In this document: positions 1 to 64,000 of the stretch, in pieces
Layout: each line of letters starts with the position of its first letter
How positions within the stretch are numbered: position 1 is the stretch's first letter
Assembly: GCA_002352545.1 (NCBI GenBank)
Contig: DEIO01000017.1
Location: 4,631-68,630, forward strand
DNA length: 64,000 bases
Reading direction: 5' to 3'
Origin: Patescibacteria group bacterium UBA2772
GTDB taxonomy: Bacteria; Patescibacteriota; Minisyncoccia; Moranbacterales; DUUL01
The notes under the pieces: generated by a model
The model's database searches: none
Told to the model about the DNA's origin: nothing
What the model saw: the letters and a program-made list of their open reading frames with translations, nothing else
Translations under genes and position numbers: made by a program

Positions 1-2235
1 AAAATTGCCACAACGAATGTTGAAACTGATAATGTTGAATATTATATTGCTGCAAAAGATATTTATGAAAAAGAAAATAGTTTAGTCAAGGCAGTTCTTG
101 TAGAAAGGTTTGGCAAAGCTGAGAATGACGTTCCTCCAATAATTCCAAGTGTAGTCGAAGAAATAGAAGGAACTGATTTGGTTGGTAAAAGATACAAACC
201 TTTGTTTGAAGACCATGGTGAGAAAGCTCATAAGATAATTGCAGGAGATTTTGTTACAACTGAGGATGGAACAGGGATTGTTCATATCGCGCCAGCTTTT
301 GGTGAAGACGATTATGCTATTGCCAAAAAAGAAAACTTGCCAGTAGTAAATACTGTTGATGAAAATGGAAACTACATTGATGGAAGGTGGGCAGGTAAGA
401 ACGTGTGGGAAATTAACAAGGAGATTGCCAAAACGCTTTTTGCTGAAGGAATGGTGATGAAAATTGACTATATTCAACATGAATATCCCCATTGTCATCG
501 TTGTGGAACAAAGCTAATGTATCGAGCTCATCCAAGTTGGTTTATGGATATTGATGGGCAAAAACAGAAAATGTTAAATCAGAATCAAAATATCAATTGG
601 TTTCCTACTACTTTTAAGGAAAAACGTTTTAAAAACACTGTAGAAACAGCTCCCGATTGGAATTTAAGTCGTGATCGTTTTTGGGCGACCCCAATTCCGG
701 TCTGGCGTGGAGAAAAAAAGGATGGAACAGTTGTCGAAAAAGTGGTTGGAAGCTATGCTGAATTAAAAGAGCTTTCTGGACAAGAATTGGATGATTATCA
801 CTTGCCCTATGTTGATGAAATCACTTTCGAATATGAAGGTGTGCAAATGAAGCGAATAGAAAAAGTGATGGATTGTTGGTTTGAATCTGGTTCGATGCCG
901 TTTGCTCAATTCCATTATCCATTTGAAAACAAAGAAAAGTTTGAAGAAAATTTTCCAGGAGATTTTATTTCAGAATATGTTGGACAGGTAAGAGCATGGT
1001 TCTACTATTTACATGCTATCTCTGTTGGTCTTTTTGGAAAAGAAGCCTTCAAGAATGTAATTGTTACAGGAACAATAGCTGGTTCGGATGGTAAAAAGAT
1101 GAGTAAATCGCTAGGTAACTACACTGATTCAAATATTTTGCTTGATCAATATAGTGCTGATGCTCTTCGTTATTTATTGGTGAGTTCACCACTGCTTAAT
1201 GGAGAAGACTTTACTCTTATTGATAAAGATGTTTCAGATATTCAAAGAAAACTAGGAACACTCTGGAACAGCTATAGTTTCTTTGTTATGTATGCCAATA
1301 TCGATAAATGGTCTCCTGATAAGACAAAAGACTCAACAATTGGAAAAAATTTGTTAGATAAGTGGATTTTGTCGGAATTACACAAACTAATAAAGACGGT
1401 AGATGAGAATATGCGAGAATATAACCTACCAGGCGCTACAAAGACAATAATGGAATTCATTGATGAATTGTCCAATTGGTACATCAGACGCTCCAGAAGG
1501 CGATTTTGGAAGAGTGAGAGTGATTCTGATAAACAAGATGCATATCAAACTCTTTGGACTGTGCTTGTTGAATTTTCGAAATTAATTGCCCCGTTCACTC
1601 CATTTATAGCAGATGAGATTTATTGCAATCTAACAGGTGAGGAGTCGGTTCATCTCGTGGACTATCCAAGTGCAAAAGAGAACCTTATAGAAGAGGATAT
1701 CAGCAAAAAAATGGCATCAACTAGAAAGGTCATTGAATTTGGTTTAAATTTAAGGTCTGAAAATAAACTTAAAGTTAGGCAGCCATTGAGTGAATTGTTG
1801 ATTTTTACTGACAAGATTCAATTAGGAGAAGAGTATCTTGAACTTATTAAAGATGAGGTTAATGTGAAGAATGTTGCACAGATTACTGAAAAAACAAAAG
1901 AAAGTGATCAATTAAAGTGTAAGGAAAATAATGAACTTTGTGTTTATTTGAATTTAGAAATGACAGAAGAGCTAAAATTAGAAGGTGATATGCGTGAGTT
2001 GGTGAGATTTATTCAAAGTGCACGAAAAAAAGCTGGCTTTGAGATTGAAGATCGAATTGAAGTCAATTATGTTGGGGGGGAAGTGATTTTTGATAGATTT
2101 GTCAATAATATTTCAAAAGAGGTTTTAGCTGAAAAACTAGAAAATGTCTCTAAAACAGATGATTTTGAATATACTCAAAAGATTTCAGTGAATGGTACAG
2201 ATGTAGAATTTTGGTTAAAAAAGGCTTTTAAATAA
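1..2235 (+). CDS. ileS: Isoleucyl-tRNA synthetase, 5'-truncated by window edge
   Basis: Frame 1 is open from nt 1 (KIATTNVETD...) into listed ORF 178..2235. KMSKS loop (KKMSKSLGN), Zn knuckle HCHRCGTKL, long anticodon-binding C-terminus. Confidence 0.93.
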   Translation, partial: KIATTNVETDNVEYYIAAKDIYEKENSLVKAVLVERFGKAENDVPPIIPSVVEEIEGTDLVGKRYKPLFEDHGEKAHKIIAGDFVTTEDGTGIVHIAPAFGEDDYAIAKKENLPVVNTVDENGNYIDGRWAGKNVWEINKEIAKTLFAEGMVMKIDYIQHEYPHCHRCGTKLMYRAHPSWFMDIDGQKQKMLNQNQNINWFPTTFKEKRFKNTVETAPDWNLSRDRFWATPIPVWRGEKKDGTVVEKVVGSYAELKELSGQELDDYHLPYVDEITFEYEGVQMKRIEKVMDCWFESGSMPFAQFHYPFENKEKFEENFPGDFISEYVGQVRAWFYYLHAISVGLFGKEAFKNVIVTGTIAGSDGKKMSKSLGNYTDSNILLDQYSADALRYLLVSSPLLNGEDFTLIDKDVSDIQRKLGTLWNSYSFFVMYANIDKWSPDKTKDSTIGKNLLDKWILSELHKLIKTVDENMREYNLPGATKTIMEFIDELSNWYIRRSRRRFWKSESDSDKQDAYQTLWTVLVEFSKLIAPFTPFIADEIYCNLTGEESVHLVDYPSAKENLIEEDISKKMASTRKVIEFGLNLRSENKLKVRQPLSELLIFTDKIQLGEEYLELIKDEVNVKNVAQITEKTKESDQLKCKENNELCVYLNLEMTEELKLEGDMRELVRFIQSARKKAGFEIEDRIEVNYVGGEVIFDRFVNNISKEVLAEKLENVSKTDDFEYTQKISVNGTDVEFWLKKAFK

Positions 2236-2261
2236 AAAGACTTGATTAGTTGGATAAAAAT

Positions 2262-2298
2262 AAAAAGAGTAAGCTGTTGATTTAGTTCACTCTTTTTT
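2262..2298 (+). terminator. Intrinsic terminator after ileS
   Basis: GAGTAAGCT / AGTTCACTC stem (one mismatch) flanked by an A-run and followed by TTTTTT, 27 nt after the ileS stop. Confidence 0.55.
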
Positions 2299-2392
2299 AT
2301 ATTGTTTGAATAATTTTTGTAATAAAAAAACCGCTTTTCAGCGTTTTCATTCTTTTAATATCTTTAAACCAGTGTTTGTTTTGGAATTAGTT

Positions 2393-2444
2393 ACCAGGGC
2401 GACAGCACCCTACTATATAATATATGTGGCGTGTCGCCACTGGT
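2393..2444. repeat. GC-rich imperfect inverted repeat (hairpin) with an alternative pairing partner
   Basis: ACCAGGGCGACA (2393-2404) pairs with TGTCGCCACTGGT (2432-2444). CACTGGTTT (2438-2446) is also perfectly complementary to AAACCAGTG (2366-2374), so the two helices are mutually exclusive. Confidence 0.7.
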
Positions 2445-2727
2445 TTTCCGGCGAAATTTCTCAAAATCTTCTCGCTCTTGGGTGTTTTGGGTGTTTTATT
2501 TGAGCAATACAGATTATTATTTTAGAAGTCTCGTCGGTCATAATGTGTCCTAGCTTCACATTTTTTTATTTTTATTCTTCTACCGTACCTTGGGATAATC
2601 CCACTTGTTTTTTTGTTTTGGTAAATACTATTTTTGTTTTTGTTTTTGTTGATGCTTTGAGCATCTAAGAAGAGAAGTCGCTAGGTTGTCTAATATTTTA
2701 TTTGACAGTTGACTTCGTTTATTTAGG

Positions 2728-2786
2728 TCAGCAGAAGAGTTCCAATCGTGAATAGGGGGAAAGCACGATTGGAACACTTCTGCTGA
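2728..2786. repeat. 20-23 bp near-perfect inverted repeat with 13-nt loop
   Basis: GCAGAAGAGTTCCAATCGTG (2731-2750) versus CACGATTGGAACACTTCTGC (2764-2783): 19/20 complementary, plus 3 flanking pairs. Loop is AATAGGGGGAAAG. Confidence 0.85.
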
Positions 2787-2853
2787 AAGTACAGTATTTG
2801 AAATTTTTTTAAAGAACCTTTTGTTTTGTGATGTGTTTCTCACTTACAAAGTC

Positions 2854-2882
2854 ATTATAGCATTTTATAATCATTTGGTCAA
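2854..2882 (-). promoter_or_regulatory. Near-consensus sigma70-type promoter with no annotated gene downstream
   Basis: Minus strand reads TTGACC-17 nt-TATAAT, with TG one base upstream of the -10 (extended -10). Confidence 0.5.
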
Positions 2883-2949
2883 TCAATACCTTTGTTTCAC
2901 CTTAGGTAAAACAAAAAAACGACCTTTTTTGAAGTAAAGCCGTTTTTTG

Positions 2950-2971
2950 GTTTATCCACAGTTTATCCACA
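2950..2971. promoter_or_regulatory. Two tandem perfect DnaA boxes (TTATCCACA x2)
   Basis: GTTTATCCACA is repeated head-to-tail (2950-2960, 2961-2971). Each copy holds the canonical 9-mer TTATCCACA (2952-2960, 2963-2971), 11 bp apart. Confidence 0.6.
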
Positions 2972-2975
2972 GTTA

Positions 2976-4436
2976 TTAGAAAAGTCCCTTTAACAGGGAC
3001 TCTGTTGAGGCTTTTGATGTGGTGAAGAAAATATAGGATTTGTTTTTGTATAACAAGGAACCCCACTCGATTGATTGAGTTATATTGCCTGATTTGAAAT
3101 TGAAATATCGTGAAACATGTACCAAATCTCTTTTTTCTTGTGTTGCTTGGCTAAAAACTATTTTTTCATTAACAAGAGATACTGATTCTTCAATCATTAG
3201 TGACTTCAATGTTCCAGGAAAGGTTGTTTCAATCTCAGTCATTCTCTCGATTACATCACCAGGACGGCTATCTTTTTTAAGTTCTAATAATAGAGATAGT
3301 TTTATGACTTTCTTTTTTACTATAGCTGGTTCTGTCAATGTAGCTGTCTTTGCTTTTTGGTTTTTATCTATTGTTCCTAGGATTTCCTCGATGTCAACTT
3401 CTTCTTCCGTTGCAAATATTACAACTGGTTTATCTAAAAAGCTATTAATTGCAAAGTCTTGCGAGTTAAAAATCTTCAAAACTTCTTCACCAGTGATATA
3501 TTCAGCTTCATTTTGTAGTGGTCTTATAAAAACACCGTTTGAAAATTTATTTGGATCAAGTTCTTTTTCTTTTTTAATGAATTTTTTTAAATCAGTTAAT
3601 AAGAGTTCTTTGGATGTTTGGAGTATAACAGCTGCATCGGCAAAATTATCAGTTGTATATGCTGGTTCTGTTGGTTCTTCTTTGATTACCATTGGAGGAG
3701 TTTTAATAGGAGAATCTACCTTGGTGTTTCTATAGTAATTATATCCAATTGCTGTCAAAGTCAGTATGAAAATTATAACGGCAAAGATCAGCAAGGGTTT
3801 ATTTACTTTCTTTTCTTCTTCTTGTTTAGCTTTCTTTTGCTTAGCTATTTTTTCTTTGCTTACAATAGTAATACCTTTTTTTGGAACGCCAAAAGGTGAT
3901 TTGTTTAAATTGTTTTTTGCTAGTTCGTGAGGAGTTTGTTTGATAGGTAGGACAATTTTCTTATTCTCTTTTTTTATTTCAGGGAATACAGAAATTTCTT
4001 TTTTGAGCAGTTTTCTTGTACTTTTTTTGTCTGAAATCTTTTCTTTTTTCTTGCTCATCTTCTTATTTTTTGGCTTTAGGTCACTTACTTTTACGAGTTT
4101 CTCCATTTTATCTTCTTCTGTATGCGGTGCACTTTTTGAAAAGTTTTCTTTTTTTGTTTTTTCCGAATCATCTTCCTCTGTTGGAAAGACAGGATTTTCT
4201 TTTTTTTGGTTAGATTCTGCGATAGGAGTTTCCTCTTCCTTTTTTGTATTGTCTTTTTCGTCAGTTTCCTTTTCTGTCTTTTGTTCTGTTAAAAAAGGGC
4301 TTTTTTTTAAGGGTTTCTTTTCTTTTTTTTCTTCTTTTTCTGTGTGTTCTAAGTCATTTTGCATTGTTTCAATGGCAAGAACAGAAGACTTCTTTTGTTT
4401 GTCATCAGAGTCCTTCTTTTTTGTAAACCAAGACAT
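2976..4436 (-). CDS. Hypothetical bitopic membrane protein with Lys/Glu-rich N-terminal half
   Basis: 486-aa ORF. About 215 aa of K/E/T-rich low complexity, then one hydrophobic helix (LLIFAVIIFILTLTAIGY), then a ~240-aa non-repetitive C-terminal domain. Confidence 0.75.
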   Translation of the reverse strand: MSWFTKKKDSDDKQKKSSVLAIETMQNDLEHTEKEEKKEKKPLKKSPFLTEQKTEKETDEKDNTKKEEETPIAESNQKKENPVFPTEEDDSEKTKKENFSKSAPHTEEDKMEKLVKVSDLKPKNKKMSKKKEKISDKKSTRKLLKKEISVFPEIKKENKKIVLPIKQTPHELAKNNLNKSPFGVPKKGITIVSKEKIAKQKKAKQEEEKKVNKPLLIFAVIIFILTLTAIGYNYYRNTKVDSPIKTPPMVIKEEPTEPAYTTDNFADAAVILQTSKELLLTDLKKFIKKEKELDPNKFSNGVFIRPLQNEAEYITGEEVLKIFNSQDFAINSFLDKPVVIFATEEEVDIEEILGTIDKNQKAKTATLTEPAIVKKKVIKLSLLLELKKDSRPGDVIERMTEIETTFPGTLKSLMIEESVSLVNEKIVFSQATQEKRDLVHVSRYFNFKSGNITQSIEWGSLLYKNKSYIFFTTSKASTESLLKGLF

Positions 4437-4542
4437 AGTTGAAACTGGATAATATTTATTTGTTTTTGAAAATAGATTTCAACTCATTATACCAGTAATA
4501 TTTTTTTAAGTAAAATTTATACTTTAAAAGTTTAATAATAAA

Positions 4543-4566
4543 ACACCCCTATTTTCTAGGAGTGTT
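4543..4566 (-). terminator. Intrinsic terminator after pnp
   Basis: Minus strand ACACTCCT-loop-AGGGGTGT followed by TTTTATTATT, about 35 nt after the pnp stop. Confidence 0.55.
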
Positions 4567-4600
4567 TTATTATTAAAAGGTTTTTGAAACGGATCGTATT

Positions 4601-6718
4601 TTAAACGTCTTGCTTTTTAGTTAGGTCTGCTTTCATTGTCAAGTTAAGTCTTCCTAACGAATCAATTTCTAAAACTCTAACTGATACTTCTTGTCCTTCT
4701 TTCACGATGTCACCAACTTTTTCAATTCTTTGATTTGCTAATTGTGAAATGTGGACCAATCCTTCTTTTCCTGGTAAAATTTCTACAAATGCTCCAAAGT
4801 CCATGATTTTCGTTATCTTACCTTTGTAGATTTCGCCCGCTTTTGGTTCGTGAGTTAGATTTTTGATCCATTCTTGTGCTTTCTTTCCACCCTCTGCTTC
4901 TTCAGCTGTGATAAAGACAGAGCCATCATCTTCTATGTCAATTTGAACGCCAGTTTCATCAATGATCTGATTTATAACTTTTCCTCCTGGTCCAATAACG
5001 GTACGAATTTTATCTGGATTAATTTTCATGATAATAATTCTTGGAGCGTATTCTGACATTTCTTCTCGGGGGGCACTAATTGTAGTTAGCATAACATCCA
5101 TGATTTGCATTCTGCTTTCGTATGCTCTATTTAAAACTTCCTGAACTATTTGAGGTGTAATACCATCAATTTTTACATCAAGTTGCATTGCAGTGATCCC
5201 GTCTTTTGTTCCAGCAACCTTAAAATCCATATCTCCCCAGTGATCTTCAGGTCCTTGAATGTCTGAAAGAATTTTATAGTTATCGTTCTCGTCAACAACA
5301 ATTCCCATCGCAATCCCACTTACAGGATTTTTCAAAGGTACACCAGCATCCATAAGAGCAAGAGTAGAACCGCAAGTAGAAGCCATTGAGGAAGACCCAT
5401 TTGATGAGAGAACCTCACTTACTAGTAGCATTGTGTAAGGAAATCCATCTTTAGATGGTAAAACCGGTATCAGAGCTTTTTCTGCAAGAGCACCGTGACC
5501 AATTTCTCTTCTACCCGGTCCACGCATTGGACGAACTTCTCCCACACTGAAAGGAGGGAAATTGTAATGGTGAATGTAGCGTCTTTTTTCATCAACTTCC
5601 ATTGTATCAATGATTTGTTCGTCTCCAGGAGATCCAAGAGTCGCAACTGTTAGTGCTTGAGTTTCACCACGGTTGAAGAGTCCGCTTCCGTGAGTTCTTG
5701 GTAATACTTTGACTTGTGCTGATATATTTCTAATTTCATTAATTTTTCTTCCGTCTGGACGTTCTCCATCATTTATAATTCTATCGTGAAGTATATCATT
5801 TAAAAAATTATCAAATAATAAAAGAGCCTCACCTTTTCTTTGAGAAAATTCTTCTTCTGAATATTCATTTTCCAAAAATTCTACCAGAGTAGTCTTTACA
5901 GCTTCCATTTTTTCATCTCTTTGAGCTCTATCTTTTGTGTAAAAAGCTTCGTCAAGTCTCTTTTCTTTGAAAAAAGCGTTTATTTTTGTTGTGAATTCTT
6001 TGGATGGGGTTGTGAGTTTAACTAGCGCTTTTCCCTTGCCAAGCTCATCAATAATTTTTTGTTGAAATTGACAGATTGCATTTACTTGTTCAAACCCCAT
6101 TGAAATTGCTTGGTGCATATCTTTATTTGACATTTCATTGGCACCAGCCTCAATCATGTTGATTTTTCCATCTGTTCCAGCAACTAAAACATCTGCATCG
6201 AATTTCTCAAGTTCATTATTACTAGGATTTAAGAAAAAAGCTCCTTCTTTTTGACCAACTCTAACTGCAGAAACTGGTCCATTCCAAGGAATATCTGAAA
6301 TTCCAAGTGCTAAAGAAGCTGCAATTGTTGCAACAATTGCAGGATCATTTTCTTTATCAATAGAAAGAATTGTTGTTATGACCTGTATCTCATTTCTCAT
6401 TCTTTTGTCAAAGAGTGGTCTGATGGTTCTATCGATAATTCTTCCACTTAAAACAGCTTTGTCTGATGGACGTCCTTCTCTTTTGATAAAACGAGAACCT
6501 TTTATTTTTCCAGCTGCGTAGAATCGTTCTTCATAATCAACAAAGAGTGGAAACCAATCCATTCCTTCTCTTCTGTCTTTGCTCATGGTTGCTGTTGCAA
6601 GTACGACTGTGTCACCGTATTGAACTTTTACAGAGCCATTTGCTTGTTGTGCAAGCACACCAAACTCAGCAGAAAGTGTTTTTCCGCTTATTTCCATGGA
6701 GAAGGTCTTTTGTTCCAT
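4601..6718 (-). CDS. pnp: Polynucleotide phosphorylase
   Basis: Two RNase PH-like domains plus KH and S1 regions ([33 protein letters not shown]). Start placed at MEQKTF (ATG 6718) rather than the upstream ORF start at 6781. Confidence 0.95.
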
Positions 6719-6998
6719 AGTTTTTTTGTTCCGTGTTTTCCAAAACGCTAGTAAAATACTAGGGGAAGAAGTAAAAACCAAAATGTAAAAGGTAAAAGGT
6801 ATATTAATGCTACCTTTTTTCTTCTACTCTTTTAATCTCTACTTTGTTTCTACTTTGAAAAACAGAGAAAATTAAAATGTTAATAATGGTTGAGAAATTT
6901 TAAAGAAAAGTACCTAAAATAAATCAATCAACCTATGTCCAAGGTTAGCATTATGGAGCGAAAAGTCAATTAATAATTAATAATTTTTAATTAAAAAT

Positions 6999-7036
6999 GG
7001 ACTCGTGCTAATAGCGCGAATCCCCTTTATTTTTTC
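6999..7036. terminator. Hairpin with flanking A/T runs (possibly bidirectional)
   Basis: GGACTCGTGC-TAATA-GCGCGAATCC (9/10 pairs). Preceded by an A-rich stretch (TTAAAAAT) and followed by CCTTTATTTTTT. Lies 29 nt beyond the end of the decayed minus-strand frame. Confidence 0.4.
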
Positions 7037-7051
7037 TTTATTAGGATAAAA

Positions 7052-7891
7052 TTAGAATTTTATTACCTTACCTATATGATATGATGTAGAAAGCAATTTC
7101 CTTGTTTCCAGAAATTTCGGAACAAAACTTTGTGCGACTCTTAAATAGAACACTTGAAATCGGCATCTTTTTAAAGAAATACTGTACTTTTTGTTAAAAT
7201 ACACGATAATTTCTTCAAGTAAGGTGCTTTTTTCAATTTCTCCTCCAGCCTGCCTTGTCAATGAGATTTCTTGCCTTGTATCTAATTTTGGGCAAATATT
7301 TTTGAGGCAGAACTGTATAAGAAAGCAAGTTTCCTTCAATTATTAATCCTGATTCAGGAAAAATGATAGTTACTAATAGAAAAGCTTTTGTAAATCGTCA
7401 ATTTGTTAACTCTTCGAGTTCCTGAATTAGTTCATAGAGCGTAATGATTGGGTTTTTTGGCAAAACCAAAACATGGTGGAACACAGCTCGCTGGATGAAA
7501 GTAAACTTTTTTCGTTTTTTCTTTGATCTAATCCATTGAAATTAGGAGGAGTTTTTCTTTTTAACATCAATTTCCCCGCTGCTTTTCCTGCTCTGGTTGC
7601 ACTATCTTTAATTTCTGATTTTTCATTCTAGTTTTAGTAGATAATTGTTTCTTTTGCCCTCCATCCTAAGGAAACCTTGTGAATATTGAAAGCATTCACT
7701 TTATCGCCTTGAGAAGGAATTCTATTTCCCTCAATTTTGCTAAAGGAATAAGTTATAGTTCTCTTTATTCCTATTTATGAATTTAAAACACTGAGTGGTT
7801 TAAGTATCACAAAACGGCCTTTCCCCCCACTGATTATATCAGTTAATGTCTTGACTTTGGGAAGTTGTCCTCCTGCATGGTCTCTTCTCAT
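7052..7891 (-). pseudogene. Decayed gene of unknown family
   Basis: One minus-strand frame of about 280 codons runs from ATG 7891 (MRRDHAGGQLPKVK...) to stop 7052. It is interrupted by roughly nine in-frame TAA/TAG stops, including TAG-TAA and TAA-TAA doublets. Listed ORF 7052..7339 is its last intact stretch and is in the same frame. Confidence 0.35.
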
Positions 7892-8271
7892 TGGTAACCT
7901 TTGTTACAAGATTTGTTGTTTCTATATATAAATTGTAAAAAACTGTGAATAAAACTTAATACTAGGCTTGGAAGACCAGTACAGTCAAGCAGTATATACT
8001 AAAAAACAGTTTTTGTCAAGTTATGAAGTATCCCCTTATTGAAAGTTTGATGCATAAACTTTTTCTAAAACAGCTTTTTAGTATCATAAAAAGGCTGAGA
8101 TAAGATGAAAGACCTCTTTACTTTTTTATTTTTATATGCTAGATTGTCTTAAGTCATTAGAGTTTTCTAATGATAAATACACATATCTAGTCGCTGACTT
8201 ACCTGCTCTAGTAAATTTTAGAGAAAAGTTAGATTTAAAGCTAGGTAGAGGATAATTTATAAGGTAAAAAA

Positions 8272-9105
8272 ATGACCGAAGAAGAAGAAAAGAAAGTAGA
8301 AAAAAAAGTAGAAGAGACAAAAGAGGAGACAAAAAAGACGGCACCAAAGGCTGGTGTTTCTTTTGATGTTACAGAAAGTTCAATTGAAAAGTACGAACTA
8401 TCTTTAGAAGGTATGTTGAAAGCAGGTGTTCACTTTGGACACAAAAAATCAAGATGGAACCCAAAGATGGGGCAGTTTATTTTCGGAGTACGAAATGGTA
8501 TTCATATCATTGATCTTGAGAAATCTCTTGTTTTATTTGAAAAAGCACTAGATAGAATTGAAAAAACTGTTACTAAAAGTGGCAAAGTAATGATTGTTGG
8601 GACAAAGAAACAAGCTAAGGACTTAATTAAAGCTGTTTCTGATAAACTTGAATTTCCATACGTAAATGAAAGATGGTTAGGAGGAACATTTACAAATTTT
8701 GGTATTATTAAAAAACGAGTTAAGTTTTTTGTAGAAAATACAGATGCTTTAGAACAAGGTAAATTGAAAGATTTAACTAAATTAGAAAGGCACAAACTAC
8801 AGAAAAGACTTGATAAGATTGAAGAAAAAATGGGTGGTCTTGTAAGAATGACTAAACTACCAGATTTAGTTATTGTTCTTGATTCTAAAAAAGAAGAATT
8901 GGCGATAAAAGAGGCTCATGCAATGGGAATCCCAGTTGTTGGTCTTGTTGATACAAATAGTGATCATACGGTTGTTGAATATCCAATTCCTGCTAATGAT
9001 GATGCACTTTCTTCATTAAAATATATATTAGGAGTTTTCTTAAAGAAAATGATGGAAGCAAAAAACAGTGTTGTTGTGGCTAAAGAGGTTAGCAACAAAA
9101 AATAG
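8272..9105 (+). CDS. rpsB: 30S ribosomal protein S2 with K/E-rich N-terminal extension
   Basis: Core S2 motifs (AGVHFGHKKSRWNPKM, ERWLGGTFTNF, PDLVIVLD, VGLVDTNSD). About 40 extra N-terminal charged residues. Confidence 0.95.
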   Translation: MTEEEEKKVEKKVEETKEETKKTAPKAGVSFDVTESSIEKYELSLEGMLKAGVHFGHKKSRWNPKMGQFIFGVRNGIHIIDLEKSLVLFEKALDRIEKTVTKSGKVMIVGTKKQAKDLIKAVSDKLEFPYVNERWLGGTFTNFGIIKKRVKFFVENTDALEQGKLKDLTKLERHKLQKRLDKIEEKMGGLVRMTKLPDLVIVLDSKKEELAIKEAHAMGIPVVGLVDTNSDHTVVEYPIPANDDALSSLKYILGVFLKKMMEAKNSVVVAKEVSNKK

Positions 9106-9131
9106 TACTATTTTAAATTAAACTATATAAA

Positions 9132-9710
9132 ATGCTAGAGTTAATTAAAAAAATAAGAAATCAAACAGGAGCTGGAGTTATTGATATCAAAAAAGCTTTA
9201 GATGAAGCAAAAGGTGACGAGACAAAGGCGATTGAACTTTTGAGAAAAAGAGGTTTGGAAAAAGCTGATAAAAAAGGAGGAAGAGACGCAAATGAAGGGA
9301 TAATCGCGTCGTATGTTCATTCAAATAATAGGGTTGCTGTTTTAGTTAAATTGCTTTGTGAAACAGATTTTGTTGCTAGGAATGAAGAATTTATTGCTTT
9401 AGGTGAGGATATTGCTATGCATATTGCAGCAATGAGTCCAAAATCAATTTCTTCAGAAGAAGTGCCAGAGGACTTAGTGGAACGAAGCAAGAAAGATTGG
9501 GCAGAAGAACTCTTAAAAGAGAATAAGCCAGCTGAGATTGTTGAAAAAATTATGCTTGGAAAAGAGCAAAAGCTTAGAAATGAAAATGCGTTACTTTCAC
9601 AGTCTTTTGTAAAAAATCCAGACAAGACTGTTGGAGAGCTTATAAAAGAAAAAGCAGGCAAAATGGGTGAGAATATCCAAGTTGGAGAATTTACCAGAAT
9701 AGAGCTATAA
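9132..9710 (+). CDS. tsf: Elongation factor Ts (short form)
   Basis: N-terminal UBA-like LIKKIRNQTGAGVIDIKKALDEAKGD and core LLCETDFVARNEEF. Directly downstream of rpsB. Only 192 aa. Confidence 0.9.
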   Translation: MLELIKKIRNQTGAGVIDIKKALDEAKGDETKAIELLRKRGLEKADKKGGRDANEGIIASYVHSNNRVAVLVKLLCETDFVARNEEFIALGEDIAMHIAAMSPKSISSEEVPEDLVERSKKDWAEELLKENKPAEIVEKIMLGKEQKLRNENALLSQSFVKNPDKTVGELIKEKAGKMGENIQVGEFTRIEL

Positions 9711-9753
9711 TTTAAAAGTAGGTAGGAATTTACCATAACCCCTTATAAACAGT

Positions 9754-10533
9754 ATGATTATTCGATTTTTTGATTGGGATCAGCCAAGAAATGTAACATC
9801 TAACACCACAGGAATTAAAAGAGACGACAAGGTGGTAGTTGAGCATGAGTGGGGGTCTTTTGTGGTAGATGTCATAATTGTTGATAAGAGTGTTGAGGGG
9901 GATGATATAGCAGGAAAAGTTGAGAGAAAGGCTACTCCACAAGATTTGGAAATTACATTGAATTATAAAACAAGGGAAGAGGATATGTTGGCTGAGGCTA
10001 AAAAAGAAACAAGAGTTCTTGATGTTCCTATGAAGATTATTGATGTAAAGATAAGTCTTGATGGTAGTTGCGCTGTGGTTGCTTTTGTTGCTGATGGCAG
10101 AGTTGATTTTAGACAATTAGTTAAGAACCTATCTTCTAGGTACGGTAAATCCATAAGACTTCAGCAAATCGGATCAAGAGATGAAGCTAGGCGTTGTGGA
10201 GGCTATGGTATTTGTGGAAGAGAACTTTGTTGTAGAAAAATGTCAGGTAATTTAAATAGTATTTCTACGGAAATGGCACGTTGTCAGTTTATTTCACATA
10301 GAGGCTCAGAGAGAATCTCTGGCTTATGTGGTAGATTGATGTGCTGTCTTTCCTATGAAGCAAAGCAATATCAGGAAATGATGAAAGAGCTTCCACAAAG
10401 AGGTGATATAGTCGATATTTCTGGTGAAAAGGGAAGAGTGATTGAACAGTTAACTTTAAGCAGGAAGTTGAAAGTTGAACTAGAAGATAAATCAATAGCT
10501 TTTGTTAGTGTCGATGAGATAAAAAAGAAATAA
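9754..10533 (+). CDS. PSP1 C-terminal domain protein (YaaT/RicT-like)
   Basis: Cys-rich PSP1-type region: GICGRELCCRKM...GLCGRLMCCLSYE. Confidence 0.8.
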   Translation: MIIRFFDWDQPRNVTSNTTGIKRDDKVVVEHEWGSFVVDVIIVDKSVEGDDIAGKVERKATPQDLEITLNYKTREEDMLAEAKKETRVLDVPMKIIDVKISLDGSCAVVAFVADGRVDFRQLVKNLSSRYGKSIRLQQIGSRDEARRCGGYGICGRELCCRKMSGNLNSISTEMARCQFISHRGSERISGLCGRLMCCLSYEAKQYQEMMKELPQRGDIVDISGEKGRVIEQLTLSRKLKVELEDKSIAFVSVDEIKKK

Positions 10534-10544
10534 TTTTCTATAAA

Positions 10545-11639
10545 GTGGTAGAAATGGATATACTCAATATTGTATTGATAGTGCTTATTTTCGTCAGTTT
10601 AATAGTGATCATCGCTATTTTTGGTAAGAATTTGAAAAAATTTAAACAGGCTGGAAAAAGTGCGAAACTAAGAAAAGAAATAGGAGCGGGAGATGTTCAG
10701 AAAAAAGGTTTTTCTTTTGGTTTTGTTGCGTCTAAAATTTCAGAGTTTTTTGTGTGGATAGCGGAGACTATTATCAAGGGAGCCAGAAAGGTTTTGCATA
10801 GAGCTCATTCGGGGATTATTGAAATGAAGACAAAAAAGAATGGCAAAAGTTTTAATATAAAAGACACAGACGAAGAGTTGAAGGAAAATATAGAAGAAGA
10901 ATCACCTAAAAATACCTTAGTAAAAAATAAAAGTAAGAGATTTTTCAAACCAACTAATTTCAAAGAAGATAACAATAAGAAAAAGGAAAAAGATAACAAA
11001 CAAGATGATATTGTTAAGGAAGTTAACTTAAAAGAAGAATTTACGAAACAAGATACTACTAAAGAAGGAGCATTGTCTGATTTTTTCCAAAAAAGAAAAA
11101 AAGGAGAGAATCAAGACAGTTTAATTGTCGAGGATAAAACAAAAGACAATATGTCCGAAAATGTTTCTGAGAACAAAAATTTTATTAAAGAAACTAAAGA
11201 AGTTAAAGGAAAAACTAGTTTTTTTAGTAAAATTAATCCATTTAAAAAGGAAGAAAGATTATCTGAAAAAAAGACCTTAATGGAAGAATCGTTTAATGAT
11301 TTTTCTGATGGAGTTAAGAAAGTAGACGAAGGTAGGACTCAAGATGAGCAAGATCTCATTAATGGAGTTGTTCGTTCAAGAAAGATTTCTAAAAAAGAAG
11401 TGAACGATGATGATGCACTTGGCGTTGATAGAAAGATTTTGGAAAAAAAGATTCTTCAGAAGATAGCAACGAATCCAAGGGACATGGAAAGTTACAGGCA
11501 ATTAGGGGAATTATATATTAAGATGGAAAATTTTGATGATGCACAAAGTGCATATAAGTTTATTCTGGAAGTCTCTGCTCGTGATATTGATGCGACTAGG
11601 AAATTGGAAAAAATAAAATTATTAAAAAGGTTGAAATAG
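10545..11639 (+). CDS. Hypothetical membrane-anchored protein with C-terminal TPR-like motif
   Basis: N-terminal helix ILNIVLIVLIFVSLIVIIAIF, a long K/E/D-rich linker, and C-terminal YRQLGELYIKMENFDDAQSAYKFILE. GTG 10545 or ATG 10554 start. Confidence 0.7.
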   Translation: MVEMDILNIVLIVLIFVSLIVIIAIFGKNLKKFKQAGKSAKLRKEIGAGDVQKKGFSFGFVASKISEFFVWIAETIIKGARKVLHRAHSGIIEMKTKKNGKSFNIKDTDEELKENIEEESPKNTLVKNKSKRFFKPTNFKEDNNKKKEKDNKQDDIVKEVNLKEEFTKQDTTKEGALSDFFQKRKKGENQDSLIVEDKTKDNMSENVSENKNFIKETKEVKGKTSFFSKINPFKKEERLSEKKTLMEESFNDFSDGVKKVDEGRTQDEQDLINGVVRSRKISKKEVNDDDALGVDRKILEKKILQKIATNPRDMESYRQLGELYIKMENFDDAQSAYKFILEVSARDIDATRKLEKIKLLKRLK

Positions 11640-11704
11640 TCTATAAAGACAGGATAAATGCTTATCGATGGGCATTGACTTTTTGTTTTATTTGAAATAT
11701 AATT

Positions 11705-11777
11705 GCCGATGTAACTCAGTTGGTAGAGTAACTCCATGGTAAGGAGTAAGTCCGCGGTTCAAATCCGCGTATCGGCT
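11705..11777 (+). tRNA. tRNA-Thr (anticodon GGU)
   Basis: Hand-folded 73-nt cloverleaf: acceptor GCCGATG/TATCGGC, anticodon stem ACTCC/GGAGT with loop ATGGTAA, T-loop TTCAAAT. No encoded CCA. Confidence 0.9.
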
Positions 11778-11807
11778 CAGAAAAAAGATGTTTACAAAAT
11801 TAATGAT

Positions 11808-11890
11808 GGGTCGGTGGCAGAGTGGTCAAATGCACCTGACTGTAAATCAGGCGGCGAAAGCCTACGGGAGTTCAAATCTCTCCCGGCCCA
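11808..11890 (+). tRNA. tRNA-Tyr (anticodon GUA), class II with long variable arm
   Basis: 83 nt. Anticodon stem CCTGA/TCAGG with loop CTGTAAA, 14-nt variable arm, T-loop TTCAAAT. No encoded CCA. Confidence 0.9.
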
Positions 11891-11909
11891 CATAAAATAG
11901 AATATAACT

Positions 11910-11984
<75 letters not shown>

Positions 11985-11985
<1 letters not shown>

Positions 11986-12010
11986 AAAAAACACCCTCAA
12001 GGGGTGTTTT
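11985..12010. terminator. Bidirectional terminator between the tRNA cluster and rnj
   Basis: A6-ACACCC-TCAAG-GGGTGT-TTTT, sitting between convergent units. Confidence 0.7.
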
Positions 12011-12071
12011 ATCTTATGCAAATACTCGTTCTATTTTGTAGAATAGTTTTTATTTAGAAGTGTATCGTAGA

Positions 12072-13871
12072 TTAAACTTCGATAATAACTGGAAGTACCA
12101 TTGGTCTTCGTTGAGTTTTTTGGAACAAAAATTGTCCAAGATCATCACGAATACTATTTTTGATGTAATCCCAATTTGGTGTTGCTTCTTTAGATGTAGA
12201 TTTGTTTATAATTGTCTTTACACGCTTTTTTGTAGCGTTTACTAAGTCAAAGTTCTCTTTGACATAAATAAACCCTCTAGAGGTGACTTGAGGCTCTCCA
12301 ATAACTTCCCTGGTCTTTCTTTCAATTATAGTAACGATTGTAAACATTCCATCTTCTGCCAAGAGCTGTCTGTCTCGCAATACTACATTTCCAACATCTC
12401 CAACCCCAAGACCATCGACCATAACATATGAGCTAGGTACTTTTTCTTGAGATGGAACTCTGTTTCCATTCTTATCAAATTCAAGTACAAGTCCATTCTC
12501 TCCAAGCACAATCTTATCGTCTGCCATTTTCATCATTTTCCCAAGATCTCCATGTACTTTTCGCATGTAGTAGGTTCCATGAGCAGGAATAAGGTATTTA
12601 GGTCTCACTAAGTTGATCATCATTTTCAGATCTTCTTGTGCTCCATGTCCACCAGAGTGAATATCCATCATCTTGTAATGCATAACTTCAGCTCCTTTTT
12701 TATAAAGAGTATCCTTCATTCCCTGAACAGTCCTTTCGTTTCCTGGAATAACCGATGAAGAAAAAACAACAGTATCTCCTTTGTGAATTTTAACAAAACG
12801 ATGTTCGTTGTTAATAATTCTCATGAGAACAGCATTTCCTTCTCCTTGTGCACCTGTGCACATGATAGCTACTTTATGGTCTGGATAATTATTTACTTGT
12901 TTTATATCAATAAAAGTTGAACTTTTGGCATTGATATAACCAAGCTTTCTTGCTATTTCAACATTATTTCTCATTGAGTATCCATCTACTGCAAGTTTTC
13001 TTCCATATTGTTCAGCAACTTCAGCAATTTGCTGGATACGACTGATAAGTGATGAAAATGTTGCGGTGATGACTCTTCCCTTTGCTTTTTCAAAAATTGA
13101 TTCAATTCCTTTACGTATTTCAGACTCAGAAACACTATAACCAGGTTTTGTAGAGTCTGTACTATCTGATAGCAACGCAAGAACTCCTTCTGAGCCAAGT
13201 CGTGCAATTTTAGCAATATCTGCTGGTGCATCATTTACAGGAGAATGATCAAATTTGAAATCTCCAGTATGAATTGCTGTTCCACATGGTGTGTGAATGG
13301 CTAGTCCAATTGAGTCTGGGATCGAATGATTCACGTGAAAAAATTCAATTTTGAATTCTCCTAGAGTTAAACGATCAATTTTTCTAACTGTTTTAACGTT
13401 CAATGGGGCATGTTGTTTATAATCCTCTTGTCTTTTGAGAATCATAGCTCTTGTTAGCTCTGTTGTGTAAATTGGGGGATTCCCAATTTCTGGCATGATA
13501 TGAGGAATTCCCCCGATATGATCAAAGTGTCCATGAGTGATAATTACCCCACGAATTTTTTTTCTATTTTTTTTCAAGTACTCAATATTTGGGATAATAT
13601 AATCAATTCCCATCATGTCTTCTTCTGGAAACATAAGTCCCATATCAACAATAACAATATCATTTCCATATTCAAAGATTGTCATGTTTCGACCAATCTC
13701 TTCAAATCCGCCCAATGGAATGATTCTGAAATTACCTTTGTTTTTAGAGATCTGATCTTTTGTAGGTGCTATTTTTTTTCTTGCTACGAAAGGTTTCTTT
13801 TTCAGATATACCTTTTTGTTTGTAGCAGTAACAGGGATAGTAGCTTTCTCTGGTGTTTTTTTATTTATCAT
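12072..13871 (-). CDS. rnj: Ribonuclease J
   Basis: Metallo-beta-lactamase motif HGHFDHIGG, a beta-CASP region and a C-terminal domain. 599 aa. Confidence 0.92.
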   Translation of the reverse strand: MINKKTPEKATIPVTATNKKVYLKKKPFVARKKIAPTKDQISKNKGNFRIIPLGGFEEIGRNMTIFEYGNDIVIVDMGLMFPEEDMMGIDYIIPNIEYLKKNRKKIRGVIITHGHFDHIGGIPHIMPEIGNPPIYTTELTRAMILKRQEDYKQHAPLNVKTVRKIDRLTLGEFKIEFFHVNHSIPDSIGLAIHTPCGTAIHTGDFKFDHSPVNDAPADIAKIARLGSEGVLALLSDSTDSTKPGYSVSESEIRKGIESIFEKAKGRVITATFSSLISRIQQIAEVAEQYGRKLAVDGYSMRNNVEIARKLGYINAKSSTFIDIKQVNNYPDHKVAIMCTGAQGEGNAVLMRIINNEHRFVKIHKGDTVVFSSSVIPGNERTVQGMKDTLYKKGAEVMHYKMMDIHSGGHGAQEDLKMMINLVRPKYLIPAHGTYYMRKVHGDLGKMMKMADDKIVLGENGLVLEFDKNGNRVPSQEKVPSSYVMVDGLGVGDVGNVVLRDRQLLAEDGMFTIVTIIERKTREVIGEPQVTSRGFIYVKENFDLVNATKKRVKTIINKSTSKEATPNWDYIKNSIRDDLGQFLFQKTQRRPMVLPVIIEV

Positions 13872-14182
13872 TTTGTTTAAATTAGAATATTTTAATTAAT
13901 AATTATACACAAAAAATTTAAATAATTTATTGTGTTTTTTGTAAAATCAAAGACTTAACAAAACTTTCATTTTGAAATTAGAAAACTATGTAATTTTATT
14001 TTTAAGTATTTCGCAACACTTAATAGTTTTCAAAAGATTTACGAAAGAGCAACCAATATTCAAATGTTTTCATGTGAAGGTAGCTCTAGTCTTAGCGTTT
14101 ATCACGAACATTTGTTCTTTGCAAAGCTTTGAGAGACAAACCGTAAAAATAAGTACGGTTTGCTACTCAAAACCTAAAAAGT

Positions 14183-15187
14183 TTATTCTTCTAGCATTTT
14201 TTTTAAATCCTCTACCATATCAACAGGGGTTGGGTCTTGATCATACTCATATGCTAAATAATATGAAATCCAATCTCCTAGGATAAAGATATTTACTAGC
14301 TTTTCTAGGTAAGATGTTCCTTCAATTTGAATAATTTCAGCTTCTAATCCCTTTTCTTCATACAATCGTTTAGTAATCATCATTCTTTTTTTTATATGAG
14401 GATGATCATTCTCATCTTCAAACATCAAAACAAAGAATTTTCCTTGAGGGTTGGTGAACCCAACCATTTCATTGTGACTTAGCTCTGGGAAATAATTCCA
14501 GAAAGCAGGAGTTTTGGAATTTTCGTTGATTTTGATTTTAAGCATTTTGGCTCCGATCTTGAAACGATCGGAGGCGTAAATAATAGGCGTCCTGCCTTTT
14601 ATTTTTTTTGCTATTTCTTCACCAGAAATCTCAAGTTCTCTGCTATTAATAGTTGGAAGATTCTTTACAGTATCAGATAATCCAAGTTTTGTCAACACTT
14701 CGTTCATTGCAACGAGTGCATAGGTAGTTGCATACCTAGGCTGGAAACCTTCAAAATTCATTACATATTTGACGAGAGGTACATTGTTTTCTAGCGAAAT
14801 TTTTTCAACTTTTCCACCAGAAGCGAAGGACACAATTGTGGCTCCTAACTCCAGTGCCTCATGGAAGCAGTCTATTGTTTCTTCGGTGTTTCCTGAATAA
14901 GACGAAATAAAGATCAAAGAATCTTTGGTTGCCGCTTTTGGTAAGTTGTAGGTTCTTTGAACATAAAGGGGTAATGAAAATCTAACTTCTTTTGAATTAA
15001 GAAAAGAATTTAGTAACTCGCCAGGGTGCCCAGATCCACCCATTCCACAAATAATTAGATTTGAGTAGTTTTTCGGTAATTCTCCTAGATCTACCTTCTC
15101 TACAAACTCTTTTCCTAGTTCTAATTGATTAGGATACTCTAGAATCACTCGACGCATATCATATTTGTCGAAGTTTTCTTTTGGCAT
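14183..15187 (-). CDS. SIS-domain bifunctional phosphoglucose/phosphomannose isomerase-like protein
   Basis: SIS motif ICGMGGSGHPGE and ISSYSGNTEET. Length and C-terminal region match PGI/PMI-type isomerases. Confidence 0.7.
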   Translation of the reverse strand: MPKENFDKYDMRRVILEYPNQLELGKEFVEKVDLGELPKNYSNLIICGMGGSGHPGELLNSFLNSKEVRFSLPLYVQRTYNLPKAATKDSLIFISSYSGNTEETIDCFHEALELGATIVSFASGGKVEKISLENNVPLVKYVMNFEGFQPRYATTYALVAMNEVLTKLGLSDTVKNLPTINSRELEISGEEIAKKIKGRTPIIYASDRFKIGAKMLKIKINENSKTPAFWNYFPELSHNEMVGFTNPQGKFFVLMFEDENDHPHIKKRMMITKRLYEEKGLEAEIIQIEGTSYLEKLVNIFILGDWISYYLAYEYDQDPTPVDMVEDLKKMLEE

Positions 15188-15218
15188 AGCGTATTAGTTA
15201 ATTTTTATGCTTTTAATA

Positions 15219-16934
15219 TTATTTCTTTTTCTTTCTGATTGTTTTTATATACCATTTATTGATATCAGTGAAACGATAAGATAGATTTACTATAGCAGCA
15301 GTTTCGTTGCCTTTTATTTTTGAATTTGTGATATAAACAAATTGTGGGCTACATATGAATAGTGCTGGAGCATCATTTAGGAGTTTGTTTTCGAATTCAG
15401 CGTATTTACTTTTTCTTTCTTCAAGTGAGATATTTCCTCGAGCGTCACTTAGTAATTTATCAACTTCTTCATTTTCATAAAGTGCAAAATTTTGTCCAGG
15501 ATTCTTTTTTCTTGAAGAATGCCAAAAGAAAAAAGGATCAGGATCATTACCAATATAAGGCTGACCATAAAGAACTGATTGATATTCACGTGGAGTAATT
15601 GCATTTTTAAAGGCTAAATCCTCGAGATAAGAGAGTTCTACTTGTACACCAATTTTTTCCCATTGTGCTTTTAAAGATTCTGCTGTTTTTGTATAAGATG
15701 GATATTCAGCATGCACGGTTAGTTTTATGTTAAGTGTTCCCTCATCTTTCTTTCTAGTCCCATCTTCTTGTTTTTTCCAACCAGTGTTTTCTAGTAACTC
15801 TTCAGCCTTTTTTGGATCAAAAGGATATTTTTCTGCCTGAGTTGTTGTGAAGTCTCCAAACTCTGGAATTATTGGAGAAAAGACTGGAAGTGCATATCCC
15901 ATAAAGAAACCATCAATAATTTCCTGTCGATTTGTTCCGTGTATTAAAGCCTTTCTCACCTCAACGTCGGCAAGTGGAACAGATTTTGTTTGATTGAAAT
16001 ATGTTGCAAAATATTGAGAAGTTTTCAGTACATGTAAATTAGTATCGTTCCTTTGTGAGAAATTATCAATTTCTTCGTATGGTAATGCTGTTAAGCCATT
16101 AATTTCCTTTTTTTTGTATGCTTCGTATAAACTTTCTTTATCACTATAGAAGTCAAAGTTTATTTTTTCTAAGAAAGGTTTTCCAGCGTGGTAGTTTGAG
16201 TTTGCTAAGAGTTGATATGATATAATATTTCCTTCGTCATCTTGCTCGTAGTGTGTAAACACAAAAGGTCCAGAGCCAACTGGTTTCAAGTTAAATTCAC
16301 TTAAAAGAAATTTATCACTAGTGATGTTTTTGAAAATATGTTGTGGAAGAATTCCAAAAGTTGTTTTATTTAGAAAAGATGCACTAGCTTCTTTTAATTT
16401 GAAGCTTATAGTGTAGTCGTTTTCAACCTCAACCTCAACCTCTTGCCAATCTCCTCTCAGGACAAGAGGGGCATTAAATAGTTTGTTCTTGATGATTTCT
16501 ATTGTGAATGCAATGTCCTCTGCTGTTAACTCAGTATCATCGTGCCATTTTATACCCTTTTTTATCTCAAAAGTATATTTTTTGCCATCTTCTTCAATGC
16601 GATAATTTTCTGTAATATCATTAATCAGTGCACCGTTTGAGTCATATGTCATTAGCGATGAGAAAATTAACCTTGTTATAGCAAGGTCGGTTTCATTTGT
16701 TGGTGCAAGCACGGGATTTATATAACTAGGTTGACCGATAATTCCTTCGGTATATTCACCTCCAATAGCCGGTACTTCTTCTGTTGCGGCCACATAGTAA
16801 CGGAAAGCCCAAGTCAAAATAGATCCAACAAGAATAAATACTGCTAGATATAGAAAAAATTTTTCTTTTTTAGATAAAACTGAACCAAAATTTTTCAATT
16901 GATCAGGAAACGAAAAGCGTAACTGCTTTGACAT
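15219..16934 (-). CDS. ABC transporter substrate-binding protein, family 5 (peptide/nickel type)
   Basis: N-terminal anchor helix followed by typical SBP_bac_5 sequence (KGIKWHDD...TAEDIAFT, GSGPFVF). No partner permease or ATPase genes adjacent. Confidence 0.85.
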   Translation of the reverse strand: MSKQLRFSFPDQLKNFGSVLSKKEKFFLYLAVFILVGSILTWAFRYYVAATEEVPAIGGEYTEGIIGQPSYINPVLAPTNETDLAITRLIFSSLMTYDSNGALINDITENYRIEEDGKKYTFEIKKGIKWHDDTELTAEDIAFTIEIIKNKLFNAPLVLRGDWQEVEVEVENDYTISFKLKEASASFLNKTTFGILPQHIFKNITSDKFLLSEFNLKPVGSGPFVFTHYEQDDEGNIISYQLLANSNYHAGKPFLEKINFDFYSDKESLYEAYKKKEINGLTALPYEEIDNFSQRNDTNLHVLKTSQYFATYFNQTKSVPLADVEVRKALIHGTNRQEIIDGFFMGYALPVFSPIIPEFGDFTTTQAEKYPFDPKKAEELLENTGWKKQEDGTRKKDEGTLNIKLTVHAEYPSYTKTAESLKAQWEKIGVQVELSYLEDLAFKNAITPREYQSVLYGQPYIGNDPDPFFFWHSSRKKNPGQNFALYENEEVDKLLSDARGNISLEERKSKYAEFENKLLNDAPALFICSPQFVYITNSKIKGNETAAIVNLSYRFTDINKWYIKTIRKKKK

Positions 16935-17010
16935 TCTTATTTTTTAATCCATTAAAGATATATGAGTTCCTAGGAACTCCAAATATCCCTTTGCAATCAA
17001 AGTATAAAAA

Positions 17011-17247
17011 CTATACGGTTGCACCGTTTGCGGAGACAATGATAGTTGTTAGTGCATTTATTATAAATAAAGCACCAAGGACACCAGAAGAAACAAAAAG
17101 AAACTTTTCGATTCCTCTTTTAGTATAGAATCCACTGAAATCCCCACCAAATGCAGCAGAAAGACCAGATCCTCTATTTTGAAGTAACACAGAAATTATA
17201 AGTAAAACCGAAATCACGATTTGACTATAGGTTAGAAAACTTTCCAT
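17011..17247 (-). CDS. secG: Preprotein translocase subunit SecG
   Basis: 78 aa, two TM helices, signature LLQNRGSGLSAAFGG. Confidence 0.85.
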   Translation of the reverse strand: MESFLTYSQIVISVLLIISVLLQNRGSGLSAAFGGDFSGFYTKRGIEKFLFVSSGVLGALFIINALTTIIVSANGATV

Positions 17248-17258
17248 TTTGAGTATGT

Positions 17259-17612
17259 TTATTTATCTGAGAATGCGTTGATAAAAGAGTTTACAAGACT
17301 AATAATCAAAACTCCCCAAAGCGCAGACCAGAAACTATTAATTGTAAAAAAGTCAAAGGCACTAGCAACGAAATATAATAATCCAATGTTGATTATTACC
17401 ACAAAAGCCCCTAGTGATAGGAATATTAAGGGTAATGACAAAAGCTTAACAGCCGGCTTTATTAGCGCGTTTACTAGGCCAAGTAATGCCCCAGCTTTCA
17501 GTAAATTGATAAAATTTGTTTCAAATGTAATACCAGAAATAAACCAAGCTGCAATATAAATTGCAATTGCATTACTGATGATGTGGAAACAAATTTTCTT
17601 AAAAAAGGACAT
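17259..17612 (-). CDS. DUF360 / holin superfamily IV-like 4-TM membrane protein
   Basis: GLVNALIKPAVKLLSLPLIFLSLGAFVVIINIGLLYF matches the DUF360 pattern. Start placed at MSFFKK (17612) inside listed ORF 17259..17657. Confidence 0.6.
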   Translation of the reverse strand: MSFFKKICFHIISNAIAIYIAAWFISGITFETNFINLLKAGALLGLVNALIKPAVKLLSLPLIFLSLGAFVVIINIGLLYFVASAFDFFTINSFWSALWGVLIISLVNSFINAFSDK

Positions 17613-17766
17613 AACCTTATTTTCTAAAAGCTTTATTTTATAGTCTTTTGGTTTCAAGATAAAACATCTTGTAACATTTAGACTTTAACAAAATCAGGTT
17701 TAAAAGTCAATTGACTCAGTAGGGTTTTTATATTACAGTAAGGGGACTAAAAATCCTAGAAAAAGA

Positions 17767-19746
17767 ATGAAGTTTAAGCTAGTTTCTGATTATAATCCAG
17801 CAGGAGATCAACCAGTCGCAATTGATAAATTGACGAAGGGTTTTTTTGCTGGAAAAAAGAAACAGATATTGGTTGGAGTGACAGGCTCTGGTAAAACTTT
17901 TACTATTGCGAATGTTATTGAAAAAATTCAAAAACCAACACTTGTTATTGCTCATAATAAAACTCTAGCAGCTCAACTAGTTAGTGAATTTCGTCAATTT
18001 TTTCCAAATAATGCAGTGGAATATTTTGTTTCATACTATGATTATTATCAACCAGAGGCATATATGCCAAATCAAGATGTTTTTATTGAGAAAGATCTTG
18101 AAATTAATGAAGAAATTGATAAATTAAGACACTCAGCAACTGCTGCGCTAATCTCTAGAAAAGATGTGATAGTTGTCGCTAGCGTTTCTTGTATCTATGG
18201 TTTGGGATCCCCGGAGTTCTATGAAAAGAAGGTTATTACATTAAAGGTTGGACAAAAAATAGAGCGAAAAGAGATTCTTAAAAGATTGATTAGCCTTCAA
18301 TATTCTAGGAGTGAGGTTTTGTTACGAGGAAAATTTTGTTTACATGGTGAAACTTTTGAAATCATGAGACCAGATAAAGAAATTATCATAAGAGTAGAGC
18401 TTAAGAATGGTGAGGTGATAAGGGTATATGAGTATAATCATATGACGGGGAAAGTGGTCCAGCCAGATATGAGTGAAACACTAATCTTTCCAGCCAAGCA
18501 CTTTGTTGCGCCAGAAGATGTCTTACACGATTCAGTTAAGAGCATTCGGGATGAAATGAAAGAAAGAGTTGATTATTTTGAAAAAAAAGGCAAAATAGTT
18601 GAAGCCGAAAGAATTAGAAGAAGGATTAATTTTGACACAGAACTTATTGAAGAAATTGGATATTGTAGTGGAATTGAGAACTATTCACTATATTTAAGCG
18701 GAAGGAAAACAGGAGAGGCACCATATACCTTGATGGATTATTTTAGTGATGATTTTCTAACAATAATTGATGAATCTCATGTTACAATGCCTCAGGTGCG
18801 GGCAATGTATGAAGGAGACTATTCTCGAAAAAAGAACTTGATCGAGTTTGGTTTTCGCTTACCAAGTGCATATGACAATCGTCCTTTGAAATTTGAAGAG
18901 TTTGAGAAGAAGCTTAAAGATACAATTTTTATGTCAGCTACACCGGCTAATTATGAACTAGAAAAAGCAGAAGTGGAGAATGTAGAGCAAATTGTAAGGC
19001 CGACTGGATTGTTAGATCCTTCTATAGAAATTAAACCATGCAAAAATCAGGTTAGGGATGTTATCGCTCAAATAAAACCTCGAGCAAAGAAAAATGAAAG
19101 GGTTTTAATTACTACACTGACTAAAAAAATGGCAGAGGATCTGTCTGAATATTTAAAAGAAGAAGATGGAATAAAATCAGAATATTTACATAGTGGAGTA
19201 GATACATTGGATAGAGTCAGGGTTTTAGAAGACCTACGTCTAGGTGAAATAGATGTTCTAGTTGGTGTGAATCTTCTAAGGGAAGGACTGGATTTACCGG
19301 AAGTTTCATTGGTGGCTATTTTGGACGCTGATAAAGAGGGGTTTTTGAGAAGTGAGACATCATTGGTTCAAACAATTGGTAGAGCTGCGCGAAATGTTAA
19401 TGGGAAAGTTATTTTGTATGCTGATTCAGTTACAAAATCGATGAAAAAGGCAATTGATGAAACTTCTCGTAGAAGGAAAAAGCAATTTGAGTTTAATAAA
19501 AAGCACAATATTATACCGCAAACAATCAAGAAGGATATCAAGTCAATTGTTTATAGAGAAGTGGAAAACTCAGATTATAAAAATAATGATCCAGTTCTAA
19601 AACTGGAGTCACCCGAAGAAATTGAGAAATATTTGAAATTAAGAGAATTTGAAATGAAAGAAGCAGCAAAACAACTTGAATTTGAAAGAGCTGCGGTTAT
19701 TAGAGATGAAGTAAATAAGCTTAGAAAAATGATTTTAAAAAAATAA
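17767..19746 (+). CDS. uvrB: Excinuclease ABC subunit B
   Basis: Walker [13 protein letters not shown] box (IIDESHVT), helicase motifs and the C-terminal UVR domain ([16 protein letters not shown]). Confidence 0.97.
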
Positions 19747-19838
19747 AGAGAGTTTAATATATTTGAGATTGAAAATAGTGACTTTTTAGTGTAAGATAGA
19801 GAAAGAATTATAGGGCAAATCGTTTGTGAATATAAAAA

Positions 19839-20369
19839 ATGAATAATATTGAGAACTTTAATTTAATCTCATATCTTGAGCAAACAAACGCTTTTTTAGA
19901 AAAGTCGTTTGTTTTTCGTGGATTTAAGTTTATTTTAGCTTTTTATCTTATCTTGATGACAGCCACAATGCTACTCATGCTTTATCGCCTCGTCAAGAAA
20001 AATTATTGGAAATTACTTGTTTCTGGTTCGAGTTTGCCAAGTGTAAAAGGAAAAATGCAAGTATTGTGGGAAAAATCAATAAAGAGATTGGAAACGGACG
20101 ATCCAAACCGTTGGAAGGCATCAATTTTAGAGCTTTCAAGTTTGCTTAATGAGGTTTTGGGCATAGTTGGTTATCAGGGGATTTTGTTGGGTGAAAAACT
20201 TGAAAATGTGCAACCATATCAATTGGAAAATTTAGCAGAAGTTATTGAAGCGAATAAAGTCAAAAATCTTATTGTCCAGGATGATAGCTATAAACTAACT
20301 CAGGAAGAGGCGACTAAATTAGCTGAAGTTTTTGCAAGGTCATTAAGACTGTTAGAGGCTATTGATTAA
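19839..20369 (+). CDS. Hypothetical membrane protein
   Basis: 176-aa ORF with one hydrophobic helix (FKFILAFYLILMTATMLLMLY). No recognisable motif. Confidence 0.6.
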   Translation: MNNIENFNLISYLEQTNAFLEKSFVFRGFKFILAFYLILMTATMLLMLYRLVKKNYWKLLVSGSSLPSVKGKMQVLWEKSIKRLETDDPNRWKASILELSSLLNEVLGIVGYQGILLGEKLENVQPYQLENLAEVIEANKVKNLIVQDDSYKLTQEEATKLAEVFARSLRLLEAID

Positions 20370-20393
20370 GATAATATATAAACAGAAATCTAG

Positions 20394-21605
20394 ATGAGCA
20401 AGAAATTTTCAGAAGATTTTCTTTGGGGGGTTGCACATGCATCTCATCAAGTTGAAGGAAATAGTAAAGGAAATGATTGGTGGGACTGGGAGCAACAAGG
20501 AAAAACAAGTGAACCTTCGAACTGGGCTTGTGATAGTTGGAATCGTTATCTTATAGATAACAAGTTGGCTCAAAATCTAGGTTGTGATGCTTTTAGACTT
20601 TCATTTGAATGGTTTCGTATTGAGCCCAAGAAAAGGAAATTTTCGCAAGTGGGGATTGAACATTACAGAAAGCTTTTACAGGATTTAAAAAAAAGAGGGA
20701 TAAAAAGAGTCGTAACTTTATGGCACTGGACATCTCCAATGTGGTTTGTGAAAGATGGTGGTTGGCATGGTGAAAATGCAGTAGAGCATTTTTCAAGTTA
20801 TTGCAAAAAGGTGATGGAGGAACTTGGTGCTGAAATTGATATGTTTGTCACGATTAATGAACCAAGATTACCTTTGAATAGGGGTTATTTAACAGGGGAT
20901 TTTCCTCCAGGAAAAAGAAATCCTCTTGCTTTTTTGCGAGCAAGAAAAAATATGATTGTTGCTCATCGGGAATGTTATGATATTTGTAAAAAAATCCAAA
21001 AAAACATTCCAGTTGGAGTGACTCAATTTTGTAATATTTTTGAATATGCTAATCCAAAATCTCCTTTATGGACTGTTACAAAAAAAGTAGAAGATAATTA
21101 TAACTGGTATTTCCAAGATCATATCAAGGATAAACAAGATTTTATTGGAGTAAACTATTATTTTGGAATGAAAATTTCCTTGTTACCTCCTTTTGTTAAG
21201 ATGAAAAATATCGATAAAGAATTAACCGAAATGGGCTGGGGCGTTTATCCAAATGGACTTTTCAAACTTTTAATGTCTGCTTGGAAAAGATTTAAAAAAC
21301 CAGTTTATATTTTTGAAAATGGGATTGCTGATAAAAAGGATACAAGACGGGCTAAATATATTAAAATTCATACAGAAGCTGTGCTTGATGCAATTAATCA
21401 AGGTGCTGATGTTAAGGGGTACTTCTATTGGTCTCTACTGGATAATTTCGAATGGCTTTTAGGATATTCTAAGAAATTTGGTTTATGTGAAGTTGATGAT
21501 AAGACTATGGAGAGAGTTCCTAGAAAATCATTTTTTGAATATCAAAAATTGATTGCTAGATATAAAGGTGAGTTAGAAGTGCAGACCGATAATATTAAAA
21601 AATAA
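20394..21605 (+). CDS. Glycoside hydrolase family 1 (beta-glucosidase-like)
   Basis: Acid/base motif TINEP and nucleophile motif IFENG. N-terminal FLWGVAHASHQVEG. Confidence 0.9.
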   Translation: MSKKFSEDFLWGVAHASHQVEGNSKGNDWWDWEQQGKTSEPSNWACDSWNRYLIDNKLAQNLGCDAFRLSFEWFRIEPKKRKFSQVGIEHYRKLLQDLKKRGIKRVVTLWHWTSPMWFVKDGGWHGENAVEHFSSYCKKVMEELGAEIDMFVTINEPRLPLNRGYLTGDFPPGKRNPLAFLRARKNMIVAHRECYDICKKIQKNIPVGVTQFCNIFEYANPKSPLWTVTKKVEDNYNWYFQDHIKDKQDFIGVNYYFGMKISLLPPFVKMKNIDKELTEMGWGVYPNGLFKLLMSAWKRFKKPVYIFENGIADKKDTRRAKYIKIHTEAVLDAINQGADVKGYFYWSLLDNFEWLLGYSKKFGLCEVDDKTMERVPRKSFFEYQKLIARYKGELEVQTDNIKK

Positions 21606-21610
21606 CTTAA

Positions 21611-22537
21611 ATGAACTGGATTGTATTGGCTATGGGGGCCTATTTTCTGCTTTCTATTGAATCGATTGCAAATAAGTTCTTGATTTCTGGAAAGGTTGGA
21701 AGTTGGAGACTATATCTTTTTTATATCGGACTTTTGTCTTTTACTAGTTTGATGTTTGCTCCTTTTGGTCTTTATTGGCCAGGATGGCAAGTTGTTGGAA
21801 TATCAGTTTTTACTGGAATTATCTTTTTCGGTTATCTAGCTTTTTTATTTTCATCGCTAAAAGGATCAACGGCGACAAGAGTTTTTGTGCTAATCGGTGC
21901 TGTGGCCACCATTACTACTTTTGTTTTTTCTAAGCTATTTTTAGAAGATAGCTTAACAACAGGTAAACTAATAGGAGTGGCATTGCTTTTGTTTGGAGGG
22001 TTCTTTATCTCTTTTAAAATAAAAGAAAAACAATTTTTTACAGATTATAAGAAAGTTGTTATCGCAGGTCTTTTGTCTGGAATTTCTTTGGGAATGTTGA
22101 AATATACTTTTGATATTTTTGATAAATTAGGAGGAACTGACTTTGAAGTTTTTGTAAATGGATATATTTATACTAGAATGGGGTCAGTTGTAATGGTTTT
22201 GTTTCTTATGTGTCTTCCTGGTTATAGAAATCACATAATAGCAACCTTCAAAAAGAAAAAAGGAAGAGAACATGCTATAAATTTTTTATTTGTTGTTGGT
22301 GTAAAAACTCTTTCTGGAATTGCAACATTTATGATGAATTTTGCTCTTTCGATAGGAGATCCTACAATTGTTAGTGCGCTAGGTTCTGTTCAATACCTAG
22401 GTGTCTTTTTGTTGTCTTTGGGACTATCAGAGAGATTTGGCAGTATTTTGAAAGAAGATTTAGATAGAAGAGATCTAGTTTTTAAGTCAGTGGGAGTTTT
22501 GTTGGTAGTACTTGGAATTATTATAGTCTTTATTTAA
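21611..22537 (+). CDS. DMT/EamA-like polytopic membrane transporter
   Basis: About 10 hydrophobic helices in two halves. 6 nt after the GH1 stop. Confidence 0.65.
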   Translation: MNWIVLAMGAYFLLSIESIANKFLISGKVGSWRLYLFYIGLLSFTSLMFAPFGLYWPGWQVVGISVFTGIIFFGYLAFLFSSLKGSTATRVFVLIGAVATITTFVFSKLFLEDSLTTGKLIGVALLLFGGFFISFKIKEKQFFTDYKKVVIAGLLSGISLGMLKYTFDIFDKLGGTDFEVFVNGYIYTRMGSVVMVLFLMCLPGYRNHIIATFKKKKGREHAINFLFVVGVKTLSGIATFMMNFALSIGDPTIVSALGSVQYLGVFLLSLGLSERFGSILKEDLDRRDLVFKSVGVLLVVLGIIIVFI

Positions 22538-22556
22538 TAAGAATTAAAAACAGAAA

Positions 22557-23618
22557 ATGTCTATCCTAAAGCTTTTAGTAAAATGGACAATCGGATTGCT
22601 TGTTCTATTGGCTATTCTTGTTGTATCGGTGCTGATTCTTTTTAATTGGCCAGTTGCAAGCAAGAATGCAGACATGGAGTTCGGTGTTTCATTTTCTGAT
22701 GTTCAAGCTAGAGCGTTGGAAATGGATTGGAAAAAAACATACACAGAGATTCTAACAGATCTCAAACCTAAGAAAATGAGAATAGCTGCTTATTGGTCTG
22801 ACATTGAGAAAGAAGCTGGTGTTTACGATTTCTCAAATCTAGATTTTCAGGTTGATAAAGCTGAGAAGTATGGCACAAAGCTAGTTTTGGCAATGGGAGT
22901 CAAAGTTCCTAGATGGCCAGAATGTTTTATTCCAGAAATGTATGCTGAAGGTGAAAATGATAAACCATTATCAAAAAAAGTAGCAAGAGAAAAGGCTGTT
23001 TTGGAGTTTGAAAAGGCTTTAGTGCAAAGATATAAGGATCGGAAAATTATTGAAATGTGGCAGGTTGAAAATGAACCATTTTTATCATTTGGACATTGTA
23101 TCGAAGGTGCTTTGGATGAACAAATAGTCGAACGTGAGATAGCGCAGGTAAAATCGTTGGATACGACAAGGAAGATAATGACTACAGACAGTGGAGAACT
23201 CAGTCTCTGGAAAGATGCGGCTAGCCGAGCGGATATCTTTGGTACAACTATGTATCGTATTATCTACAAAGATTCAGACTGGTACGATGGTTATATTCAT
23301 TATCCAATTGGACCCAATTTTTTTCGTCTAAAAGCGAAGCTAATTGGAAAATATACTAACTCAGAGGATATCGTTATTTCTGAATTACAAGGAGAACCAT
23401 GGGGTCCTGGTTGGATTAAAACCATGTCAATTAAAGAGCAGTACAAATCAATGAGTCCAGAAAAACTCATCGACATAGCTGAGTTTGCTAGGAGAACAAA
23501 ATTTAGAGAGACATATGTTTGGGGAGTAGAATGGTGGTATATGCTTAAATACCAGCGAGATAACTCTGATATGATAGAAGTAGCGAAGCAAGTTATTACA
23601 AAGCGGGAGGAAAAATAA
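22557..23618 (+). CDS. Membrane-anchored clan GH-A (TIM-barrel) glycoside hydrolase-like protein
   Basis: N-terminal anchor helix. WQVENEP (acid/base-type NEP) and VISELQGEPWG (possible nucleophile Glu). Family assignment is uncertain. Confidence 0.55.
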   Translation: MSILKLLVKWTIGLLVLLAILVVSVLILFNWPVASKNADMEFGVSFSDVQARALEMDWKKTYTEILTDLKPKKMRIAAYWSDIEKEAGVYDFSNLDFQVDKAEKYGTKLVLAMGVKVPRWPECFIPEMYAEGENDKPLSKKVAREKAVLEFEKALVQRYKDRKIIEMWQVENEPFLSFGHCIEGALDEQIVEREIAQVKSLDTTRKIMTTDSGELSLWKDAASRADIFGTTMYRIIYKDSDWYDGYIHYPIGPNFFRLKAKLIGKYTNSEDIVISELQGEPWGPGWIKTMSIKEQYKSMSPEKLIDIAEFARRTKFRETYVWGVEWWYMLKYQRDNSDMIEVAKQVITKREEK

Positions 23619-23636
23619 AAACAAAACAAAAAGAAA

Positions 23637-23680
23637 AATATTATACTTGTGATTTGCAAGTATAATATTTTTCTTTTCCA
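23637..23680 (+). terminator. Intrinsic terminator ending the GH1-DMT-GH unit
   Basis: 12-bp stem ATATTATACTTG / CAAGTATAATAT followed by TTTTTCTTTTCC. Confidence 0.75.
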
Positions 23681-23792
23681 ATAATTTTTTTCTAGTATAT
23701 CTATGTCACAGTAGACAACAGAGAGTTGCTAAGTCTAGCCAGATAAAGCAAGAAGAGTATTCTCTTGATCTAATTGAACTGATCTGGGGTAT

Positions 23793-23817
23793 TCAAAAAC
23801 CGAGCGCTAACTCGGTT
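23793..23817 (-). terminator. Intrinsic terminator after CDS 23839..24969
   Basis: Minus strand AACCGAG-TTAGCG-CTCGGTT followed by TTTTG. Confidence 0.6.
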
Positions 23818-23838
23818 CATCTTACTATTGAAAGGAAA

Positions 23839-24969
23839 CTAAGCTTCTTCGTTTATGAGCTTGCTAAAGTTGATATTCACATCTTTGATCCATTTTCCAG
23901 CATTAGGATCTTTGTCACAAGCAGAACCACATTTCCATAAGACCATTTCCTTGGGCGTATCCACTTCAGTTTTCACGAGTCTCTCAAGTCTTCCCCCAAC
24001 AGTGTCAATTGCATCTTGAGCACTATTAAAGCAAGTATGTCCGCCAGTACCCATTTTTTTTCTAATTCCACGATATCCCCAGTAGTTAAAACAATTCTGC
24101 CCATTTAGCACTGGAACTCTTCTTCCAAATCCACTTTCTTTCATCGCAATCCCTACTAAAAAAGCAGCAACTGTACGATCTTTTTTTGCAATTAGTGGAG
24201 CCATTTCTTCCATTGGGCTTCCTTTCAATATTGCTTTGATTTCTTCTTCTAGTTCTTCTTCTTTTACATTATCAAATTTTTGTAGTGTGTTGAGAACAAA
24301 TTCGTCGAGTTTTTGATCAAATTGTTTAGCAATTTTTTCATCTTTTGCTCCTAATACTGTGGTTTGAGCCCGAACTGTTTTTTCTGCTTGCTCTACATGT
24401 AACATAGCCATATCTTTTGCAGAGGAGTTGTTTTCTCTGTAATCAATAGCAAAAATTGTAACAAAGGTTGCGATAAGCATGACAGCCATTGTTGATGCAA
24501 ATGTTTTTGTTTTCAAGAAAGAATTTTGCCAGTTAAATCCCCAAAAAGAAATAGGTGTTTCATTTGGGTTAAGCTCACATTCTGAAGGAGTCTTTATTGT
24601 TGTGTTCAAAAAAGGAATGTCTGTAACATATTTTTTTGAGTAAGATAGTTGATTCTCTGGAGCAACGACAATTTTTTTGAAATGGTCTTTAGCAGATATT
24701 TCGTCTATAAGGTTGATTTTTTTTACTTCAAGTGCAGTCCAACAACCTTTCTTGATAGCAATCCTTCTTGTTTTTCCGACGTAGTTCCTATTGATTCCAT
24801 CAACAAAAAAATCTCTCTTGAATTTAGACAAGAAGATTGTTTCGCCCAGAACGCCACTTTTCAGTTGTCTTACTTTTTCTTGTGCCTTTTTGAGGTCATC
24901 AAAGAGAAAACGGAAGTCTGGTTTGTTGTATTTATCAGTAATACAGTATAAAGTTTTTTTTAGTTTCAT
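23839..24969 (-). CDS. Bitopic membrane protein with C-terminal four-Cys lysozyme-like domain (paralog A)
   Basis: 376 aa. About 165-aa N-terminal domain, TM helix (MAVMLIATFVTIFAI), then the domain KESGFG...CFNYWGYRG...CF...VGGRL...WKCGSAC...KWIKDV, shared with 25114..25917 and 43761..44366. Confidence 0.8.
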   Translation of the reverse strand: MKLKKTLYCITDKYNKPDFRFLFDDLKKAQEKVRQLKSGVLGETIFLSKFKRDFFVDGINRNYVGKTRRIAIKKGCWTALEVKKINLIDEISAKDHFKKIVVAPENQLSYSKKYVTDIPFLNTTIKTPSECELNPNETPISFWGFNWQNSFLKTKTFASTMAVMLIATFVTIFAIDYRENNSSAKDMAMLHVEQAEKTVRAQTTVLGAKDEKIAKQFDQKLDEFVLNTLQKFDNVKEEELEEEIKAILKGSPMEEMAPLIAKKDRTVAAFLVGIAMKESGFGRRVPVLNGQNCFNYWGYRGIRKKMGTGGHTCFNSAQDAIDTVGGRLERLVKTEVDTPKEMVLWKCGSACDKDPNAGKWIKDVNINFSKLINEEA

Positions 24970-25048
24970 TTTTTGTTTTTTTAGCCCTTTTTACCCTAAT
25001 AAAGGCATAAAAACACTAGACAAGACGTGCTCTGAATAACTTATCTTT

Positions 25049-25076
25049 ATTGTAGATGATTAAAAATAAGTGTCAA
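25049..25076 (-). promoter_or_regulatory. Candidate sigma70 promoter for paralog A
   Basis: Minus strand TTGACA-16 nt-TACAAT. A second TTGACA lies 9 nt upstream (25080-25085). Confidence 0.4.
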
Positions 25077-25113
25077 TATTGTCAAGAATTGATTTTAGTG
25101 TTCTAAATGACCC

Positions 25114-25917
25114 CTAGCTTTTAACAGACATTATTTGATTGTAAAAAATAGCAACATCACTAATCCATTTACGTACGCCTTGTGGCGAATGTGAAGCGCA
25201 AGAGGAGCCACATTTCCAAACAGTCATCTGTGAAGGAGTTGATCTTTTGTTATCTATTACAAGTTTTTCAATTCTTTTTCCAACTATTTCAACTGCTTCC
25301 TCTGGAGTTGCAAAACAGCTATAGCCACTTCTTGTTGGAGTTTGTTTTCCTTTGAATCCCCAATAATTGAAACATTCAGTTCCATTTTTTTTGGGAGAGT
25401 AAACACCAAATTTACTTTCTTTAAATGCTATTCCAACCAAAAATGCTGTTACTGGTTTTTTTTGAAGCAATAAAGAGTCCAACATCTTTTCCATTGGAGT
25501 GTCTTTAAGAATTTTTGATAGTTCTTTTTCTAACAATTCATCAGTTTTTTCTTTAGACTTTTCGTTATTTATTTTGAGATTTTCATTTTTGCAAAGTGGA
25601 TTGACGAGATTTATTTGATTCTCTCGGCTGTTTTTTTCCAAGAAACTAGGTTCGCAAATATAAAGCGTGCTTTGTTTCGAAGGAGCATTCTCAGCATAGG
25701 CTATCGGAAATGTTTTATGTAATAAATTAGTTGAATCCCTAAAAAGTGTCATTTTCTGATCATTTTGAGAGATATTTAGAGCAAAAATACAATAAAAAAA
25801 GCCACAAACAAGGAATGTGGGTCCAATGATAGAGAATTTCTTTATGTTAGTTGTCTTTGAAATAGCTTTTGTAAATAAGCTAACCGATTTAGCAGTTAAA
25901 TCTGCACATCGTTTCAT
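25114..25917 (-). CDS. Bitopic membrane protein with C-terminal four-Cys lysozyme-like domain (paralog B)
   Basis: 267 aa. TM helix (IIGPTFLVCGFFYCIFAL), then KESKFG...CFNYWGFKG...CF...VGKRI...WKCGSSC...KWISDV. Confidence 0.8.
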   Translation of the reverse strand: MKRCADLTAKSVSLFTKAISKTTNIKKFSIIGPTFLVCGFFYCIFALNISQNDQKMTLFRDSTNLLHKTFPIAYAENAPSKQSTLYICEPSFLEKNSRENQINLVNPLCKNENLKINNEKSKEKTDELLEKELSKILKDTPMEKMLDSLLLQKKPVTAFLVGIAFKESKFGVYSPKKNGTECFNYWGFKGKQTPTRSGYSCFATPEEAVEIVGKRIEKLVIDNKRSTPSQMTVWKCGSSCASHSPQGVRKWISDVAIFYNQIMSVKS

Positions 25918-26043
25918 ATATTGTCATCAATATTTAGGACCTCTAAAGGTTGATTTTCAAAGGGAGCCCGTAAGAGTGTATGGAACTTTTGTAGGCAATT
26001 TATTTTGTAAGAAACATATTCAATTCTACAGTTTCAAAAACAC

Positions 26044-26072
26044 TTGTCAAGTTCGAAAAAATATGATAGAGT
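26044..26072 (+). promoter_or_regulatory. Candidate promoter for tRNA-Glu
   Basis: TTGTCA-17 nt-TAGAGT with TG one base upstream of the -10. Ends about 38 nt before the tRNA 5' end. Confidence 0.4.
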
Positions 26073-26109
26073 CGTTCTTGTAGCAATGGAATTAGTTTGC
26101 TAGCAATTT

Positions 26110-26181
26110 GGCCCGTTCGTCTAGTGGTTAGGACGCCAGGTTTTCATCCTGGTAACAGGGGTTCGATTCCCCTACGGGCTA
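26110..26181 (+). tRNA. tRNA-Glu (anticodon UUC)
   Basis: 72-nt cloverleaf: acceptor GGCCCGT/ACGGGCT, anticodon stem CCAGG/CCTGG with loop TTTTCAT, T-loop TTCGATT. No encoded CCA. Confidence 0.92.
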
Positions 26182-26191
26182 CAAAGAAAAA

Positions 26192-26219
26192 AGGCACTTC
26201 TTAGGAAGTGTCTTTTTTT
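26192..26219 (+). terminator. Intrinsic terminator after tRNA-Glu
   Basis: AGGCACTTC-TTAG-GAAGTGTCT (9 bp) followed by T7. Confidence 0.8.
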
Positions 26220-26282
26220 ATTAGCCCGTAAGGGAACTGAACGGACAGCAATGAAGTAGGTTATTTTTAGCAAAAAATAAGT

Positions 26283-26468
26283 GTAGCGAATGCCGACGGG
26301 TTCAAGCTGGCGAGGACTTGGCGCTGCCCCTGACAAGGAGCCCCAAAGGAGATGCGAGAAGACCCATTGAAACTGTTAGATAGTGCCGATGGATGCGATA
26401 GCATTCAGCGCTGCTCTTAGAGGCGGAGGTGGAGCGAAGCGAAGACGAGGCGAGAAGATCCGTTTAAA
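26283..26468. ncRNA. GC-rich, internally duplicated element; candidate structured RNA of unknown class
   Basis: 38/60 and 36/60 G+C in nt 26281-26340 and 26401-26460, versus 12/60 in the next 60 nt. Collinear motifs TGCCGAYGG...GCGCTGC...GCGAGAAGAYCC-RTT-N-AAA occur twice about 90 nt apart. GNRA hairpin GGATGC-GATA-GCATTC at 26391-26406. No ORF. Confidence 0.3.
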
Positions 26469-27087
26469 TTAAAACTCGATTGTAAAGTAAGAAAGATAAT
26501 GTTGTTTGTTTTAAAATTATTCCAATACACCTTAAAAAGCTCAAAAATAACAACTTAAAACTCGAAAGCAGGTTTCAGAGTCGTTTTAATCAGTTTGTAT
26601 TTGAGAGTTCTTTGTTTCTCTAGCCCATTTTCCCCTGGGGTCTTTTTTATGGAATAAGTCTTGTTATTTCTATAATTTCGTTTTTACAGAACATGCGATG
26701 ATAAAAATAAAAAAGGAAGGTAAATACAACGAACGGAGGACTTTAATGGTGAGAGCTTATTCTTTTAAGTTACTTGTTTTTTTGTATAAACTCATTGCAA
26801 ACAGTGGAATTCTTATAGATTATTTATTAGATGGTGAATTTAGATACTAAAATAAGTATATTTTTTTGCCGGATATAGCGATTCTAGTATTCTTTACTGT
26901 TTTTGTTAGTAAAATTTTTAAAAGCAAAGCTAGTTTATTTGATAACTTTTAAAAAACAACTGTCTACATAACTATTCTCATAATGTTTTTAATTATTTTC
27001 TGGTCTTTGTTTGATTTGGCGATTACTATTTTCTAGAAGAGTGGTTTTTTATGCTAAGATTGGAATATAAGTATATAAAGAAAAACA

Positions 27088-27505
27088 ATGGAAATAAAAT
27101 TATTTGTTGCGACGAAAGCATTTATATTTAACAAGGGTAAGGTTCTGATTGTACTTGAATCTGATAATCACATTGATGGTTCATCCAGACGTATTTGATG
27201 TTCCAGGTGGACGTGTTGAATCATGTTAGCGATTTAATGAAAGCCTCCTTCGTGAGATAAAGAAAGAAACTGCCTTATCAGTTGAAATTGGACATCCATT
27301 CTTTGCTGATGAATGGAGTCCAATTGTGAGAAATGAAAAATGGCAAATTGTGGGAACATTTTTTCAGTGCAATTCTAATGACGATAAGGTAATACTCAGC
27401 AGAGACCATAAGGATTTCAAATGGATTGATTCAAAAAAAGATAAGGAGTACAAATTAACCGAAGGAGCGAAAAAAGCTTTCAGAGCATACTTAGACAAAA
27501 AATAG
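27088..27505 (+). pseudogene. Nudix hydrolase pseudogene
   Basis: MEIKLFVATKAFIFNKGKVLIV... hits TGA at 27196. The Nudix box continues in another frame (PGGRVESC*RFNESLLREIKKETAL) with an in-frame TAG at 27227-27229. The rest is readable to the stop at 27505. Confidence 0.8.
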
Positions 27506-27762
27506 AATCTCACTCTTTTAAAACAGAAGTCACCATAGATGCATCTATTTCTTATATCTCAACAAAACCCCTGCTATAGGATAGTCTCCAAAAAATGATT
27601 TTAAGATTAAGGTAGTCAGAAAAAAGCCTGATTGTAGGGGGTGTCAAGATTCTAGCATTGACAAGAATAAAGTATTATTGTATGACTAAAAATCAATCTT
27701 TGATTGATAAAAAGTACTTATCATTTTATTTTTATAACTATTTTTAGAAAGGAGAATTTCCT

Positions 27763-28411
27763 ATGTTTACAACGGGCGCTATATTTAGTAGAAAGATGTT
27801 TTGTTTGACTTTTATGTGTTTAGCAATTTGGTTCTTTTATTGTTGAGGCTATAGTGATAAGAAGCGTTAGTCTGGAAAGTGCCTCACATCAAGTTGGTGA
27901 AACAAGAACTGAACAAAAAAACATTGATTCTATTAAAGAAAAGATTGCAAGCATTAAAACTCATCAGGATTTTCTTGTTTTACAAAATGCATTGGAAGAA
28001 ATTGCGGTTGACAACGAGGGTGACTTTTTATTGCTCGAAAAAATGGCTGTCGAAAAGGTTTCTGGGTTAGTTGAGATTGGTAATTATGACCAAATGAGAG
28101 ATTTTATTGAAAGTTGTTATCTTATCTCAACTAGAAATTTGCTGGTAGTGGCTTTTTTTGAAAGAGAAAAGCTTTTAAATTCGAAAGAGGATATCCTTTG
28201 TGAATCGGATTTTGTATTTGTTAGGTGTCCCTTCGGAAACTGTTCAAGATTTTTTGGAGGGATGCAAGAGTTTTTTCTAGGCAAAATACTGAAATCTCAA
28301 GATAAGTTTTCTGCTATTGAGCTTGAGTTTATCTTCTCCAATATTGGACTTGAAATGAAGAGAAAAGATGAATTTCTCGATAATTTTTCTGTTTTAAAAG
28401 AAACAAAATAA
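27763..28411 (+). pseudogene. Hypothetical membrane-anchored protein, frameshifted (paralog 1 of a local pair)
   Basis: Strong SD (AAAGGAGA) 7 nt before ATG 27763 opens MFTTGAIFSRKMFCLTFMCLAIWFFYC, which hits TGA at 27844. The body (listed ORF 27854..28411) is in the +1 frame, open from 27824. The junction lies in a T-rich tract. Confidence 0.55.
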
Positions 28412-28526
28412 CTTTTATTTTGAAAGGAATATCTATAGTAATTATAAATTTTTTAAGAAATTTCCCATTGCTATAATAGTTTGTTTAATTTTTATTTCAC
28501 TTGTTTTTGTGTTTGTTGTTAAGATT

Positions 28527-29126
28527 ATGGAAATCGGGAAAATCGAAAACAGAAAAACTTTTGCAGAAGTTCAAACACAAAACCTGAATCAAAATAACAG
28601 GGAAAGAAAAGTAGCCGAACTTGAAAGGCGAGCTATTGCTATTAGAAGCTTCCAAGATGTTATTAATTTGGAAGGATGATTAAGCAAGATTGATGGAGGT
28701 GATAGCACATCAGATGATTTTTTGAGAGTAGAAAGTGTTATGGTTAATGCAATTGCTAATCTTATTACGGTTAGTGATCACAAACAAATGAAGGCTTTTA
28801 TTAAAGCCTCTCGTTATAAATCAACAAACAATTTGTTGATAATCACTTTTTTTGATAACAAAAAACTCTCTAATTCTAAGAAAGATATCGTTTTTGGTGC
28901 AAATTTGTTGGGGAGTTATGAACGTGAAGATCTTTATCATGATTTTTTCAATCGTAAAAGAGCACAAGAACTTCTTTTAGAGAAGATTTTGAAATCTCCT
29001 GATGCATTTTCTACTATTGAGATTTTAGATTTGTTTTGTATGATTTCATTAAAAAAAGAAAGAATTGCGAGTTTTCTGGATCAGTATATAGGAGAAGTTA
29101 GACCAGCGTTAGTTGTGAATAAATAA
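28527..29126 (+). pseudogene. Paralog 2 of the same family, with an in-frame TGA
   Basis: MEIGKIENRK...INLEG-TGA(28677-28679)-LSKIDGG...FLRVESVM continues in frame into listed ORF 28722..29126. It aligns with paralog 1 (LLxKILKSxDxFSxIE). A hydrophobic segment upstream in the same frame has no canonical start. Confidence 0.5.
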
Positions 29127-29145
29127 ACTGTAAAGTGATGGGGTT

Positions 29146-29175
29146 TTGTCGAGAATTAATCGACAAATCTCTTTT
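29146..29175 (+). terminator. Intrinsic terminator
   Basis: TTGTCGA-GAATTAA-TCGACAA followed by ATCTCTTTTTA. Confidence 0.5.
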
Positions 29176-29233
29176 TATTAAACATTTTTTTTCAACATGA
29201 TATACTGCCAATGGTATTAGTTTTTTCTAATCA

Positions 29234-29980
29234 ATGAGTTATAAGATAGATACAATTGTTTTGGAGGCAAGAGAGTGTAGAGAATATGATAGAATCTATA
29301 CTCTTCTTTCGCGTGAGAAGGGCAAGATCAGCGCAATTGGAGTTGGGACCAGAAAACCCAAGGCTAAACTAGCTTCAGGCCTGGAGCCACTAACAAAAAA
29401 TGAACTTTTTTTAATTGAATGTCGTGGTTTGGATAGGATAAAAGGAGTTATAATACATGATCAATATCCCAAAATCAGGGAAAATTATGATAAAACAATT
29501 CTTGTTAGGAGAACAACTAGGATCTTGAGTTGGCTTCTATTAGAAGGTGAAAGGTGCGAAGATATTTTTCTGGCACTTGCAGATTTTTTGACACTTGTAG
29601 AAAAAACTTCATTTGAAAACAAAGACGTTGGAAGAAGTAAAGTGGTATTATTCCAATTAGCTTTGTTTTGGAGAGGAGTTGCTTGGCTTGGAATAACTCC
29701 CTCACTCTATTATTGTGTGAGTTGTCGCAAAAAGATAAGCAAGAACGATAAATTTATTTTTTCAGTTCCAAATGGACTTCGGTGTGAAAAATGTTTTGCT
29801 AATAAAGACAAGAACTCAATGTATATCAGCACTGACTCTGTTAAGATATTGAGATTTTTTTTAGAAGGGGAAGTTGAAATTTTGAAAAAAATTAAGTTTG
29901 ATAGGAAGGTTTTAGCTGAATTATCAAATATAACACGTTATACACTTTCGCATATCATAGAAAGAAGGATTATATTCTAG
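29234..29980 (+). CDS. recO: DNA repair protein RecO
   Basis: N-terminal OB-fold region and C-terminal zinc motif CVSCRKK...RCEKC. 248 aa. Confidence 0.85.
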   Translation: MSYKIDTIVLEARECREYDRIYTLLSREKGKISAIGVGTRKPKAKLASGLEPLTKNELFLIECRGLDRIKGVIIHDQYPKIRENYDKTILVRRTTRILSWLLLEGERCEDIFLALADFLTLVEKTSFENKDVGRSKVVLFQLALFWRGVAWLGITPSLYYCVSCRKKISKNDKFIFSVPNGLRCEKCFANKDKNSMYISTDSVKILRFFLEGEVEILKKIKFDRKVLAELSNITRYTLSHIIERRIIF

Positions 29981-30042
29981 CTTTCTTATCAATTTTTTTG
30001 TGCTATAATAAACAAACATGATTCAAAAATAAAAATGAAAAA

Positions 30043-31953
30043 ATGGCTTTAAAAGACCTTTCTAAAAAATTATATAAAAAGAAGGATGAGCTTAAGGGCA
30101 GAAGACTAGACAAAGACGTTTATGATGCTCGTAAAATCGATCAAGAAAAAGATGGTTTTGAAAATGTTGAGGGTAGGATTATAAAAACCCAAGGTAGACG
30201 AGATTTTACTGAAGAACAAGAGAAAATTCAAAAGAATAAAATGGTTGTTTTTGGTGGTATTTTTATCATCATTCTGTTGGCAATATTTTCAGTTGTTTTT
30301 CTTTATTTTAAGGTCATAGGAAATGCATTTTTAGAGGAAAAAGTTGAGATATCAATTGCTGGGCCTAGTGAGGTAAGAAGTGCAGAAGACGCTGTTTATA
30401 CGATTAGAATAGAGAATTTTAATCGTGTTGCACTTCAAAATGTCAAGATAGATTTGAATTATTCGGAATCAATGGTTATTCAAGAGAGTACTTATATTCA
30501 ACAAGAAGGTTTTAAGGCTTCTACAATTGTTATAGGAAATATCAAGGCTAAGGACAAAAAAGAATATGAAGTTATCTTTAAACCTTTTGGACCGAGGGAT
30601 AGACAGGTATTTTTGAATGCAACTGTTGGATATCAACCTATTAATTTTAATAGTGAATTTGAGAAATTTACACAAAAAAGTATCATAATTAAATCTTCAC
30701 CTCTGTCGATTACTATTATTCCAGTCAAAAAGGCTGCTAGTGGAGAAAAAGTTCACTTAGACGTTATTGTGAAAAATAGTAGTCAGTTTGAGTTTGATGA
30801 TTTGGAATTGAGAGTAGACTATCCATCGGGATTCTTTTTCGAAGAAAGCAGCACGAGTCCTTCAAGAGACAAGAACATTTGGCAATTTGATAAGGTGGAA
30901 GCAAAAGAACAAATTAAAATAGGTATTAACGGAATAATGGAAGGAATTCCAGATTCATTGAAAAGTTTTAAAGCTGAAATTGGTCAAAAAAGAGGTGATA
31001 ATAAAATGCTTGTTTTTACTGAGAATGAGGGTGTGATGAAGATGATTTCCAGTCGAATAAGTATAAAACAAGAAACAGTTAATGATAGTGTATACCTTGG
31101 TAATGTAATAAGCTTTCGTACAACCTTTAAAAATACCTCAGATGTTCCGTTAAGAGATTTGGTCTTGATTCAGTATATTGATTCTGAGGTTGTAAATGAG
31201 AGGAATGTTAGTGTGCAAAGAGGGTATTATGATAGTACAAATAACACTGTTTTATGGAAAGCGTCACAAGTTCCAGAATTGAAACTTTTAATGCCTGGTG
31301 AGGAAGGTGCTGTGATTACAGAACTCCCAGTAGTTGATCAGGTTCCTATGAATAATGAGGATGACAAGAATTTTACAATAAGTTCTTATGTTGAAATTGA
31401 AAGTTTGGATATCGATTCTCCGTTATGGCAAAATAAGAGGATTCGATCAGCTCAGAAAACGATTCCAATTAATTCCAAGATGATTATTGATATTGAAGGT
31501 GCCTATAATAGTGAGGAACTACCGAATTCTGGACCTACGCCGATGGTTGTTGGAGATGAGACAACTTTTACCATTTATTTGAGAGTGTTAAATACATCAA
31601 ATGATCTTAAAAATGCTATTTTAACAGCCAAGTTTCCATCTGGAATCATCTGGAAAGATAATTTTAGACCTCATGATGCAGGAATAGAGTTCAATGAGAG
31701 AACGAATGAGTTGAAGCTTATAATAGGTTCTATCGAAGCTGGAACCGGTTTTATAACACCAACTAGAATGTATGCTTTTCAAATAGGTGTTATACCATCT
31801 AAGAATCAACTTGGTAGAAAAATAGTAATTTTGAATGATTTAAAAACGACAGCTATTGATACTTTTACTTCGAATGAGGTATCATATAAATTCAAAAAAC
31901 TGAATGTTACAAGCATTAAAGATGTAGATACCTCGCTTATTGAAAGAGATTAA
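30043..31953 (+). CDS. Hypothetical N-terminally anchored protein with repeated beta-sandwich (DUF11/CARDB-like) segments
   Basis: TM helix VFGGIFIIILLAIFSVVFLYF, followed by recurring segments of the type GPSEV..ED.VYTIRIEN..RVALQNVKI. The domain call is from pattern only. Confidence 0.6.
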   Translation: MALKDLSKKLYKKKDELKGRRLDKDVYDARKIDQEKDGFENVEGRIIKTQGRRDFTEEQEKIQKNKMVVFGGIFIIILLAIFSVVFLYFKVIGNAFLEEKVEISIAGPSEVRSAEDAVYTIRIENFNRVALQNVKIDLNYSESMVIQESTYIQQEGFKASTIVIGNIKAKDKKEYEVIFKPFGPRDRQVFLNATVGYQPINFNSEFEKFTQKSIIIKSSPLSITIIPVKKAASGEKVHLDVIVKNSSQFEFDDLELRVDYPSGFFFEESSTSPSRDKNIWQFDKVEAKEQIKIGINGIMEGIPDSLKSFKAEIGQKRGDNKMLVFTENEGVMKMISSRISIKQETVNDSVYLGNVISFRTTFKNTSDVPLRDLVLIQYIDSEVVNERNVSVQRGYYDSTNNTVLWKASQVPELKLLMPGEEGAVITELPVVDQVPMNNEDDKNFTISSYVEIESLDIDSPLWQNKRIRSAQKTIPINSKMIIDIEGAYNSEELPNSGPTPMVVGDETTFTIYLRVLNTSNDLKNAILTAKFPSGIIWKDNFRPHDAGIEFNERTNELKLIIGSIEAGTGFITPTRMYAFQIGVIPSKNQLGRKIVILNDLKTTAIDTFTSNEVSYKFKKLNVTSIKDVDTSLIERD

Positions 31954-31997
31954 TAATATTGCTTAGAATAAGAAACTAATAAAATAATGAAGTTTAG

Positions 31998-33209
<1,212 letters not shown>

Positions 33210-33391
33210 TTCTCAATTGAATTAACCGAGAAGTTTCCTTTTAAAGAAGGGGAAAGTTCATTTTGTCCAGTTTACAAAAAGCTATAAATAATATATTCTA
33301 AGAATAAGAAAATTTGTAAAAATTCTACTCTGTTGCTAGCAGATTTAATTTTTATTGGCCTTTTAAAATACAGACAAGAAAAATAGAACTG

Positions 33392-34459
33392 ATGGTTGAA
33401 TTTAAAAAGAAAAAGGTAAAATCACACACTCTGGGTGAAAAACTCAAACAAGTTAGGGAAAGGGCAAATGTTTCTCTGAGCGAGATAGCAAAGAATACAA
33501 AGATTCGAAAATTTTACTTAGAGATGTTAGAAGAGGGGTATTTTGATAGATTGCCGCCAGATGTTTATGTAAGAGGATTTCTTAATAGCTATGCTGAATA
33601 TTTAGGAATAGAGCCTTTAGATGTAATGAAGTTATATGAGAAGGAAAGAGGAATTCAGAGAAGTATGAAAAAGACTCAAAATAAACAAACTGAAAATATT
33701 AAAAAAAGTTCCAAGTTAGAATTTCCAACAATTGTTTTTACGCCAAAAGTTTTTACAGGTATTTTGTTTGTGGTCTTGGTTTTGTTGGGAGGGGTTTATT
33801 TTTATAGGGAAGTTGGCGAGTTTTCTAAGGCACCGCGTTTAGTTGTTTTGCAACCAAGTGATGATCTTTCTATTGATGGAAGTTCTATTGAAGTTATCGG
33901 ATTGACCGATAAAGAAGGGAAAATCAGGATTAATAGTCAACCTGTTTTTGTTAATGACAAGGGTGAGTTTAAAGAAGTTGTGAGTTTGCAAAATGGTGTA
34001 AACGAAATCGAAATCAAGGCGATTAATCGTTTTTCTAATGAAGAGGTAAAAAATGTTAATGTTTCAGCGAAATATGAAACAGATATTGGCAAGAAAAATG
34101 TAGTAGAGAAAATGATGGAAGCTCAAGACGAAATCAAGAATGAAACAGTTAAATTGGAATTAGAAGTAAAAGAGTTTCCAACGTGGGTATTGGTTGTGGT
34201 TGATGGGAAGAATATTCAAAAGGGCACAATGCTTCCAGGAGCAGTTCAAATTTTTGAAGGAAAAGAGAATATTTCTGTTACAGCTGGCAGGGCAAATCAA
34301 ATTTTGATTAAATTAAATGATAAAGATATAGGGCTTCTAAGTGAAGATGCGGGCACGATAAGAGATGTAATTTTTGATCTAGAGAGTGAAGAAATCCCGA
34401 TTTACGAAGAACGAGAAGAGAAAGAAGAAATAGTAGAAGAAAAAGAAGAACAAGTCTGA
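33392..34459 (+). CDS. RodZ-like HTH / DUF4115 membrane protein
   Basis: XRE-type HTH (LGEKLKQVRERANVSLSEIAKNTKIRKFYLEMLEEG), a TM helix, and a C-terminal DUF4115-like segment (WVLVVVDGKNIQKGTMLPG). Confidence 0.75.
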   Translation: MVEFKKKKVKSHTLGEKLKQVRERANVSLSEIAKNTKIRKFYLEMLEEGYFDRLPPDVYVRGFLNSYAEYLGIEPLDVMKLYEKERGIQRSMKKTQNKQTENIKKSSKLEFPTIVFTPKVFTGILFVVLVLLGGVYFYREVGEFSKAPRLVVLQPSDDLSIDGSSIEVIGLTDKEGKIRINSQPVFVNDKGEFKEVVSLQNGVNEIEIKAINRFSNEEVKNVNVSAKYETDIGKKNVVEKMMEAQDEIKNETVKLELEVKEFPTWVLVVVDGKNIQKGTMLPGAVQIFEGKENISVTAGRANQILIKLNDKDIGLLSEDAGTIRDVIFDLESEEIPIYEEREEKEEIVEEKEEQV

Positions 34460-34502
34460 CTTTTTAGACAATAGAGTTCAATAATCAAATAAAAAATCCA
34501 AA

Positions 34503-35513
34503 ATGGCGAAAGTAGTAAAAAGAAAAGAGGGACAAAAAGTTGTGGGGGAGGTTATGAATGAAATTAAGGAGAAATTTGGCGAAGGTTCAATAATGAGGCT
34601 TGGAGAAATCAAAAAGGTTGATATCGCAGCTATTTCCACGGGCTCACCTTCACTGGATATTGCACTTGGAATTGGTGGAGTCCCAAGAGGTAGAGTTATT
34701 GAGGTGTATGGACCAGAGTCGTCTGGTAAAACAACCCTAAGTCTACATATTATTGCAAACGTCCAAAGAGACGGAGGCGTTGCAGCTTTTGTAGATGCTG
34801 AACACGCACTTGATCCTAGCTATGCTAAGAAAATAGGAGTTAATGTTGATGAGTTGTTGATTTCGCAACCAGATGCAGGAGAACAAGCGCTTGAAATTGT
34901 TGAAACACTAGTTCGTTCTAATGCAGTTGACGTGATCGTTATTGATTCTGTTGCTGCTCTTGTTCCAAGGGCTGAAATTGAAGGAGAAATGGGTGATTCA
35001 CATATGGGATTACAGGCAAGATTGATGTCACAAGCGCTTAGAAAATTGACAGGAGTTGTTGCTAAAACAAATGTTTTAGTTATTTTCATCAATCAAATTA
35101 GAATGAAGATTGGTGTTGTTTTCGGAAATCCCGAAACAACGACTGGAGGAAATGCGCTTAAATTTTATTCATCTGTAAGAATTGAAGTTAGAAGAGCTGC
35201 TCAAATCAAACAAGGAGATGTTATTATTGGTAATAGAGTAAAAGCTAAAATTGTTAAGAATAAAGTAGCGCCTCCTTTTCAAGTTGCTGAATTTGATATT
35301 ATGTATAATGAAGGCATATCAAGGGAAGGTGACTTAGTTGATACTGGTGTGAAATATGGAGTTTTGAAAAAAGCTGGTTCATGGTATCAATTTGGAGAAG
35401 AAAAGATTGGACAAGGAAGGGAATCGGCTAAAAAATTCTTAAGAGAAAACAAGAAAGCTGCTAAAGAAGTCTATTCTCAAATTAAGAAAAAGATTAAAGA
35501 AGAAGAAAATTAA
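34503..35513 (+). CDS. recA: Recombinase A
   Basis: Walker [19 protein letters not shown], and L2-region [26 protein letters not shown]. Confidence 0.98.
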
Positions 35514-35523
35514 TTAGTGTGAT

Positions 35524-36303
35524 ATGGGTGTATCGTATCAGATAGTTCTCTTTGCTGTCATAATAGGTATTTTGCCTATAACTTGGTGGCTTTGGGTTAT
35601 TATAAAAGAAAATCATATAGGAAAAGGAAGTATGAATCTTTTAGTAGAGATCTTTTTTTTTGGGGTTTTGACAGCTGTTCCAGCTAGTATAATTGAAATG
35701 ATTATCACTGAAACTGGTGGCGGAAATCAAATTATTGTTAGGATACAAAATCTCTGGCTTTTTGGTGAAGTACCCTTTCAGTTTATTGGTTTTTTATCAG
35801 CATTTTTAATAGCAACAATTGAAGAATTGTCTAAATTAATTGGTGTTTTAATTGCGTTGAGAAAGAGAAAGATTAAAAACCCAAACGATGGTTTGATTTT
35901 TGGCATTATCGTAGGATTAGCATTTGCTGTGACTGAAAACGGTGTTTATTTTACTTCAGCTGTTCAGTTAAATAAAATAGCAGAATTTAGTAGTGTGGTA
36001 GCTTTTAGATTTATTCTCTCAACATCAGCTCATATAATTTATTCAGGTTTGGCAGGTCTTTTCTTGGTAAAGGCAAAATTTGCTAATGGTTTTCAAAAAA
36101 TTAAATTTGTTGGTTTGGCTATTTTATTTCCAATTTTGATTCATGCAACATTTAACTTTCTTATTGGTAGCCTAAGAAGCATAAACGAGGCGATAATGGC
36201 GATTATAATGGCTGTGGGGCTTGTTTATGTTATGGAGCAAATATCAAGAGAACAGAGGGATAAAAATAGATTACATTGTAAAGAAAAAAATGCAAAAAGT
36301 TAA
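35524..36303 (+). CDS. PrsW-family intramembrane protease-like protein
   Basis: Polytopic. EELSK motif, AVTENG, and late HATFN motif. Confidence 0.6.
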   Translation: MGVSYQIVLFAVIIGILPITWWLWVIIKENHIGKGSMNLLVEIFFFGVLTAVPASIIEMIITETGGGNQIIVRIQNLWLFGEVPFQFIGFLSAFLIATIEELSKLIGVLIALRKRKIKNPNDGLIFGIIVGLAFAVTENGVYFTSAVQLNKIAEFSSVVAFRFILSTSAHIIYSGLAGLFLVKAKFANGFQKIKFVGLAILFPILIHATFNFLIGSLRSINEAIMAIIMAVGLVYVMEQISREQRDKNRLHCKEKNAKS

Positions 36304-37219
36304 TTTTAGAAAAATAAACACAATAATAGTCCTTTTTATTGGAGTCATTTTGAGTGTATGTATTTGTTTGAGAATTTTATATCCTCAAAGTTTTTTTGAT
36401 ATGCAAAAAAACAACAAAACAGTTGTGGAAAATAGTTTTTCAAAAAATAAAAGATATCTATCTGTTGCGCCTCAGATAAAACGTAATATCTATTCGGCAG
36501 AAATTGAGATTCAAAGCAGTAACTTTTCGGGTGATATAGTTGTGTCGAAGGGTTTCTTAGTACAACTTTATTCATTGGGTGCTGAGATCGAAACACCGGA
36601 GGAGCTGAAAAAATTTATTTTTTCTCACAACGCAAATATTCCAAATGGAAAGCTTGTTTCTAATAAAGGTGCTGTTTATATTTATTCGAAAGGGAAATGG
36701 AGACCTTTTTTAGGAGCTCAAATTTTTGAAAATCTAAAGTTTGATTGGAATCGTGTTTCTAACTTGGCTGATAATGCAAAAGGTTCGTTTGAAGAAGGTG
36801 AAAAAATTATTTTTCGTTCACCACATCCAGACGGAACAATAATGGAAACAAAAAATGGTGAATTATTCTTGGTTTGGGAAAAAAAGTTAATGCGTATTAA
36901 AAATAAAGAAATCATCAGTAGTGTTTGGAAAAATTATTTTACTGTAAAAATAGATAAAATTACTCCTCAGGAAATTGGAAGTTGTCAAAAAAAGATAATC
37001 GGTCCTAAGTTTAAATGTGATTTTTCAAAAAATACTAGAACCATGGATTTGTCTGGGAATATTTTTATATTTTCTTTTGATAAAATGAGCGATGTTATAG
37101 GTAATTCAAAAATAGTTCTAAATTCTTTGAACGTTCTCGATTTACAAAATCCAAAGATTACCATCAGTGTTAATAAACAAAGGGTTTTAGAGAAGTACCA
37201 ACAAGAAATTTTAAAATAA
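36290..37219 (+). CDS. Hypothetical N-terminally anchored protein
   Basis: Start placed at MQKVNFRK (ATG 36290), overlapping the preceding stop by 14 nt. One TM helix, then a ~280-aa domain with no recognised motif. Confidence 0.6.
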   Translation: MQKVNFRKINTIIVLFIGVILSVCICLRILYPQSFFDMQKNNKTVVENSFSKNKRYLSVAPQIKRNIYSAEIEIQSSNFSGDIVVSKGFLVQLYSLGAEIETPEELKKFIFSHNANIPNGKLVSNKGAVYIYSKGKWRPFLGAQIFENLKFDWNRVSNLADNAKGSFEEGEKIIFRSPHPDGTIMETKNGELFLVWEKKLMRIKNKEIISSVWKNYFTVKIDKITPQEIGSCQKKIIGPKFKCDFSKNTRTMDLSGNIFIFSFDKMSDVIGNSKIVLNSLNVLDLQNPKITISVNKQRVLEKYQQEILK

Positions 37220-37223
37220 AAAA

Positions 37224-37634
37224 ATGATTACTTTTGGAAAAAATATCTTAAAAAATAATGTAGTGATAGATTTTATTAAAAAGTTTGTTTTTCTTTCGTC
37301 TCTTGTTTACCTCCTTTGTTTCGCGGGAGAATCGATTTTGCCAGGGATTGTAATTGAGATTTTTAATTTTAATCTATTACTTTTTATCATTGTCGGAATG
37401 ATGACATTTTTAATCTTTTCCAAAGATAAGAGCGCTAATATTAAAGTTAATTTGAAAAATCAAAAGAAGATTTTAATAGCATTAATTTTGATATTTATTT
37501 TTACACTTTTTATAGTTTTGTATAAAGTTTCTCTATTTGAAACTTTTATATATACAGTTTTGTTATTGATTTTAATGGTTCAATTTAGGGATATATTCAC
37601 AGGTAGCAAGAAGAAAAACCCTAATAGCCAGTAA
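37224..37634 (+). CDS. Hypothetical small polytopic membrane protein
   Basis: 136 aa, 3-4 hydrophobic helices. 4 nt after the previous stop. Confidence 0.55.
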   Translation: MITFGKNILKNNVVIDFIKKFVFLSSLVYLLCFAGESILPGIVIEIFNFNLLLFIIVGMMTFLIFSKDKSANIKVNLKNQKKILIALILIFIFTLFIVLYKVSLFETFIYTVLLLILMVQFRDIFTGSKKKNPNSQ

Positions 37635-37640
37635 AAATGC

Positions 37641-37668
37641 TTGACAAAAAAATGTCATGGTATAAAAT
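37641..37668 (+). promoter_or_regulatory. Candidate sigma70 promoter with no CDS downstream
   Basis: TTGACA-16 nt-TAAAAT, starting 7 nt after the stop of CDS 37224..37634. Confidence 0.4.
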
Positions 37669-37674
37669 ATCATA

Positions 37675-37780
37675 ACATTTAAAGTCGAATGTTGGTACTA
37701 CACCGCTTATGATTTTGGTAAGGTAACTCCCTCCTATCCCTTTCCATTTCTCATTAGCGGTGTAGTGTCTTTTTGTTTTT
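37675..37780 (+). ncRNA. Candidate ~100-nt small RNA (long-range hairpin with pyrimidine-rich interior plus U-tract)
   Basis: ACTACACCGCT (37697-37707) pairs perfectly with AGCGGTGTAGT (37756-37766). The 48-nt interior contains CTCCCTCCTATCCCTTTCC. Followed by GTCTTTTTGTTTTT. The next gene (pth) is convergent. Confidence 0.3.
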
Positions 37781-38360
37781 AGTTAAACTCATTCATTGTT
37801 TTTTCCATTCCATGTTCTATAAAACACTTGATACACTCACAACAAGAAGAGATAATTTTTTTTAGTTCTTGTTGTTCTTCTTTCGAAAAATTTGAAAGTA
37901 CAAATTTTTCAGTAGGTATGTTTTGCCTAGAAAGCCCAGTTGAAATCCCGATTCTTAAGCGAGAAAAATCCTTAGAATGAAGATGTTCAATTATTGATTT
38001 TACTCCGTTATGTCCACCTGCTCCTGAGTTTTTGGATATCTTTATTTGTCCAAAAGGTAGGTCGAGATCATCATGGACAATTAGAATATTGGAAAGATCA
38101 ATATCAAAATATTTTTTTGTAGCTAAAGTTGGAATGCCTGATAGATTCATAAATGACAATGGTTTGATAAGATAGATGTTACCACTATCTTTTATTTTTG
38201 ATAATTCTACATTAAGTTTTTTATTAAAACTGAAATTTTTAATGGATATTAAATTGAGATTTTTTAAGAGTTCTTCCAAAACCATAAATCCGATATTGTG
38301 CCTACTTTCTTTGTAATTATTTCCTGGATTTCCGAGCCCTACAATTAAAAAATTTTCCAT
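37779..38360 (-). CDS. pth: Peptidyl-tRNA hydrolase
   Basis: LIVGLGNPG..Y..SRHNIGF, GGHNGVKSI. Confidence 0.93.
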   Translation of the reverse strand: MENFLIVGLGNPGNNYKESRHNIGFMVLEELLKNLNLISIKNFSFNKKLNVELSKIKDSGNIYLIKPLSFMNLSGIPTLATKKYFDIDLSNILIVHDDLDLPFGQIKISKNSGAGGHNGVKSIIEHLHSKDFSRLRIGISTGLSRQNIPTEKFVLSNFSKEEQQELKKIISSCCECIKCFIEHGMEKTMNEFN

Positions 38361-38373
38361 TTTTGAAGTTTAT

Positions 38374-39900
38374 TTATTCTTTTTTAAATAAAACATTTCC
38401 CTCTTTATCAATAATACTTTGATCCTGAACCTTGCTAGAAGTATCTTCTTTTTTTTCATTTTGACTTTCAAAATAATCCAACGTTTCATGTGATAGACAG
38501 GCTATGATATCAAAAGATTCGTTTGTTTTTTTCATCGTTTCCAATGTTTCTTCTGTAGCTTCTTTTGAGTATTTTACTTGAGCGTTTAGTTTAGAAGCTA
38601 GATCATCAAGTGTAAAAATTTTAGGATCTTCAGAGACGCTAATTAAAGTATTTTCCGATGGACAAGTAGGGAGATTTTTTATGTTAGGATTAAAAATTGG
38701 ACGATACCCTAAGTTATTGATGGATAGTTTAATTTTATGATAATCTTTTTTTCTTTCTAGTACAACAATAATTTTTGCATTTTCTTTTTTTATCTCCTCT
38801 TCTTTTCTTTTTATTTTTTCAAGATCAAATATATTCTCGGATAATTCGTGAATTTGTTTGAAATTTTTTGTTTTAGGGACGAGAACATATGCCATAACAC
38901 CTCCCATTTTTACATGAGTTGACCCTAGGAGTGAGTCATGACTCCATGCATCTAGAACTTTCGATGTAGTTTGGTAGATATTAATTTTATTAGCAAGTTC
39001 TATGAAGGCAGGAAGTTCAGTTAATTGGATGTCGGTTCTTAGATGTTCTCCAAGTGTGTCAATAATACTTCCTATTTTTGCTGGATGTGCAATTGTTTCT
39101 AGTGAAAAAGTTTTCTTTTTAGCAGCAGCGATTACTTGTTGTTGTCTTGCAGCTCTTCCAAAATCACCACCTTTGATATGTCTAACCCTTGCATATTTAA
39201 GTGCATTTTCAGCGTCTAAATGCTGAAATCCTTTTTCTATTTCAAATGTTTCATACGAATAATTTGGACCAGGATATTTACTGTCGTAAATATCATCTTT
39301 TACTTCTACATCGATGCCATCAAGTTCTTCTATTACACTCTTGAAGCCTGCAAAATCTAAAGTTAAGTAGTAGTGTACTTTTTGGCCAGTAATGTTTTGA
39401 ACAACGCTCTTTATATTGCTCATTGACTCACTACTAGAGAGGGATTTATTTTTTTTAGAAAAAGTGTAAATTGCGTTTATCTTGGTATGATAGTTGTTTG
39501 TTTTTGGAATTTTTACATAAAAATCTCTTGGAATCGATAACATTGCTGATTTGTACGTTTTGTTGTTTATAGAGACCAATATAATAGTATCAGTTAGATA
39601 CTGAGACTTGTACCCTTCGCCACTCATACCTAAAAGTAATATGTTTGTTCTGTCGTTTCCATCATCTCTTAGTGGAATCTTATCATTTATTATAAGTGTT
39701 TTCGCTGTCTGAATAAAGCCCTTGGTTTCTATATTTTCCTCATTCTCTGTTTGAGCTATCTCTACCATGTTTTTTTCCATTTTGTATAGTTTGCATCCAA
39801 TGTACCCAGCATACAAAATAAATGGAAAAACCATTAAACAAAAGAGTCTAATAAGAAAACTTTTCCAAACAATTTTTATTTTAGTTTTTTTTGACATCAA
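38374..39900 (-). CDS. LCP (LytR-CpsA-Psr) family protein with extended C-terminus
   Basis: N-terminal TM helix, then NILLLGMSGEG...LTDTIILVSIN...LSIPRDFYVKIP and RVRHIKGGDFGRAARQQQV. Confidence 0.85.
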   Translation of the reverse strand: MMSKKTKIKIVWKSFLIRLFCLMVFPFILYAGYIGCKLYKMEKNMVEIAQTENEENIETKGFIQTAKTLIINDKIPLRDDGNDRTNILLLGMSGEGYKSQYLTDTIILVSINNKTYKSAMLSIPRDFYVKIPKTNNYHTKINAIYTFSKKNKSLSSSESMSNIKSVVQNITGQKVHYYLTLDFAGFKSVIEELDGIDVEVKDDIYDSKYPGPNYSYETFEIEKGFQHLDAENALKYARVRHIKGGDFGRAARQQQVIAAAKKKTFSLETIAHPAKIGSIIDTLGEHLRTDIQLTELPAFIELANKINIYQTTSKVLDAWSHDSLLGSTHVKMGGVMAYVLVPKTKNFKQIHELSENIFDLEKIKRKEEEIKKENAKIIVVLERKKDYHKIKLSINNLGYRPIFNPNIKNLPTCPSENTLISVSEDPKIFTLDDLASKLNAQVKYSKEATEETLETMKKTNESFDIIACLSHETLDYFESQNEKKEDTSSKVQDQSIIDKEGNVLFKKE

Positions 39901-39922
39901 TTGTTTTAGTAAGATAAATAAC

Positions 39923-41083
39923 TCAAATAAAAAAGACTAATAAAAAATTTATTCCTGTAATAATAAAAGCTAAATTTATTTTTGATAAGAAGAGCATAGA
40001 GATTAGTAGAAGGGAGATTTTTCCAATTGTGATTGGAATTTCACGAAAAATAATAAATTCATCTAAATACTTTTCTTTTCTAGCAAGTCTATATGTTTCT
40101 GCAGTATGCGGAACAGAAAACATGATAACAAAAAAACCAGAAAATACCGATAAAATATAAATCATCACAGAATTTTCTGCAAAGAATTTTGTAATCCAAA
40201 TAATAGATAACATTAAAGCTGCTATTTTTATAAAATTCTTTCTGTTTTTCCGATCAGCTTTGTGTCCCATGAAAAGAGAAAAAATAACAGTACCAACACC
40301 AAGTAATGTTCCAATTACTCCAACAGAGAATTGATTTTTTAATACAAGAAAAACAAATAAAGGCCAAATGACAGATTCAGTTGTTCCTCCAATAATTTCT
40401 GAGCAAGTTAAGTAATAGTGTTTTTTGTATTTTTTAATAAGTTTGAGGCCTCTTTTGAAATTGAAATTAATATGAGGTTTTATTTCAGGAGTATATAACA
40501 GCAATCCAATTGGAATTAATAATAGGAATATTCCAACCACAAATAAGACTTCAAAATTAAATACAAGTGTAATTGTTCCACCGATAAGTGGTGCTAACAT
40601 TCCTGCGATGTGTTGGAATGAGATAAGCTTTCCTACCTGAGAGTTCCTACTGCCTTTTTTTGTGGAGCGTGCGAAAAGTGAATGCATTGGCACCCAATAA
40701 AGAGCTGCTTGTGCTCCACTTAAAATAGCAAGACCAAAGAAGAAAAACATATTAGGAAAGGAATTCAGTACTGGCAAGAGCAATAGATAAATCAAAGAAA
40801 GAGGTAGACTTATGAGCATGGTGTGTTTTAGCCCAAGTTTGTTTGCGATCGAACCTACAAAAAAGTTTGTTAATAAAATTGCAACTTGCCTAGCTATGAA
40901 ATAAAGAAAGACAAATGGTATTGAAAAATCTATAGTTAAGAGATATATGGGAATAAAAATTTCAAATAAAGAAAAAACAAATCCTCTTATAGAATGAATT
41001 AAATAAATTCCATTTATATCTTTTTTTAACCCTTCCATGCAATGAGGGACATGAGTGTGTATGTGATGATGAAATGCGTGCAT
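39923..41083 (-). CDS. MFS-type transporter
   Basis: About 12 hydrophobic helices. The ORF begins with His-rich MHAFHHHIHTHVPHC. An alternative start at MEGLKK is possible. Confidence 0.7.
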   Translation of the reverse strand: MHAFHHHIHTHVPHCMEGLKKDINGIYLIHSIRGFVFSLFEIFIPIYLLTIDFSIPFVFLYFIARQVAILLTNFFVGSIANKLGLKHTMLISLPLSLIYLLLLPVLNSFPNMFFFFGLAILSGAQAALYWVPMHSLFARSTKKGSRNSQVGKLISFQHIAGMLAPLIGGTITLVFNFEVLFVVGIFLLLIPIGLLLYTPEIKPHINFNFKRGLKLIKKYKKHYYLTCSEIIGGTTESVIWPLFVFLVLKNQFSVGVIGTLLGVGTVIFSLFMGHKADRKNRKNFIKIAALMLSIIWITKFFAENSVMIYILSVFSGFFVIMFSVPHTAETYRLARKEKYLDEFIIFREIPITIGKISLLLISMLFLSKINLAFIITGINFLLVFFI

Positions 41084-41252
41084 TAAAACAAGAAACTAAA
41101 TTATTTATTAGACAATGATATTATAACACGAAAAGAGTATAAGAATAAAAATATTATTTTAATATACTTATCGATGATTGTTAAATTGTTTAAAGTATCG
41201 TTTAATGGTATAATTTTTGCATAGAAAAAATAAAAATAAATTTTAAAAGCAC

Positions 41253-43709
41253 ATGGGTTTTTTGCTTTGGTATTGGACAGGAGGAGTTAAAGGTTATTTT
41301 GACATATGGGGTGATTTTCTTAAACATTTTTGGACAATATTTAGTGTACAGCATCTTTTTGCTACACTCTTTTCTCCTTGGAAAAAAGATCTTATGCCCA
41401 AGGATTGGATTGGATTCCATCCTCTTTTGGCTACACAGAGAATTGTAGTCAATGCAATTTTCAGATGTTTTGGTGCCGTTGTTCGTTTTGTTGTTGCGAT
41501 GATAGGTGTTGTTATAACGGGCTCAATTTTTGCTATTGGGCTTATCTTTTTTGTTGTCTGGGTTTTTTCACCAATAATTTTCATACTTTCAATTATTGGC
41601 ATGGTGTTAGGAACTAATCTTTATGGTGTAGTTTTGCTTTTGGAAATATTTTTCTTTATTGGTGCCATGTTGGCCTATTTAGAGCATAAAAAAGTTCCAT
41701 ACCATGAAATTTCTTTGAATAAATTGCCTAAATTTGCATGGTTTAAGAGAGTTGCACAAAGAATTGGAATTAATCCAAAAAATCTTAATTCTTCTGTATT
41801 GGCAGATAAAATACTTCTAGCAAAGTTATTAAAAGAGCATGATATGTCACTTGAGGAATTTGATTTGATTCTAAAGTGGGAGATTGATTTACAACTTGCA
41901 AAAGAGAGATCTAAAAAGTTTTGGTTAAGAGAAAATCTTAGAAAAACAACACCAATGGGAAAGGGTTGGGAGTATGGTTATACGGTAATAATTGATAGGC
42001 ATGCAATGGAATTGTCTAATTATGATCCAACTGAATATAATCTTGTTTTGCCTATCGGGTATGATGAAGAAATTGAAATGGCAAAGCTTGTGTTAACAAA
42101 AAATGAACAGAATAATGTTTTGCTTATGGGCGATGCGGGTGTTGGTAAGAAAGCAATAATGCATCATCTTGCAAAAGAGGTTTTACAAGGTAAAGCAGGC
42201 GAAGAATTGGATGAAAAAAGAATTATGCTAGTGGACTTAGGAAGTACAATTTCATCTGTGGTTAATAGCGGTGGAGACCCTGAACATGCTTTACATTCAC
42301 TTTTTCAAGAAGCAGCCTTTGCTGGAAACATAATTTTAGCCATTGATGATATTGGAAAATATCTTGATCCTGATAAAAAATCTTCAATTAATATTGCAGC
42401 TGTTATGGATCGCTATTTGGTGTTGCCAGATTTTCGAGTAATTGCGACTACAACAAGAAATGATTATCATACCTTAGTTGAAAAGCAAGAAGGAATAATT
42501 AAGAATTTTGATGTTGTGGAAATTGAAGAACCAAATAACAACGAAGCAATTAGAATTTTATTACAGAAATTTAGTCAAATTGAACACAATGTTGTTGTTT
42601 TTACTTTTCAAGCAATAAGGGAAATTGTTAGAAGATCTTCTCAACTTGGGAAAATCATGCCACTACCTGGGAGGGCAATTGGATTTGCTAATAATGTTTT
42701 GTTGTATTGGGAAAAAAATTATGCTCAAGAAGGGAAAAGAATTGGTGTGGAAGATGTTTTTCGTGTTATGAGTATTAAGACAGGGGTTAAACACGGACAG
42801 ATTAGTGAAGAAGAAAAAGAGAAGCTTATGAATATGGAGAAAATGTTACATTCTAGGGTGATTGGACAAGAAGGTGCTGTAACTCAAATTGCAAATTCGA
42901 TTAGAAAAATGCGTGCAGGGATAAGAAATATTAAAAAACCAGTTGGTAGTTTTTTGTTCTTGGGTCCTACTGGAGTTGGTAAAACAGAAACAGCCAAAGC
43001 TTTAGCAGAAGTTCATTTTGGGGACGAAGAGAGGATGATTAGAATTGATATGAGTGAATATAAAACACAAGAATCAATTGGTAGGTTGATTGGTTCTCAA
43101 GCCACAGGAGAAACAGGAATTTTAACTACTAAGACAAAAGACTCACCTTTCTCGTTAATTCTATTAGATGAAATCGAAAAAGCCCACAGTGATATTTTAG
43201 ATTTATTTTTACAAGTACTTGATGAAGGTTATATTACCGATGGTTTTGGTGAAAAAATAAGCTTCAGAGGTTCAATTATTATTGCTACATCTAACGCAGG
43301 AGCTCCACTAATTAAAGAATTGGTTGAAAAAAAGGTTGAAGCTGAAAAATTAAGAAAACAACTTGTTGATCATATTGTTAATAAGGGAATGTTTAGAGTT
43401 GAATTTTTGAATCGTTTTGATGCAGTTGTTTTCTTTAGAGCTCTTCAAAATGAGCAAATGGAAAAAGTGATAGAACTTATGTTGGAAAAATTTGCTAAAA
43501 GAGTTGGTAAGGAAAAAAATATTTCAGTACGTTTTGGTGATAAAGTTGTAAGTACTGTAATTGAAAAAGGTTATGATCCTGTGTTTGGCGCACGTTCTAT
43601 TAATCGATATATATCTGATAAAATAGAAGATACAATAGCAACTAAAATAATTACGCAAGATGTAAAAAGGGGAGGAGAAATTATTTTAACAGTGGATGAT
43701 TTTAGTTAA
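41253..43709 (+). CDS. Membrane-anchored double AAA+ (ClpA/B/C-like) ATPase
   Basis: Roughly 3-4 hydrophobic helices in the N-terminal ~150 aa. D1: Walker A GDAGVGKKA, Walker B ILAIDDIG. D2: GPTGVGKTETAKAL, LILLDEIEKAH, sensor FLNRFDAVVFF. No IGF/IGL ClpP loop or long M-domain seen. Confidence 0.8.
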   Translation: MGFLLWYWTGGVKGYFDIWGDFLKHFWTIFSVQHLFATLFSPWKKDLMPKDWIGFHPLLATQRIVVNAIFRCFGAVVRFVVAMIGVVITGSIFAIGLIFFVVWVFSPIIFILSIIGMVLGTNLYGVVLLLEIFFFIGAMLAYLEHKKVPYHEISLNKLPKFAWFKRVAQRIGINPKNLNSSVLADKILLAKLLKEHDMSLEEFDLILKWEIDLQLAKERSKKFWLRENLRKTTPMGKGWEYGYTVIIDRHAMELSNYDPTEYNLVLPIGYDEEIEMAKLVLTKNEQNNVLLMGDAGVGKKAIMHHLAKEVLQGKAGEELDEKRIMLVDLGSTISSVVNSGGDPEHALHSLFQEAAFAGNIILAIDDIGKYLDPDKKSSINIAAVMDRYLVLPDFRVIATTTRNDYHTLVEKQEGIIKNFDVVEIEEPNNNEAIRILLQKFSQIEHNVVVFTFQAIREIVRRSSQLGKIMPLPGRAIGFANNVLLYWEKNYAQEGKRIGVEDVFRVMSIKTGVKHGQISEEEKEKLMNMEKMLHSRVIGQEGAVTQIANSIRKMRAGIRNIKKPVGSFLFLGPTGVGKTETAKALAEVHFGDEERMIRIDMSEYKTQESIGRLIGSQATGETGILTTKTKDSPFSLILLDEIEKAHSDILDLFLQVLDEGYITDGFGEKISFRGSIIIATSNAGAPLIKELVEKKVEAEKLRKQLVDHIVNKGMFRVEFLNRFDAVVFFRALQNEQMEKVIELMLEKFAKRVGKEKNISVRFGDKVVSTVIEKGYDPVFGARSINRYISDKIEDTIATKIITQDVKRGGEIILTVDDFS

Positions 43710-43760
43710 ATAAATAGTGAAACTTTTTAAAAACAAAACTCCTTAAAAAGAGTTTTGTTT

Positions 43761-44366
43761 TTATTCTAAGAGTTTTTGGTAATATAAATCTACGTCACTA
43801 ATCCATTTTTGTACTCCGTAAGCACTGTGTGTTTTGCAGGAATATCCGCATTTCCAGACAATCATTTTTTTAGGTGTTGTGTATCCGGCAGTGTTTACTA
43901 AATAACTAATTCTTTTTCCAACGATATCGACAGCTTCTTGTCGTGAGGCAAAGCAAGAATGCCTTCCGTTTCCAAGTTGATTTGGTCCGCGATATCCCCA
44001 ATAATTAAAACATTCTTTGCCTTTATATTTTGGGGTTCTCTTGCCCCAGTTACTTTCTTTTTTTGCTATACTAACAAGAAAAATAGACACTAGCTTGTCT
44101 TGTTCCATGATATAGGGAATCATTTCTTCTATGGGGTACCCCCTAACCATTTTGTGAATTCTTTTTTCTAATTCTAGTTTTTCAATGTTTTCTATTTGTG
44201 CACTTTTATCAATATAAACTGTTTCTTTTTTAAATACCATATAATACCAAGTTCCAAAAAATATAAATAATAAAATTATCAAAGAATACATTAAAAAACG
44301 GTGTATTTTTTTTCTAGAAGAACTTTTTGTTTTATTTTGTTTTTTAGTATTTGTTTTTTGAAGCAT
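43761..44366 (-). CDS. Bitopic membrane protein with C-terminal four-Cys lysozyme-like domain (paralog C)
   Basis: 201 aa. Basic N-terminus, TM helix (FLMYSLIILLFIFFGTWYYMVF), then KESNWG...CFNYWGYRG...CF...VGKRI...WKCGYSC...KWISDV. Confidence 0.8.
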   Translation of the reverse strand: MLQKTNTKKQNKTKSSSRKKIHRFLMYSLIILLFIFFGTWYYMVFKKETVYIDKSAQIENIEKLELEKRIHKMVRGYPIEEMIPYIMEQDKLVSIFLVSIAKKESNWGKRTPKYKGKECFNYWGYRGPNQLGNGRHSCFASRQEAVDIVGKRISYLVNTAGYTTPKKMIVWKCGYSCKTHSAYGVQKWISDVDLYYQKLLE

Positions 44367-44409
44367 TTTTTATTTTAATAATAGCACATAAAGATTTTGT
44401 TAAAAAAAA

Positions 44410-44865
44410 TTAGTAGTGATATTCTCTTCCGTTTATAATATTTACCGAACGATAAATTTGTTCTAATAAAACTAATCGAGCCATTTCATGAGGAAGTGTC
44501 ATTTTTGATAAAGATAATTTAGGTAAAGCCAGTTCTTTAATTTCTTGGGAAAAACCAAGTGTACCAGCAACAATAAAAACAATGCATCCTTGGAGGGAAG
44601 ACAGTTGTTTGGCGAATGCTGGTGAATTAAATTCTTGTCCATGTTCATCTAACAGAAAAAAGGAATTATCTGAATTTTTTTTGATATAACCAAGTATTTT
44701 AGCACCTTCCTTTTCTTTTGTTTTTTGTTTATCACTTTCCCTCATAAAAGCAATTGCTGGTAGTTGAAGAATCTCTAGTTTACAGAAAGATCCTAGTCTT
44801 TTTATGTATTCATTGGTCAGATTTTTTATTTCACCTATGGCAACTATCTTTATATTTAAATGCAT
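44410..44865 (-). CDS. rlmH: 23S rRNA (pseudouridine1915-N3)-methyltransferase RlmH
   Basis: SPOUT-type 151-aa protein. IVFIVAGTLGFS...LSLSKMTLPHEMARLVLLEQIYR. Confidence 0.85.
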   Translation of the reverse strand: MHLNIKIVAIGEIKNLTNEYIKRLGSFCKLEILQLPAIAFMRESDKQKTKEKEGAKILGYIKKNSDNSFFLLDEHGQEFNSPAFAKQLSSLQGCIVFIVAGTLGFSQEIKELALPKLSLSKMTLPHEMARLVLLEQIYRSVNIINGREYHY

Positions 44866-44940
44866 AAAAGTATTTAATTGTTTTAGTCATTTTCTTGAGT
44901 ATATAGTATTTTGTATAAAACTATCAACTAAGAAAAGTAA

Positions 44941-44973
44941 ACGGACCTAACTCAAGATTTGAGATAGGTCCGT
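44941..44973 (-). terminator. Strong compound hairpin, probable terminator for a minus-strand transcript
   Basis: ACGGACCTA/TAGGTCCGT outer stem with inner CTCAA/TTGAG stem. On the minus strand it is followed by TTACTTTTCTT. Confidence 0.5.
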
Positions 44974-45278
44974 ATTTGAGGGCCCCTTCCCTCTAATGGC
45001 ACCGTATTATCGATAAAAGTGGCCGCTGCATTGAAAACCGTTGAGTTTGTTGCTGACAATGGTTGTGGTTACCATAATTCCTGTTTCGTCGGTATTTCCG
45101 ATGATGGCATTGTTTTTTTGCCGTTTACGGTAAAACCGTTGGACGAAAAGTTCTTGTGCATAAGCAATTTCTCCTCGATAAAATTGATGTTTGTGTAACA
45201 GATGTCACGCTTCAGATAAGGTACTGCAAGGTTGTTGGGTTTTTCCGAGCGCACAAAGGCACTTTGAAGTAATTTCAA
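44974..45278 (-). other. Unassigned segment: possible gene remnant or ncRNA
   Basis: Listed 69-aa ORF (TTG start) ends at a TAA, and the same frame stays open for 36 more codons up to the hairpin. No recognisable protein or RNA motif. Confidence 0.2.
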
Positions 45279-45440
45279 TTTTATTCCAGTTTAAAGTGTA
45301 GTTAATTGTCAAGTTTTTGTATATTTGCTTCATTCTAACTTAGTTTAGACATAAAATAATGAATGAGGGTGTTACTTTTTTATAAAAAGTTTGTTATAAT
45401 TATTATAGTGTAGTTTTCCAAATAAATAAGCACTGAAGAA

Positions 45441-46124
45441 TTGGAAAAAATGAATAGTATAAATGTAATCCTGACAGTTATCATGTTCACGCTTTTTGCT
45501 GTAGCAGGTCTTTTGGTTAAGTTTCCAGATAAAGGCGATGATTTGATGGTACAACTAGCTAAAGGGCAACTATTTTCAGAAGAAGGGATATATGCAGGAA
45601 ATGTTGAAAATATAGAAGGTACTCTTGAACAAAGAATACCAGATGGAGGTGGTTGGAAAAATGTAGCAGTTGGGGAAAGAATTATCTCTGGTATGGAGAT
45701 TAGAACTTTAGCTGATTCAAAAGCGATTATCAAATTTGATGATGGAAGTATTCTCAAGATGACTGAAGTTTCGCAGATTATTTTTGAAAATAAGTTGTAT
45801 CAAATCAATATAGAGGTAATTAACGGTTTTGTTTATAACGAAGTAGTGTTTTTTGCGTCTAGAAAATATAATGTAAAGACAGGTGATTACAAAATGGAAT
45901 CCACGGAAGGTATCTTTACTATAAATAAAGACTTTCAAGAAGATCCAGAGGTGTTAATTCTTGAAGGACGGATTGATTTATTTTTGCTGGAAGAGAAAAA
46001 AAATGAGTTTGCAAAAGATAGAAAACTTTTTTTAAGATCTGATTCGATTGAGGAACTTGATTTTTCAAAGAATGAACTGCAAAGCGAAGAGATGATTTGG
46101 AGTTTTGATAAAAGAGAAAAATAA
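45441..46124 (+). CDS. FecR-domain membrane protein
   Basis: N-terminal TM helix (INVILTVIMFTLFAVAGLLV; probable ATG start at 45450), then a FecR-like segment WKNVAVGERIISGMEIRTLADSKAIIKFDDGSILKMTEVSQIIF. Confidence 0.6.
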   Translation: MEKMNSINVILTVIMFTLFAVAGLLVKFPDKGDDLMVQLAKGQLFSEEGIYAGNVENIEGTLEQRIPDGGGWKNVAVGERIISGMEIRTLADSKAIIKFDDGSILKMTEVSQIIFENKLYQINIEVINGFVYNEVVFFASRKYNVKTGDYKMESTEGIFTINKDFQEDPEVLILEGRIDLFLLEEKKNEFAKDRKLFLRSDSIEELDFSKNELQSEEMIWSFDKREK

Positions 46125-46250
46125 AAAATACAAGCAAGCAAATTAGTGTGTTCAATGTTATATTCTCGATATTTTTGGATAAAGATGAGTATAACTTTGA
46201 GTATTATTAGTCTGTAATTTAAACAGTAGTTACTCACTGGCATTGTTTTT

Positions 46251-49200
46251 TTGTTTTATAAAAACAGAAGGTTAATAAGAATTTTAGCTAAAGTGGAACA
46301 AAAAAATAACAAAAAAAATAAAAGTTTATACAAAAAACCAAAAAAAGAATCAAGTATTCTTGGCATTTTTGGTTTGTTTCGCAGGAATAAAAAGGTAAAA
46401 AACAGATCAAAGATTGTTTCTAAGCCCCTTGTTGAGAAATCTACTGGTAGCAAACTTGATCAATTTTTGGAAATGCAAAGGGGGGGGAGAAGAGACAGAA
46501 CTGTTTTGGGTTGGAGATTTAGTTTTTTGAAAATTGCCTCTAAGTTTAAAGACTTTGTTTCTGTGGTATCAACATTTGTTTTTAGATTGTTGAAAGTATT
46601 AGTTTACAATTCAAGTTTATTGACTGGTTTAATTGTGGTTATTTTTCTTGTTAGTCCTCTTATTTCTGCAGCTCCACAGTCAAAGGTCATAACTTCTCAA
46701 AATGAATGGGAAAGGGGAGAGGTTTCAAATGTATCTACAACGAGTAAGACCGATTCTATTCAATTGAAGTCAGATGGAACTTGGACTGCACGTGCTTGGG
46801 CGCCAACCGAGGATACTATCGCTTATGGCTCCTCATCTGTTATTGTTGGAAATCACCTATACGTGATTAGAGGATATAGTGATAACGATCTTTATGTTTA
46901 TAATATAGGACTTAATGAATGGGAAGAGACAATTGACCTTCCACAGCCAGCATTTTATGGTGCGGATATTGCATATAATGGCACTGATAAGATATATTTT
47001 ATTTTTGGTGGATATTCAAAAGAGTTTTATTCCTATGATATTGAGAGTAAGAGCTGGGAAAGATTGCCAGAGCTTTTGGATTCTGTTTATTTAGGTGCTT
47101 CAATTGAGTTTGATGGCACAGATTTATATATCAATAGAGGAACGGTGTCGACTGATTTTTGGAAATTTGATATTTCAGAAAACAGTTGGTATAACTTAGC
47201 TCCCTCCCCAGCAACAATTTATCGAGGTGGTAATATGGTCTATGGGGAAAATGGAAAGATGTATGTATTAAGGGGTTATAACCGTGATACTTTTTGGGAA
47301 TATGATATTGCTTCCAATGAGTGGAACGTTCTAGCTGGAGCACCAGGGACATTCTATGGAGAGCAAAAAGGCCTCTATAGAGATGGTTATGTTTATTTTT
47401 TGCGTTCATATAATACTACAGGTTTTTATCGTTATAATATTGCAGGAGATTCTTGGGAGACACTTGAGAACACACCTTTAATAACAGACTATTCTTCATT
47501 GTCCTATGATTCTGATAATGATGAGATTTTTGTTATTAGAGCAGATGGTTCATATAATTTTTGGAAATTTGATCCAACAGAGGGCGCTACTGGCGACTGG
47601 ATAGGACCAGAAAATGTTCCAGGAACGGTTAATAGTGGTGGTGATCTAATTTGGAATGGTGTTTCTGGCGTTGGTAATTATGTTTATGTTGTTCAGGGAG
47701 ATGGAAGGACTGGATTTTTTAGATACGATGTCTCAAATAACACCTGGGACACAATGGCAAATATTCCGGCTACTATGGGATATGACACAAAAGGGACTTA
47801 TCATAATGGATATGTCTATATTGCAAGAGGGGATAATACTACTGGTAATTTTTACCGATATGACGTAGCAGGAGATTCATGGAGTACAATGGCAGTTGCA
47901 CCTGGAACTTTGCGTTACGGCTGTAGTGCAACATATAACGCTTCGGATGGATATATCTACATGACAAGAGGTAATGGGCAGGATGATCTTTATCGTTATG
48001 ATATTGCTGGTGATTTCTGGGTATCAATGGCTGAAATAGTTGCTGATGGAATTAGGTACTATGTTTATTCTGGAGGTAGATTGATTTCTGATGGAACTGA
48101 TTTATATTTGATGCCTGGTGATGGTGAGACTGCATTTTTGAAATATGACACAGCTGGTAATTCTTGGAGTACGCTTAGCAGAATGCCAACAGCTCAGTAT
48201 TATGGTACTGATATGACATATGATGGAAATGGTAAGATTCTAGCTTTGGGGGGAAACTACAAAGATCATACTTGGGAATACGATGTAGTCGGCGATATTT
48301 GGAGAGAATTGCCTTTTAATCAGAAATATGCATACGAAAGAGGAACAGGAACAGGTGCTTCCATTGAGTATGCAGGAAACAATTCCTTCTATGCTACACC
48401 TGGAAATGATTTGACCGATTTTTGGAGCTATACTGCGGGCACAAATAATTTTGTTTCTAATGGAACGTTCATAAGTGAAATATTGGACCTGGGACATGTT
48501 GAAAGTTGGATTTCATTAACCGCAAATGAAAACACACCTTCCAACACAGCTCTTTCATATGAAACAAGATCCTCAAATGATATGAACGGCTGGTCAATAT
48601 GGGAGTCGCTTTCTGGAACAGACATTCAGTCTCCAATGAGAAGGTATTTACAAATCAGAGTAACGCTGACAACTTCTGATGGAGTTAGTACCCCGACTGT
48701 GAATGATTTAACAATTTCATATAATAGCGAAGACGTTGACCCTACTAATCCAGTAACGATTATAGCTTCTTCTGCTAGAGTAGGTGGAGATATTCTAGTT
48801 TCCGGTACACCATATAAACACGCACACCCTTATCTTACTTGGTCTGAGGGTATTGATGCTGGTTCTAGTATCGAAGGTTACTATGTTTATTTTGGAGACA
48901 ATGATTCTGCTGATCCAGAGACAGATGGAATTTTCCAGACATCTACAAGTTTTTCTGTTAATTTAGCTATGGCGACAGGGGAATACTATCTTAGGATAAA
49001 AACAAAAGATAATGACGGGAATGTGACTGATGACGCATGGAGTGCTTTTACATACAACTATAGCGGAGTTTCACCATTTCAAGTTGAAACAAAAACTACA
49101 CAAGCCGATTTTGAAGAAGGAGCTGTTGAGGATATTTCAACTTCAAATGAACCAGACAAGCTACAGTTGGAAGGGGTTGACGGGTTTTGGCAACAAACGC

Positions 49201-52200
49201 TACTTTCAAATGCTCCAGGGACTATTCAAAGAGGCGGAGAACTAGCACTTTCTGATGGAAAATTATATGCATTAAGGGGGAATAATCAAAGAAATTTGTA
49301 CGTATATGATTTAGAGAATGATATTTGGTCTACGCTTAGTGATACTCCTGATACAGTATATTATGGAGGCTCCTTGATAGAGGGGCCAGAAGGATTTTTA
49401 TATGCCTCACGTGGATATAACTCTCCTACATTTTGGATGTATGATATAGAGGCTGACAGTTGGTCTTCTAGTTCCAGTGCTCCAAAAAACTTTACATATG
49501 GTAGTTCATTATCATCAAAAGGTGAGAGATATATCTATGCTTTTCCTGGAAATGATGATGTTTTCTATCGTTACGATACTCAAGAAAATCGTTGGACAAC
49601 CCTGAATAATGCAGAATTTGGAAATCCAAATGAAGGTGATGGACAAAGAGCTTATGTCGGTGGAGACGCAGTTTCTGATGGCGAGAACTATATCTATGCA
49701 TCTCAAGGAAACTATTACCCTTATTTTTCTAAGTATATAATTGAAGATGATGAGGAGAAAGGTGAGGAAGCAGACACTTGGGTTCCTTTAGCTAAATCTC
49801 CGATTGGAGTTTCTTATGGTGGTTGTGTTGCCTATGACGATGAAACCAAGTCAGTTTTTATGCTAAGTGGAAATTGGAGGGACAATTTTTTAAGATATGA
49901 TTCAATAACTGATTCTTGGAATGAGCTGCCAAAGATACCAGCTAGTATAGCTTATGGAACAACAATGAAAGTTGTCGATGGATTTGTCTATGTTCTAAGG
50001 GCAAATAATTCATCTTTATTCTATCGGTTTAATATCGAAGAAAATTCTTGGGAAATTCCACAAAGAGGTCTTTTTGGACCATCTCATCTAGGGACTGGCT
50101 CTACTTTTGATTATTACTATGGATCTGAAATGGAAGAAGATGATAGCGGGAATATCTATATAATACGTGGAGATCATAGCAATGATTTTGGTAGGTATAA
50201 TATTTCTTCAGGAGAATTTGTGATGTTAGATTCTTTACCTGTAGGTGTTTATTATGGTTCTGCAATGGTGTTTAATAAAGACGAAGGTGCTATCTATGCC
50301 TCGGCAGGATCTGGAATAAGAACAAGAGACAATAGCGGAGAGAGTAATTACTTTATGAAATATACAATAGCTACTAATTCTTGGGAAATTATCACAGATG
50401 ATCCCATCCCAGACCAAACTTCATATGGTTCTTCAATGGTTTATGATGGTTCAAGATATATTTATCTTTCAGAAGGATCTAACACGGACGATTGGTGGAG
50501 TTATGATACGCAAGCTGTTTCCGGTTCAAGATGGTCAACTAATTTACCAACCACAAGTGGTCAATTGCAATACTATGGAGGGGAGATGATATATAAAGAA
50601 GTTGGTGGAGTCCCATATATTTATTGGACAAGAGGAGGAACAACAGTATATTTTTTCAAATATAATTTAGATACAAGTACCTGGACGCGGCTTGAGGATA
50701 CACCAGAAACGCTTCAACATGGTGCCTCACTGGTTGATGGTGAAGATGGGTATTTATATACTGCAAGAGGTCAAAATACAGGTAGTTTTTTTAGATTTAA
50801 TATATCAGGTGAAATATGGGAAACCCTGGAGGAGGTCCCGGCACGAGTGTATACAGGCGGAGCAGCAACGTTTGCTAGTGACAGGGTTTGGATGATTGCT
50901 AGAGGATCATATGCCTATACTGATGGTATCTATAGTTATTTGATAGGTTCTCAGGATACAGATACTGGTTTTAAGAAGACAGGAAACTATACATCAGAAT
51001 CAATTGATTTGATTGATGTTTATCGTTGGGGAAATCTAACAGCTAATTATACTTTACCAACAAATACCAGTATTCAGATTTACACAAGAACATCTGGTGA
51101 TGAATCTGAATGGACAACATGGGAACAAGTTTCAAATGAGCAGATATTGAATAATGAACATCGTTTCAATATTTCGTCAGGTGTTAATAGATATCTTCAA
51201 ATTAGAACAGAATTTACTTCTTCGGACAGAATAAAATCACCATTGCTTGAAGATATTACTGTTAATTATTATCAAGATTCTGTAGCTCCAACAAATCCGA
51301 CCGTAGTTAGTGCATATGACACTAGATCTTTAGTTAATTCTCTTGTAACGGATTCGTGGTATGATCATGGGTCGCCTCATTTTGTTTGGCCTAGTGATGA
51401 ACAAGTTGGCGGTGCTAGCGATGGTGTTGGCGGGTCTGGTGTTGTGGGCTACTATGTCTATTTTGGTACAAATGCTTTAGTGGACCCATATCTAGATGGA
51501 ACATTTCAAACTACAAATGAATATACAGCAACAGAGCTGGTCACAGGGCAGAATTATTATCTTAGAATCAAAGCAGTTGATGATGCTCAAATGATTCCAG
51601 CTTCAACATATGCTGCTTTTACTTATAAATATGATGTTACGCCTCCGGAAAATCCGACTAGTATATTAGTTAATCCAGCTGGGTATACAGCTTTTGATAC
51701 ATATGACTTTACATGGAACTCTGATGCAATAGATTTGCATTCAGGGGTTGATCATTTTGAATATCAAACGGGCGGTGATGATCCATCTACATGGGTTGAA
51801 ATAAGTGATCCAGCTACAATCACAATGACACTACCAAGTGTTGATCATGTGGTTGCTGCTTATCAGTCTGGTAAGAATTGGTTCCATTTACGAGTTGTAG
51901 ATGCTGCGGGAAATATTTCAGAAACTTTGAAGCAAGAATATTATTTTAGTGCTAGTGCTCCTTCTCCTCCAAGAAATTTAACGGTGACACCAGAGACTTC
52001 AACTACAAATTCATTTGCATTTCAATGGGAGCAACCAGAATCATTTTTAGGTGATGCATCAAAGGTCTCTTATTTATATTCAGTAAATGCTCTACCTAAT
52101 GCGTATAATACAACAAAGACTGTTGTTAGAGCTGCTGGCCCAGGACCTTTCGCAACGCAGAAAGGGGCAAATAGATTTTATGTCTGTGCTATGGATGAAG

Positions 52201-53771
52201 CTGAAAATGTGGATTACGATCTGTATGCATATGTTGATTTTACTGCTGATACAACTGCTCCTGGTACGCCAGTTAATGTGCAGATATTTGATACATCTGA
52301 TAGAGAAAATCAAGAATATTCAATTGCTATTAAATGGTCACCACCAGCTGCAATTAATGAAGATAATTTTGCTGGATATATAATATATAGAAGTGATGAT
52401 GGAGTTACTTTTGCAGAGATGGCATCTACTTCTGGTAGTGCATATGTAGATACAGAACTTACAAGCAGGTTGTATTATTATCAAGCAAAGTCAAAAGATA
52501 GTACAAATAATGTTTCAGTTGAGTCAACAACTGTTAGCATTCTTCCAACCGGTAGATACACAACAGCACCAAAACTTGTTACAGAACCTTCTCATACTGT
52601 TCAGGCTTATGATGCTGAGATAAAATGGGGAACAAATCGTGTCGCAAGCTCATTTGTGGAGTATGGAAAATCGATGAGCTTTGGAAAAACCAATGGTCAA
52701 GTAGATAGTGTGACTGACCATATTGTTTCTCTTTCAGGGCTGGATGCTGGTTCAAAATATTATTATAAAGCAAAATACATTGATCCAGACGGTAATATAG
52801 GAACAAGTGAAATCTTGAATTTCGAGACTTTACCACCACCAACTATTTCGGAAGTAGAGGTTACTGATATAGGATTAGAGATAGCAACGGTATCTTGGGA
52901 GACGAATACTAGTTCTGCATGTACCTTAAAATATGGAAAAAATTCTACACTGACAGATACAATGGAGGAGAGTTCTTCAGGTGGAGGACATCTTATGAGG
53001 GTAGAAGATCTTGAAAGTACAACAGATTATAATTTTCAAATAGATTGTCTTGATGATGATCTAAATGATTTTAGTTCAGATAGATATAACTTCAGAACAT
53101 TAGAACAACCAGTTTCTTCCGAGTTAATTGTTGAAAACAAAGAAAATGTTGATCTGCCGACGGTAATTGTTAAATATAATACAACTCTTCCTACAAGCAC
53201 GCTTGTTAAATTTAAAACCTTCAATGAAGGTGAGCCTCATAATTATTTGGACAACACTTTTGTAACAGAGCACTCCATTGAATTAGAGGGGCTGATTCCT
53301 TCAGTTGAATATCAGATTAGTGTAGGAGGTATAGCAGAAGATGGCGTGACCGCAACAACGTTAGAGACTAATGTTGTTACAAAAGCTGATAGTAGGCCAC
53401 CAGGAATTGTTTCGAATAGAGCTGTAGGTAGAGTAATTGGAAGAGGTAACGACGCTAGAGCTAATTTGTATATTAAAGTGGAAACAGATGAATTAACTAC
53501 AACAAAAGTATTTTATAGTCCTGGAATTGTTTTGAGTAACTTTGAACAAAGTTCCTCTGAAGATCCCCTAAATACATATCATTTAGTTACAATACCAGTT
53601 GAACCAGGACAAGTTTATAGTTATATAGTTAAGGCATATGATGAATCAGGAAATGAAACCGCAACAAAAGCTGTAACTGTTGTAGTCGAAGATTCAAAGC
53701 AGAATGCAACGGAAATTGTAGTCGGAACTTTTTCTGATAAGTTCAGTTGGATTTCTAAATTATGGGAATGA
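46251..53771 (+). CDS. Giant (about 2,500 aa) N-terminally anchored Kelch-like / FN3-like surface protein
   Basis: Single uninterrupted ORF. Basic ~120-aa N-terminus, one hydrophobic helix (LLTGLIVVIFLVSPLISAAP), two blocks of 12 Kelch-like blades, two homologous ~90-aa modules, and a C-terminal array of FN3-like units. Start uncertain: TTG 46251, GTG 46293 or ATG 46473. Confidence 0.85.
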   Translation: MFYKNRRLIRILAKVEQKNNKKNKSLYKKPKKESSILGIFGLFRRNKKVKNRSKIVSKPLVEKSTGSKLDQFLEMQRGGRRDRTVLGWRFSFLKIASKFKDFVSVVSTFVFRLLKVLVYNSSLLTGLIVVIFLVSPLISAAPQSKVITSQNEWERGEVSNVSTTSKTDSIQLKSDGTWTARAWAPTEDTIAYGSSSVIVGNHLYVIRGYSDNDLYVYNIGLNEWEETIDLPQPAFYGADIAYNGTDKIYFIFGGYSKEFYSYDIESKSWERLPELLDSVYLGASIEFDGTDLYINRGTVSTDFWKFDISENSWYNLAPSPATIYRGGNMVYGENGKMYVLRGYNRDTFWEYDIASNEWNVLAGAPGTFYGEQKGLYRDGYVYFLRSYNTTGFYRYNIAGDSWETLENTPLITDYSSLSYDSDNDEIFVIRADGSYNFWKFDPTEGATGDWIGPENVPGTVNSGGDLIWNGVSGVGNYVYVVQGDGRTGFFRYDVSNNTWDTMANIPATMGYDTKGTYHNGYVYIARGDNTTGNFYRYDVAGDSWSTMAVAPGTLRYGCSATYNASDGYIYMTRGNGQDDLYRYDIAGDFWVSMAEIVADGIRYYVYSGGRLISDGTDLYLMPGDGETAFLKYDTAGNSWSTLSRMPTAQYYGTDMTYDGNGKILALGGNYKDHTWEYDVVGDIWRELPFNQKYAYERGTGTGASIEYAGNNSFYATPGNDLTDFWSYTAGTNNFVSNGTFISEILDLGHVESWISLTANENTPSNTALSYETRSSNDMNGWSIWESLSGTDIQSPMRRYLQIRVTLTTSDGVSTPTVNDLTISYNSEDVDPTNPVTIIASSARVGGDILVSGTPYKHAHPYLTWSEGIDAGSSIEGYYVYFGDNDSADPETDGIFQTSTSFSVNLAMATGEYYLRIKTKDNDGNVTDDAWSAFTYNYSGVSPFQVETKTTQADFEEGAVEDISTSNEPDKLQLEGVDGFWQQTLLSNAPGTIQRGGELALSDGKLYALRGNNQRNLYVYDLENDIWSTLSDTPDTVYYGGSLIEGPEGFLYASRGYNSPTFWMYDIEADSWSSSSSAPKNFTYGSSLSSKGERYIYAFPGNDDVFYRYDTQENRWTTLNNAEFGNPNEGDGQRAYVGGDAVSDGENYIYASQGNYYPYFSKYIIEDDEEKGEEADTWVPLAKSPIGVSYGGCVAYDDETKSVFMLSGNWRDNFLRYDSITDSWNELPKIPASIAYGTTMKVVDGFVYVLRANNSSLFYRFNIEENSWEIPQRGLFGPSHLGTGSTFDYYYGSEMEEDDSGNIYIIRGDHSNDFGRYNISSGEFVMLDSLPVGVYYGSAMVFNKDEGAIYASAGSGIRTRDNSGESNYFMKYTIATNSWEIITDDPIPDQTSYGSSMVYDGSRYIYLSEGSNTDDWWSYDTQAVSGSRWSTNLPTTSGQLQYYGGEMIYKEVGGVPYIYWTRGGTTVYFFKYNLDTSTWTRLEDTPETLQHGASLVDGEDGYLYTARGQNTGSFFRFNISGEIWETLEEVPARVYTGGAATFASDRVWMIARGSYAYTDGIYSYLIGSQDTDTGFKKTGNYTSESIDLIDVYRWGNLTANYTLPTNTSIQIYTRTSGDESEWTTWEQVSNEQILNNEHRFNISSGVNRYLQIRTEFTSSDRIKSPLLEDITVNYYQDSVAPTNPTVVSAYDTRSLVNSLVTDSWYDHGSPHFVWPSDEQVGGASDGVGGSGVVGYYVYFGTNALVDPYLDGTFQTTNEYTATELVTGQNYYLRIKAVDDAQMIPASTYAAFTYKYDVTPPENPTSILVNPAGYTAFDTYDFTWNSDAIDLHSGVDHFEYQTGGDDPSTWVEISDPATITMTLPSVDHVVAAYQSGKNWFHLRVVDAAGNISETLKQEYYFSASAPSPPRNLTVTPETSTTNSFAFQWEQPESFLGDASKVSYLYSVNALPNAYNTTKTVVRAAGPGPFATQKGANRFYVCAMDEAENVDYDLYAYVDFTADTTAPGTPVNVQIFDTSDRENQEYSIAIKWSPPAAINEDNFAGYIIYRSDDGVTFAEMASTSGSAYVDTELTSRLYYYQAKSKDSTNNVSVESTTVSILPTGRYTTAPKLVTEPSHTVQAYDAEIKWGTNRVASSFVEYGKSMSFGKTNGQVDSVTDHIVSLSGLDAGSKYYYKAKYIDPDGNIGTSEILNFETLPPPTISEVEVTDIGLEIATVSWETNTSSACTLKYGKNSTLTDTMEESSSGGGHLMRVEDLESTTDYNFQIDCLDDDLNDFSSDRYNFRTLEQPVSSELIVENKENVDLPTVIVKYNTTLPTSTLVKFKTFNEGEPHNYLDNTFVTEHSIELEGLIPSVEYQISVGGIAEDGVTATTLETNVVTKADSRPPGIVSNRAVGRVIGRGNDARANLYIKVETDELTTTKVFYSPGIVLSNFEQSSSEDPLNTYHLVTIPVEPGQVYSYIVKAYDESGNETATKAVTVVVEDSKQNATEIVVGTFSDKFSWISKLWE

Positions 53772-54580
53772 TGAAAAAAGTAAAAAAAGAAGAAGGTATT
53801 AGTAAGACCAGTGTATTGCATGGTCTAGAAAATAGAAATCACAAAAGAGCAACCTCTGAGTTATATACAGAAAAAGAGGGGGTTGTGGTTGTTAGTAATG
53901 TAAAAAAGCATTTTATAGTTGGTGATAACAATATCTCAGTTCTAGATGGTGTTGGACTAAAGATAAAACAAGGAGATTTTGCAATGTTAGTTGGTCCTTC
54001 GGGTTGCGGAAAATCAACACTTTTACATATTGTTTATGGTCTAGAGGCACCAACTGAGGGAGAAGTTTTCATTAAAGGTACAGATATCTGGAAGCATACC
54101 AAAAACTGGAGAGCGGATTTTAGAAATAAAGGGGTTGGGTTTATTCCACAACAAGCATTTTGGTTAAAATCTTTGAGTGTTTTGGAGAATGTTGCTGTTC
54201 CTTCGATAATTGGAGGATTAAAATTTCATGAAGGTCTGGAAAAGGCTGCTCAAATGCTTGAATTAGTAGGAATGAGCCAGTGGTCAAAGCATAGACCTTT
54301 TGATCTCTCTGGTGGACAACAGCAAAGAGTTGCTCTTGCTAGAGCACTTTTATTAAATCCCTGGTTTATAATTGCCGATGAACCAACTGGAAACTTGGAT
54401 CATAAGTCAGGAGTTGAACTTATGGATTTAATAAAACAATTAAATGATAGGTTTGACATAACAATATTAATGGTCACACATAATCCTGAACAATATGCCT
54501 ATGCAACAAAGGTATTTAAAATGTTAGACGGACAGATTGCGGAAGTTGTTGAGAATAAAAAGAGAAAGTTAAAAAAATAA
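53762..54580 (+). CDS. ABC transporter ATP-binding protein (MacB/LolD/FtsE-like)
   Basis: Walker A GPSGCGKST, signature LSGGQQQRVALARAL, Walker B IIADEPTGNLD. The in-frame ATG at 53768 forms an ATGA overlap with the giant gene's TGA (53769-53771). Confidence 0.93.
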   Translation: MGMMKKVKKEEGISKTSVLHGLENRNHKRATSELYTEKEGVVVVSNVKKHFIVGDNNISVLDGVGLKIKQGDFAMLVGPSGCGKSTLLHIVYGLEAPTEGEVFIKGTDIWKHTKNWRADFRNKGVGFIPQQAFWLKSLSVLENVAVPSIIGGLKFHEGLEKAAQMLELVGMSQWSKHRPFDLSGGQQQRVALARALLLNPWFIIADEPTGNLDHKSGVELMDLIKQLNDRFDITILMVTHNPEQYAYATKVFKMLDGQIAEVVENKKRKLKK

Positions 54581-54582
54581 AA

Positions 54583-55824
54583 ATGAAGTTAGCTTTTTGG
54601 AAAAAAGAAAAATACTCTAAAATCAAATTGTACATGATTATTTTTCTTAGTTGGAGAAATCTTCGTGTTAACAAAACCAGGTCTTTTTTAACGGTTGGTG
54701 GTGTTGCTTTGGGTATTGCTATAATATCTTTTTTGCTTTGTATTGGTTTTGGTATTCAAGGAATGATTATCGATGAAGTTACTAAAAATAATCCTCGAGA
54801 TGTAATGGATATTAACAATGGAAACTTAGACAATTTCGTTACATTGAATGATAGCTTTATTGAGAAAATTCAAAATATAGAGAATGTTGAAAAAGTTACT
54901 AGGCAGGTTAATACTGGAGGAAAATTGGAATATAATGATTCCCAGATTGATATTGTTATTTATGGAGCAAATCGTGATTACTTAGAGCTTGCCAAGATTC
55001 CTTTTGAAGAAGGAGACAAAAAATTCGAAGACGACAAAGGTGGTATAATAGCATCTATGCAAATCGCAAATATTATGGGACTAGATGATCCTAAGGAGCT
55101 TATCGGGAAAAAAGTAAAAATAGACGTCGTACTTTCAAAAGAAATCAGCTCAACGATTAAAGAGGAAACGACTGCTACTGGAAATGAAGTTGAGATTATA
55201 GGAATCTCTCACTCAACCAATTCAATTGTGTATATGCCGTTTTCTTATTTGAATCAAGAGTTCGGTATTGATTCTGCTCAGAAAGGAAAAATCTTAATGA
55301 AGGATCCAAATATAATGGCCACAGCAGAGCTAGCTGTACAGCATTTAGGTTTTTTAACAGAGAGTGTGAACGAAATAATAGAAGATATCAATAGTTTTTT
55401 TGTGGTTATTAGAATTATTATGATAATTCTAGGAACAATTATTATGTCTATTTCAGCGATGGGTATGTTAAATACGCTTAGTATTTCTCTTCTGCAGAGA
55501 ACTAAAGAGGTTGGAATTTTGAAAGCTCTAGGAGCGAAAAGAGAAGACATATTTAAAATGTTTATTTTTGAAGCAATTTTGATTAGTGTTGTAGGAGGAT
55601 TAATTGGTCTATTTAGTGGTTATGGAATAGCTTTTGGTGCTAATAAGTTGCTTATTTATCTAGCAAATAATAATGAAGTTGAACTTTCTTACTTTGTTTA
55701 TATACCTTATTACTTTATTGCGGCAATTGCTTTCTTTATTCTTTTTCTTGGTCTTATTACAGGGATTATGCCAGCTCAACGTGCAGCAAAGATTCATGCA
55801 TTAGATGCACTTCGCTATGAATAA
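54583..55824 (+). CDS. ABC transporter permease, FtsX/MacB type
   Basis: TM1, a ~230-aa extracytoplasmic domain, then three C-terminal TM helices with LQRTKEVGILKALGA and the terminal PAQRAAKIHALDALRYE. Starts 2 nt after the ATPase stop. Confidence 0.9.
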   Translation: MKLAFWKKEKYSKIKLYMIIFLSWRNLRVNKTRSFLTVGGVALGIAIISFLLCIGFGIQGMIIDEVTKNNPRDVMDINNGNLDNFVTLNDSFIEKIQNIENVEKVTRQVNTGGKLEYNDSQIDIVIYGANRDYLELAKIPFEEGDKKFEDDKGGIIASMQIANIMGLDDPKELIGKKVKIDVVLSKEISSTIKEETTATGNEVEIIGISHSTNSIVYMPFSYLNQEFGIDSAQKGKILMKDPNIMATAELAVQHLGFLTESVNEIIEDINSFFVVIRIIMIILGTIIMSISAMGMLNTLSISLLQRTKEVGILKALGAKREDIFKMFIFEAILISVVGGLIGLFSGYGIAFGANKLLIYLANNNEVELSYFVYIPYYFIAAIAFFILFLGLITGIMPAQRAAKIHALDALRYE

Positions 55825-55850
55825 GAGCGGATACTATTTTAAATAAAAAA

Positions 55851-55873
55851 ACACTCCAATGGAGTGTTTTTTT
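55851..55873. terminator. Bidirectional terminator between the ABC permease and glgP
   Basis: A7-ACACTCC-AAT-GGAGTGT-T7. Confidence 0.8.
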
Positions 55874-55893
55874 ATTTAAAAGTAGGTTTATTT

Positions 55894-57540
55894 CTATGGT
55901 GTCCAAATTTTTTCTTGATACTCATTGACTAGTCTATGAGTATTAAAATAACTCACAAGTGAAACAGCACTTTTCATTCTTTCTTGCCACTCTTCTTCTT
56001 TATTGTAATAACAATCAATCAAGTTCTCTAATTGATTTAATAAAGCCTTTGAGTCATGAGTATCTTGATCTTCTCCTTGAGCGAAAGGTTCATTTCCAAA
56101 GGCCCATCCAGCCTTATTGTTCATATTAAATCCTTCAATCCACCACCCATCTAATATTGATAGATTTAATCCTCCATTCAAAGATGCTTTCATGCCACTT
56201 GTACCACTGGCTTCTCTTGGTGGAATGGGATTGTTTAACCATACATCACAACCAGAAATTAATTTCTGAGCAACCTCCATATTGTACTTTGTTAGCATCA
56301 CAGCTCTAATTTGACCACGTAACATATAAGAATACTTTTCTACATCTTTTTTAATTTGGTTGCAGAAGGAATCTCCTTCATGACAATTTCCAGCAAAAAC
56401 AAGTTGTATTTTTCGATAGCCAATATTTCGTAGCCTCTCTAGGTTTTTAAAGATAAGAGAATGTCTTTTGTAGGGAACATATCTACGAGCAAATCCAATG
56501 GTTAGAGTTTTGACACCAAAATAATCATCATCCTCAATCTTTTCAAAAGGGAATAGTTCTTTCTGATTGTTCAGCCAGTCAACCAGAACCTTTTTTTGAT
56601 TTTTGTGTGCCTCAACTAGTTTTAAAGAGTCTAGTTTTTTGGTCGCTTCTTTTAACAAACCAGGATTTTCTTCCCAACTAGGAAATGTTTCATCTAAAAG
56701 TTGTTTCATGTTCTTTCCAACCCAACGAGGATGATAGATTCCATTGGTAACATTTTTAAAGTCATGACGAGGAAACATTTCTTCACAAACTTCGCGATGT
56801 TTAGCAGAAACACTATTGGAAACACGACTTAGATTCAGCGCTAAGTCAGTTGTGCTTAGGTCTTGATAGGTCGCATGTTCCTTAATGTCCATTGGAATGG
56901 CTTTATTCATAGTGCTATAAGCAAGGCCGTATTCAAAATGATCATGTCCAGCAGGCACAGGAGTATGTGTTGTAAACGTACACAATTCCTTTACTTTTTT
57001 TGCGTCGTAGCTGTGTTTCTTTAGCAATTCAAGTGTCAATAAAGATGAGTGACCCTCATTCATATGGAATGTATTGATATTTGTATAACCAAGAGCTTCT
57101 AATGCTCTTACGCCAGCTATTCCTAGAATTATCTCTTGTCCTAAACGAGTGTATCTATCGGCTGCATATAAATACTTAGTTAAATCCCTATCCCATTCTT
57201 TGTTGTCTGGGTGGTTGCTACTAAGAAATATAATAGGGATTATTTTCTCACTTTTTCCTTTTAAATCTAGTTCCCAAATTACTATTTTTACTTTTCTTCC
57301 TTCAATTTCAACTTCTACTGTTTGGTCGTTTTTGTTTAAAAATTGTTCTGCTTTAAATCTCTTTCCCTCGTCTTCACTTTGATGATAAAACAAAGAAACA
57401 CCGACCACGTCACTTCCTAAATCGGCACAAGAGTGAAGTGTATCCCCGGCTAGTATTCCTAGGCCTCCTGCGTAGTTTGGAATTGAATTTTGTAGGGCTA
57501 TCTCCATTGAGAAATATGCTGTAGTTTGTATTTTTTTCAC
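55894..57540 (-). CDS. glgP: Alpha-glucan phosphorylase (GT35, short type)
   Basis: GGLGILAGD near the N-terminus and PLP-lysine region EASGTSGMKASLNGGLNLSILDGWW. Confidence 0.85.
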   Translation of the reverse strand: MKKIQTTAYFSMEIALQNSIPNYAGGLGILAGDTLHSCADLGSDVVGVSLFYHQSEDEGKRFKAEQFLNKNDQTVEVEIEGRKVKIVIWELDLKGKSEKIIPIIFLSSNHPDNKEWDRDLTKYLYAADRYTRLGQEIILGIAGVRALEALGYTNINTFHMNEGHSSLLTLELLKKHSYDAKKVKELCTFTTHTPVPAGHDHFEYGLAYSTMNKAIPMDIKEHATYQDLSTTDLALNLSRVSNSVSAKHREVCEEMFPRHDFKNVTNGIYHPRWVGKNMKQLLDETFPSWEENPGLLKEATKKLDSLKLVEAHKNQKKVLVDWLNNQKELFPFEKIEDDDYFGVKTLTIGFARRYVPYKRHSLIFKNLERLRNIGYRKIQLVFAGNCHEGDSFCNQIKKDVEKYSYMLRGQIRAVMLTKYNMEVAQKLISGCDVWLNNPIPPREASGTSGMKASLNGGLNLSILDGWWIEGFNMNNKAGWAFGNEPFAQGEDQDTHDSKALLNQLENLIDCYYNKEEEWQERMKSAVSLVSYFNTHRLVNEYQEKIWTP

Positions 57541-57750
57541 GATAAATTTTTCTAGTTTTATGTTTATAATTTTTTTAATAAGTATATTTATAATAGCATA
57601 AGAAGCGCTTTTCTCCGAATTTTAATAAGTTGCTCTTTATTGACTAATAAATTTGTTTATGCTGTAATAAAAATGAAAAAGGTCAATGTGGTCTTTTTTA
57701 GTACTTTATATTTTTTAGTTTTATAAAATTTCAAAAGGCTCAAGGAGGGC

Positions 57751-58374
57751 ATGGTAATGAAAGAAAGATGCTCAATTTGTTGTTGGCTACCGATTCTTTG
57801 GTTTTTGTATACCATTGAAGCTTTGCCACTTTTGTTATATCTGATTATTATTGCTGGTTTTTATGAGGTCAGGGTACGCAACAAGAAAGTAACAAAATGG
57901 TCATTAATAGCATATTTCCACATAGTTGGATTGTCGTGGCTTTTGGCGATGTTACCACAGGAAGTTTGGTTTGTGGTTATGATTGCAGTTGTTAATGATG
58001 CCGCAGCCTTGTTTGGTGGTAAATATTGTAACTTCACTGCCTTTATGCGTTGGCATATTTTTCCCATGAGTCCCAACAAGACTCTAGGAGGTTTTATCTA
58101 TGGTGTTGCAGCCGGCAGCGCTATTGGATTTTATTTAGTGGAGCTATTTAATTTTCCACACGGGTATAAACTTATGATTATTCCTTTGTGCTTAGCATCA
58201 GTAATCGGTGATTTAATTGAAAGTAAATTTAAACGAGTAAATAAAATTAAAGACTCAGGAGAAGGACTCTTTACTGAAAAACTGCTTTATGGACATGGTG
58301 GAATATATTGTAGGTTTGACGCACTGGCATTTACTTGTCATGTGTGGGCAATTTTAACATTTATTCTAATCTAA
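57751..58374 (+). CDS. cdsA: Phosphatidate cytidylyltransferase (short)
   Basis: C-terminal signature SKFKRVNKIKDSG....GHGGIYCRFDAL. Polytopic. Confidence 0.75.
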   Translation: MVMKERCSICCWLPILWFLYTIEALPLLLYLIIIAGFYEVRVRNKKVTKWSLIAYFHIVGLSWLLAMLPQEVWFVVMIAVVNDAAALFGGKYCNFTAFMRWHIFPMSPNKTLGGFIYGVAAGSAIGFYLVELFNFPHGYKLMIIPLCLASVIGDLIESKFKRVNKIKDSGEGLFTEKLLYGHGGIYCRFDALAFTCHVWAILTFILI

Positions 58375-58396
58375 AAATCAACAGGAGGAGATTGCT

Positions 58397-59443
58397 GTGA
58401 AAAAGAAAAAAGTGACTTATTTAGATGCCGGTGTGGATATTGACAAGGGAGAGGCGTTTGTGAATTTAATCAAAGGGAAATTAGCTACTACATTTCCATT
58501 TCTTTCAACGGGAAAAGTTATTACAGAACTCGGGGGCTTCAGTGCCTTAGTGGAATTACCAGATGGCAGGATTGTTGCCCTTACAACCGATGGTGTTGGA
58601 ACAAAACTAATGATTGCAATGTTGTTGGATAAGCACAATACCGTAGGTGTTGATCTTGTTGCCATGTGTGTCAATGATCTTATCGTAGGCGGTGTTATGC
58701 CAGGTGTTTTTATCGATTACATGGCTTTAGGCAAATTGTCTGTAGGTAGGGCAGACGCATTAATTGATGGAATGGTCGAAGGTTGTCGTCAGGCACAGTG
58801 TGCTCTGATTGGTGGTGAAACAGCTGAATGTCCAGGGTTGTATGGTCCCGAAGAGTATGACCTGGCTGGATTTGCAATCGGATTTGCCGATTCCAGACAA
58901 AAATTGATCTTGGGTGATGATATTCGCCCAGGAATGTATGTTTACGGGCTCCCATCTTCAGGGTTGCACTCTAATGCTTTCAGTTTGGTTAGAAAGGTTT
59001 TTGGCATCAACTTGGATACTCCAGTTGCTTCAATTCAAGCCTTGAATCAGACACTACCAGAACTTGGTAATGGAATTACATTGGGAGAAGAACTTCTTCG
59101 TCCAACCAGAATCTACGTGCAAGAGGTTGCAAGATTGATGAAGAGGTATACAATTTCTGGAATGGTAAACGTTACGGGTGGAGGATTGGAAAAAAATCCA
59201 CCGCGTATAATGCCAGAGAATTGTTCGATGGAAATATTCCTTGATACCTGGAAACCACAGCCCATTTTTTCTTTGATTCAGAAATTAGGAAATGTCAGTC
59301 AAAGTGAGATGCTCAGAGCTACTAACTACGGCATCGGATTTATGGTGATTTCACCAGATGAAATAGTCGACGGCAATGTTATCAAAATCGGTGAAATAAT
59401 CGAGCTTGATGGCAAAACAGTTTTTTTTAAGAACAAGAAATAA
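58397..59443 (+). CDS. purM: Phosphoribosylformylglycinamidine cyclo-ligase (AIR synthetase)
   Basis: Collinear with the PurM I recall: YLDAGVDIDKG, TDGVGTKL, DLVAMCVNDL, GGETAE, SSGLHSNAFSL, NVTGGG. GTG start. Confidence 0.9.
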   Translation: MKKKKVTYLDAGVDIDKGEAFVNLIKGKLATTFPFLSTGKVITELGGFSALVELPDGRIVALTTDGVGTKLMIAMLLDKHNTVGVDLVAMCVNDLIVGGVMPGVFIDYMALGKLSVGRADALIDGMVEGCRQAQCALIGGETAECPGLYGPEEYDLAGFAIGFADSRQKLILGDDIRPGMYVYGLPSSGLHSNAFSLVRKVFGINLDTPVASIQALNQTLPELGNGITLGEELLRPTRIYVQEVARLMKRYTISGMVNVTGGGLEKNPPRIMPENCSMEIFLDTWKPQPIFSLIQKLGNVSQSEMLRATNYGIGFMVISPDEIVDGNVIKIGEIIELDGKTVFFKNKK

Positions 59444-59468
59444 AGACAGTTTACCTTTAACTGTAAAA

Positions 59469-59505
59469 ACCCTCTGTACTCAAATTTGAGTCGCAGAGGG
59501 TTTTG
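59469..59505. terminator. Bidirectional terminator between purM and the small minus-strand ORF
   Basis: ACCCTCTG...CAGAGGGT long hairpin flanked by A5 and TTTTGTTT. Confidence 0.7.
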
Positions 59506-59519
59506 TTTCTAAAGATTCT

Positions 59520-59720
59520 TTATTCGGAGAGCTCTTCGTATTTACCTTCTAGATTGAAAGTGAGTACATCAAGTGCTTTTTCGTCAGCTTCGATTGCTTC
59601 AATCAAGAGAGTCGCAGTTTCATTGTCAATTTCACTAAGTGCATTTCCCCAGAGATTTTTTTGTTCTTTAGTTAAGCTAGAGGCATCGATTATCTCTAAA
59701 AGTTTTACTTCTTTTTCCAT
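59520..59720 (-). CDS. Small acidic hypothetical protein
   Basis: 66-aa ORF downstream of the ferredoxin gene on the same strand, followed by a terminator. No recognised motif. Confidence 0.45.
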   Translation of the reverse strand: MEKEVKLLEIIDASSLTKEQKNLWGNALSEIDNETATLLIEAIEADEKALDVLTFNLEGKYEELSE

Positions 59721-59778
59721 ATCAAAAATTAGTGTTAGTGTACTTTTTATAGCACTTTTAAATTATTTTTCAAATTGA

Positions 59779-59964
59779 TTATTCTTCTCTGGTCACTGAA
59801 ATTGCTCCAACAGGACATGTTGCTACTGCCTTCATAGTGCAAGGAAATTCATCTTGTGAGATGGCGACTGATTTACCTTCTTCGTTTATTTGAAAAGATT
59901 CAGGGCAACTAGCAACACAAGTTTGGCATCCAATGCAGAGTTCCTTATCAACTTTAATTTTCAT
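59779..59964 (-). CDS. Small [Fe-S] ferredoxin
   Basis: 61 aa with CIGCQTCVASCP plus a distal CP. Confidence 0.85.
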   Translation of the reverse strand: MKIKVDKELCIGCQTCVASCPESFQINEEGKSVAISQDEFPCTMKAVATCPVGAISVTREE

Positions 59965-60123
59965 TTTTTTAATAAAAAAATTAATTTAATAATCTAAGTA
60001 TATATAAATATCTAAGAGTATTCAATATGTTAGCACTAAGAGTTTTTATATTTGTGACAAAAGCAAAAGTTTAAGCTAATATGTTATAGTAAATAAAATA
60101 ATATGAAATTAAAATAAACATAG

Positions 60124-62370
60124 ATGTCAAAATTGATAGATAGCTTAAATGATAAACAAAAAGAGGCTGTTTTAAAGACAGAAGGACCCGTTTTAATTTT
60201 GGCTGGTGCGGGTAGTGGTAAAACCAGGGCGCTTACTTTTAGAATTGTTTATTTAATATTAGAAAAAAATATTTCACCTAAAAATATTCTAGCTGTTACT
60301 TTTACAAATAAAGCAGCAGGAGAAATGTTATCAAGGGTGAAGGAATTACTTAATCTTCCAGAGGAGCTTTCATCTTTTTCTTCAGATGTTCCGCATGTTG
60401 GAACCTTTCACTCTATTTGTGTCAGGATTTTGCGAAGAGAAATTGATCGAATAGGCTTTGATTCGAAGTTTGTTATTTATGATGATCAAGATCAATTAGC
60501 TCTTATGAAAAGAGTTATGAGAGAATTGGAGGTATCACAGGAACAAATTAAGCCAAAGGCAATTTTAGGAGCAATTTCTTCTGCCAAAAACAAACTTATT
60601 GATGCAGAAATGTTTGAGCAGCAACAAGGGAGCTATTTTGAAGAAACAGTTGCAAAATGTTTCTTGAGGTACGCTAAGGAGTTGAAGTTGGCGAATGCTT
60701 TGGATTTTGATGATATCATTCTTTTTATAGTAAAACTAATGCGTGAAAATCCTGATATTTTACAGAAGTATCAGACAATGTTTCGTTATATTATGGTAGA
60801 TGAGTATCAGGATACGAATCACGCTCAATATACACTTTTGAAAATGTTGGCAGATAAAAATAATAACATCTGTGTTGTAGGTGATGACTGGCAGTCTATT
60901 TATGGATGGAGAGGTGCAGATGTGCAAAATATTTTAGATTTTGAAAAGGATTATCCGGACGCAAAGGTAGTGTTGCTGGAACAAAACTATCGAAGTACTC
61001 AAAACATTCTTGATGCGGCTCATCAAGTGATTTCTAAAAACGTGAATAGAAAAGAGAAGAATATGTGGACCGAGAATGATAGTGGTGATCTTCTGACACT
61101 TTTTGAGGCTAGGGATGAAAAAACAGAGGCTAATTTTGTGACAGAAGAAATTCAAAAAATGAAAAAAGAAGAAGGTCATAAATTCGATGATTTTGCCGTT
61201 TTATATAGAACAAATGCTCAATCTCGTGCAATGGAGGAAGCTTTTATGAAGGCAGGGATTCCGTATAAGATTATCGGCGGTATGAAATTTTATCAAAGAA
61301 AAGAAGTTAAAGATATTTTAGCGTATTTATTCTTTGTGCATAATACAAAAAATAAGATTGGATTTGAACGAATAATAAATATTCCTGCAAGGGGATTGGG
61401 TGATAAGACTGTTGAAAAGATTTTCAATTTAGCTAACCAGTTTGAAGGAGATCTTCTTCGAACTGTTGAAAAAATTGCCAAAGCTAATGATTCTAGGGAA
61501 TTCGGTATCCCACCTTCGAAAGCAAAAGAATTGCAGAAATTCTACAAACTCATGGGAGACTCTCTTATGGCATCTCAAACAAAGACAGTCGCAGAGTTAA
61601 TAGAAAAAATATACAATGAAAGCGGTTATGAAAAAATGTTGGCTAAAGATGGTGAGGAAGGACAAATAAGACATGAAAATGTACAAGAGCTTTTAACAGT
61701 TGCAAGAAAATTTGATGGGTATGAAGATGGATTAGAATCATTTTTGGAGGAAGTATCCTTAGTTTCTCAGACGGATAATGATTTAGGAATTACGGAAGTT
61801 GTTCCTTTTATGACACTACATAGCGCTAAAGGACTTGAATATAACAGCGTCTTTATTGTTGGTATGGAGGAGGGTTTGTTGCCACACTCAAGGGCAACAA
61901 TGAGTGAAAGTGAAATGGAAGAAGAACGAAGACTTTGTTATGTTGGTATTACAAGGGCAAAACAAAAGGCTTACCTGCTTTACACTATGAAAAGGAATAT
62001 ATATGGTTCTACTCAAATTTCTGTAAAATCTAGATTTATTGATGAAATCGAACCTAAGTTATTTGAGCAACGTTATGATGAAAGTTATAATGAAGGTGAT
62101 TTTTTTCAGAGTGAAACTGTTATTAATCAAGGACTTGATGATTATTTCGATAATAGAAAAGATTTTTCAAAAAAAATAAATAGATTTAATATGAATAAAA
62201 ACAAGAAGCAAAAAAATCGTTCAGATTTTCGTGATGGTGAAAACATAAAGCATCCAGAGTTTGGAAATGGAATCATTGTTTCTCAAGATGAAAAAACCTT
62301 TAGTATTGTCTTCCCAACCGTAGGTCTCAAGAAGTTAGCTAAAGGATTTGCCCCACTAGAAAATGCCTAA
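60124..62370 (+). CDS. pcrA: ATP-dependent DNA helicase PcrA/UvrD family
   Basis: AGAGSGKTR, VDEYQDTN, LEQNYRST, VLYRTN, TLHSAKGLEY, YVGITRAK. Confidence 0.93.
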   Translation: MSKLIDSLNDKQKEAVLKTEGPVLILAGAGSGKTRALTFRIVYLILEKNISPKNILAVTFTNKAAGEMLSRVKELLNLPEELSSFSSDVPHVGTFHSICVRILRREIDRIGFDSKFVIYDDQDQLALMKRVMRELEVSQEQIKPKAILGAISSAKNKLIDAEMFEQQQGSYFEETVAKCFLRYAKELKLANALDFDDIILFIVKLMRENPDILQKYQTMFRYIMVDEYQDTNHAQYTLLKMLADKNNNICVVGDDWQSIYGWRGADVQNILDFEKDYPDAKVVLLEQNYRSTQNILDAAHQVISKNVNRKEKNMWTENDSGDLLTLFEARDEKTEANFVTEEIQKMKKEEGHKFDDFAVLYRTNAQSRAMEEAFMKAGIPYKIIGGMKFYQRKEVKDILAYLFFVHNTKNKIGFERIINIPARGLGDKTVEKIFNLANQFEGDLLRTVEKIAKANDSREFGIPPSKAKELQKFYKLMGDSLMASQTKTVAELIEKIYNESGYEKMLAKDGEEGQIRHENVQELLTVARKFDGYEDGLESFLEEVSLVSQTDNDLGITEVVPFMTLHSAKGLEYNSVFIVGMEEGLLPHSRATMSESEMEEERRLCYVGITRAKQKAYLLYTMKRNIYGSTQISVKSRFIDEIEPKLFEQRYDESYNEGDFFQSETVINQGLDDYFDNRKDFSKKINRFNMNKNKKQKNRSDFRDGENIKHPEFGNGIIVSQDEKTFSIVFPTVGLKKLAKGFAPLENA

Positions 62371-62495
62371 GCTTTTGTCTTGGAATAGTTGATTTTTCTT
62401 TTGTTTCTGGTAAGATAATTTGAAGTTCTTTGTCGTCTGTCTCTTTGTATCTATTTTATTTACAAAGTCTGTTTTAAATCCTTTAAATTAGGAGA

Positions 62496-63170
62496 ATGGA
62501 AGTTATGGACATTATCTTGGTTGTTTTTACAACTTTGTTTTGTTTTTTTTCTATTGTATTGTCCTATGAAACTATCAAGAACAATAAGGATTCTTTGAGA
62601 AAAGTAGTACTGAAAGATACGTATATTTTGCATCCGAATGCAATTACGACTGGGGGTATTTTATTGGCTGTTTGTTCAATGTTCTTATATTATTTTCAGT
62701 TTACTCATCTGGCAATAGTAGTTTTTATTATTGCTGCTTTCATGGATGTACTGGATGGAATGGTTGCTCGTGCTACAGGCTTAGTTACTGATGTTGGTAA
62801 AGAATTAGATCCTTTTTGCGATAAGATTCGCTATTTACTTTCTTTGATTTATTTTGCACAGATTGATATTTTGTTTAATGAGCTGGTTCTTTTTCTTGTG
62901 GTAGTTGATGTGTTTGGTCAGCTATCAAGATGGATTGTTGATTTTGCAAATGAACACTTTGGGCTTAATATTTCTATCGCAGCCAATAGTTTTGGAAAGT
63001 TGAAGACTGTATTGGCGTTATTTTTGGTAGTGTATTGTTTCTTGTTTTTACAAAAGAGTGGGGTTCTTAATTTAACAAATGAAATTCTATCTGTTGTTTT
63101 TTGTTCGGCTATATTATCAGTTATTTTTAAGTTCAACAAAAAAGCTTCAATCTCTAAAAAAATTGTATAA
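62496..63170 (+). CDS. CDP-alcohol phosphatidyltransferase family protein
   Basis: Signature DVLDGMVARATGLVTDVGKELDPFCDK. The SD AGGAGA abuts ATG 62496, so ATG 62505 may be the true start. Confidence 0.8.
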   Translation: MEVMDIILVVFTTLFCFFSIVLSYETIKNNKDSLRKVVLKDTYILHPNAITTGGILLAVCSMFLYYFQFTHLAIVVFIIAAFMDVLDGMVARATGLVTDVGKELDPFCDKIRYLLSLIYFAQIDILFNELVLFLVVVDVFGQLSRWIVDFANEHFGLNISIAANSFGKLKTVLALFLVVYCFLFLQKSGVLNLTNEILSVVFCSAILSVIFKFNKKASISKKIV

Positions 63171-63202
63171 AGAAAGTGTTTACTGAGTGGTGGAGTGTGA
63201 AA

Positions 63203-63237
63203 AGGGATTGAGATAAAAGTATCTTTACCCCTTTTTT
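63203..63237 (+). terminator. Intrinsic terminator
   Basis: AGGG...AGATA-AAAG-TATCT...CCCC compound hairpin followed by T6. Confidence 0.5.
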
Positions 63238-63313
63238 ATTTTGACATTAAACTAAAAATATTTTGATTTTTAAGTCTTAACATGTTTTTGAACTTTGGTA
63301 ATTATTTAAAATT

Positions 63314-63346
63314 AAAAACGCAGAACCCAAGATTTGGATTCTGCGT
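63314..63346 (-). terminator. Intrinsic terminator after the GGDEF gene
   Basis: Minus strand ACGCAGAATCC-loop-GGGTTCTGCGT followed by TTTTT. Confidence 0.7.
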
Positions 63347-63357
63347 TGCAATGAAGT

Positions 63358-63957
63358 TTATTGATAAACTCTATTACGACCACATTTTTTTGCTCTGTAA
63401 AGATTTTGATCCGCTTCTTCAAGCAAACTCTTAACAGTATCTTCTTTGTTTGAAAGGGTAGCAATCCCCATGCTTAACGTTACGACATCGGAAACATCTG
63501 AGCATACATGTTCAATATCTAACTCTTCGATGCGCCCTCGTGCAATTTCGGCAACAATTTCTGCTCCAGATCCTGGAGTATTCGGAAGAACAAAAATAAA
63601 TTCTTCTCCTCCATAACGTGCAACAATATCACCTGGTCTGTATAGTGTGCTCTGAAGTTTTTGAGCTATACTTTTAAGGACTACATCACCTTTTTGGTGA
63701 CCGTAAAAATCGTTAAACTTTTTAAAGTAATCAATGTCGATCATTACCAGTGATAATGGTTGTATGTCGCGTTTTGCTTTACGCAATTCTTGTTCAACTC
63801 TTGTGTCAAAAAATCTTCTGTTGGGGATTTCAGTTAGTCCATCAATCATTGAAATTTTTTCAAGTTCAGAATTTCTGTGTCTTAGCTCAAGCACTTCTTT
63901 TCCCAGCTCTTCTATTATTAGTTTCAATTGAGTAATTTCCAGATCTTTTCTTGACAT
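63358..63957 (-). CDS. Diguanylate cyclase (GGDEF domain) with short coiled-coil N-terminus
   Basis: RYGGEEF active-site motif and the DIDYFKKFND metal site. 199 aa, with no sensor domain. Confidence 0.88.
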   Translation of the reverse strand: MSRKDLEITQLKLIIEELGKEVLELRHRNSELEKISMIDGLTEIPNRRFFDTRVEQELRKAKRDIQPLSLVMIDIDYFKKFNDFYGHQKGDVVLKSIAQKLQSTLYRPGDIVARYGGEEFIFVLPNTPGSGAEIVAEIARGRIEELDIEHVCSDVSDVVTLSMGIATLSNKEDTVKSLLEEADQNLYRAKKCGRNRVYQ

Positions 63958-64000
63958 AACGAACTCCTTTCTCTCTTGAATGAGAGTTTCTGATTTGTGC

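Follow-up and report, generated by a model that had tools for sequence, protein, structure and literature searches.

A very probable small RNA gene of Moranbacteria, convergent to pth, whose long hairpin displays an anti-Shine-Dalgarno-like loop

Between a gene for a membrane protein and the convergent gene for peptidyl-tRNA hydrolase (pth) in a Moranbacteria (CPR) genome lies an interval, 37641-37780, in which a promoter-like sequence, a hairpin and a U-tract follow one another, and the question it raises is whether these elements make up a gene for a small RNA or serve only to end the transcripts on either side. All coordinates given without a contig name refer to the window, which is the whole 64,000-nucleotide stretch of DNA that was analysed, and the host genome (G000) has a size of 1.2 Mb and a G+C content of 33.6%. 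The initial annotation had read the interval as a candidate trans-acting small RNA (sRNA), and had offered as the alternative a bidirectional terminator with a chance promoter match. To our knowledge, almost nothing has been published on the regulatory RNAs of CPR/Patescibacteria. Based on the comparative sequence evidence set out below, we find that the interval is very probably a real and previously undescribed small RNA gene of about 105 nt in these ultra-small bacteria.

The upstream ORF encodes a membrane protein of 136 aa (37224-37634), and 7 nt beyond its stop codon begins, as first described, a promoter consisting of a -35 hexamer TTGACA (37641-37646, + strand) and, after a 16-nt spacer, a -10 hexamer TAAAAT (37663-37668, + strand). 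All four genomes of the genus have the identical -35 hexamer, and with 11 of 12 positions matching, this promoter ranks at the top of the 28 promoter-like sites found in the 6 kb that were scanned (35-41 kb). Judged from the promoter spacing, transcription is predicted to start at about 37675. At the other end, the stem is followed by GTCTTTTTGTTTTT (37767-37780), which, also as described initially, overlaps the stop codon of pth (37779-37781 in a gene spanning 37779-38360, minus strand), and here the U-tract of the putative intrinsic terminator occupies 37770-37780 on the + strand. A G+C-rich hairpin and then a U-tract are indeed what defines an intrinsic terminator, and both are present; nonetheless, this label leaves both promoter and loop unaccounted for. 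As regards coding potential, the sRNA contains just unconserved ORFs of 5-7 codons.

Folding of a 113-nt stretch gave a predicted free energy of -34.4 kcal/mol, as compared with -15.6 +/- 2.9 kcal/mol for shuffled sequences (z = -6.5, with none of 200 shuffles as good). The 11-bp perfect stem reported earlier, in which ACTACACCGCT (37697-37707) pairs with AGCGGTGTAGT (37756-37766) around 48 nt, is present, though it turns out to be longer than first read, with both fold and covariation pointing to an outer stem of 14 bp (5' arm 37694-37707 and 3' arm 37756-37769, + strand). The 48 nt inside, which had been taken for an open and CU-rich interior, are instead predicted to be mostly paired, and form an interrupted inner helix (5' strand 37709-37723; 3' strand 37739-37754, which contains CCUUUCC; both + strand) that is capped by a 15-nt apical loop, UAACUCCCUCCUAUC (37724-37738, + strand). 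In other genera, this inner helix is nearly perfect, and the outer and inner parts become one hairpin of 25-36 bp. Within the loop lies the motif UCCCUCCUA (37728-37736, + strand). Hence, of the earlier proposal that CCUCC/UCCC motifs are exposed, one part stands, as an anti-SD-like CCUCC is found in the predicted loop, while the other part falls, as pairing takes up the greater part of the CU-rich core; only CUCCCUCCUAUC from that core sits in the loop, and CCUUUCC is paired and varies between genera. Ahead of the outer stem, a short genus-specific 5' hairpin of 7 bp (AACAUUU / AAUGUU; 37674-37693, + strand) is predicted, and a C-G pair in it is replaced by U-A or U-G in alignments within the genus.

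A BLAST search recovered the entire unit, from promoter to U-tract, from the three remaining genomes of the genus, with an identity of about 82%, as against just 58-67% for their Pth proteins, and a diverged copy was recovered in one other genus. A covariance model (R1), built from five sequences, then located exactly one forward-strand copy in 25 of the 27 family genomes and in all 13 of the 13 genera, with the reverse-strand matches being the identical hairpins at scores 60-70 bits lower. In every one of the 25 copies, the fold is a 25-36-bp hairpin topped by a 12-15-nt loop, and a U-tract comes after it. Between genera, the sequence of the stem is wholly replaced; the loop motif UCCCUCCUA stays constant in all of the 25 copies except that of one genome (G013), which has UCCCUCCUUA. 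Across the 25 genomes, compensatory changes occur in 20 of the 21 outer-stem pairs, and 92.9% of the aligned cells are paired, as against 32-58% when the partner strand is slid; none of 500 shuffles matched the observed values.

The strand on which the unit functions can be read from three biases. Among the stem pairs, there are 88 G-U pairs versus 11 A·C mismatches, the latter being what G-U pairs of a minus-strand RNA would look like. The 10 nt past the hairpin hold on average 7.4 T residues on the + strand and 4.4 on the minus strand of the 25 family copies. Likewise, within 130 nt upstream, 22 of the 25 copies show a + strand promoter with a TTGACA or TTGACT hexamer and at least 10 of 12 matches, whereas for the minus strand the count is 0 of 25. 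Together, the G-U excess, the U-tract bias and the promoter bias argue for a functional RNA on the + strand, and these strand and transcription signals make a chance promoter untenable. The distance from the -10 hexamer to the hairpin ranges from 11 to 72 nt in the family, such that the length of the leader differs between genera.

With the unit conserved in 25 of 27 genomes, its stem pairs covarying and its wobble pairs assigning it to the + strand, an independent sRNA gene is borne out. On the other hand, we regard it as extremely unlikely that the locus is a plain (bidirectional) terminator serving pth and the upstream gene for the membrane protein, beside which a promoter arose by chance. 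Such a reading has in its favour that a hairpin and a U-tract lie directly after one gene and abut pth, but the promoter persists in 22 of 25 copies despite an upstream gene that changes from genus to genus, the loop is invariant above a freely changing stem, and both the 25-36-bp stem and the 12-15-nt loop far exceed what a terminator needs. At the level of sequence comparison, the locus is thus established as a gene with its structure, its strand, its single copy, its conservation throughout the family and its linkage to pth.

The last of these, linkage to pth, also leads beyond the family. No copies outside the family were found with the R1 and R2 covariance models, and other families of the same order were therefore reached through pth synteny, by inspecting the DNA beyond pth. 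Four of these families (f2, f4, f7 and f12) were seen to have an RNA convergent to pth that starts from a TTGACA promoter of its own and combines a long closing stem with a hairpin carrying CCCUCCU(A/U) in a 10-15-nt loop. In comparison with the single long hairpin of the first family (f1; 24 of 25 copies pth-linked), the forms in f2 and f4 (pth-linked in 4 of 4 genomes each) have a second hairpin and a separate terminator, that of f12 (1 of 1 genome) has three hairpins in a multiloop inside the long closing stem, and among those of f7 (3 of 6 genomes), two are a single long hairpin and one (G101) has a small extra hairpin. The core CCUCCU is common to the pth-linked RNAs of all five families. 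No such RNA was seen adjoining pth in f3, f5, f6, f9, f10 and f11, each represented by one genome. Since the f2 and f4 forms possess their own terminator, termination cannot account for the conserved loop, and this counts further against the plain terminator. As a separate matter of gene order, many families of the order have rpsU (encoding bS21) at a distance of about 4-5 kb from pth (e.g., G027, G029, G037, G038, G046 and G053), and, where this was checkable (G027), on the side of pth opposite the sRNA.

This recurrent arrangement raises the possibility that the RNA is tied to pth itself, as a cis-antisense regulator of the lcp-pth transcript that would act via read-through duplexes, RNase III cleavage or transcriptional interference, and whose hairpin would double as the pth terminator. 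In line with this, 24 of the 25 family loci have pth as the adjoining convergent gene while the upstream neighbour varies between genera, the same layout recurs in four further families, the U-tract overlaps the pth stop codon, and in many copies the 5' base is A-rich, a trait of bidirectional terminators. However, the overlap amounts to a few nucleotides, the f2 and f4 forms have the separate terminator and up to about 170 nt between RNA and pth, and the invariant loop is left unexplained. Nor does pth offer the loop an SD to pair with, as none was found upstream of it in 22 genomes, and for this reason pth was also rejected as a target. We consequently take a regulator tied to pth to be quite unlikely.

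A different identity is suggested by the shape of the RNA. A single-copy and rod-shaped RNA is tempting as a replacement for the SRP RNA where RF00169 is missing, and RF00169 was detected in 0 of 27 family, 0 of 121 order and 0 of 151 phylum genomes. Yet Ffh and FtsY are absent as well: neither PF02978 nor PF00448 is found in the host genome, tblastn with Escherichia coli Ffh gave no match there, and a true SRP54 GTPase domain is missing from the 101 phylum genomes sampled. Because both proteins are lacking and SRP loss has been published for many CPR bacteria (PMC8080830), we rejected the SRP-RNA reading.

What, then, might the loop pair with? Its core, CCUCCU, is the anti-SD motif and resembles the 3' tail of the 16S rRNA in this very genome, which retains a normal anti-SD and ends in GAUCACCUCCUUUCU. 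With regard to the assembly, just the last 15 nt of the 16S gene are present, as the first 15 nt of contig C4 (minus strand) at a contig end, and the remainder of the rRNA operon is missing. SD sequences are scarce in the host: by a rough count with crude start-codon calls, GGAGG occurs at -18 to -4 of about 1.6% of the 833 long ORFs, and GGAG or GAGG precedes 5.6% of the long ORFs versus 4.7% in a control window, the start-codon calls again being crude. The genes with a strong SD form a short list, namely bS21 (C14:19470), HU, two type IV pilins, several secreted proteins and a CdsA-like gene. The host is in this respect reminiscent of Bacteroidetes, among which rpsU is the SD-led exception. 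That phylum is described in PMC7797042 as largely without SD sequences but with the anti-SD retained, and in CPR both the loss of bS21 and the loss of the anti-SD motif vary between lineages (PMC9297842).

In the reading that we favour, tentatively and with a little less than even confidence, the RNA is an Hfq-independent regulator that pairs with a few SD-led mRNAs. It would be transcribed from its sigma-70-type promoter into a short leader followed by a single long hairpin that doubles as an intrinsic terminator, and the 12-15-nt apical loop would display UCCCUCCUA, a near copy of the anti-SD core CCUCCU. Hfq was not found in the host genome, and an open C-rich loop of this kind could pair without it to GGAGG-type purine tracts. 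The pairing sites would be the RBSs of the minority of SD-led mRNAs (those for bS21, HU, the type IV pilins, the secreted proteins and the CdsA-like protein), and a duplex at the RBS would block binding of the 30S subunit. Blocking at the SD by C-rich loops has precedents in RsaE/RoxS, RNAIII and the Cuckoo/CcsR sRNAs. As an anti-SD-like loop has few possible mRNA partners in this genome, specific regulation is plausible.

The in-silico target searches, for their part, were negative and returned no conserved target. In five genomes, the 9-nt complement of the loop motif, TAGGAGGGA, is no commoner than a reversed control, and its sole occurrence in one of them (G009) is the gene itself; for want of enrichment over the reversed pattern, a regulon of perfect 9-nt targets was rejected. 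The native SDs, AAGGAGGU, pair over 9-10 nt with the 16S tail and over about 6 nt with the sRNA loop, and given this better fit to the tail, the ribosome should outcompete the sRNA. Furthermore, the invariant U and UA that flank the loop core are not accounted for by generic SD pairing.

Several individual candidates were also tried. The CdsA-like membrane-protein gene lies in the window at 57751-58374 and has a rare strong SD, AAGGAGGG; the one SD-led gene with 12-nt complementarity is the CdsA-like gene in G003. As a conserved target, it was nevertheless rejected, being present in only 6 of the 27 family genomes and having SD flanks that do not co-vary with the loop. A target in the ITS or pre-rRNA was dismissed as well, as the site concerned, AGGAGGGA, falls within repeated coding sequence at the opposite end of contig C4 and not in the ITS. 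The best long duplexes in the genome, of 16-17 bp with CCCUCCUAUCCCUUUCCA, fall at C3:72311 and C3:77897, where a small AbrB-like ORF, present in duplicate, has its C-terminus and stop codon, but they are not conserved in G001 or G003 and so are treated as chance. These two small AbrB/SpoVT-like ORF copies (...VTIPIEIVRELKWREKQKVTVKRVRGGVLIKDWKG; L116:690-950 and L117:520-830, corresponding to G000 C3:72.2 kb and 77.9 kb) differ in state and setting, in that one adjoins a type I restriction-modification methylase gene and one appears frameshifted. Elsewhere, in G024 (L073:1400-1600 and 2000-2169, and L085), we noticed tandem units of about 40 nt, each with a short CCCUCC...GGGAGG hairpin and a purine-rich linker, and linkers such as UUAGGAGGGAUUUA are complementary to the sRNA loop.

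Nine invariant nucleotides for which no conserved complement was found keep the pth-linked reading alive, and likewise another one, in which the loop is a decoy of the 16S 3' tail that binds or titrates a tail-recognising factor rather than mRNAs. Candidate partners would be bS21 with bS18/bS6, the KH domain of Era, an enzyme of maturation or modification, or a tail-cleaving nuclease or toxin, and PMC10582724 and PMC7797042 do describe Era and the bS21/bS18/bS6 pocket as binders of the tail. Between genera with Pth proteins of just 40-48% identity, none of the nine loop nucleotides changes, a constancy that exceeds what SD pairing needs, and the CCUCCU core that the five families have in common equals the anti-SD motif (PMC9297842). 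Even so, the flanks of the loop are unlike those of the true tail (UCCCUCCUA vs CACCUCCUUU), and bS21 was undetected in g8, g13 and most of g5, all of which carry the RNA, though this protein is short and its detection weak. The co-occurrence of bS21 with the sRNA shows no clean correlation. On balance, a tail decoy seems to us unlikely. The broader proposition, that the RNA would be a dedicated mimic of the 16S tail and not an mRNA repressor, retained next to pth throughout an order of CPR bacteria that preserve the anti-SD while making little use of SD, whether as a decoy that buffers bS21 or Era or by soaking up phage RBSs of the UAGGAGGGA type, we hold to be similarly doubtful.

The phage side of this proposition comes from a CRISPR array of the host genome (contig C26, about 155400-156700, minus strand), which has a 36-nt repeat, ATCTACAAAAGTAGAAATCTAATATATGGATTAGAG, and some 22 spacers. 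Two overlapping spacers match one protospacer, and this includes an RBS, UAGGAGGGA, together with an AUG. Over 9 nt, the RBS is exactly complementary to the invariant loop, and with the host being SD-poor, the RNA could act as a sponge for the strong SD sites of invading phages or plasmids. Still, the match is one coincidence, noticed post hoc, whose chance we ourselves put at roughly 0.01, and neither the protospacer in viral or metagenome contigs nor the loop sequence in any viral contig was found. Phage-borne copies of the sRNA were sought too, and rejected, with none in viral or metagenome contigs. We look upon the sponge as very unlikely.

As to what the RNA means for the wider lineage, CPR/Patescibacteria comprise a large share of bacterial diversity, and the present host genome is one without Hfq and SRP. 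The RNA family is well defined, in that it is testable by covariation, single-copy, and furnished with its own promoter and terminator, and it is conserved throughout one family (13 of 13 genera), has modified forms in at least four more families, and has its place beside pth. Moreover, an anti-SD core appears to be displayed in a host with only a small and special group of SD-led genes, bS21 among them. The family may thereby provide an entry point into how translation initiation is controlled in SD-poor lineages, and into why such lineages retain the anti-SD.

Among known RNAs, no family of Rfam 15 matches the sRNA at E values up to 10, and the pth-linked forms of f2, f4, f7 and f12 are unmatched at E values up to 1. 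The initial annotation had likened the RNA to RsaE/RoxS, though a cmscan of 37550-37850 at E values up to 10 gave only a chance match to SNORD41 and does not place it in RF01820. In RsaE/RoxS and in Staphylococcus aureus RNAIII, unpaired C-rich motifs pair with G-rich SD regions independently of Hfq, and the seed may sit in the terminator hairpin. These RNAs, however, have several UCCC/CCCC motifs, belong to Firmicutes and control defined regulons, whereas the Moranbacteria RNA lacks the multiple C-rich motifs of RsaE/RoxS, having a single 9-nt motif, and shows no similarity to it in sequence or by model. With bidirectional terminators, it shares the stable hairpin and U-tract between convergent genes and, in many copies, the A-rich 5' flank, but it departs from them by its own conserved promoter, its 25-36-bp stem, its invariant 12-15-nt loop and its being a single-copy unit. 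Together with the C-rich loops of RsaE/RoxS and RNAIII, the nearest analogues in function are the Cuckoo RNAs of Alphaproteobacteria (CcsR1-4, alpha-r14 and NfeR1), for which PMC4615179 describes highly variable stems and a conserved C/U-rich anti-SD-like loop motif, CCUCCUCCC. Cuckoo RNAs and the Moranbacteria RNA alike stand alone as genes, equipped with a promoter and a terminator, and both combine variable stems with one conserved anti-SD-like loop motif. Where the Cuckoo RNAs have 2-4 short adjacent hairpins, each with CCUCCUCCC, the Moranbacteria RNA has one motif hairpin, either as one very long hairpin or inside a closing stem, with UCCCUCCUA in its loop, and it comes from a different phylum and lacks an Rfam match. 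By the tests made, the sRNA family is a member of no known family, yet it is one of a familiar kind.

Follow-up and report, generated by a model that had tools for sequence, protein, structure and literature searches.

The locus raises the question of whether a giant surface protein, an ABC transporter pair and a FecR-domain protein, encoded in a row on one strand, form a dedicated cell-surface apparatus, as a preliminary description had proposed, and how such an apparatus might work. The window, the whole 64,000-nt stretch analysed, comes from Candidatus Moraniibacteriota in the Patescibacteria/Parcubacteria group. We lean, with modest confidence, towards a three-gene module at 46251-55824 that comprises a giant extracytoplasmic protein and its own type VII (MacB/FtsX-fold) ABC transporter.

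A conserved three-gene unit and its upstream neighbour

Four plus-strand ORFs (45441-46124, 46251-53771, 53762-54580 and 54583-55824) were found where the preliminary description had placed them, all of its coordinates being correct, and their four identities were upheld by Pfam (FecR, Kelch/fn3, ABC_tran, and MacB_PCD with FtsX). The ATGA overlap between the giant stop and the ATPase start (53768-53771) is real, with an additional in-frame ATPase ATG at 53762, and only 2 nt separate the ATPase TAA from the permease ATG at 54583. Downstream, the bidirectional intrinsic terminator at 55851-55873, common to a convergent glycogen-phosphorylase-like gene, was recovered as the hairpin A7-ACACUCC-AAU-GGAGUGU-U7 (fold -22.8 kcal/mol, z = -9.4); a simple scanner did not pick it up, probably because the A/U flanks lengthen the stem. 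The label "unassigned" for the region at 44.9-45.4 kb has to be amended, as a conserved small minus-strand ORF and a hairpin lie inside it.

The order giant, ATPase, MacB-type permease recurs at about 100 independent loci, found either via the permease or via the giant C-terminus. Every such locus with sufficient flanking DNA carries a collinear giant of about 2,350-2,700 aa, with the ATPase -79 to about +530 nt away, the only exceptions being two truncated paralogues of 1,403 and 1,687 aa. Among 48 genome loci retrieved with the permease, a collinear giant lies directly upstream wherever upstream DNA suffices; these giants share 42-71% identity over about 2,400-2,700 aa, and their identity tracks that of the permease. 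Searched from the giant, ATPase and permease follow directly in 52 of the 53 metagenome loci having at least 3.9 kb downstream of the giant, and for distant giant homologues in all five contigs looked up. At the 38 cleanly scored loci, the distance from giant stop to ATPase start ranges from -28 to +103 nt, with an overlap at 22 of them. The genes flanking the triad differ completely from locus to locus. These data bear out the earlier proposal that the giant ORF and the ABC pair form a dedicated conserved unit: the three genes are passed on as one block, their junctions tight or overlapping. An adjacency kept this consistently proves that the genes are functionally linked; it does not prove how they work. 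In the literature searched we met no account of this three-gene cell-surface module of Moranbacteria and related Patescibacteria, and we take it to be undescribed.

The first gene of the row (45441-46124, plus strand) encodes a 227-aa FecR-domain membrane protein (Pfam FecR 1.6e-7; 32 bits against a cut-off of 24), to which the preliminary description had given the part of sensor or scaffold in a four-gene apparatus with the giant and the ABC pair. Its position on the same strand, 126 nt upstream of the giant, its N-terminal transmembrane helix (residues 3-30) with an extracytoplasmic FecR domain, and the retention of the arrangement in the closest two genomes (L001 and L012) speak for such a role. 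Against this, no FecR gene precedes the giant in 30 of 32 distinct loci; the genes found in that place elsewhere range from a T2SSE ATPase, a MerR regulator and a beta-lactamase-fold gene to GH57 and a response regulator. The family is narrow, with just 12 clusters, all at ≥56% identity and from close relatives only. In L062, a relative with the same syntenic block, a terminator and the phosphorylase gene come directly after FecR, the giant and ABC genes being absent, so that FecR occurs there without the triad, the kind of broken linkage that the preliminary description had named as speaking against the FecR link. The 30 absences and L062 refute FecR as a general component, and we regard the four-gene apparatus as very improbable. 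Judged from these gene neighbourhoods, the FecR gene is an unrelated neighbour outside the module.

Architecture of the giant protein

The giant protein has 2,506 residues, counted from the first of two candidate start codons, TTG 46251 and GTG 46293 (the latter being the JGI call). Its N-terminal tail (residues 1-112; 46251-46586, plus strand), predicted to be cytoplasmic, is very basic, as had been noticed before, with 32 K/R against 7 D/E. A single hydrophobic segment follows at residues 113-147 (46587-46691) according to a Kyte-Doolittle scan and the N-termini alignment, the helix previously given as 125-147 being its core; it ends in SPLISA/AP and may be a signal-anchor or a long signal peptide. 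Neither an LPXTG motif nor a second hydrophobic segment was found, in agreement with the earlier view that a C-terminal anchor is lacking. The tail is long and carries a common motif near the transmembrane segment in the Moranbacteria-type clade; it is absent from the distant clade, whose homologues have classical AXA-type signal peptides.

The ectodomain is acidic, and Kelch_1/2/3/4/6 and fn3 all match it above the Pfam cut-offs. AlphaFold2 models of two segments (unit 1 and the C-terminal region), together with sequence homology for unit 2, predict the order [two Kelch propellers + beta-sandwich + FN3] twice, then seven FN3 domains and a C-terminal amphipathic helix. Unit 1 (residues 148-945; 46692-49085) was modelled with a pLDDT of 91.7 and a pTM of 0.78 as about 12 Kelch blades in tandem beta-propellers, followed by a beta-sandwich and an FN3-like domain. 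In Foldseek it comes closest to the BT4663 heparin sensor, PorZ and GH74 double propellers, a loose structural analogy with TM-scores of only about 0.3 and about 10% identity. Unit 2 (residues 946-1796; 49086-51638; Pfam Kelch_3 at 1010-1038) aligns with unit 1 at 27.8% identity over 866 columns (E = 6e-74) and is, on this homology, an ancient internal duplicate with the same tandem propellers, beta-sandwich and FN3-like domain. The stalk of seven FN3-like beta-sandwiches (residues 1797-2485; 51639-53705), matched by fn3 and Pur_ac_phosph_N in Pfam and by FN3/Ig arrays in Foldseek, is the best-conserved part of the protein. In the model of the C-terminal region (pLDDT 88.7, pTM 0.39) the seven sandwiches lead into the terminal helix NATEIVVGTFSDKFSWISKLWE (residues 2486-2506; 53706-53771 including the TGA). 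The helix itself is predicted with a pLDDT of about 57; its motif ..NA.E.V..TF...FGW...L is kept in both clades, and it is a candidate docking element.

Its great length and internal duplication could suggest that the 7.5-kb ORF is an artefact of assembly or annotation, or a chimera driven by repeats; we consider this possibility negligible. Full-length collinear homologues of 2,350-2,700 aa occur in more than 100 independent assemblies, the two units are not recent repeats because they are only 28% identical, and the AlphaFold2 models are confident throughout; these observations refute such an origin.

Residues 150-2506 align almost without gaps across 40 sequences from both clades. Because the ectodomain is so nearly gap-free over deep clades, the giant is not a fast-evolving adhesin, and its slow evolution, almost without indels, weakens the earlier suggestion of an attachment device. 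Pfam and NCBIfam searches recognised no enzymatic or known partner domain, and neither an EnvC/PcsB-like coiled coil nor an MFP/HlyD domain was found; the propeller units have no assignable catalytic or ligand residues.

The ABC pair and the proposed working of the module

The ATPase (272 aa; 53762-54580, plus strand; ABC_tran 9.6e-33) is LolD/MacB-NBD-like, with Walker A, Q-loop, LSGGQ, Walker B-E and H-loop all intact. Its top NCBIfam models are LolD, YbbA, MacB and FtsE, each scoring under its cut-off. The permease (413 aa; 54583-55824, plus strand; MacB_PCD 3.6e-16, FtsX 1.6e-19) is of the MacB/FtsX type (type VII ABC), with four transmembrane helices, of which TM1 and TM2 are separated by a MacB-type extracytoplasmic domain of about 200 aa.

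On the best reading, a type VII (mechanotransmitting) ABC transporter works with the giant as its extracytoplasmic partner. The giant would be exported via Sec, its basic tail staying in the cytoplasm, and would associate with the permease dimer at its extracytoplasmic domain, probably by the conserved FN3 stalk and the C-terminal helix. The ABC pair would not translocate the giant across the membrane; ATP hydrolysis would instead move the outer domain, as in FtsEX, LolCDE and MacB, and this movement may assemble, hold, switch or release the giant. The distal propellers would probably bind a conserved polysaccharide, of the cell's own envelope or of a host surface, a suggestion made because the tandem propellers resemble glycan-binding double propellers.

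A second possibility is a Lol-like role, in which the pair draws the N-terminal anchor from the membrane or passes the giant to the wall or surface; extraction of membrane-embedded substrates is established for type VII ABC transporters (LolCDE, HrtBA). LolD is the best NCBIfam match of the ATPase (218 bits), the permease matches lolCE models, and the giant of the Moranbacteria-type lineage carries one hydrophobic anchor, at its N-terminus. Yet the scores fall far short of every Lol equivalog cut-off, the giant lacks a lipobox and there is only one permease gene. Moreover, the distant-clade giant, with its classical cleavable signal peptide, needs no extraction, while the ABC pair is kept there and even enlarged, and we hold extraction to be unlikely.

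The N-termini also vary with permease size. Where the permease is short (398-462 aa), the ectodomain is preceded by at least 90 open codons at 36 of 36 loci, consistent with a giant bearing a long tail and a transmembrane anchor. At loci with enlarged permeases (671-853 aa), 13 of 18 have room for nothing beyond a short signal peptide, and a small ORF with a transmembrane segment and an FN3-like domain is added at some of them. This co-variation is consistent with physical coupling between giant and permease; counted without phylogenetic correction, it mostly runs along the split between clades and may reflect one or two evolutionary events.

The pair might alternatively export a small unrelated substrate (a peptide, a lipid-linked glycan or an antimicrobial), with the giant as an outer adaptor or funnel, or merely co-regulated. 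MacB-family pumps commonly have an upstream gene for an N-terminally anchored adaptor (macAB; Spr0693-0695), and the giant sits in the operon position of such a MacA-like adaptor. Bacteriocin and darobactin exporter models likewise pick up the ATPase, and MacB and Spr0695 are among the solved chains nearest the permease. What makes this improbable is that the giant has neither an MFP/HlyD domain nor a coiled-coil hairpin, that no conserved candidate substrate gene lies beside the triad, and that a strictly conserved, collinear partner of 2,400 aa is hard to square with a simple efflux pump.

The logic of FtsEX with EnvC, PcsB, CwlO or RipC would also suit a switch for cell-wall remodelling, in which the giant, under ABC control, binds the wall as regulator or effector during growth or division. 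The giant evolves slowly, like a housekeeping protein, and Amidase_2 or Mur-ligase genes lie beside the module at some loci. The nearest solved permease is YtrF, whose operon is induced by cell-wall antibiotics (PMC12772383). The flanking wall genes are, however, unconserved, the FtsE and FtsX equivalog cut-offs are unmet, the outer domain of the permease is MacB_PCD rather than FtsX-type, and hydrolase, LysM, SH3 and PG-binding domains were not detected in the giant (Pfam, NCBIfam); such a switch is quite unlikely.

Comparison with known systems

As in the RTX/Lap-type adhesins (LapA-LapBCE, SiiE-SiiCDF), a giant repetitive surface protein with a conserved C-terminal element adjoins ABC genes. 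Those type I systems, however, use a 6-TM HlyB-type exporter with an MFP and TolC, and their substrates lack an N-terminal signal, whereas the module has a MacB/FtsX-type ABC pair and its giant carries a Sec-type N-terminal signal, lacks RTX/Ca-binding repeats and is slow-evolving rather than variable. The BT4663 HTCS sensor domain, PorZ (T9SS) and GH74 xyloglucanases, which bind polysaccharide chains, likewise have two successive beta-propellers followed by an Ig-like domain; unit 1 differs in its Kelch-type blades, at the low TM-scores and identity given above.

LolCDE is also a type VII ABC system acting on a membrane-anchored protein, as is proposed for the module, and provides the leading NCBIfam match of the ATPase as well as matches of the permease. 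The module nevertheless scores far under the equivalog cut-offs and has a single permease gene where LolCDE has two; genes for LolA or LolB do not lie beside it, and the lineage is presumed to be single-membrane. YtrF of the Bacillus subtilis YtrEF transporter (PDB 9o9x/9o9y) is the solved chain closest to the permease (E = 5.9e-25), a likeness confined to the C-terminal 160 residues, the FtsX domain; no giant partner is encoded in the ytr operon. MacAB-TolC and the Gram-positive MacAB-like pumps Spr0693-0694-0695 and YknXYZ share the permease fold and the MacB periplasmic core domain. Their genes run from an N-terminally anchored extracytoplasmic partner to ATPase to permease, and the module has the same order, but it lacks a HlyD-family membrane-fusion adaptor and TolC, and its upstream gene is some six times the size and encodes an all-beta protein.

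The closest functional analogy is FtsEX with its extracytoplasmic partners, in which ATP hydrolysis is thought to be mechanically transmitted to the partner. The module differs in missing the FtsE/FtsX family cut-offs, in its MacB_PCD-type outer domain, in a partner that is a 2,500-aa propeller/FN3 protein without a coiled coil or hydrolase-activating domain, and in the translational coupling of the partner gene to the ATPase gene. Both are type VII ABC systems with a separate ATPase and a 4-TM FtsX-fold permease, and both have an extracytoplasmic protein in place of a transported solute.

The giant, ATPase and permease genes form a conserved module

All four same-strand genes of the preliminary description were recovered as open reading frames on the forward strand, and Pfam bore out each identity: a FecR-domain gene (45441-46124; 227 aa; FecR), the gene of the Kelch/FN3 protein, here called the giant (46251-53771; 2,506 aa; five Kelch families and fn3 above the Pfam cut-offs), an ABC ATPase gene (53762-54580; 272 aa; ABC_tran, 9.6e-33) and a permease gene (54583-55824; 413 aa; MacB_PCD, 3.6e-16; FtsX, 1.6e-19). 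The junctions were also as described: the TGA of the giant (53769-53771) overlaps an ATG of the ATPase gene, with another ATG 6 nt upstream, and the permease starts 2 nt past the ATPase stop. The bidirectional terminator (55851-55873, both strands) is visible in the sequence and supported by folding (-22.8 kcal/mol, z = -9.4); a consensus terminator scanner missed it. The flanks of the window locus consist of housekeeping genes, namely rlmH, clpB, a LytR-family gene, pth, a glycogen-phosphorylase-like gene, cdsA, purM and uvrD/pcrA. Judged by homologues, the window belongs to Candidatus Moraniibacteriota in the Parcubacteria/Patescibacteria group.

The linkage of these genes was examined both from the permease and from the giant. 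The permease family is widespread in Parcubacteria-type MAGs. Five contigs with permease identities of 81%, 66%, 55%, 53% and 51% all gave the gene-called order giant (2,238-2,607 aa), ATPase, permease, and the flanking genes were wholly different in each. A permease-anchored scan with one genome per species yielded 48 loci, nearly all from Moraniibacteriota. When this set was searched by tblastn with the window proteins, a giant homologue was found immediately upstream of the ATPase wherever the upstream DNA sufficed, and nearly all such giants appeared as one collinear HSP of ~2,400-2,700 aa at 42-71% identity. Starting from the giant, homologues fell into two groups, a Moranbacteria-type clade of 2,450-2,675 aa, to which the window's own giant belongs, and a distant clade of ~2,350-2,410 aa at 36-40% identity, one member of which (P0200) bears the source label 'Patescibacteria group'. 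An ABC ATPase and a MacB_PCD/FtsX permease lie directly 3' of the giant in all five distant-clade contigs. A metagenome scan with the C-terminal 600 residues of the giant as query gave 75 distinct loci; where 3.9 kb or more of downstream sequence was available, ATPase and permease followed in 52 of 53, and where it was 1-3.9 kb, the ATPase followed in 14 of 15. Only L115 and L100 deviate; both carry truncated giant paralogues (1,687 and 1,403 aa) without the N-terminal units, and 3' of them no recognisable ABC ATPase or MacB/FtsX-type permease was found. In the 38 loci that could be scored cleanly, the ATPase start lay -28 to +103 nt from the stop codon of the giant, with overlap in 22, and the commonest ATPase-permease junction was a 4- or 11-nt overlap. 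Since the linkage holds from the permease and from the giant while the flanks differ, the triad is a genuine, conserved module that is mobile as a unit, and it is very probably a functional unit. The co-occurrence of giant and ABC pair expected in relatives was thus seen from both sides, and the collinear homologues in other genomes led us to reject an assembly artefact as the source of the 7.5-kb ORF.

Several loci depart from the common arrangement. The truncated paralogues (L115, 219-5279; L100, 3636-7844) match only the sandwich of unit 2, the second of the giant's two Kelch-propeller repeats, and the FN3 stalk region; the ORF after the paralogue in L100 encodes a membrane protein of no recognised family. 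Immediately before the giant gene of L009 (1-704) and L053 (contig JBAZYY010000001.1) lies the end of another MacB_PCD/FtsX permease gene, which may be the last part of a further module copy in tandem. The ATPase-permease part carries an insertion of ~1.2 kb or a frameshift, either at the junction or inside a gene, in some loci (L026, 8684-9854; L024 and L041, ~9100-9850); these may be decayed or interrupted module copies, or assembly errors. In two unrelated contexts, the gene just before the giant encodes a response regulator, accompanied by a PilB-like T2SSE ATPase in L005-L007 (1-1545) and by a PAS histidine kinase in L061 (5186-7763), which hints at two-component control of the module in some lineages. 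Several GenBank MAG records with the Moranbacteria-type module that are labelled 'uncultured Bdellovibrionales' (L022, L027, L028, L046, L052, L057), 'Melioribacter roseus' (L042) or 'Candidatus Fimivivens' (L025) look like mis-binned or mislabelled Patescibacteria contigs. PADLOC returned generic ABC-ATPase similarities only, with no match for the giant or FecR; an anti-phage defence system was rejected, as no specific PADLOC model matched.

Architecture and natural variants of the giant and its ABC pair

The giant has a single hydrophobic segment (residues 113-147) after a basic tail (32 K/R vs 7 D/E), and no C-terminal anchor or LPXTG motif was found in its sequence, in agreement with the preliminary description. 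The ectodomain (150-2506) is strongly acidic (324 D/E vs 147 K/R) and gave an almost gap-free alignment of 40 sequences from both clades, with identity to the window of 0.34-0.63 per 50-residue block and a peak at residues 1900-2200. Giant divergence tracks permease divergence, and judged from these alignments the giant does not behave like a fast-evolving adhesin. Pfam detected Kelch_6 (109.8 bits), Kelch_1 (76 bits) and other Kelch families, as in Kelch-repeat beta-propellers. The AlphaFold2 model of unit 1 (148-945; pLDDT 91.7, pTM 0.78) is all-beta, with ~12 four-stranded blades leading into a beta-sandwich and an FN3-like domain; the blades would form two six-bladed Kelch propellers, which fits the ~45-residue spacing of invariant tryptophans. 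The best Foldseek matches of unit 1 are tandem double-propeller proteins, namely the BT4663 heparin-sensing domain (E = 3e-16), PorZ, GH74 xyloglucanases and LRP6; the TM-scores are only ~0.3, so the models suggest architectural resemblance rather than close homology. Unit 2 (946-1796) shares 27.8% identity with unit 1 (E = 6e-74) and is its ancient duplicate. The C-terminal region (1797-2506) was modelled as seven FN3-like sandwiches and a terminal helix (pLDDT 88.7), with an interdomain arrangement that is not fixed (pTM 0.39); the models of 148-945 and 1797-2506 are all-beta except for this helix, whose motif, ..NA.(E/D).V..(T/S)(F/L)...FG(W/F)...L, is kept in both clades. A sequence search of the PDB gave no match, the similarity being at fold level only, and Pfam, NCBIfam and the PDB held no curated family for the protein as a whole and no enzymatic domain.

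Type VII ABC transporters (MacB, LolCDE, FtsEX, HrtBA) use ATP to move outer domains, and their substrates are not passed through the membrane. The ATPase of the triad carries Walker A, Q-loop, LSGGQ signature, Walker B with the catalytic Glu, and H-loop at residues 78, 128, 182, 202 and 238. The permease has MacB_PCD at 34-229 and FtsX at 281-405, and its hydrophobic segments (33-66, 264-304, 322-352, 368-400) correspond to four TM helices with a large extracytoplasmic MacB-type domain between TM1 and TM2. Both the motifs and the domain layout are those of type VII systems. The closest solved chains to the permease are YtrF, MacB, Spr0695 and LolF, and the best NCBIfam models of the ATPase (LolD, YbbA, MacB-NBD, DarD, FtsE) all scored under their equivalog cut-offs. 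From motifs, domains and nearest solved chains, the ABC pair can therefore be assigned to the type VII (MacB/FtsX-fold) superfamily; it is an orthologue of none of MacB, LolCDE and FtsEX. From family membership only, we infer that it works by mechanotransmission without transmembrane substrate passage.

The N-terminus of the giant varies together with permease size. The hydrophobic segment starts at a median residue of 110, preceded by the basic tail, in the Moranbacteria-type clade (73 clusters) and at 11 in the distant clade (46 clusters), where the N-terminus resembles a classical cleavable signal peptide (e.g. ...VPKPVQA/ATTTF). Permease lengths form three classes (398-462, 671-726 and 817-853 aa), and the longest have a greatly expanded outer domain. 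With N-tail length measured as open codons upstream of the ectodomain, at least 90 codons were found in 36 of 36 short-permease loci, and at most 76 in 13 of 18 long-permease loci; four of the five exceptions are apparently measurement artefacts from frameshifted or interrupted loci. The association is significant in a Mann-Whitney test that is not phylogenetically corrected (p = 3e-5), and the link between anchor type and permease size may reflect only one or two evolutionary events. Nine metagenome loci of the longest-permease clade (e.g. L103, L121, L129) have a small ORF (~135 aa) between giant and ATPase. This ORF, with an N-terminal TM helix and a weak FN3/Pur_ac_phosph_N-like domain (L059, 15136-15552; L060, 15126-15521), is a lineage-specific fourth component. 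Extra small ORFs by the triad in L063 and L064 were rejected as the same component; they are unrelated to the TM-FN3 ORF, so there is no fourth conserved component. Where the giant lacks an anchor of its own, the transporter side thus gains extracytoplasmic mass, as a physical association would predict. A role of the ABC pair as a Lol-like extractor of the giant is weakened, because the pair is kept alongside giants with a cleavable signal.

FecR belongs to the local genomic backbone

The FecR-domain protein had been proposed as a sensor or scaffold of the apparatus. Its FecR domain (PF04773, residues 86-178) scored 32.1 bits against the Pfam cut-off of 24. The TM segment starts at residue 3, so there is no space for a cytoplasmic anti-sigma domain, and no ECF sigma factor or TonB-dependent receptor gene lies nearby in the window. 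Compared with FecIRA-type signalling, the FecR domain is present, and anti-sigma domain, sigma factor, receptor and conserved linkage to the triad are missing. In a phmmer search of all upstream ORFs from 32 distinct loci, only the two closest genomes showed a FecR homologue, and no more than 12 clusters, all with at least 56% identity, make up the family. Decisive evidence comes from the homologous locus L062, where the gene order of the window recurs (pth, LytR, MFS, ClpB, rlmH, FecR, phosphorylase, purM, uvrD), with a bidirectional terminator and then the phosphorylase gene directly 3' of FecR; tblastn found no giant, ATPase or permease in it. As this synteny exists without the triad, FecR is part of the local genomic backbone, and in the window's lineage the triad sits between FecR and the terminator. 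Neither the sensor or scaffold role nor a conserved FecR-triad linkage survived these searches, and FecR was rejected as a module component: of the proposed four-gene apparatus, the triad stands and FecR drops out.

Further features were seen on either side of the FecR gene. Downstream, the interval before the giant holds a long AT-rich imperfect hairpin with a T7 run (46142-46213; -30.1 kcal/mol, z = -3.0). It was rejected as a conserved regulator, as the equivalent region of the homologous locus L001 folds differently; an attenuator or terminator specific to the lineage, or chance, may account for it. Upstream, the gap at 44.85-45.46 kb was scanned with Rfam for a non-coding RNA, with no match either at the gathering threshold or when hits with E up to 1 were admitted. 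The rlmH-FecR gap (window 44940-45280, minus strand; L062 9450-9840) contains a small ORF on that strand, for which a strong RBS is seen; in the window this stretch reads GAGGAGAAATTGCTTATG, with the ATG at 45161. The ORF is followed by a hairpin (44944-44972) with compensatory changes between window and L062. The window copy stops after 30 codons, and homology to the 60-aa L062 peptide goes on in another frame, which suggests a frameshift near an A-run.

Proposed working and comparison with known systems

We lean towards a model in which the giant is the partner of a mechanotransmitting type VII ABC system. It builds on the co-inheritance and tight coupling of the three genes, the Sec-type N-terminal signal and domain architecture of the giant, the intact ATPase and the MacB-type permease. 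The giant would be exported by Sec; in the window's lineage it would remain anchored, the basic tail staying on the cytoplasmic side. It would dock on the permease outer domain via the conserved stalk or the C-terminal helix, and the ABC pair would then assemble, hold, switch or release it. A conserved glycan is the probable ligand of the double propellers. A bolder reading, which we regard as doubtful, is that the triad is a Patescibacteria-specific ATP-powered extracellular machine, in which the type VII motor actuates a ~275 kDa four-propeller arm via the FN3 stalk and C-terminal helix. If extended, this arm could reach across tens of nanometres, and a conserved glycan of a host cell or of the bacterium's own envelope might be what it captures, grips or releases. 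Ultrasmall episymbiotic bacteria would then possess a surface organelle of a new kind, and mechanotransmitting ABC transporters would have their first known giant partner.

To our knowledge, very little has been established on envelope building and partner contact in ultrasmall, probably host-dependent Patescibacteria. As their genomes are tiny, a 7.5-kb gene that is almost indel-free across deep lineages and tied to its own ATPase and permease must serve a central surface role. So far, the list of known partners for mechanotransmitting (type VII) ABC systems consists of small activators, adaptors and lipoprotein chaperones, and the module would extend it by a giant propeller/FN3 protein. Motor-partner coupling can be studied on the natural variants of the module: in one the giant is anchored and the permease small, in the other the giant is secreted and the permease enlarged, at times with a small TM-FN3 protein in addition. 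The triad genes are at present annotated only as 'hypothetical protein', 'N-acetylneuraminic acid mutarotase' or 'putative ABC transport system permease', and the module offers a concrete marker for annotating them. Experimental access is difficult; the module itself is robust, undescribed and deeply conserved in a poorly understood phylum, and its function is what we infer.

Full-text searches on Patescibacteria/CPR surface proteins, Kelch, MacB/FtsX and giant genes found no description of the module, in line with the earlier remark that no described system of this composition was known. For other Patescibacteria, large surface proteins that bear adhesion domains are mentioned in general terms only (PMC13059738). 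We classify the triad as a type VII ABC system whose giant partner is without precedent in the literature searched. One rival reading is a small-molecule pump with the giant as adaptor; compared with MacAB-TolC, the triad scored 94 bits for the MacB equivalog against a cut-off of 966, and no HlyD/MFP or TolC domain occurs in the giant or its neighbours. LolCDE acts on lipoproteins through a LolC/LolE pair, whereas the triad has a single permease gene and a giant without an N-terminal lipobox, and its scores (LolD 218.5 bits vs 307.75; lolCE 73.7 vs 362.45) stay below the cut-offs. Another rival is an FtsEX-like wall switch; FtsE (169.9 bits vs 264.85) and the FtsX models (28-33 vs 225-255) also fell short, and FtsEX has a coiled-coil hydrolase-activating partner, in contrast to the modelled segments of the giant, all-beta apart from the terminal helix. 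A type I secretion locus (RTX/Lap) was rejected: its substrates lack an N-terminal signal and carry RTX or BIg repeats, and its HlyB-type ABC works with MFP and TolC, whereas the giant has an N-terminal hydrophobic signal, the triad ABC is MacB/FtsX-type, and Pfam and NCBIfam gave no RTX match in the triad. By NCBIfam thresholds the triad falls outside the FtsEX and macA-macB families; its proposed working is closest to FtsEX with its partners, and its gene organisation resembles macA-macB or Spr0693-0695.

Follow-up and report, generated by a model that had tools for sequence, protein, structure and literature searches.

The question raised by this locus is what a protein of some 2,500 residues, encoded by an ultra-small Moranbacteria-type bacterium (Patescibacteria group bacterium UBA2772), is built from and what it might do. 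The window analysed was a stretch of 64,000 nucleotides from contig DEIO01000017.1, and all features described here lie on its forward (+) strand. The giant gene (46251-53771) comprises 2,506 codons, is open throughout, and was listed with a TTG start; its database counterpart, P0002, has 2,492 aa and begins at codon 15, i.e. 14 codons downstream. The database annotation of this protein family is 'hypothetical' only, and no description of the family or of its operon was found in the literature. Life in attachment to other cells is generally assumed for ultra-small Patescibacteria, yet to our knowledge most of the machinery they use for it is unknown. The reading preferred here, at a probability of about 0.62, is that of a two-supermodule surface protein whose tail would be coupled to a type VII ABC machine and whose Kelch propellers would act as a ligand-binding head.

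The first 110 residues of the protein contain 31 K/R versus 7 D/E, and residues 1-112 (46251-46586), a basic region that is poorly conserved in the conservation profile, are predicted to be cytoplasmic. The sole hydrophobic segment follows at residues ~113-140 (46587-46670) and is a putative membrane anchor or uncleaved signal (LISAAP); it shows no recognisable lipobox or cleavage site, and LISAAP has a Pro after small residues. Because a single hydrophobic segment is combined with a basic N-terminus, the protein is predicted to be single-pass and N-terminally anchored, with a large C-terminal part built of two paralogous supermodules. The propellers adjoin the membrane anchor, with the stalk placed distally, an order opposite to that of the classic stalked adhesin. 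A scan for promoters and terminators across 44800-56200 gave counts no greater than those in shuffled sequence.

Each supermodule consists of a leader, 12 Kelch units, a beta-sandwich of ~95 aa, and an FN3-like unit, and the two copies are colinear. Leader A (46671-46799, residues 141-183) has 3-4 short beta strands ahead of the propellers and is homologous to leader B; it is followed by Kelch array A (46800-48452, residues 184-734), with four-stranded units A1-A12 modelled as a tandem double propeller, by beta-sandwich A (48453-48734, residues 735-828), which belongs to a large uncharacterised domain family, and by FN3-like unit A (48735-49082, residues 829-944). Copy B repeats this series as leader B (49083-49202, residues 945-984), Kelch array B (49203-50972, residues 985-1574; units B1-B12, of which B4, B7, and B8 have longer loops), beta-sandwich B (50973-51278, residues 1575-1676), and FN3-like unit B (51279-51644, residues 1677-1798). 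Both FN3-like units carry PTNP ... GYYVYFG, and these motifs, together with the two post-propeller modules quoted in a preliminary description of the locus, were found in the sequence as claimed. The ~95-aa beta-sandwich had no Pfam match and no significant sequence match in the PDB; it is an autonomous domain, since it recurs in tandem in P0180 with a period of ~95 aa. A 'split sandwich', in which the leader would complete the sandwich on the far side of an inserted pair of propellers, was considered less likely on this ground.

Blades were located with the strict motif [FLYW]x[YF][DNT]x(4-12)W, which matched 19 times in residues 141-1800 (11 of these in block A, the other 8 in block B); shuffled sequences averaged 2.1 matches and never exceeded 6. 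Five further blades are degenerate: F stands at the end of A12, B7, and B12, an acidic insert of 15 aa interrupts B4, and B8 starts with MKYT. When these five were added to the 19 strict matches, the segmentation gave 12 + 12 Kelch blades in the same two stretches in which they had earlier been counted by eye. Pfam models Kelch_6, Kelch_1, and Kelch_2 matched at E-values of 3e-32 to 1e-16, over their cut-offs (109.8 bits against 25.3, 76.0 against 20.1, and 59.9 against 21.3, respectively; Kelch_3 reached 55.8 against 22.0). A profile of copy A, compared with the PDB, retrieved the six-bladed Kelch domains of KLHL/KEAP1 at E ~1e-13.

The predicted structure agrees with the beta-propellers that had been proposed. 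An AlphaFold2 model of copy A, computed from a 53-sequence alignment, was confident and all-beta (pLDDT 92.4, pTM 0.78), with ~48 strands over the 12 Kelch units and a non-beta stretch of ~23 residues after unit 6. In Foldseek searches its top matches were the tandem propellers of BT4663, Gemin5, LRP6 E3E4, and AIP1, and a designed six-bladed Kelch protein matched it with a TM of 0.72 normalised by target. Because the model best matches tandem double propellers, four propellers in total are favoured over two giant rings; the division of each supermodule into 2 x 6 blades, like any possible packing of leader on sandwich, is based on the Foldseek matches and on the strand pattern of the copy A model.

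Comparison of residues 160-942 with 961-1799 by BLASTP (with compositional adjustment) produced a colinear alignment of 854 columns with 28% identity and an E-value of 2e-70. Against shuffled sequences, the leaders of A and B were 33% identical (z 7.7), the Kelch arrays 32% (z 17.8), the sandwiches 40% (z 17.4), and the FN3-like units 41% (z 17.3), which bears out the proposal that a supermodule of ~800 aa was duplicated internally. Kelch blades align with one another in any register, and the likeness of the two blocks might in principle be generic to Kelch repeats, or an artefact of assembly, with no true duplication behind it. The non-repeat flanks, however, are colinear with 33-41% identity, the non-Kelch parts taken from 53 orthologues divide into an A and a B clade that are reciprocally monophyletic (SH-aLRT 100), and the architecture was seen in >100 independent assemblies; on these flank clades and the region-wise flank identities, as judged by sequence comparison, this explanation is already refuted and keeps hardly any probability.

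Nucleotide and protein identity between the supermodules had been suggested as a means of dating the duplication. Protein identity is 28% and nucleotide similarity is nil, blastn of copy A against copy B giving chance-level matches only, which rules out a recent duplication and indicates an old one. None of the 53 full-length orthologues, which range from Moranbacteria to Microgenomates, has lost or gained a blade, and all keep 24. The two supermodules thus appear, from these alignments, to derive from one duplication that is older than the split between the Moranbacteria-type and Microgenomates orthologues and to have stayed unchanged since. Because the two-cassette form is unchanged over such deep divergence, it may be argued that both copies are needed. 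A candidate for a natural gene split at the supermodule border (L079, L080) was rejected, as the break lies within blade B1, where a G6 run is shifted by 1 nt, and not at the border itself.

The order of the duplication, which had also been claimed, holds for part of the supermodule: the non-Kelch flanks and the equal number of blades show it, but the blades themselves do not. In a profile matrix of blades Ai against Bj, built from 111 orthologues, there was no diagonal (mean 46 on and 51 off, permutation p 0.98), and in profile alignments of blades only, shifted registers scored equal to or above the in-register one. A blade-for-blade correspondence of A and B was therefore rejected, as none of the single-sequence, profile-profile, and alternative-register comparisons revealed a common register. 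Within-array similarity patterns, compared by a Mantel test, gave r 0.35 (p 0.065) and nothing when blade 12 was left out. A duplication from 6 to 12 inside an array was likewise rejected, the i and i+6 pairs not being raised.

These blade comparisons are what would be expected if a smaller cassette (leader, few blades, sandwich, and FN3-like unit) had been duplicated and the arrays had reached 12 blades independently or been homogenised, two closed six-bladed propellers being the stable end state and hence the reason for 12 per array. The absence of a diagonal, the scores of the shifted registers, and the within-array pairs A5/A8 and B5/B8, which are more similar than any same-position A/B pair, all fit such a history. 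We nevertheless consider it unlikely, as 12 and 12 blades are fixed in 53 of 53 orthologues, the register signal may be saturated at ~30% identity, and single cassettes of leader, ~12 blades, and sandwich recur in unrelated proteins. Such lone cassettes were counted in 46 cases with a leader-to-sandwich spacing of 560-620 aa, and one is present in P0133; their recurrence suggests that the 12-blade cassette moves as one unit. More generally, leader and sandwich flank variable inserts, and the gaps between the two peak at 160-320 and 560-620 aa.

Downstream of the supermodules, the AlphaFold2 model of the last 717 aa (pLDDT 88.2) shows a tail of seven FN3/Ig-like beta-sandwich domains (51645-53687, residues 1799-2479) and a terminal helix, which bears out the count of about 7-8 further FN3-like units made earlier. 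The helix, ATEIVVGTFSDKFSWISKLW (53706-53762, residues 2486-2504), is amphipathic and represents a family-wide motif ending in G/S-W. The fn3 model scored 48.9 bits (cut-off 25), and on the C-terminal piece Pur_ac_phosph_N scored 33.6 bits (cut-off 30); the tail sequence gave nothing significant against the PDB, and Foldseek with the tail model matched FN3/Ig arrays, including those of titin/MyBP-C, gp130, and contactin. The FN3 tail is the best-conserved part of the giant protein and is common to a wider family, every member of which has a basic N-terminal region and a single TM segment and ends with the ...GW helix.

The end of the giant gene overlaps by 10 nt with a gene for an ABC ATPase (53762-54580) that is LolD/MacB/FtsE-like and under all NCBIfam equivalog cut-offs, and this is followed by a permease with MacB_PCD and FtsX domains (54583-55824), of the type VII ABC class, whose closest solved relatives are YtrF, MacB, and Spr0695. 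The permease scored 70.6 bits with FtsX and 60.5 bits with MacB_PCD, and the ATPase 114.1 bits with ABC_tran; FtsX domain, MacB-like core, and ATPase, which define a type VII (MacB/FtsX-fold) ABC transporter, are thus all present. The pair is neither FtsEX nor LolCDE by equivalog scores: FtsX models gave 27.8-33.1 bits against 225-255 and FtsE 169.9 against 264.85, while lolCE gave 73.7 against 362 and LolD 218.5 against 307.75. A scan of ten neighbouring genes revealed no HlyD-family membrane-fusion adaptor, which sets the locus apart from a MacAB-type pump, and the giant gene stands in the upstream position where a MacAB-type adaptor would be.

An ATPase gene lies directly 3' of the giant gene in 72 of 76 orthologous loci, the other four ending at the giant gene, and hence in 72 of the 72 loci with downstream DNA; the permease is present in 68. 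Reading frames often overlap or nearly abut. MacB-type pumps are common efflux systems, and the giant protein could on that ground be a free-standing adhesin, with a transporter that has an unrelated job (efflux or peptide export) and a synteny that is historical. This we regard as quite improbable, because adjacency is complete with ATPases that are 35-84% identical and holds in distant relatives with only the tail in common, whereas the upstream neighbourhood is not conserved. The gene immediately upstream, for a FecR-domain membrane protein (45441-46124), occurs in the two closest relatives only and was rejected as part of the conserved unit.

Across the Patescibacteria, what the family conserves is the FN3 tail and its ...GW helix, usually next to an ATPase/FtsX-type pair, and the heads vary: there may be two Kelch supermodules or a single one, a LamG or DUF2341 head, or no head at all. 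Relatives that are tail-only or have a LamG or DUF2341 head also have ATPase and FtsX genes downstream, and the C-terminal helix motif is kept across these and the one-supermodule relatives. A homolog with a single supermodule, which the preliminary description had proposed to look for, was identified in L100 (one supermodule, tail, and ABC pair). Another candidate, P0132, was set aside: it has Kelch and FN3 regions, and it is assigned to a different system because it is without a sandwich match, starts in the manner of a prepilin at its N-terminus, and is encoded within an operon for a type IV pilus. The full-length form is found in ~11 of 81 genomes of the bacterium's own order, and this patchiness makes the giant gene accessory, not core. 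Comparison of these sequences indicates that the Kelch supermodules are probably a swappable head and that the stronger regularity is the apparent tie of tail and helix to a MacB-type ABC pair.

Under the preferred reading, the giant protein would be an extracytoplasmic partner or client of the type VII ABC machine, which would recognise the conserved tail and helix; ATP-driven motion of the outer domain of the permease would then actuate the giant protein or handle it, by placing or releasing it. A contact between tail and permease is one that we infer from synteny and co-conservation only. The four Kelch propellers would form a variable head that binds a ligand, most likely glycans or structures on the surface of host or partner cells, and the duplication would provide two binding units in series. 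The bivalent or extended binding structure suggested earlier is a plausible possibility. The sole lead on the ligand is a weak NCBIfam match to a Kelch-type mutarotase (64 bits against a cut-off of 243). In a wider and more tentative form, held with distinctly less confidence, tail and ...GW helix might be a docking or sorting module for a dedicated MacB-type motor, and the two together a head-swappable, Patescibacteria-wide surface apparatus whose arm of ~2,500 residues, used for engaging host cells, would be mechanically actuated, deployed, or released by cytoplasmic ATP hydrolysis.

The ABC pair might instead be a LolCDE-like extractor or exporter that frees the N-terminal anchor or delivers the protein to an outer envelope layer, with the tail helix as its sorting signal. 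LolD (ATPase, 218 bits) and MacB/LolCE (permease) are the top NCBIfam matches, all family members share the basic N-terminus, the one TM segment, and the ...GW helix, and the giant gene occupies the adaptor position of operons of the macA-macB and yknX-yknY-yknZ type, in which the adaptor gene precedes those for ATPase and permease. Yet every equivalog cut-off is missed widely and the hydrophobic segment, with the Pro of LISAAP after small residues, has no evident lipobox or cleavage site; extraction is judged a minority possibility, although nothing in the present data distinguishes it from actuation.

Internal duplication is an ordinary route of growth for large surface proteins, and what it contributes here is the outline of a portable cassette (leader, 12 Kelch units, and sandwich); the link between stalk and machine is the less ordinary feature. 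Length and domain order are strongly conserved in this family of long proteins, which shows a clear division of labour: a constant tail, apparently linked to a type VII ABC machine that is driven by ATP, has exchangeable heads in front.

Among known systems, the Kelch domains of KLHL/KEAP1 resemble the arrays in the profile match (E ~1e-13) and in the six-bladed design (TM 0.72), but the giant protein is predicted to have 12 units as a tandem pair, twice, and is without a BTB/BACK domain; it also differs from NanM-type mutarotases, its scores with mutarotase families being far under cut-off. In structure, copy A is most closely matched (Foldseek E 2e-16, 899 columns) by BT4663 (PDB 4a2l), a hybrid two-component periplasmic sensor of Bacteroides, which likewise has a double propeller followed by a beta-sandwich (Ig-like in BT4663) and offers a precedent for glycan binding; however, the match reaches a TM of only 0.29-0.31 at 11% identity, the propellers of BT4663 have seven blades and represent a different repeat family, and BT4663 belongs to a signalling kinase, unlike a putative surface protein with an ABC partner. 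The ectodomains of ROS1/Sevenless and LRP6 and the FN3 stalks of large bacterial surface proteins (such as GhpA fragment 9flw), matched by the propeller and tail models, share alternating propellers and FN3 domains or a beads-on-string tail, an architectural analogy only at 8-13% identity. Type VII ABC transporters work with partners such as EnvC, PcsB, CwlO, or RipC (FtsEX), MacA (MacB), and LolA (LolCDE). Their likeness to this locus lies in a separate ATPase, a permease of the FtsX fold that has four TM segments and a large outer domain of MacB_PCD type, and a tight unit with a membrane-anchored extracytoplasmic protein whose gene is upstream (macAB, yknXYZ type). Unlike them, the transporter here is under the equivalog cut-offs of FtsX, LolCE, and MacB, no hydrolase domain was found in the giant protein, and the partner, predicted from gene order, is an all-beta propeller/FN3 protein of ~2,500 aa and not a coiled-coil activator or membrane-fusion protein. 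If the coupling of tail and machine is true, the mechanotransmission principle of FtsEX and MacB would come to include very large partners as a new class.

The giant gene (46251-53771, + strand) is open for 2,506 codons, in a source genome of 1.2 Mb, ~33% G+C and 31 contigs, and the named relatives of its product belong to Patescibacteria of the Moranbacteria/Parcubacteria group. The protein contains a single hydrophobic segment (residues ~113-140), preceded by a strongly basic but poorly conserved N-terminus (31 K/R versus 7 D/E among residues 1-110). Because of this segment and the basic N-terminus, the protein is predicted to carry an N-terminal membrane anchor, with the remainder extracellular.

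The preliminary description had counted 12 + 12 Kelch blade signatures and proposed an internal duplication of a supermodule. Both claims held: segmentation placed 12 + 12 units at the positions given there (A1-A12 and B1-B12, within 46800-50972; 19 strict and five degenerate versions of the motif), and residues 160-942 aligned colinearly with residues 961-1799 at 28% identity (E 2e-70). The 19 strict matches in residues 141-1800 compare with a mean of 2.1 in shuffles, and Pfam Kelch models matched the protein far over their cut-offs. Copies A and B were also compared region by region, with z calculated against shuffles; identity was 33% for the leader (z 7.7), 32% for the Kelch array (z 17.8), 40% for the ~95-aa beta-sandwich that follows each array (48453-48734 and 50973-51278; z 17.4), and 41% for the FN3-like unit (z 17.3), so that likeness was highest in the non-repeat parts. 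Within the arrays, certain non-adjacent blades were unusually alike at the same positions in both copies (A5/A8 and B5/B8, A2/A11 and B2/B11), and the A members do not resemble their B counterparts (Mantel test p 0.065).

No nucleotide similarity was found between the two copies. Full-length orthologue clusters numbered more than 110 (38-71% identity, about 2,370-2,670 aa), and 294 loci were confirmed from a pattern scan across 185,579 species genomes, including Roizman-, Woese-, Shapiro- and Collierbacteria with 35-38% identity over almost the whole length. All 24 blades were kept in each of 53 full-length sequences, in which the C-terminal tail measured 713-740 aa with one outlier of 863 aa. 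In a tree built from leader, sandwich and FN3-like unit, the parts outside the Kelch arrays, all A and all B copies fell on opposite sides with SH-aLRT 100. Taken together, the tree, the retention of blades, the range of orthologues and the lack of nucleotide similarity show one duplication preceding the split of these lineages, both copies having been kept since. Profiles of each blade position, built from 111 orthologues, showed no preference of a blade for its same-numbered counterpart (diagonal mean 46 versus 51 off-diagonal, permutation p 0.98), and in blades-only profile alignments a register shift of one or two blades gave scores as good as no shift. Duplication of the entire block is thus supported by the flanks and by the equal number of blades, and not by blade orthology; less probably, a smaller cassette was duplicated and the Kelch arrays grew independently afterwards. 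Two full-length orthologues (genome contig positions G294:C7:26636-33745 and G349:C14:8778-16049) each contain one in-frame TAG, which may reflect a sequencing error, pseudogene status or read-through. In one orthologue (L079:12680-12700, and also L080) the gene was called as two ORFs of 902 and 1,497 aa because a G6 run within blade B1 is shifted by 1 nt; the break is identical in two assemblies from one study, which leaves an assembly error or a slippery homopolymer as its origin.

Copy A (residues 141-950) was modelled using AlphaFold2 with the orthologous pieces of 53 sequences aligned (A2), which gave an all-beta structure with pLDDT 92.4 and pTM 0.78. In its Kelch part there are about 48 strands, and a ~23-residue non-beta stretch comes after unit 6. 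The best PDB matches by Foldseek were tandem double propellers (BT4663 sensor domain, Gemin5, LRP6 E3E4 and AIP1). The TM-score, normalised by target, was 0.72 for a designed six-bladed Kelch protein, and at the sequence level the copy A profile matched the six-bladed Kelch domains of KLHL/KEAP1. From the tandem-propeller matches, the strand count and the six-bladed matches we infer two propellers per supermodule and four in the giant protein, together with the blade count per ring. The tail model (residues 1790-2506, alignment A3) reached pLDDT 88.2; its pTM was low (0.41), as a beads-on-a-string arrangement would lead one to expect. It resembles FN3/Ig arrays (Foldseek), and in it seven beta-sandwich domains span 1799-2479 and a terminal helix spans 2486-2504, in line with the 7-8 further FN3-like units anticipated at the C-terminus.

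The sandwich has no Pfam match and no sequence relative in the PDB. A search of 1.84 billion representatives with its profile (A4) matched 4,719 proteins at E <= 1e-3, with one to ten copies each, in the company of Calx-beta, LamG, GH16 and other domains and often following LamG, GH16, Calx-beta or Kelch. It belongs to a large domain family without a Pfam model, and it is an autonomous domain because it repeats at a ~95-aa period in the protein P0180. The distance from leader to sandwich has two peaks, 160-320 aa and 560-620 aa, the latter being the 12-Kelch spacing, and unrelated proteins (e.g., P0133, P0130 and P0137) contain the cassette of leader, 12 Kelch units and sandwich as a single copy. 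A 1,300-aa Kelch and FN3 protein, P0132 (L081:4708-8610), has a prepilin-type N-terminus (KKGFSVVEV...) and its gene lies within an operon for type IV pili (T2SSE, T2SSF and several N_methyl pilins); it may be a giant minor pilin or an adhesin at the pilus tip, in a system other than that of the giant gene.

An ABC ATPase gene (53762-54580, +) begins 10 nt ahead of the end of the giant gene and is followed by a MacB_PCD + FtsX permease gene (54583-55824, +). In 72 of 76 orthologous loci the ATPase is the immediate downstream neighbour, the other four contigs ending at the giant gene, and the permease is present in 68 of the 76. The transporter is of the MacB/LolCE/YtrF kind and reached none of the NCBIfam equivalog cut-offs, those for FtsX, LolCE and MacB included. 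The upstream neighbourhood is not conserved among the orthologous loci; the FecR-domain membrane protein gene at 45441-46124 recurs only in the two closest relatives, whose giant proteins are about 70% identical to this one, and was ruled out as a member of the conserved unit. In many Microgenomates loci (L044, L046, L047, L050, L058, L063, L069, L074, L077 and L078) the FtsX match lies ~2.1-2.5 kb past the giant gene, versus ~0.8-1.1 kb elsewhere, implying that an additional gene lies between ATPase and FtsX or that the permease is longer.

Of 301 genomes sampled evenly across the phylum, 47 matched the giant protein; the two-supermodule form was found in only 5 of these, source genome included, and most of the others matched over residues ~1570-2504 only. 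Within the source genome's own order 26 of 81 genomes matched and about 11 carried the full-length form, so the gene is considered accessory. DNA was retrieved for 16 tail-only matches, whose heads were LamG, DUF2341 or almost nothing (782 aa, 691 aa); ATPase and FtsX adjoin a tail-bearing gene in 14 of these loci, and the pair was not seen in the DNA retrieved for L093 and L099. Two or three tail-family genes of 1,321-1,575 aa each stand in tandem at L084, L093 and L094. In such clusters the pair adjoins only the last gene of the run, as with the three genes of L094; at L084 both genes have their own ATPase and FtsX pair. Locus L100 encodes a form with one Kelch supermodule, tail and ABC pair, and its ATPase ORF is 645 aa. 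Every tail-family protein compared has a basic region followed by a single TM segment at its start, and nearly all share a terminal amphipathic helix, ...D(L/I)(I/V)xxSLxxx(L/F)GW(L/I)F, which in the giant protein is ATEIVVGTFSDKFSWISKLW.

The family is annotated solely as 'hypothetical', and a full-text literature search found no description of the proteins or the operon. Internal duplication is ordinary in a large surface protein, and the ABC context moves the emphasis away from the duplication itself. Beyond the established architecture, duplication age, synteny and family-wide tail and helix, we infer that the giant gene and ABC pair form a type VII ABC system whose extracytoplasmic partner is modular and very large. 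The machine would recognise the tail and helix and would actuate the giant protein or, alternatively, place or release it, while the four Kelch propellers would form a ligand-binding head. An oddity of the arrangement is that the heads adjoin the membrane anchor, with the stalk lying beyond them; should the terminal helix go back to the membrane or permease, both ends of the protein would be tethered. Precedents for glycan binding by the head are the architecture of BT4663 and the Kelch mutarotase family, to which the matches are weak. Actuation by the ABC pair would resemble FtsEX, which actuates its partners, and handling of the giant protein by the pair would resemble Lol, which places or releases lipoproteins.
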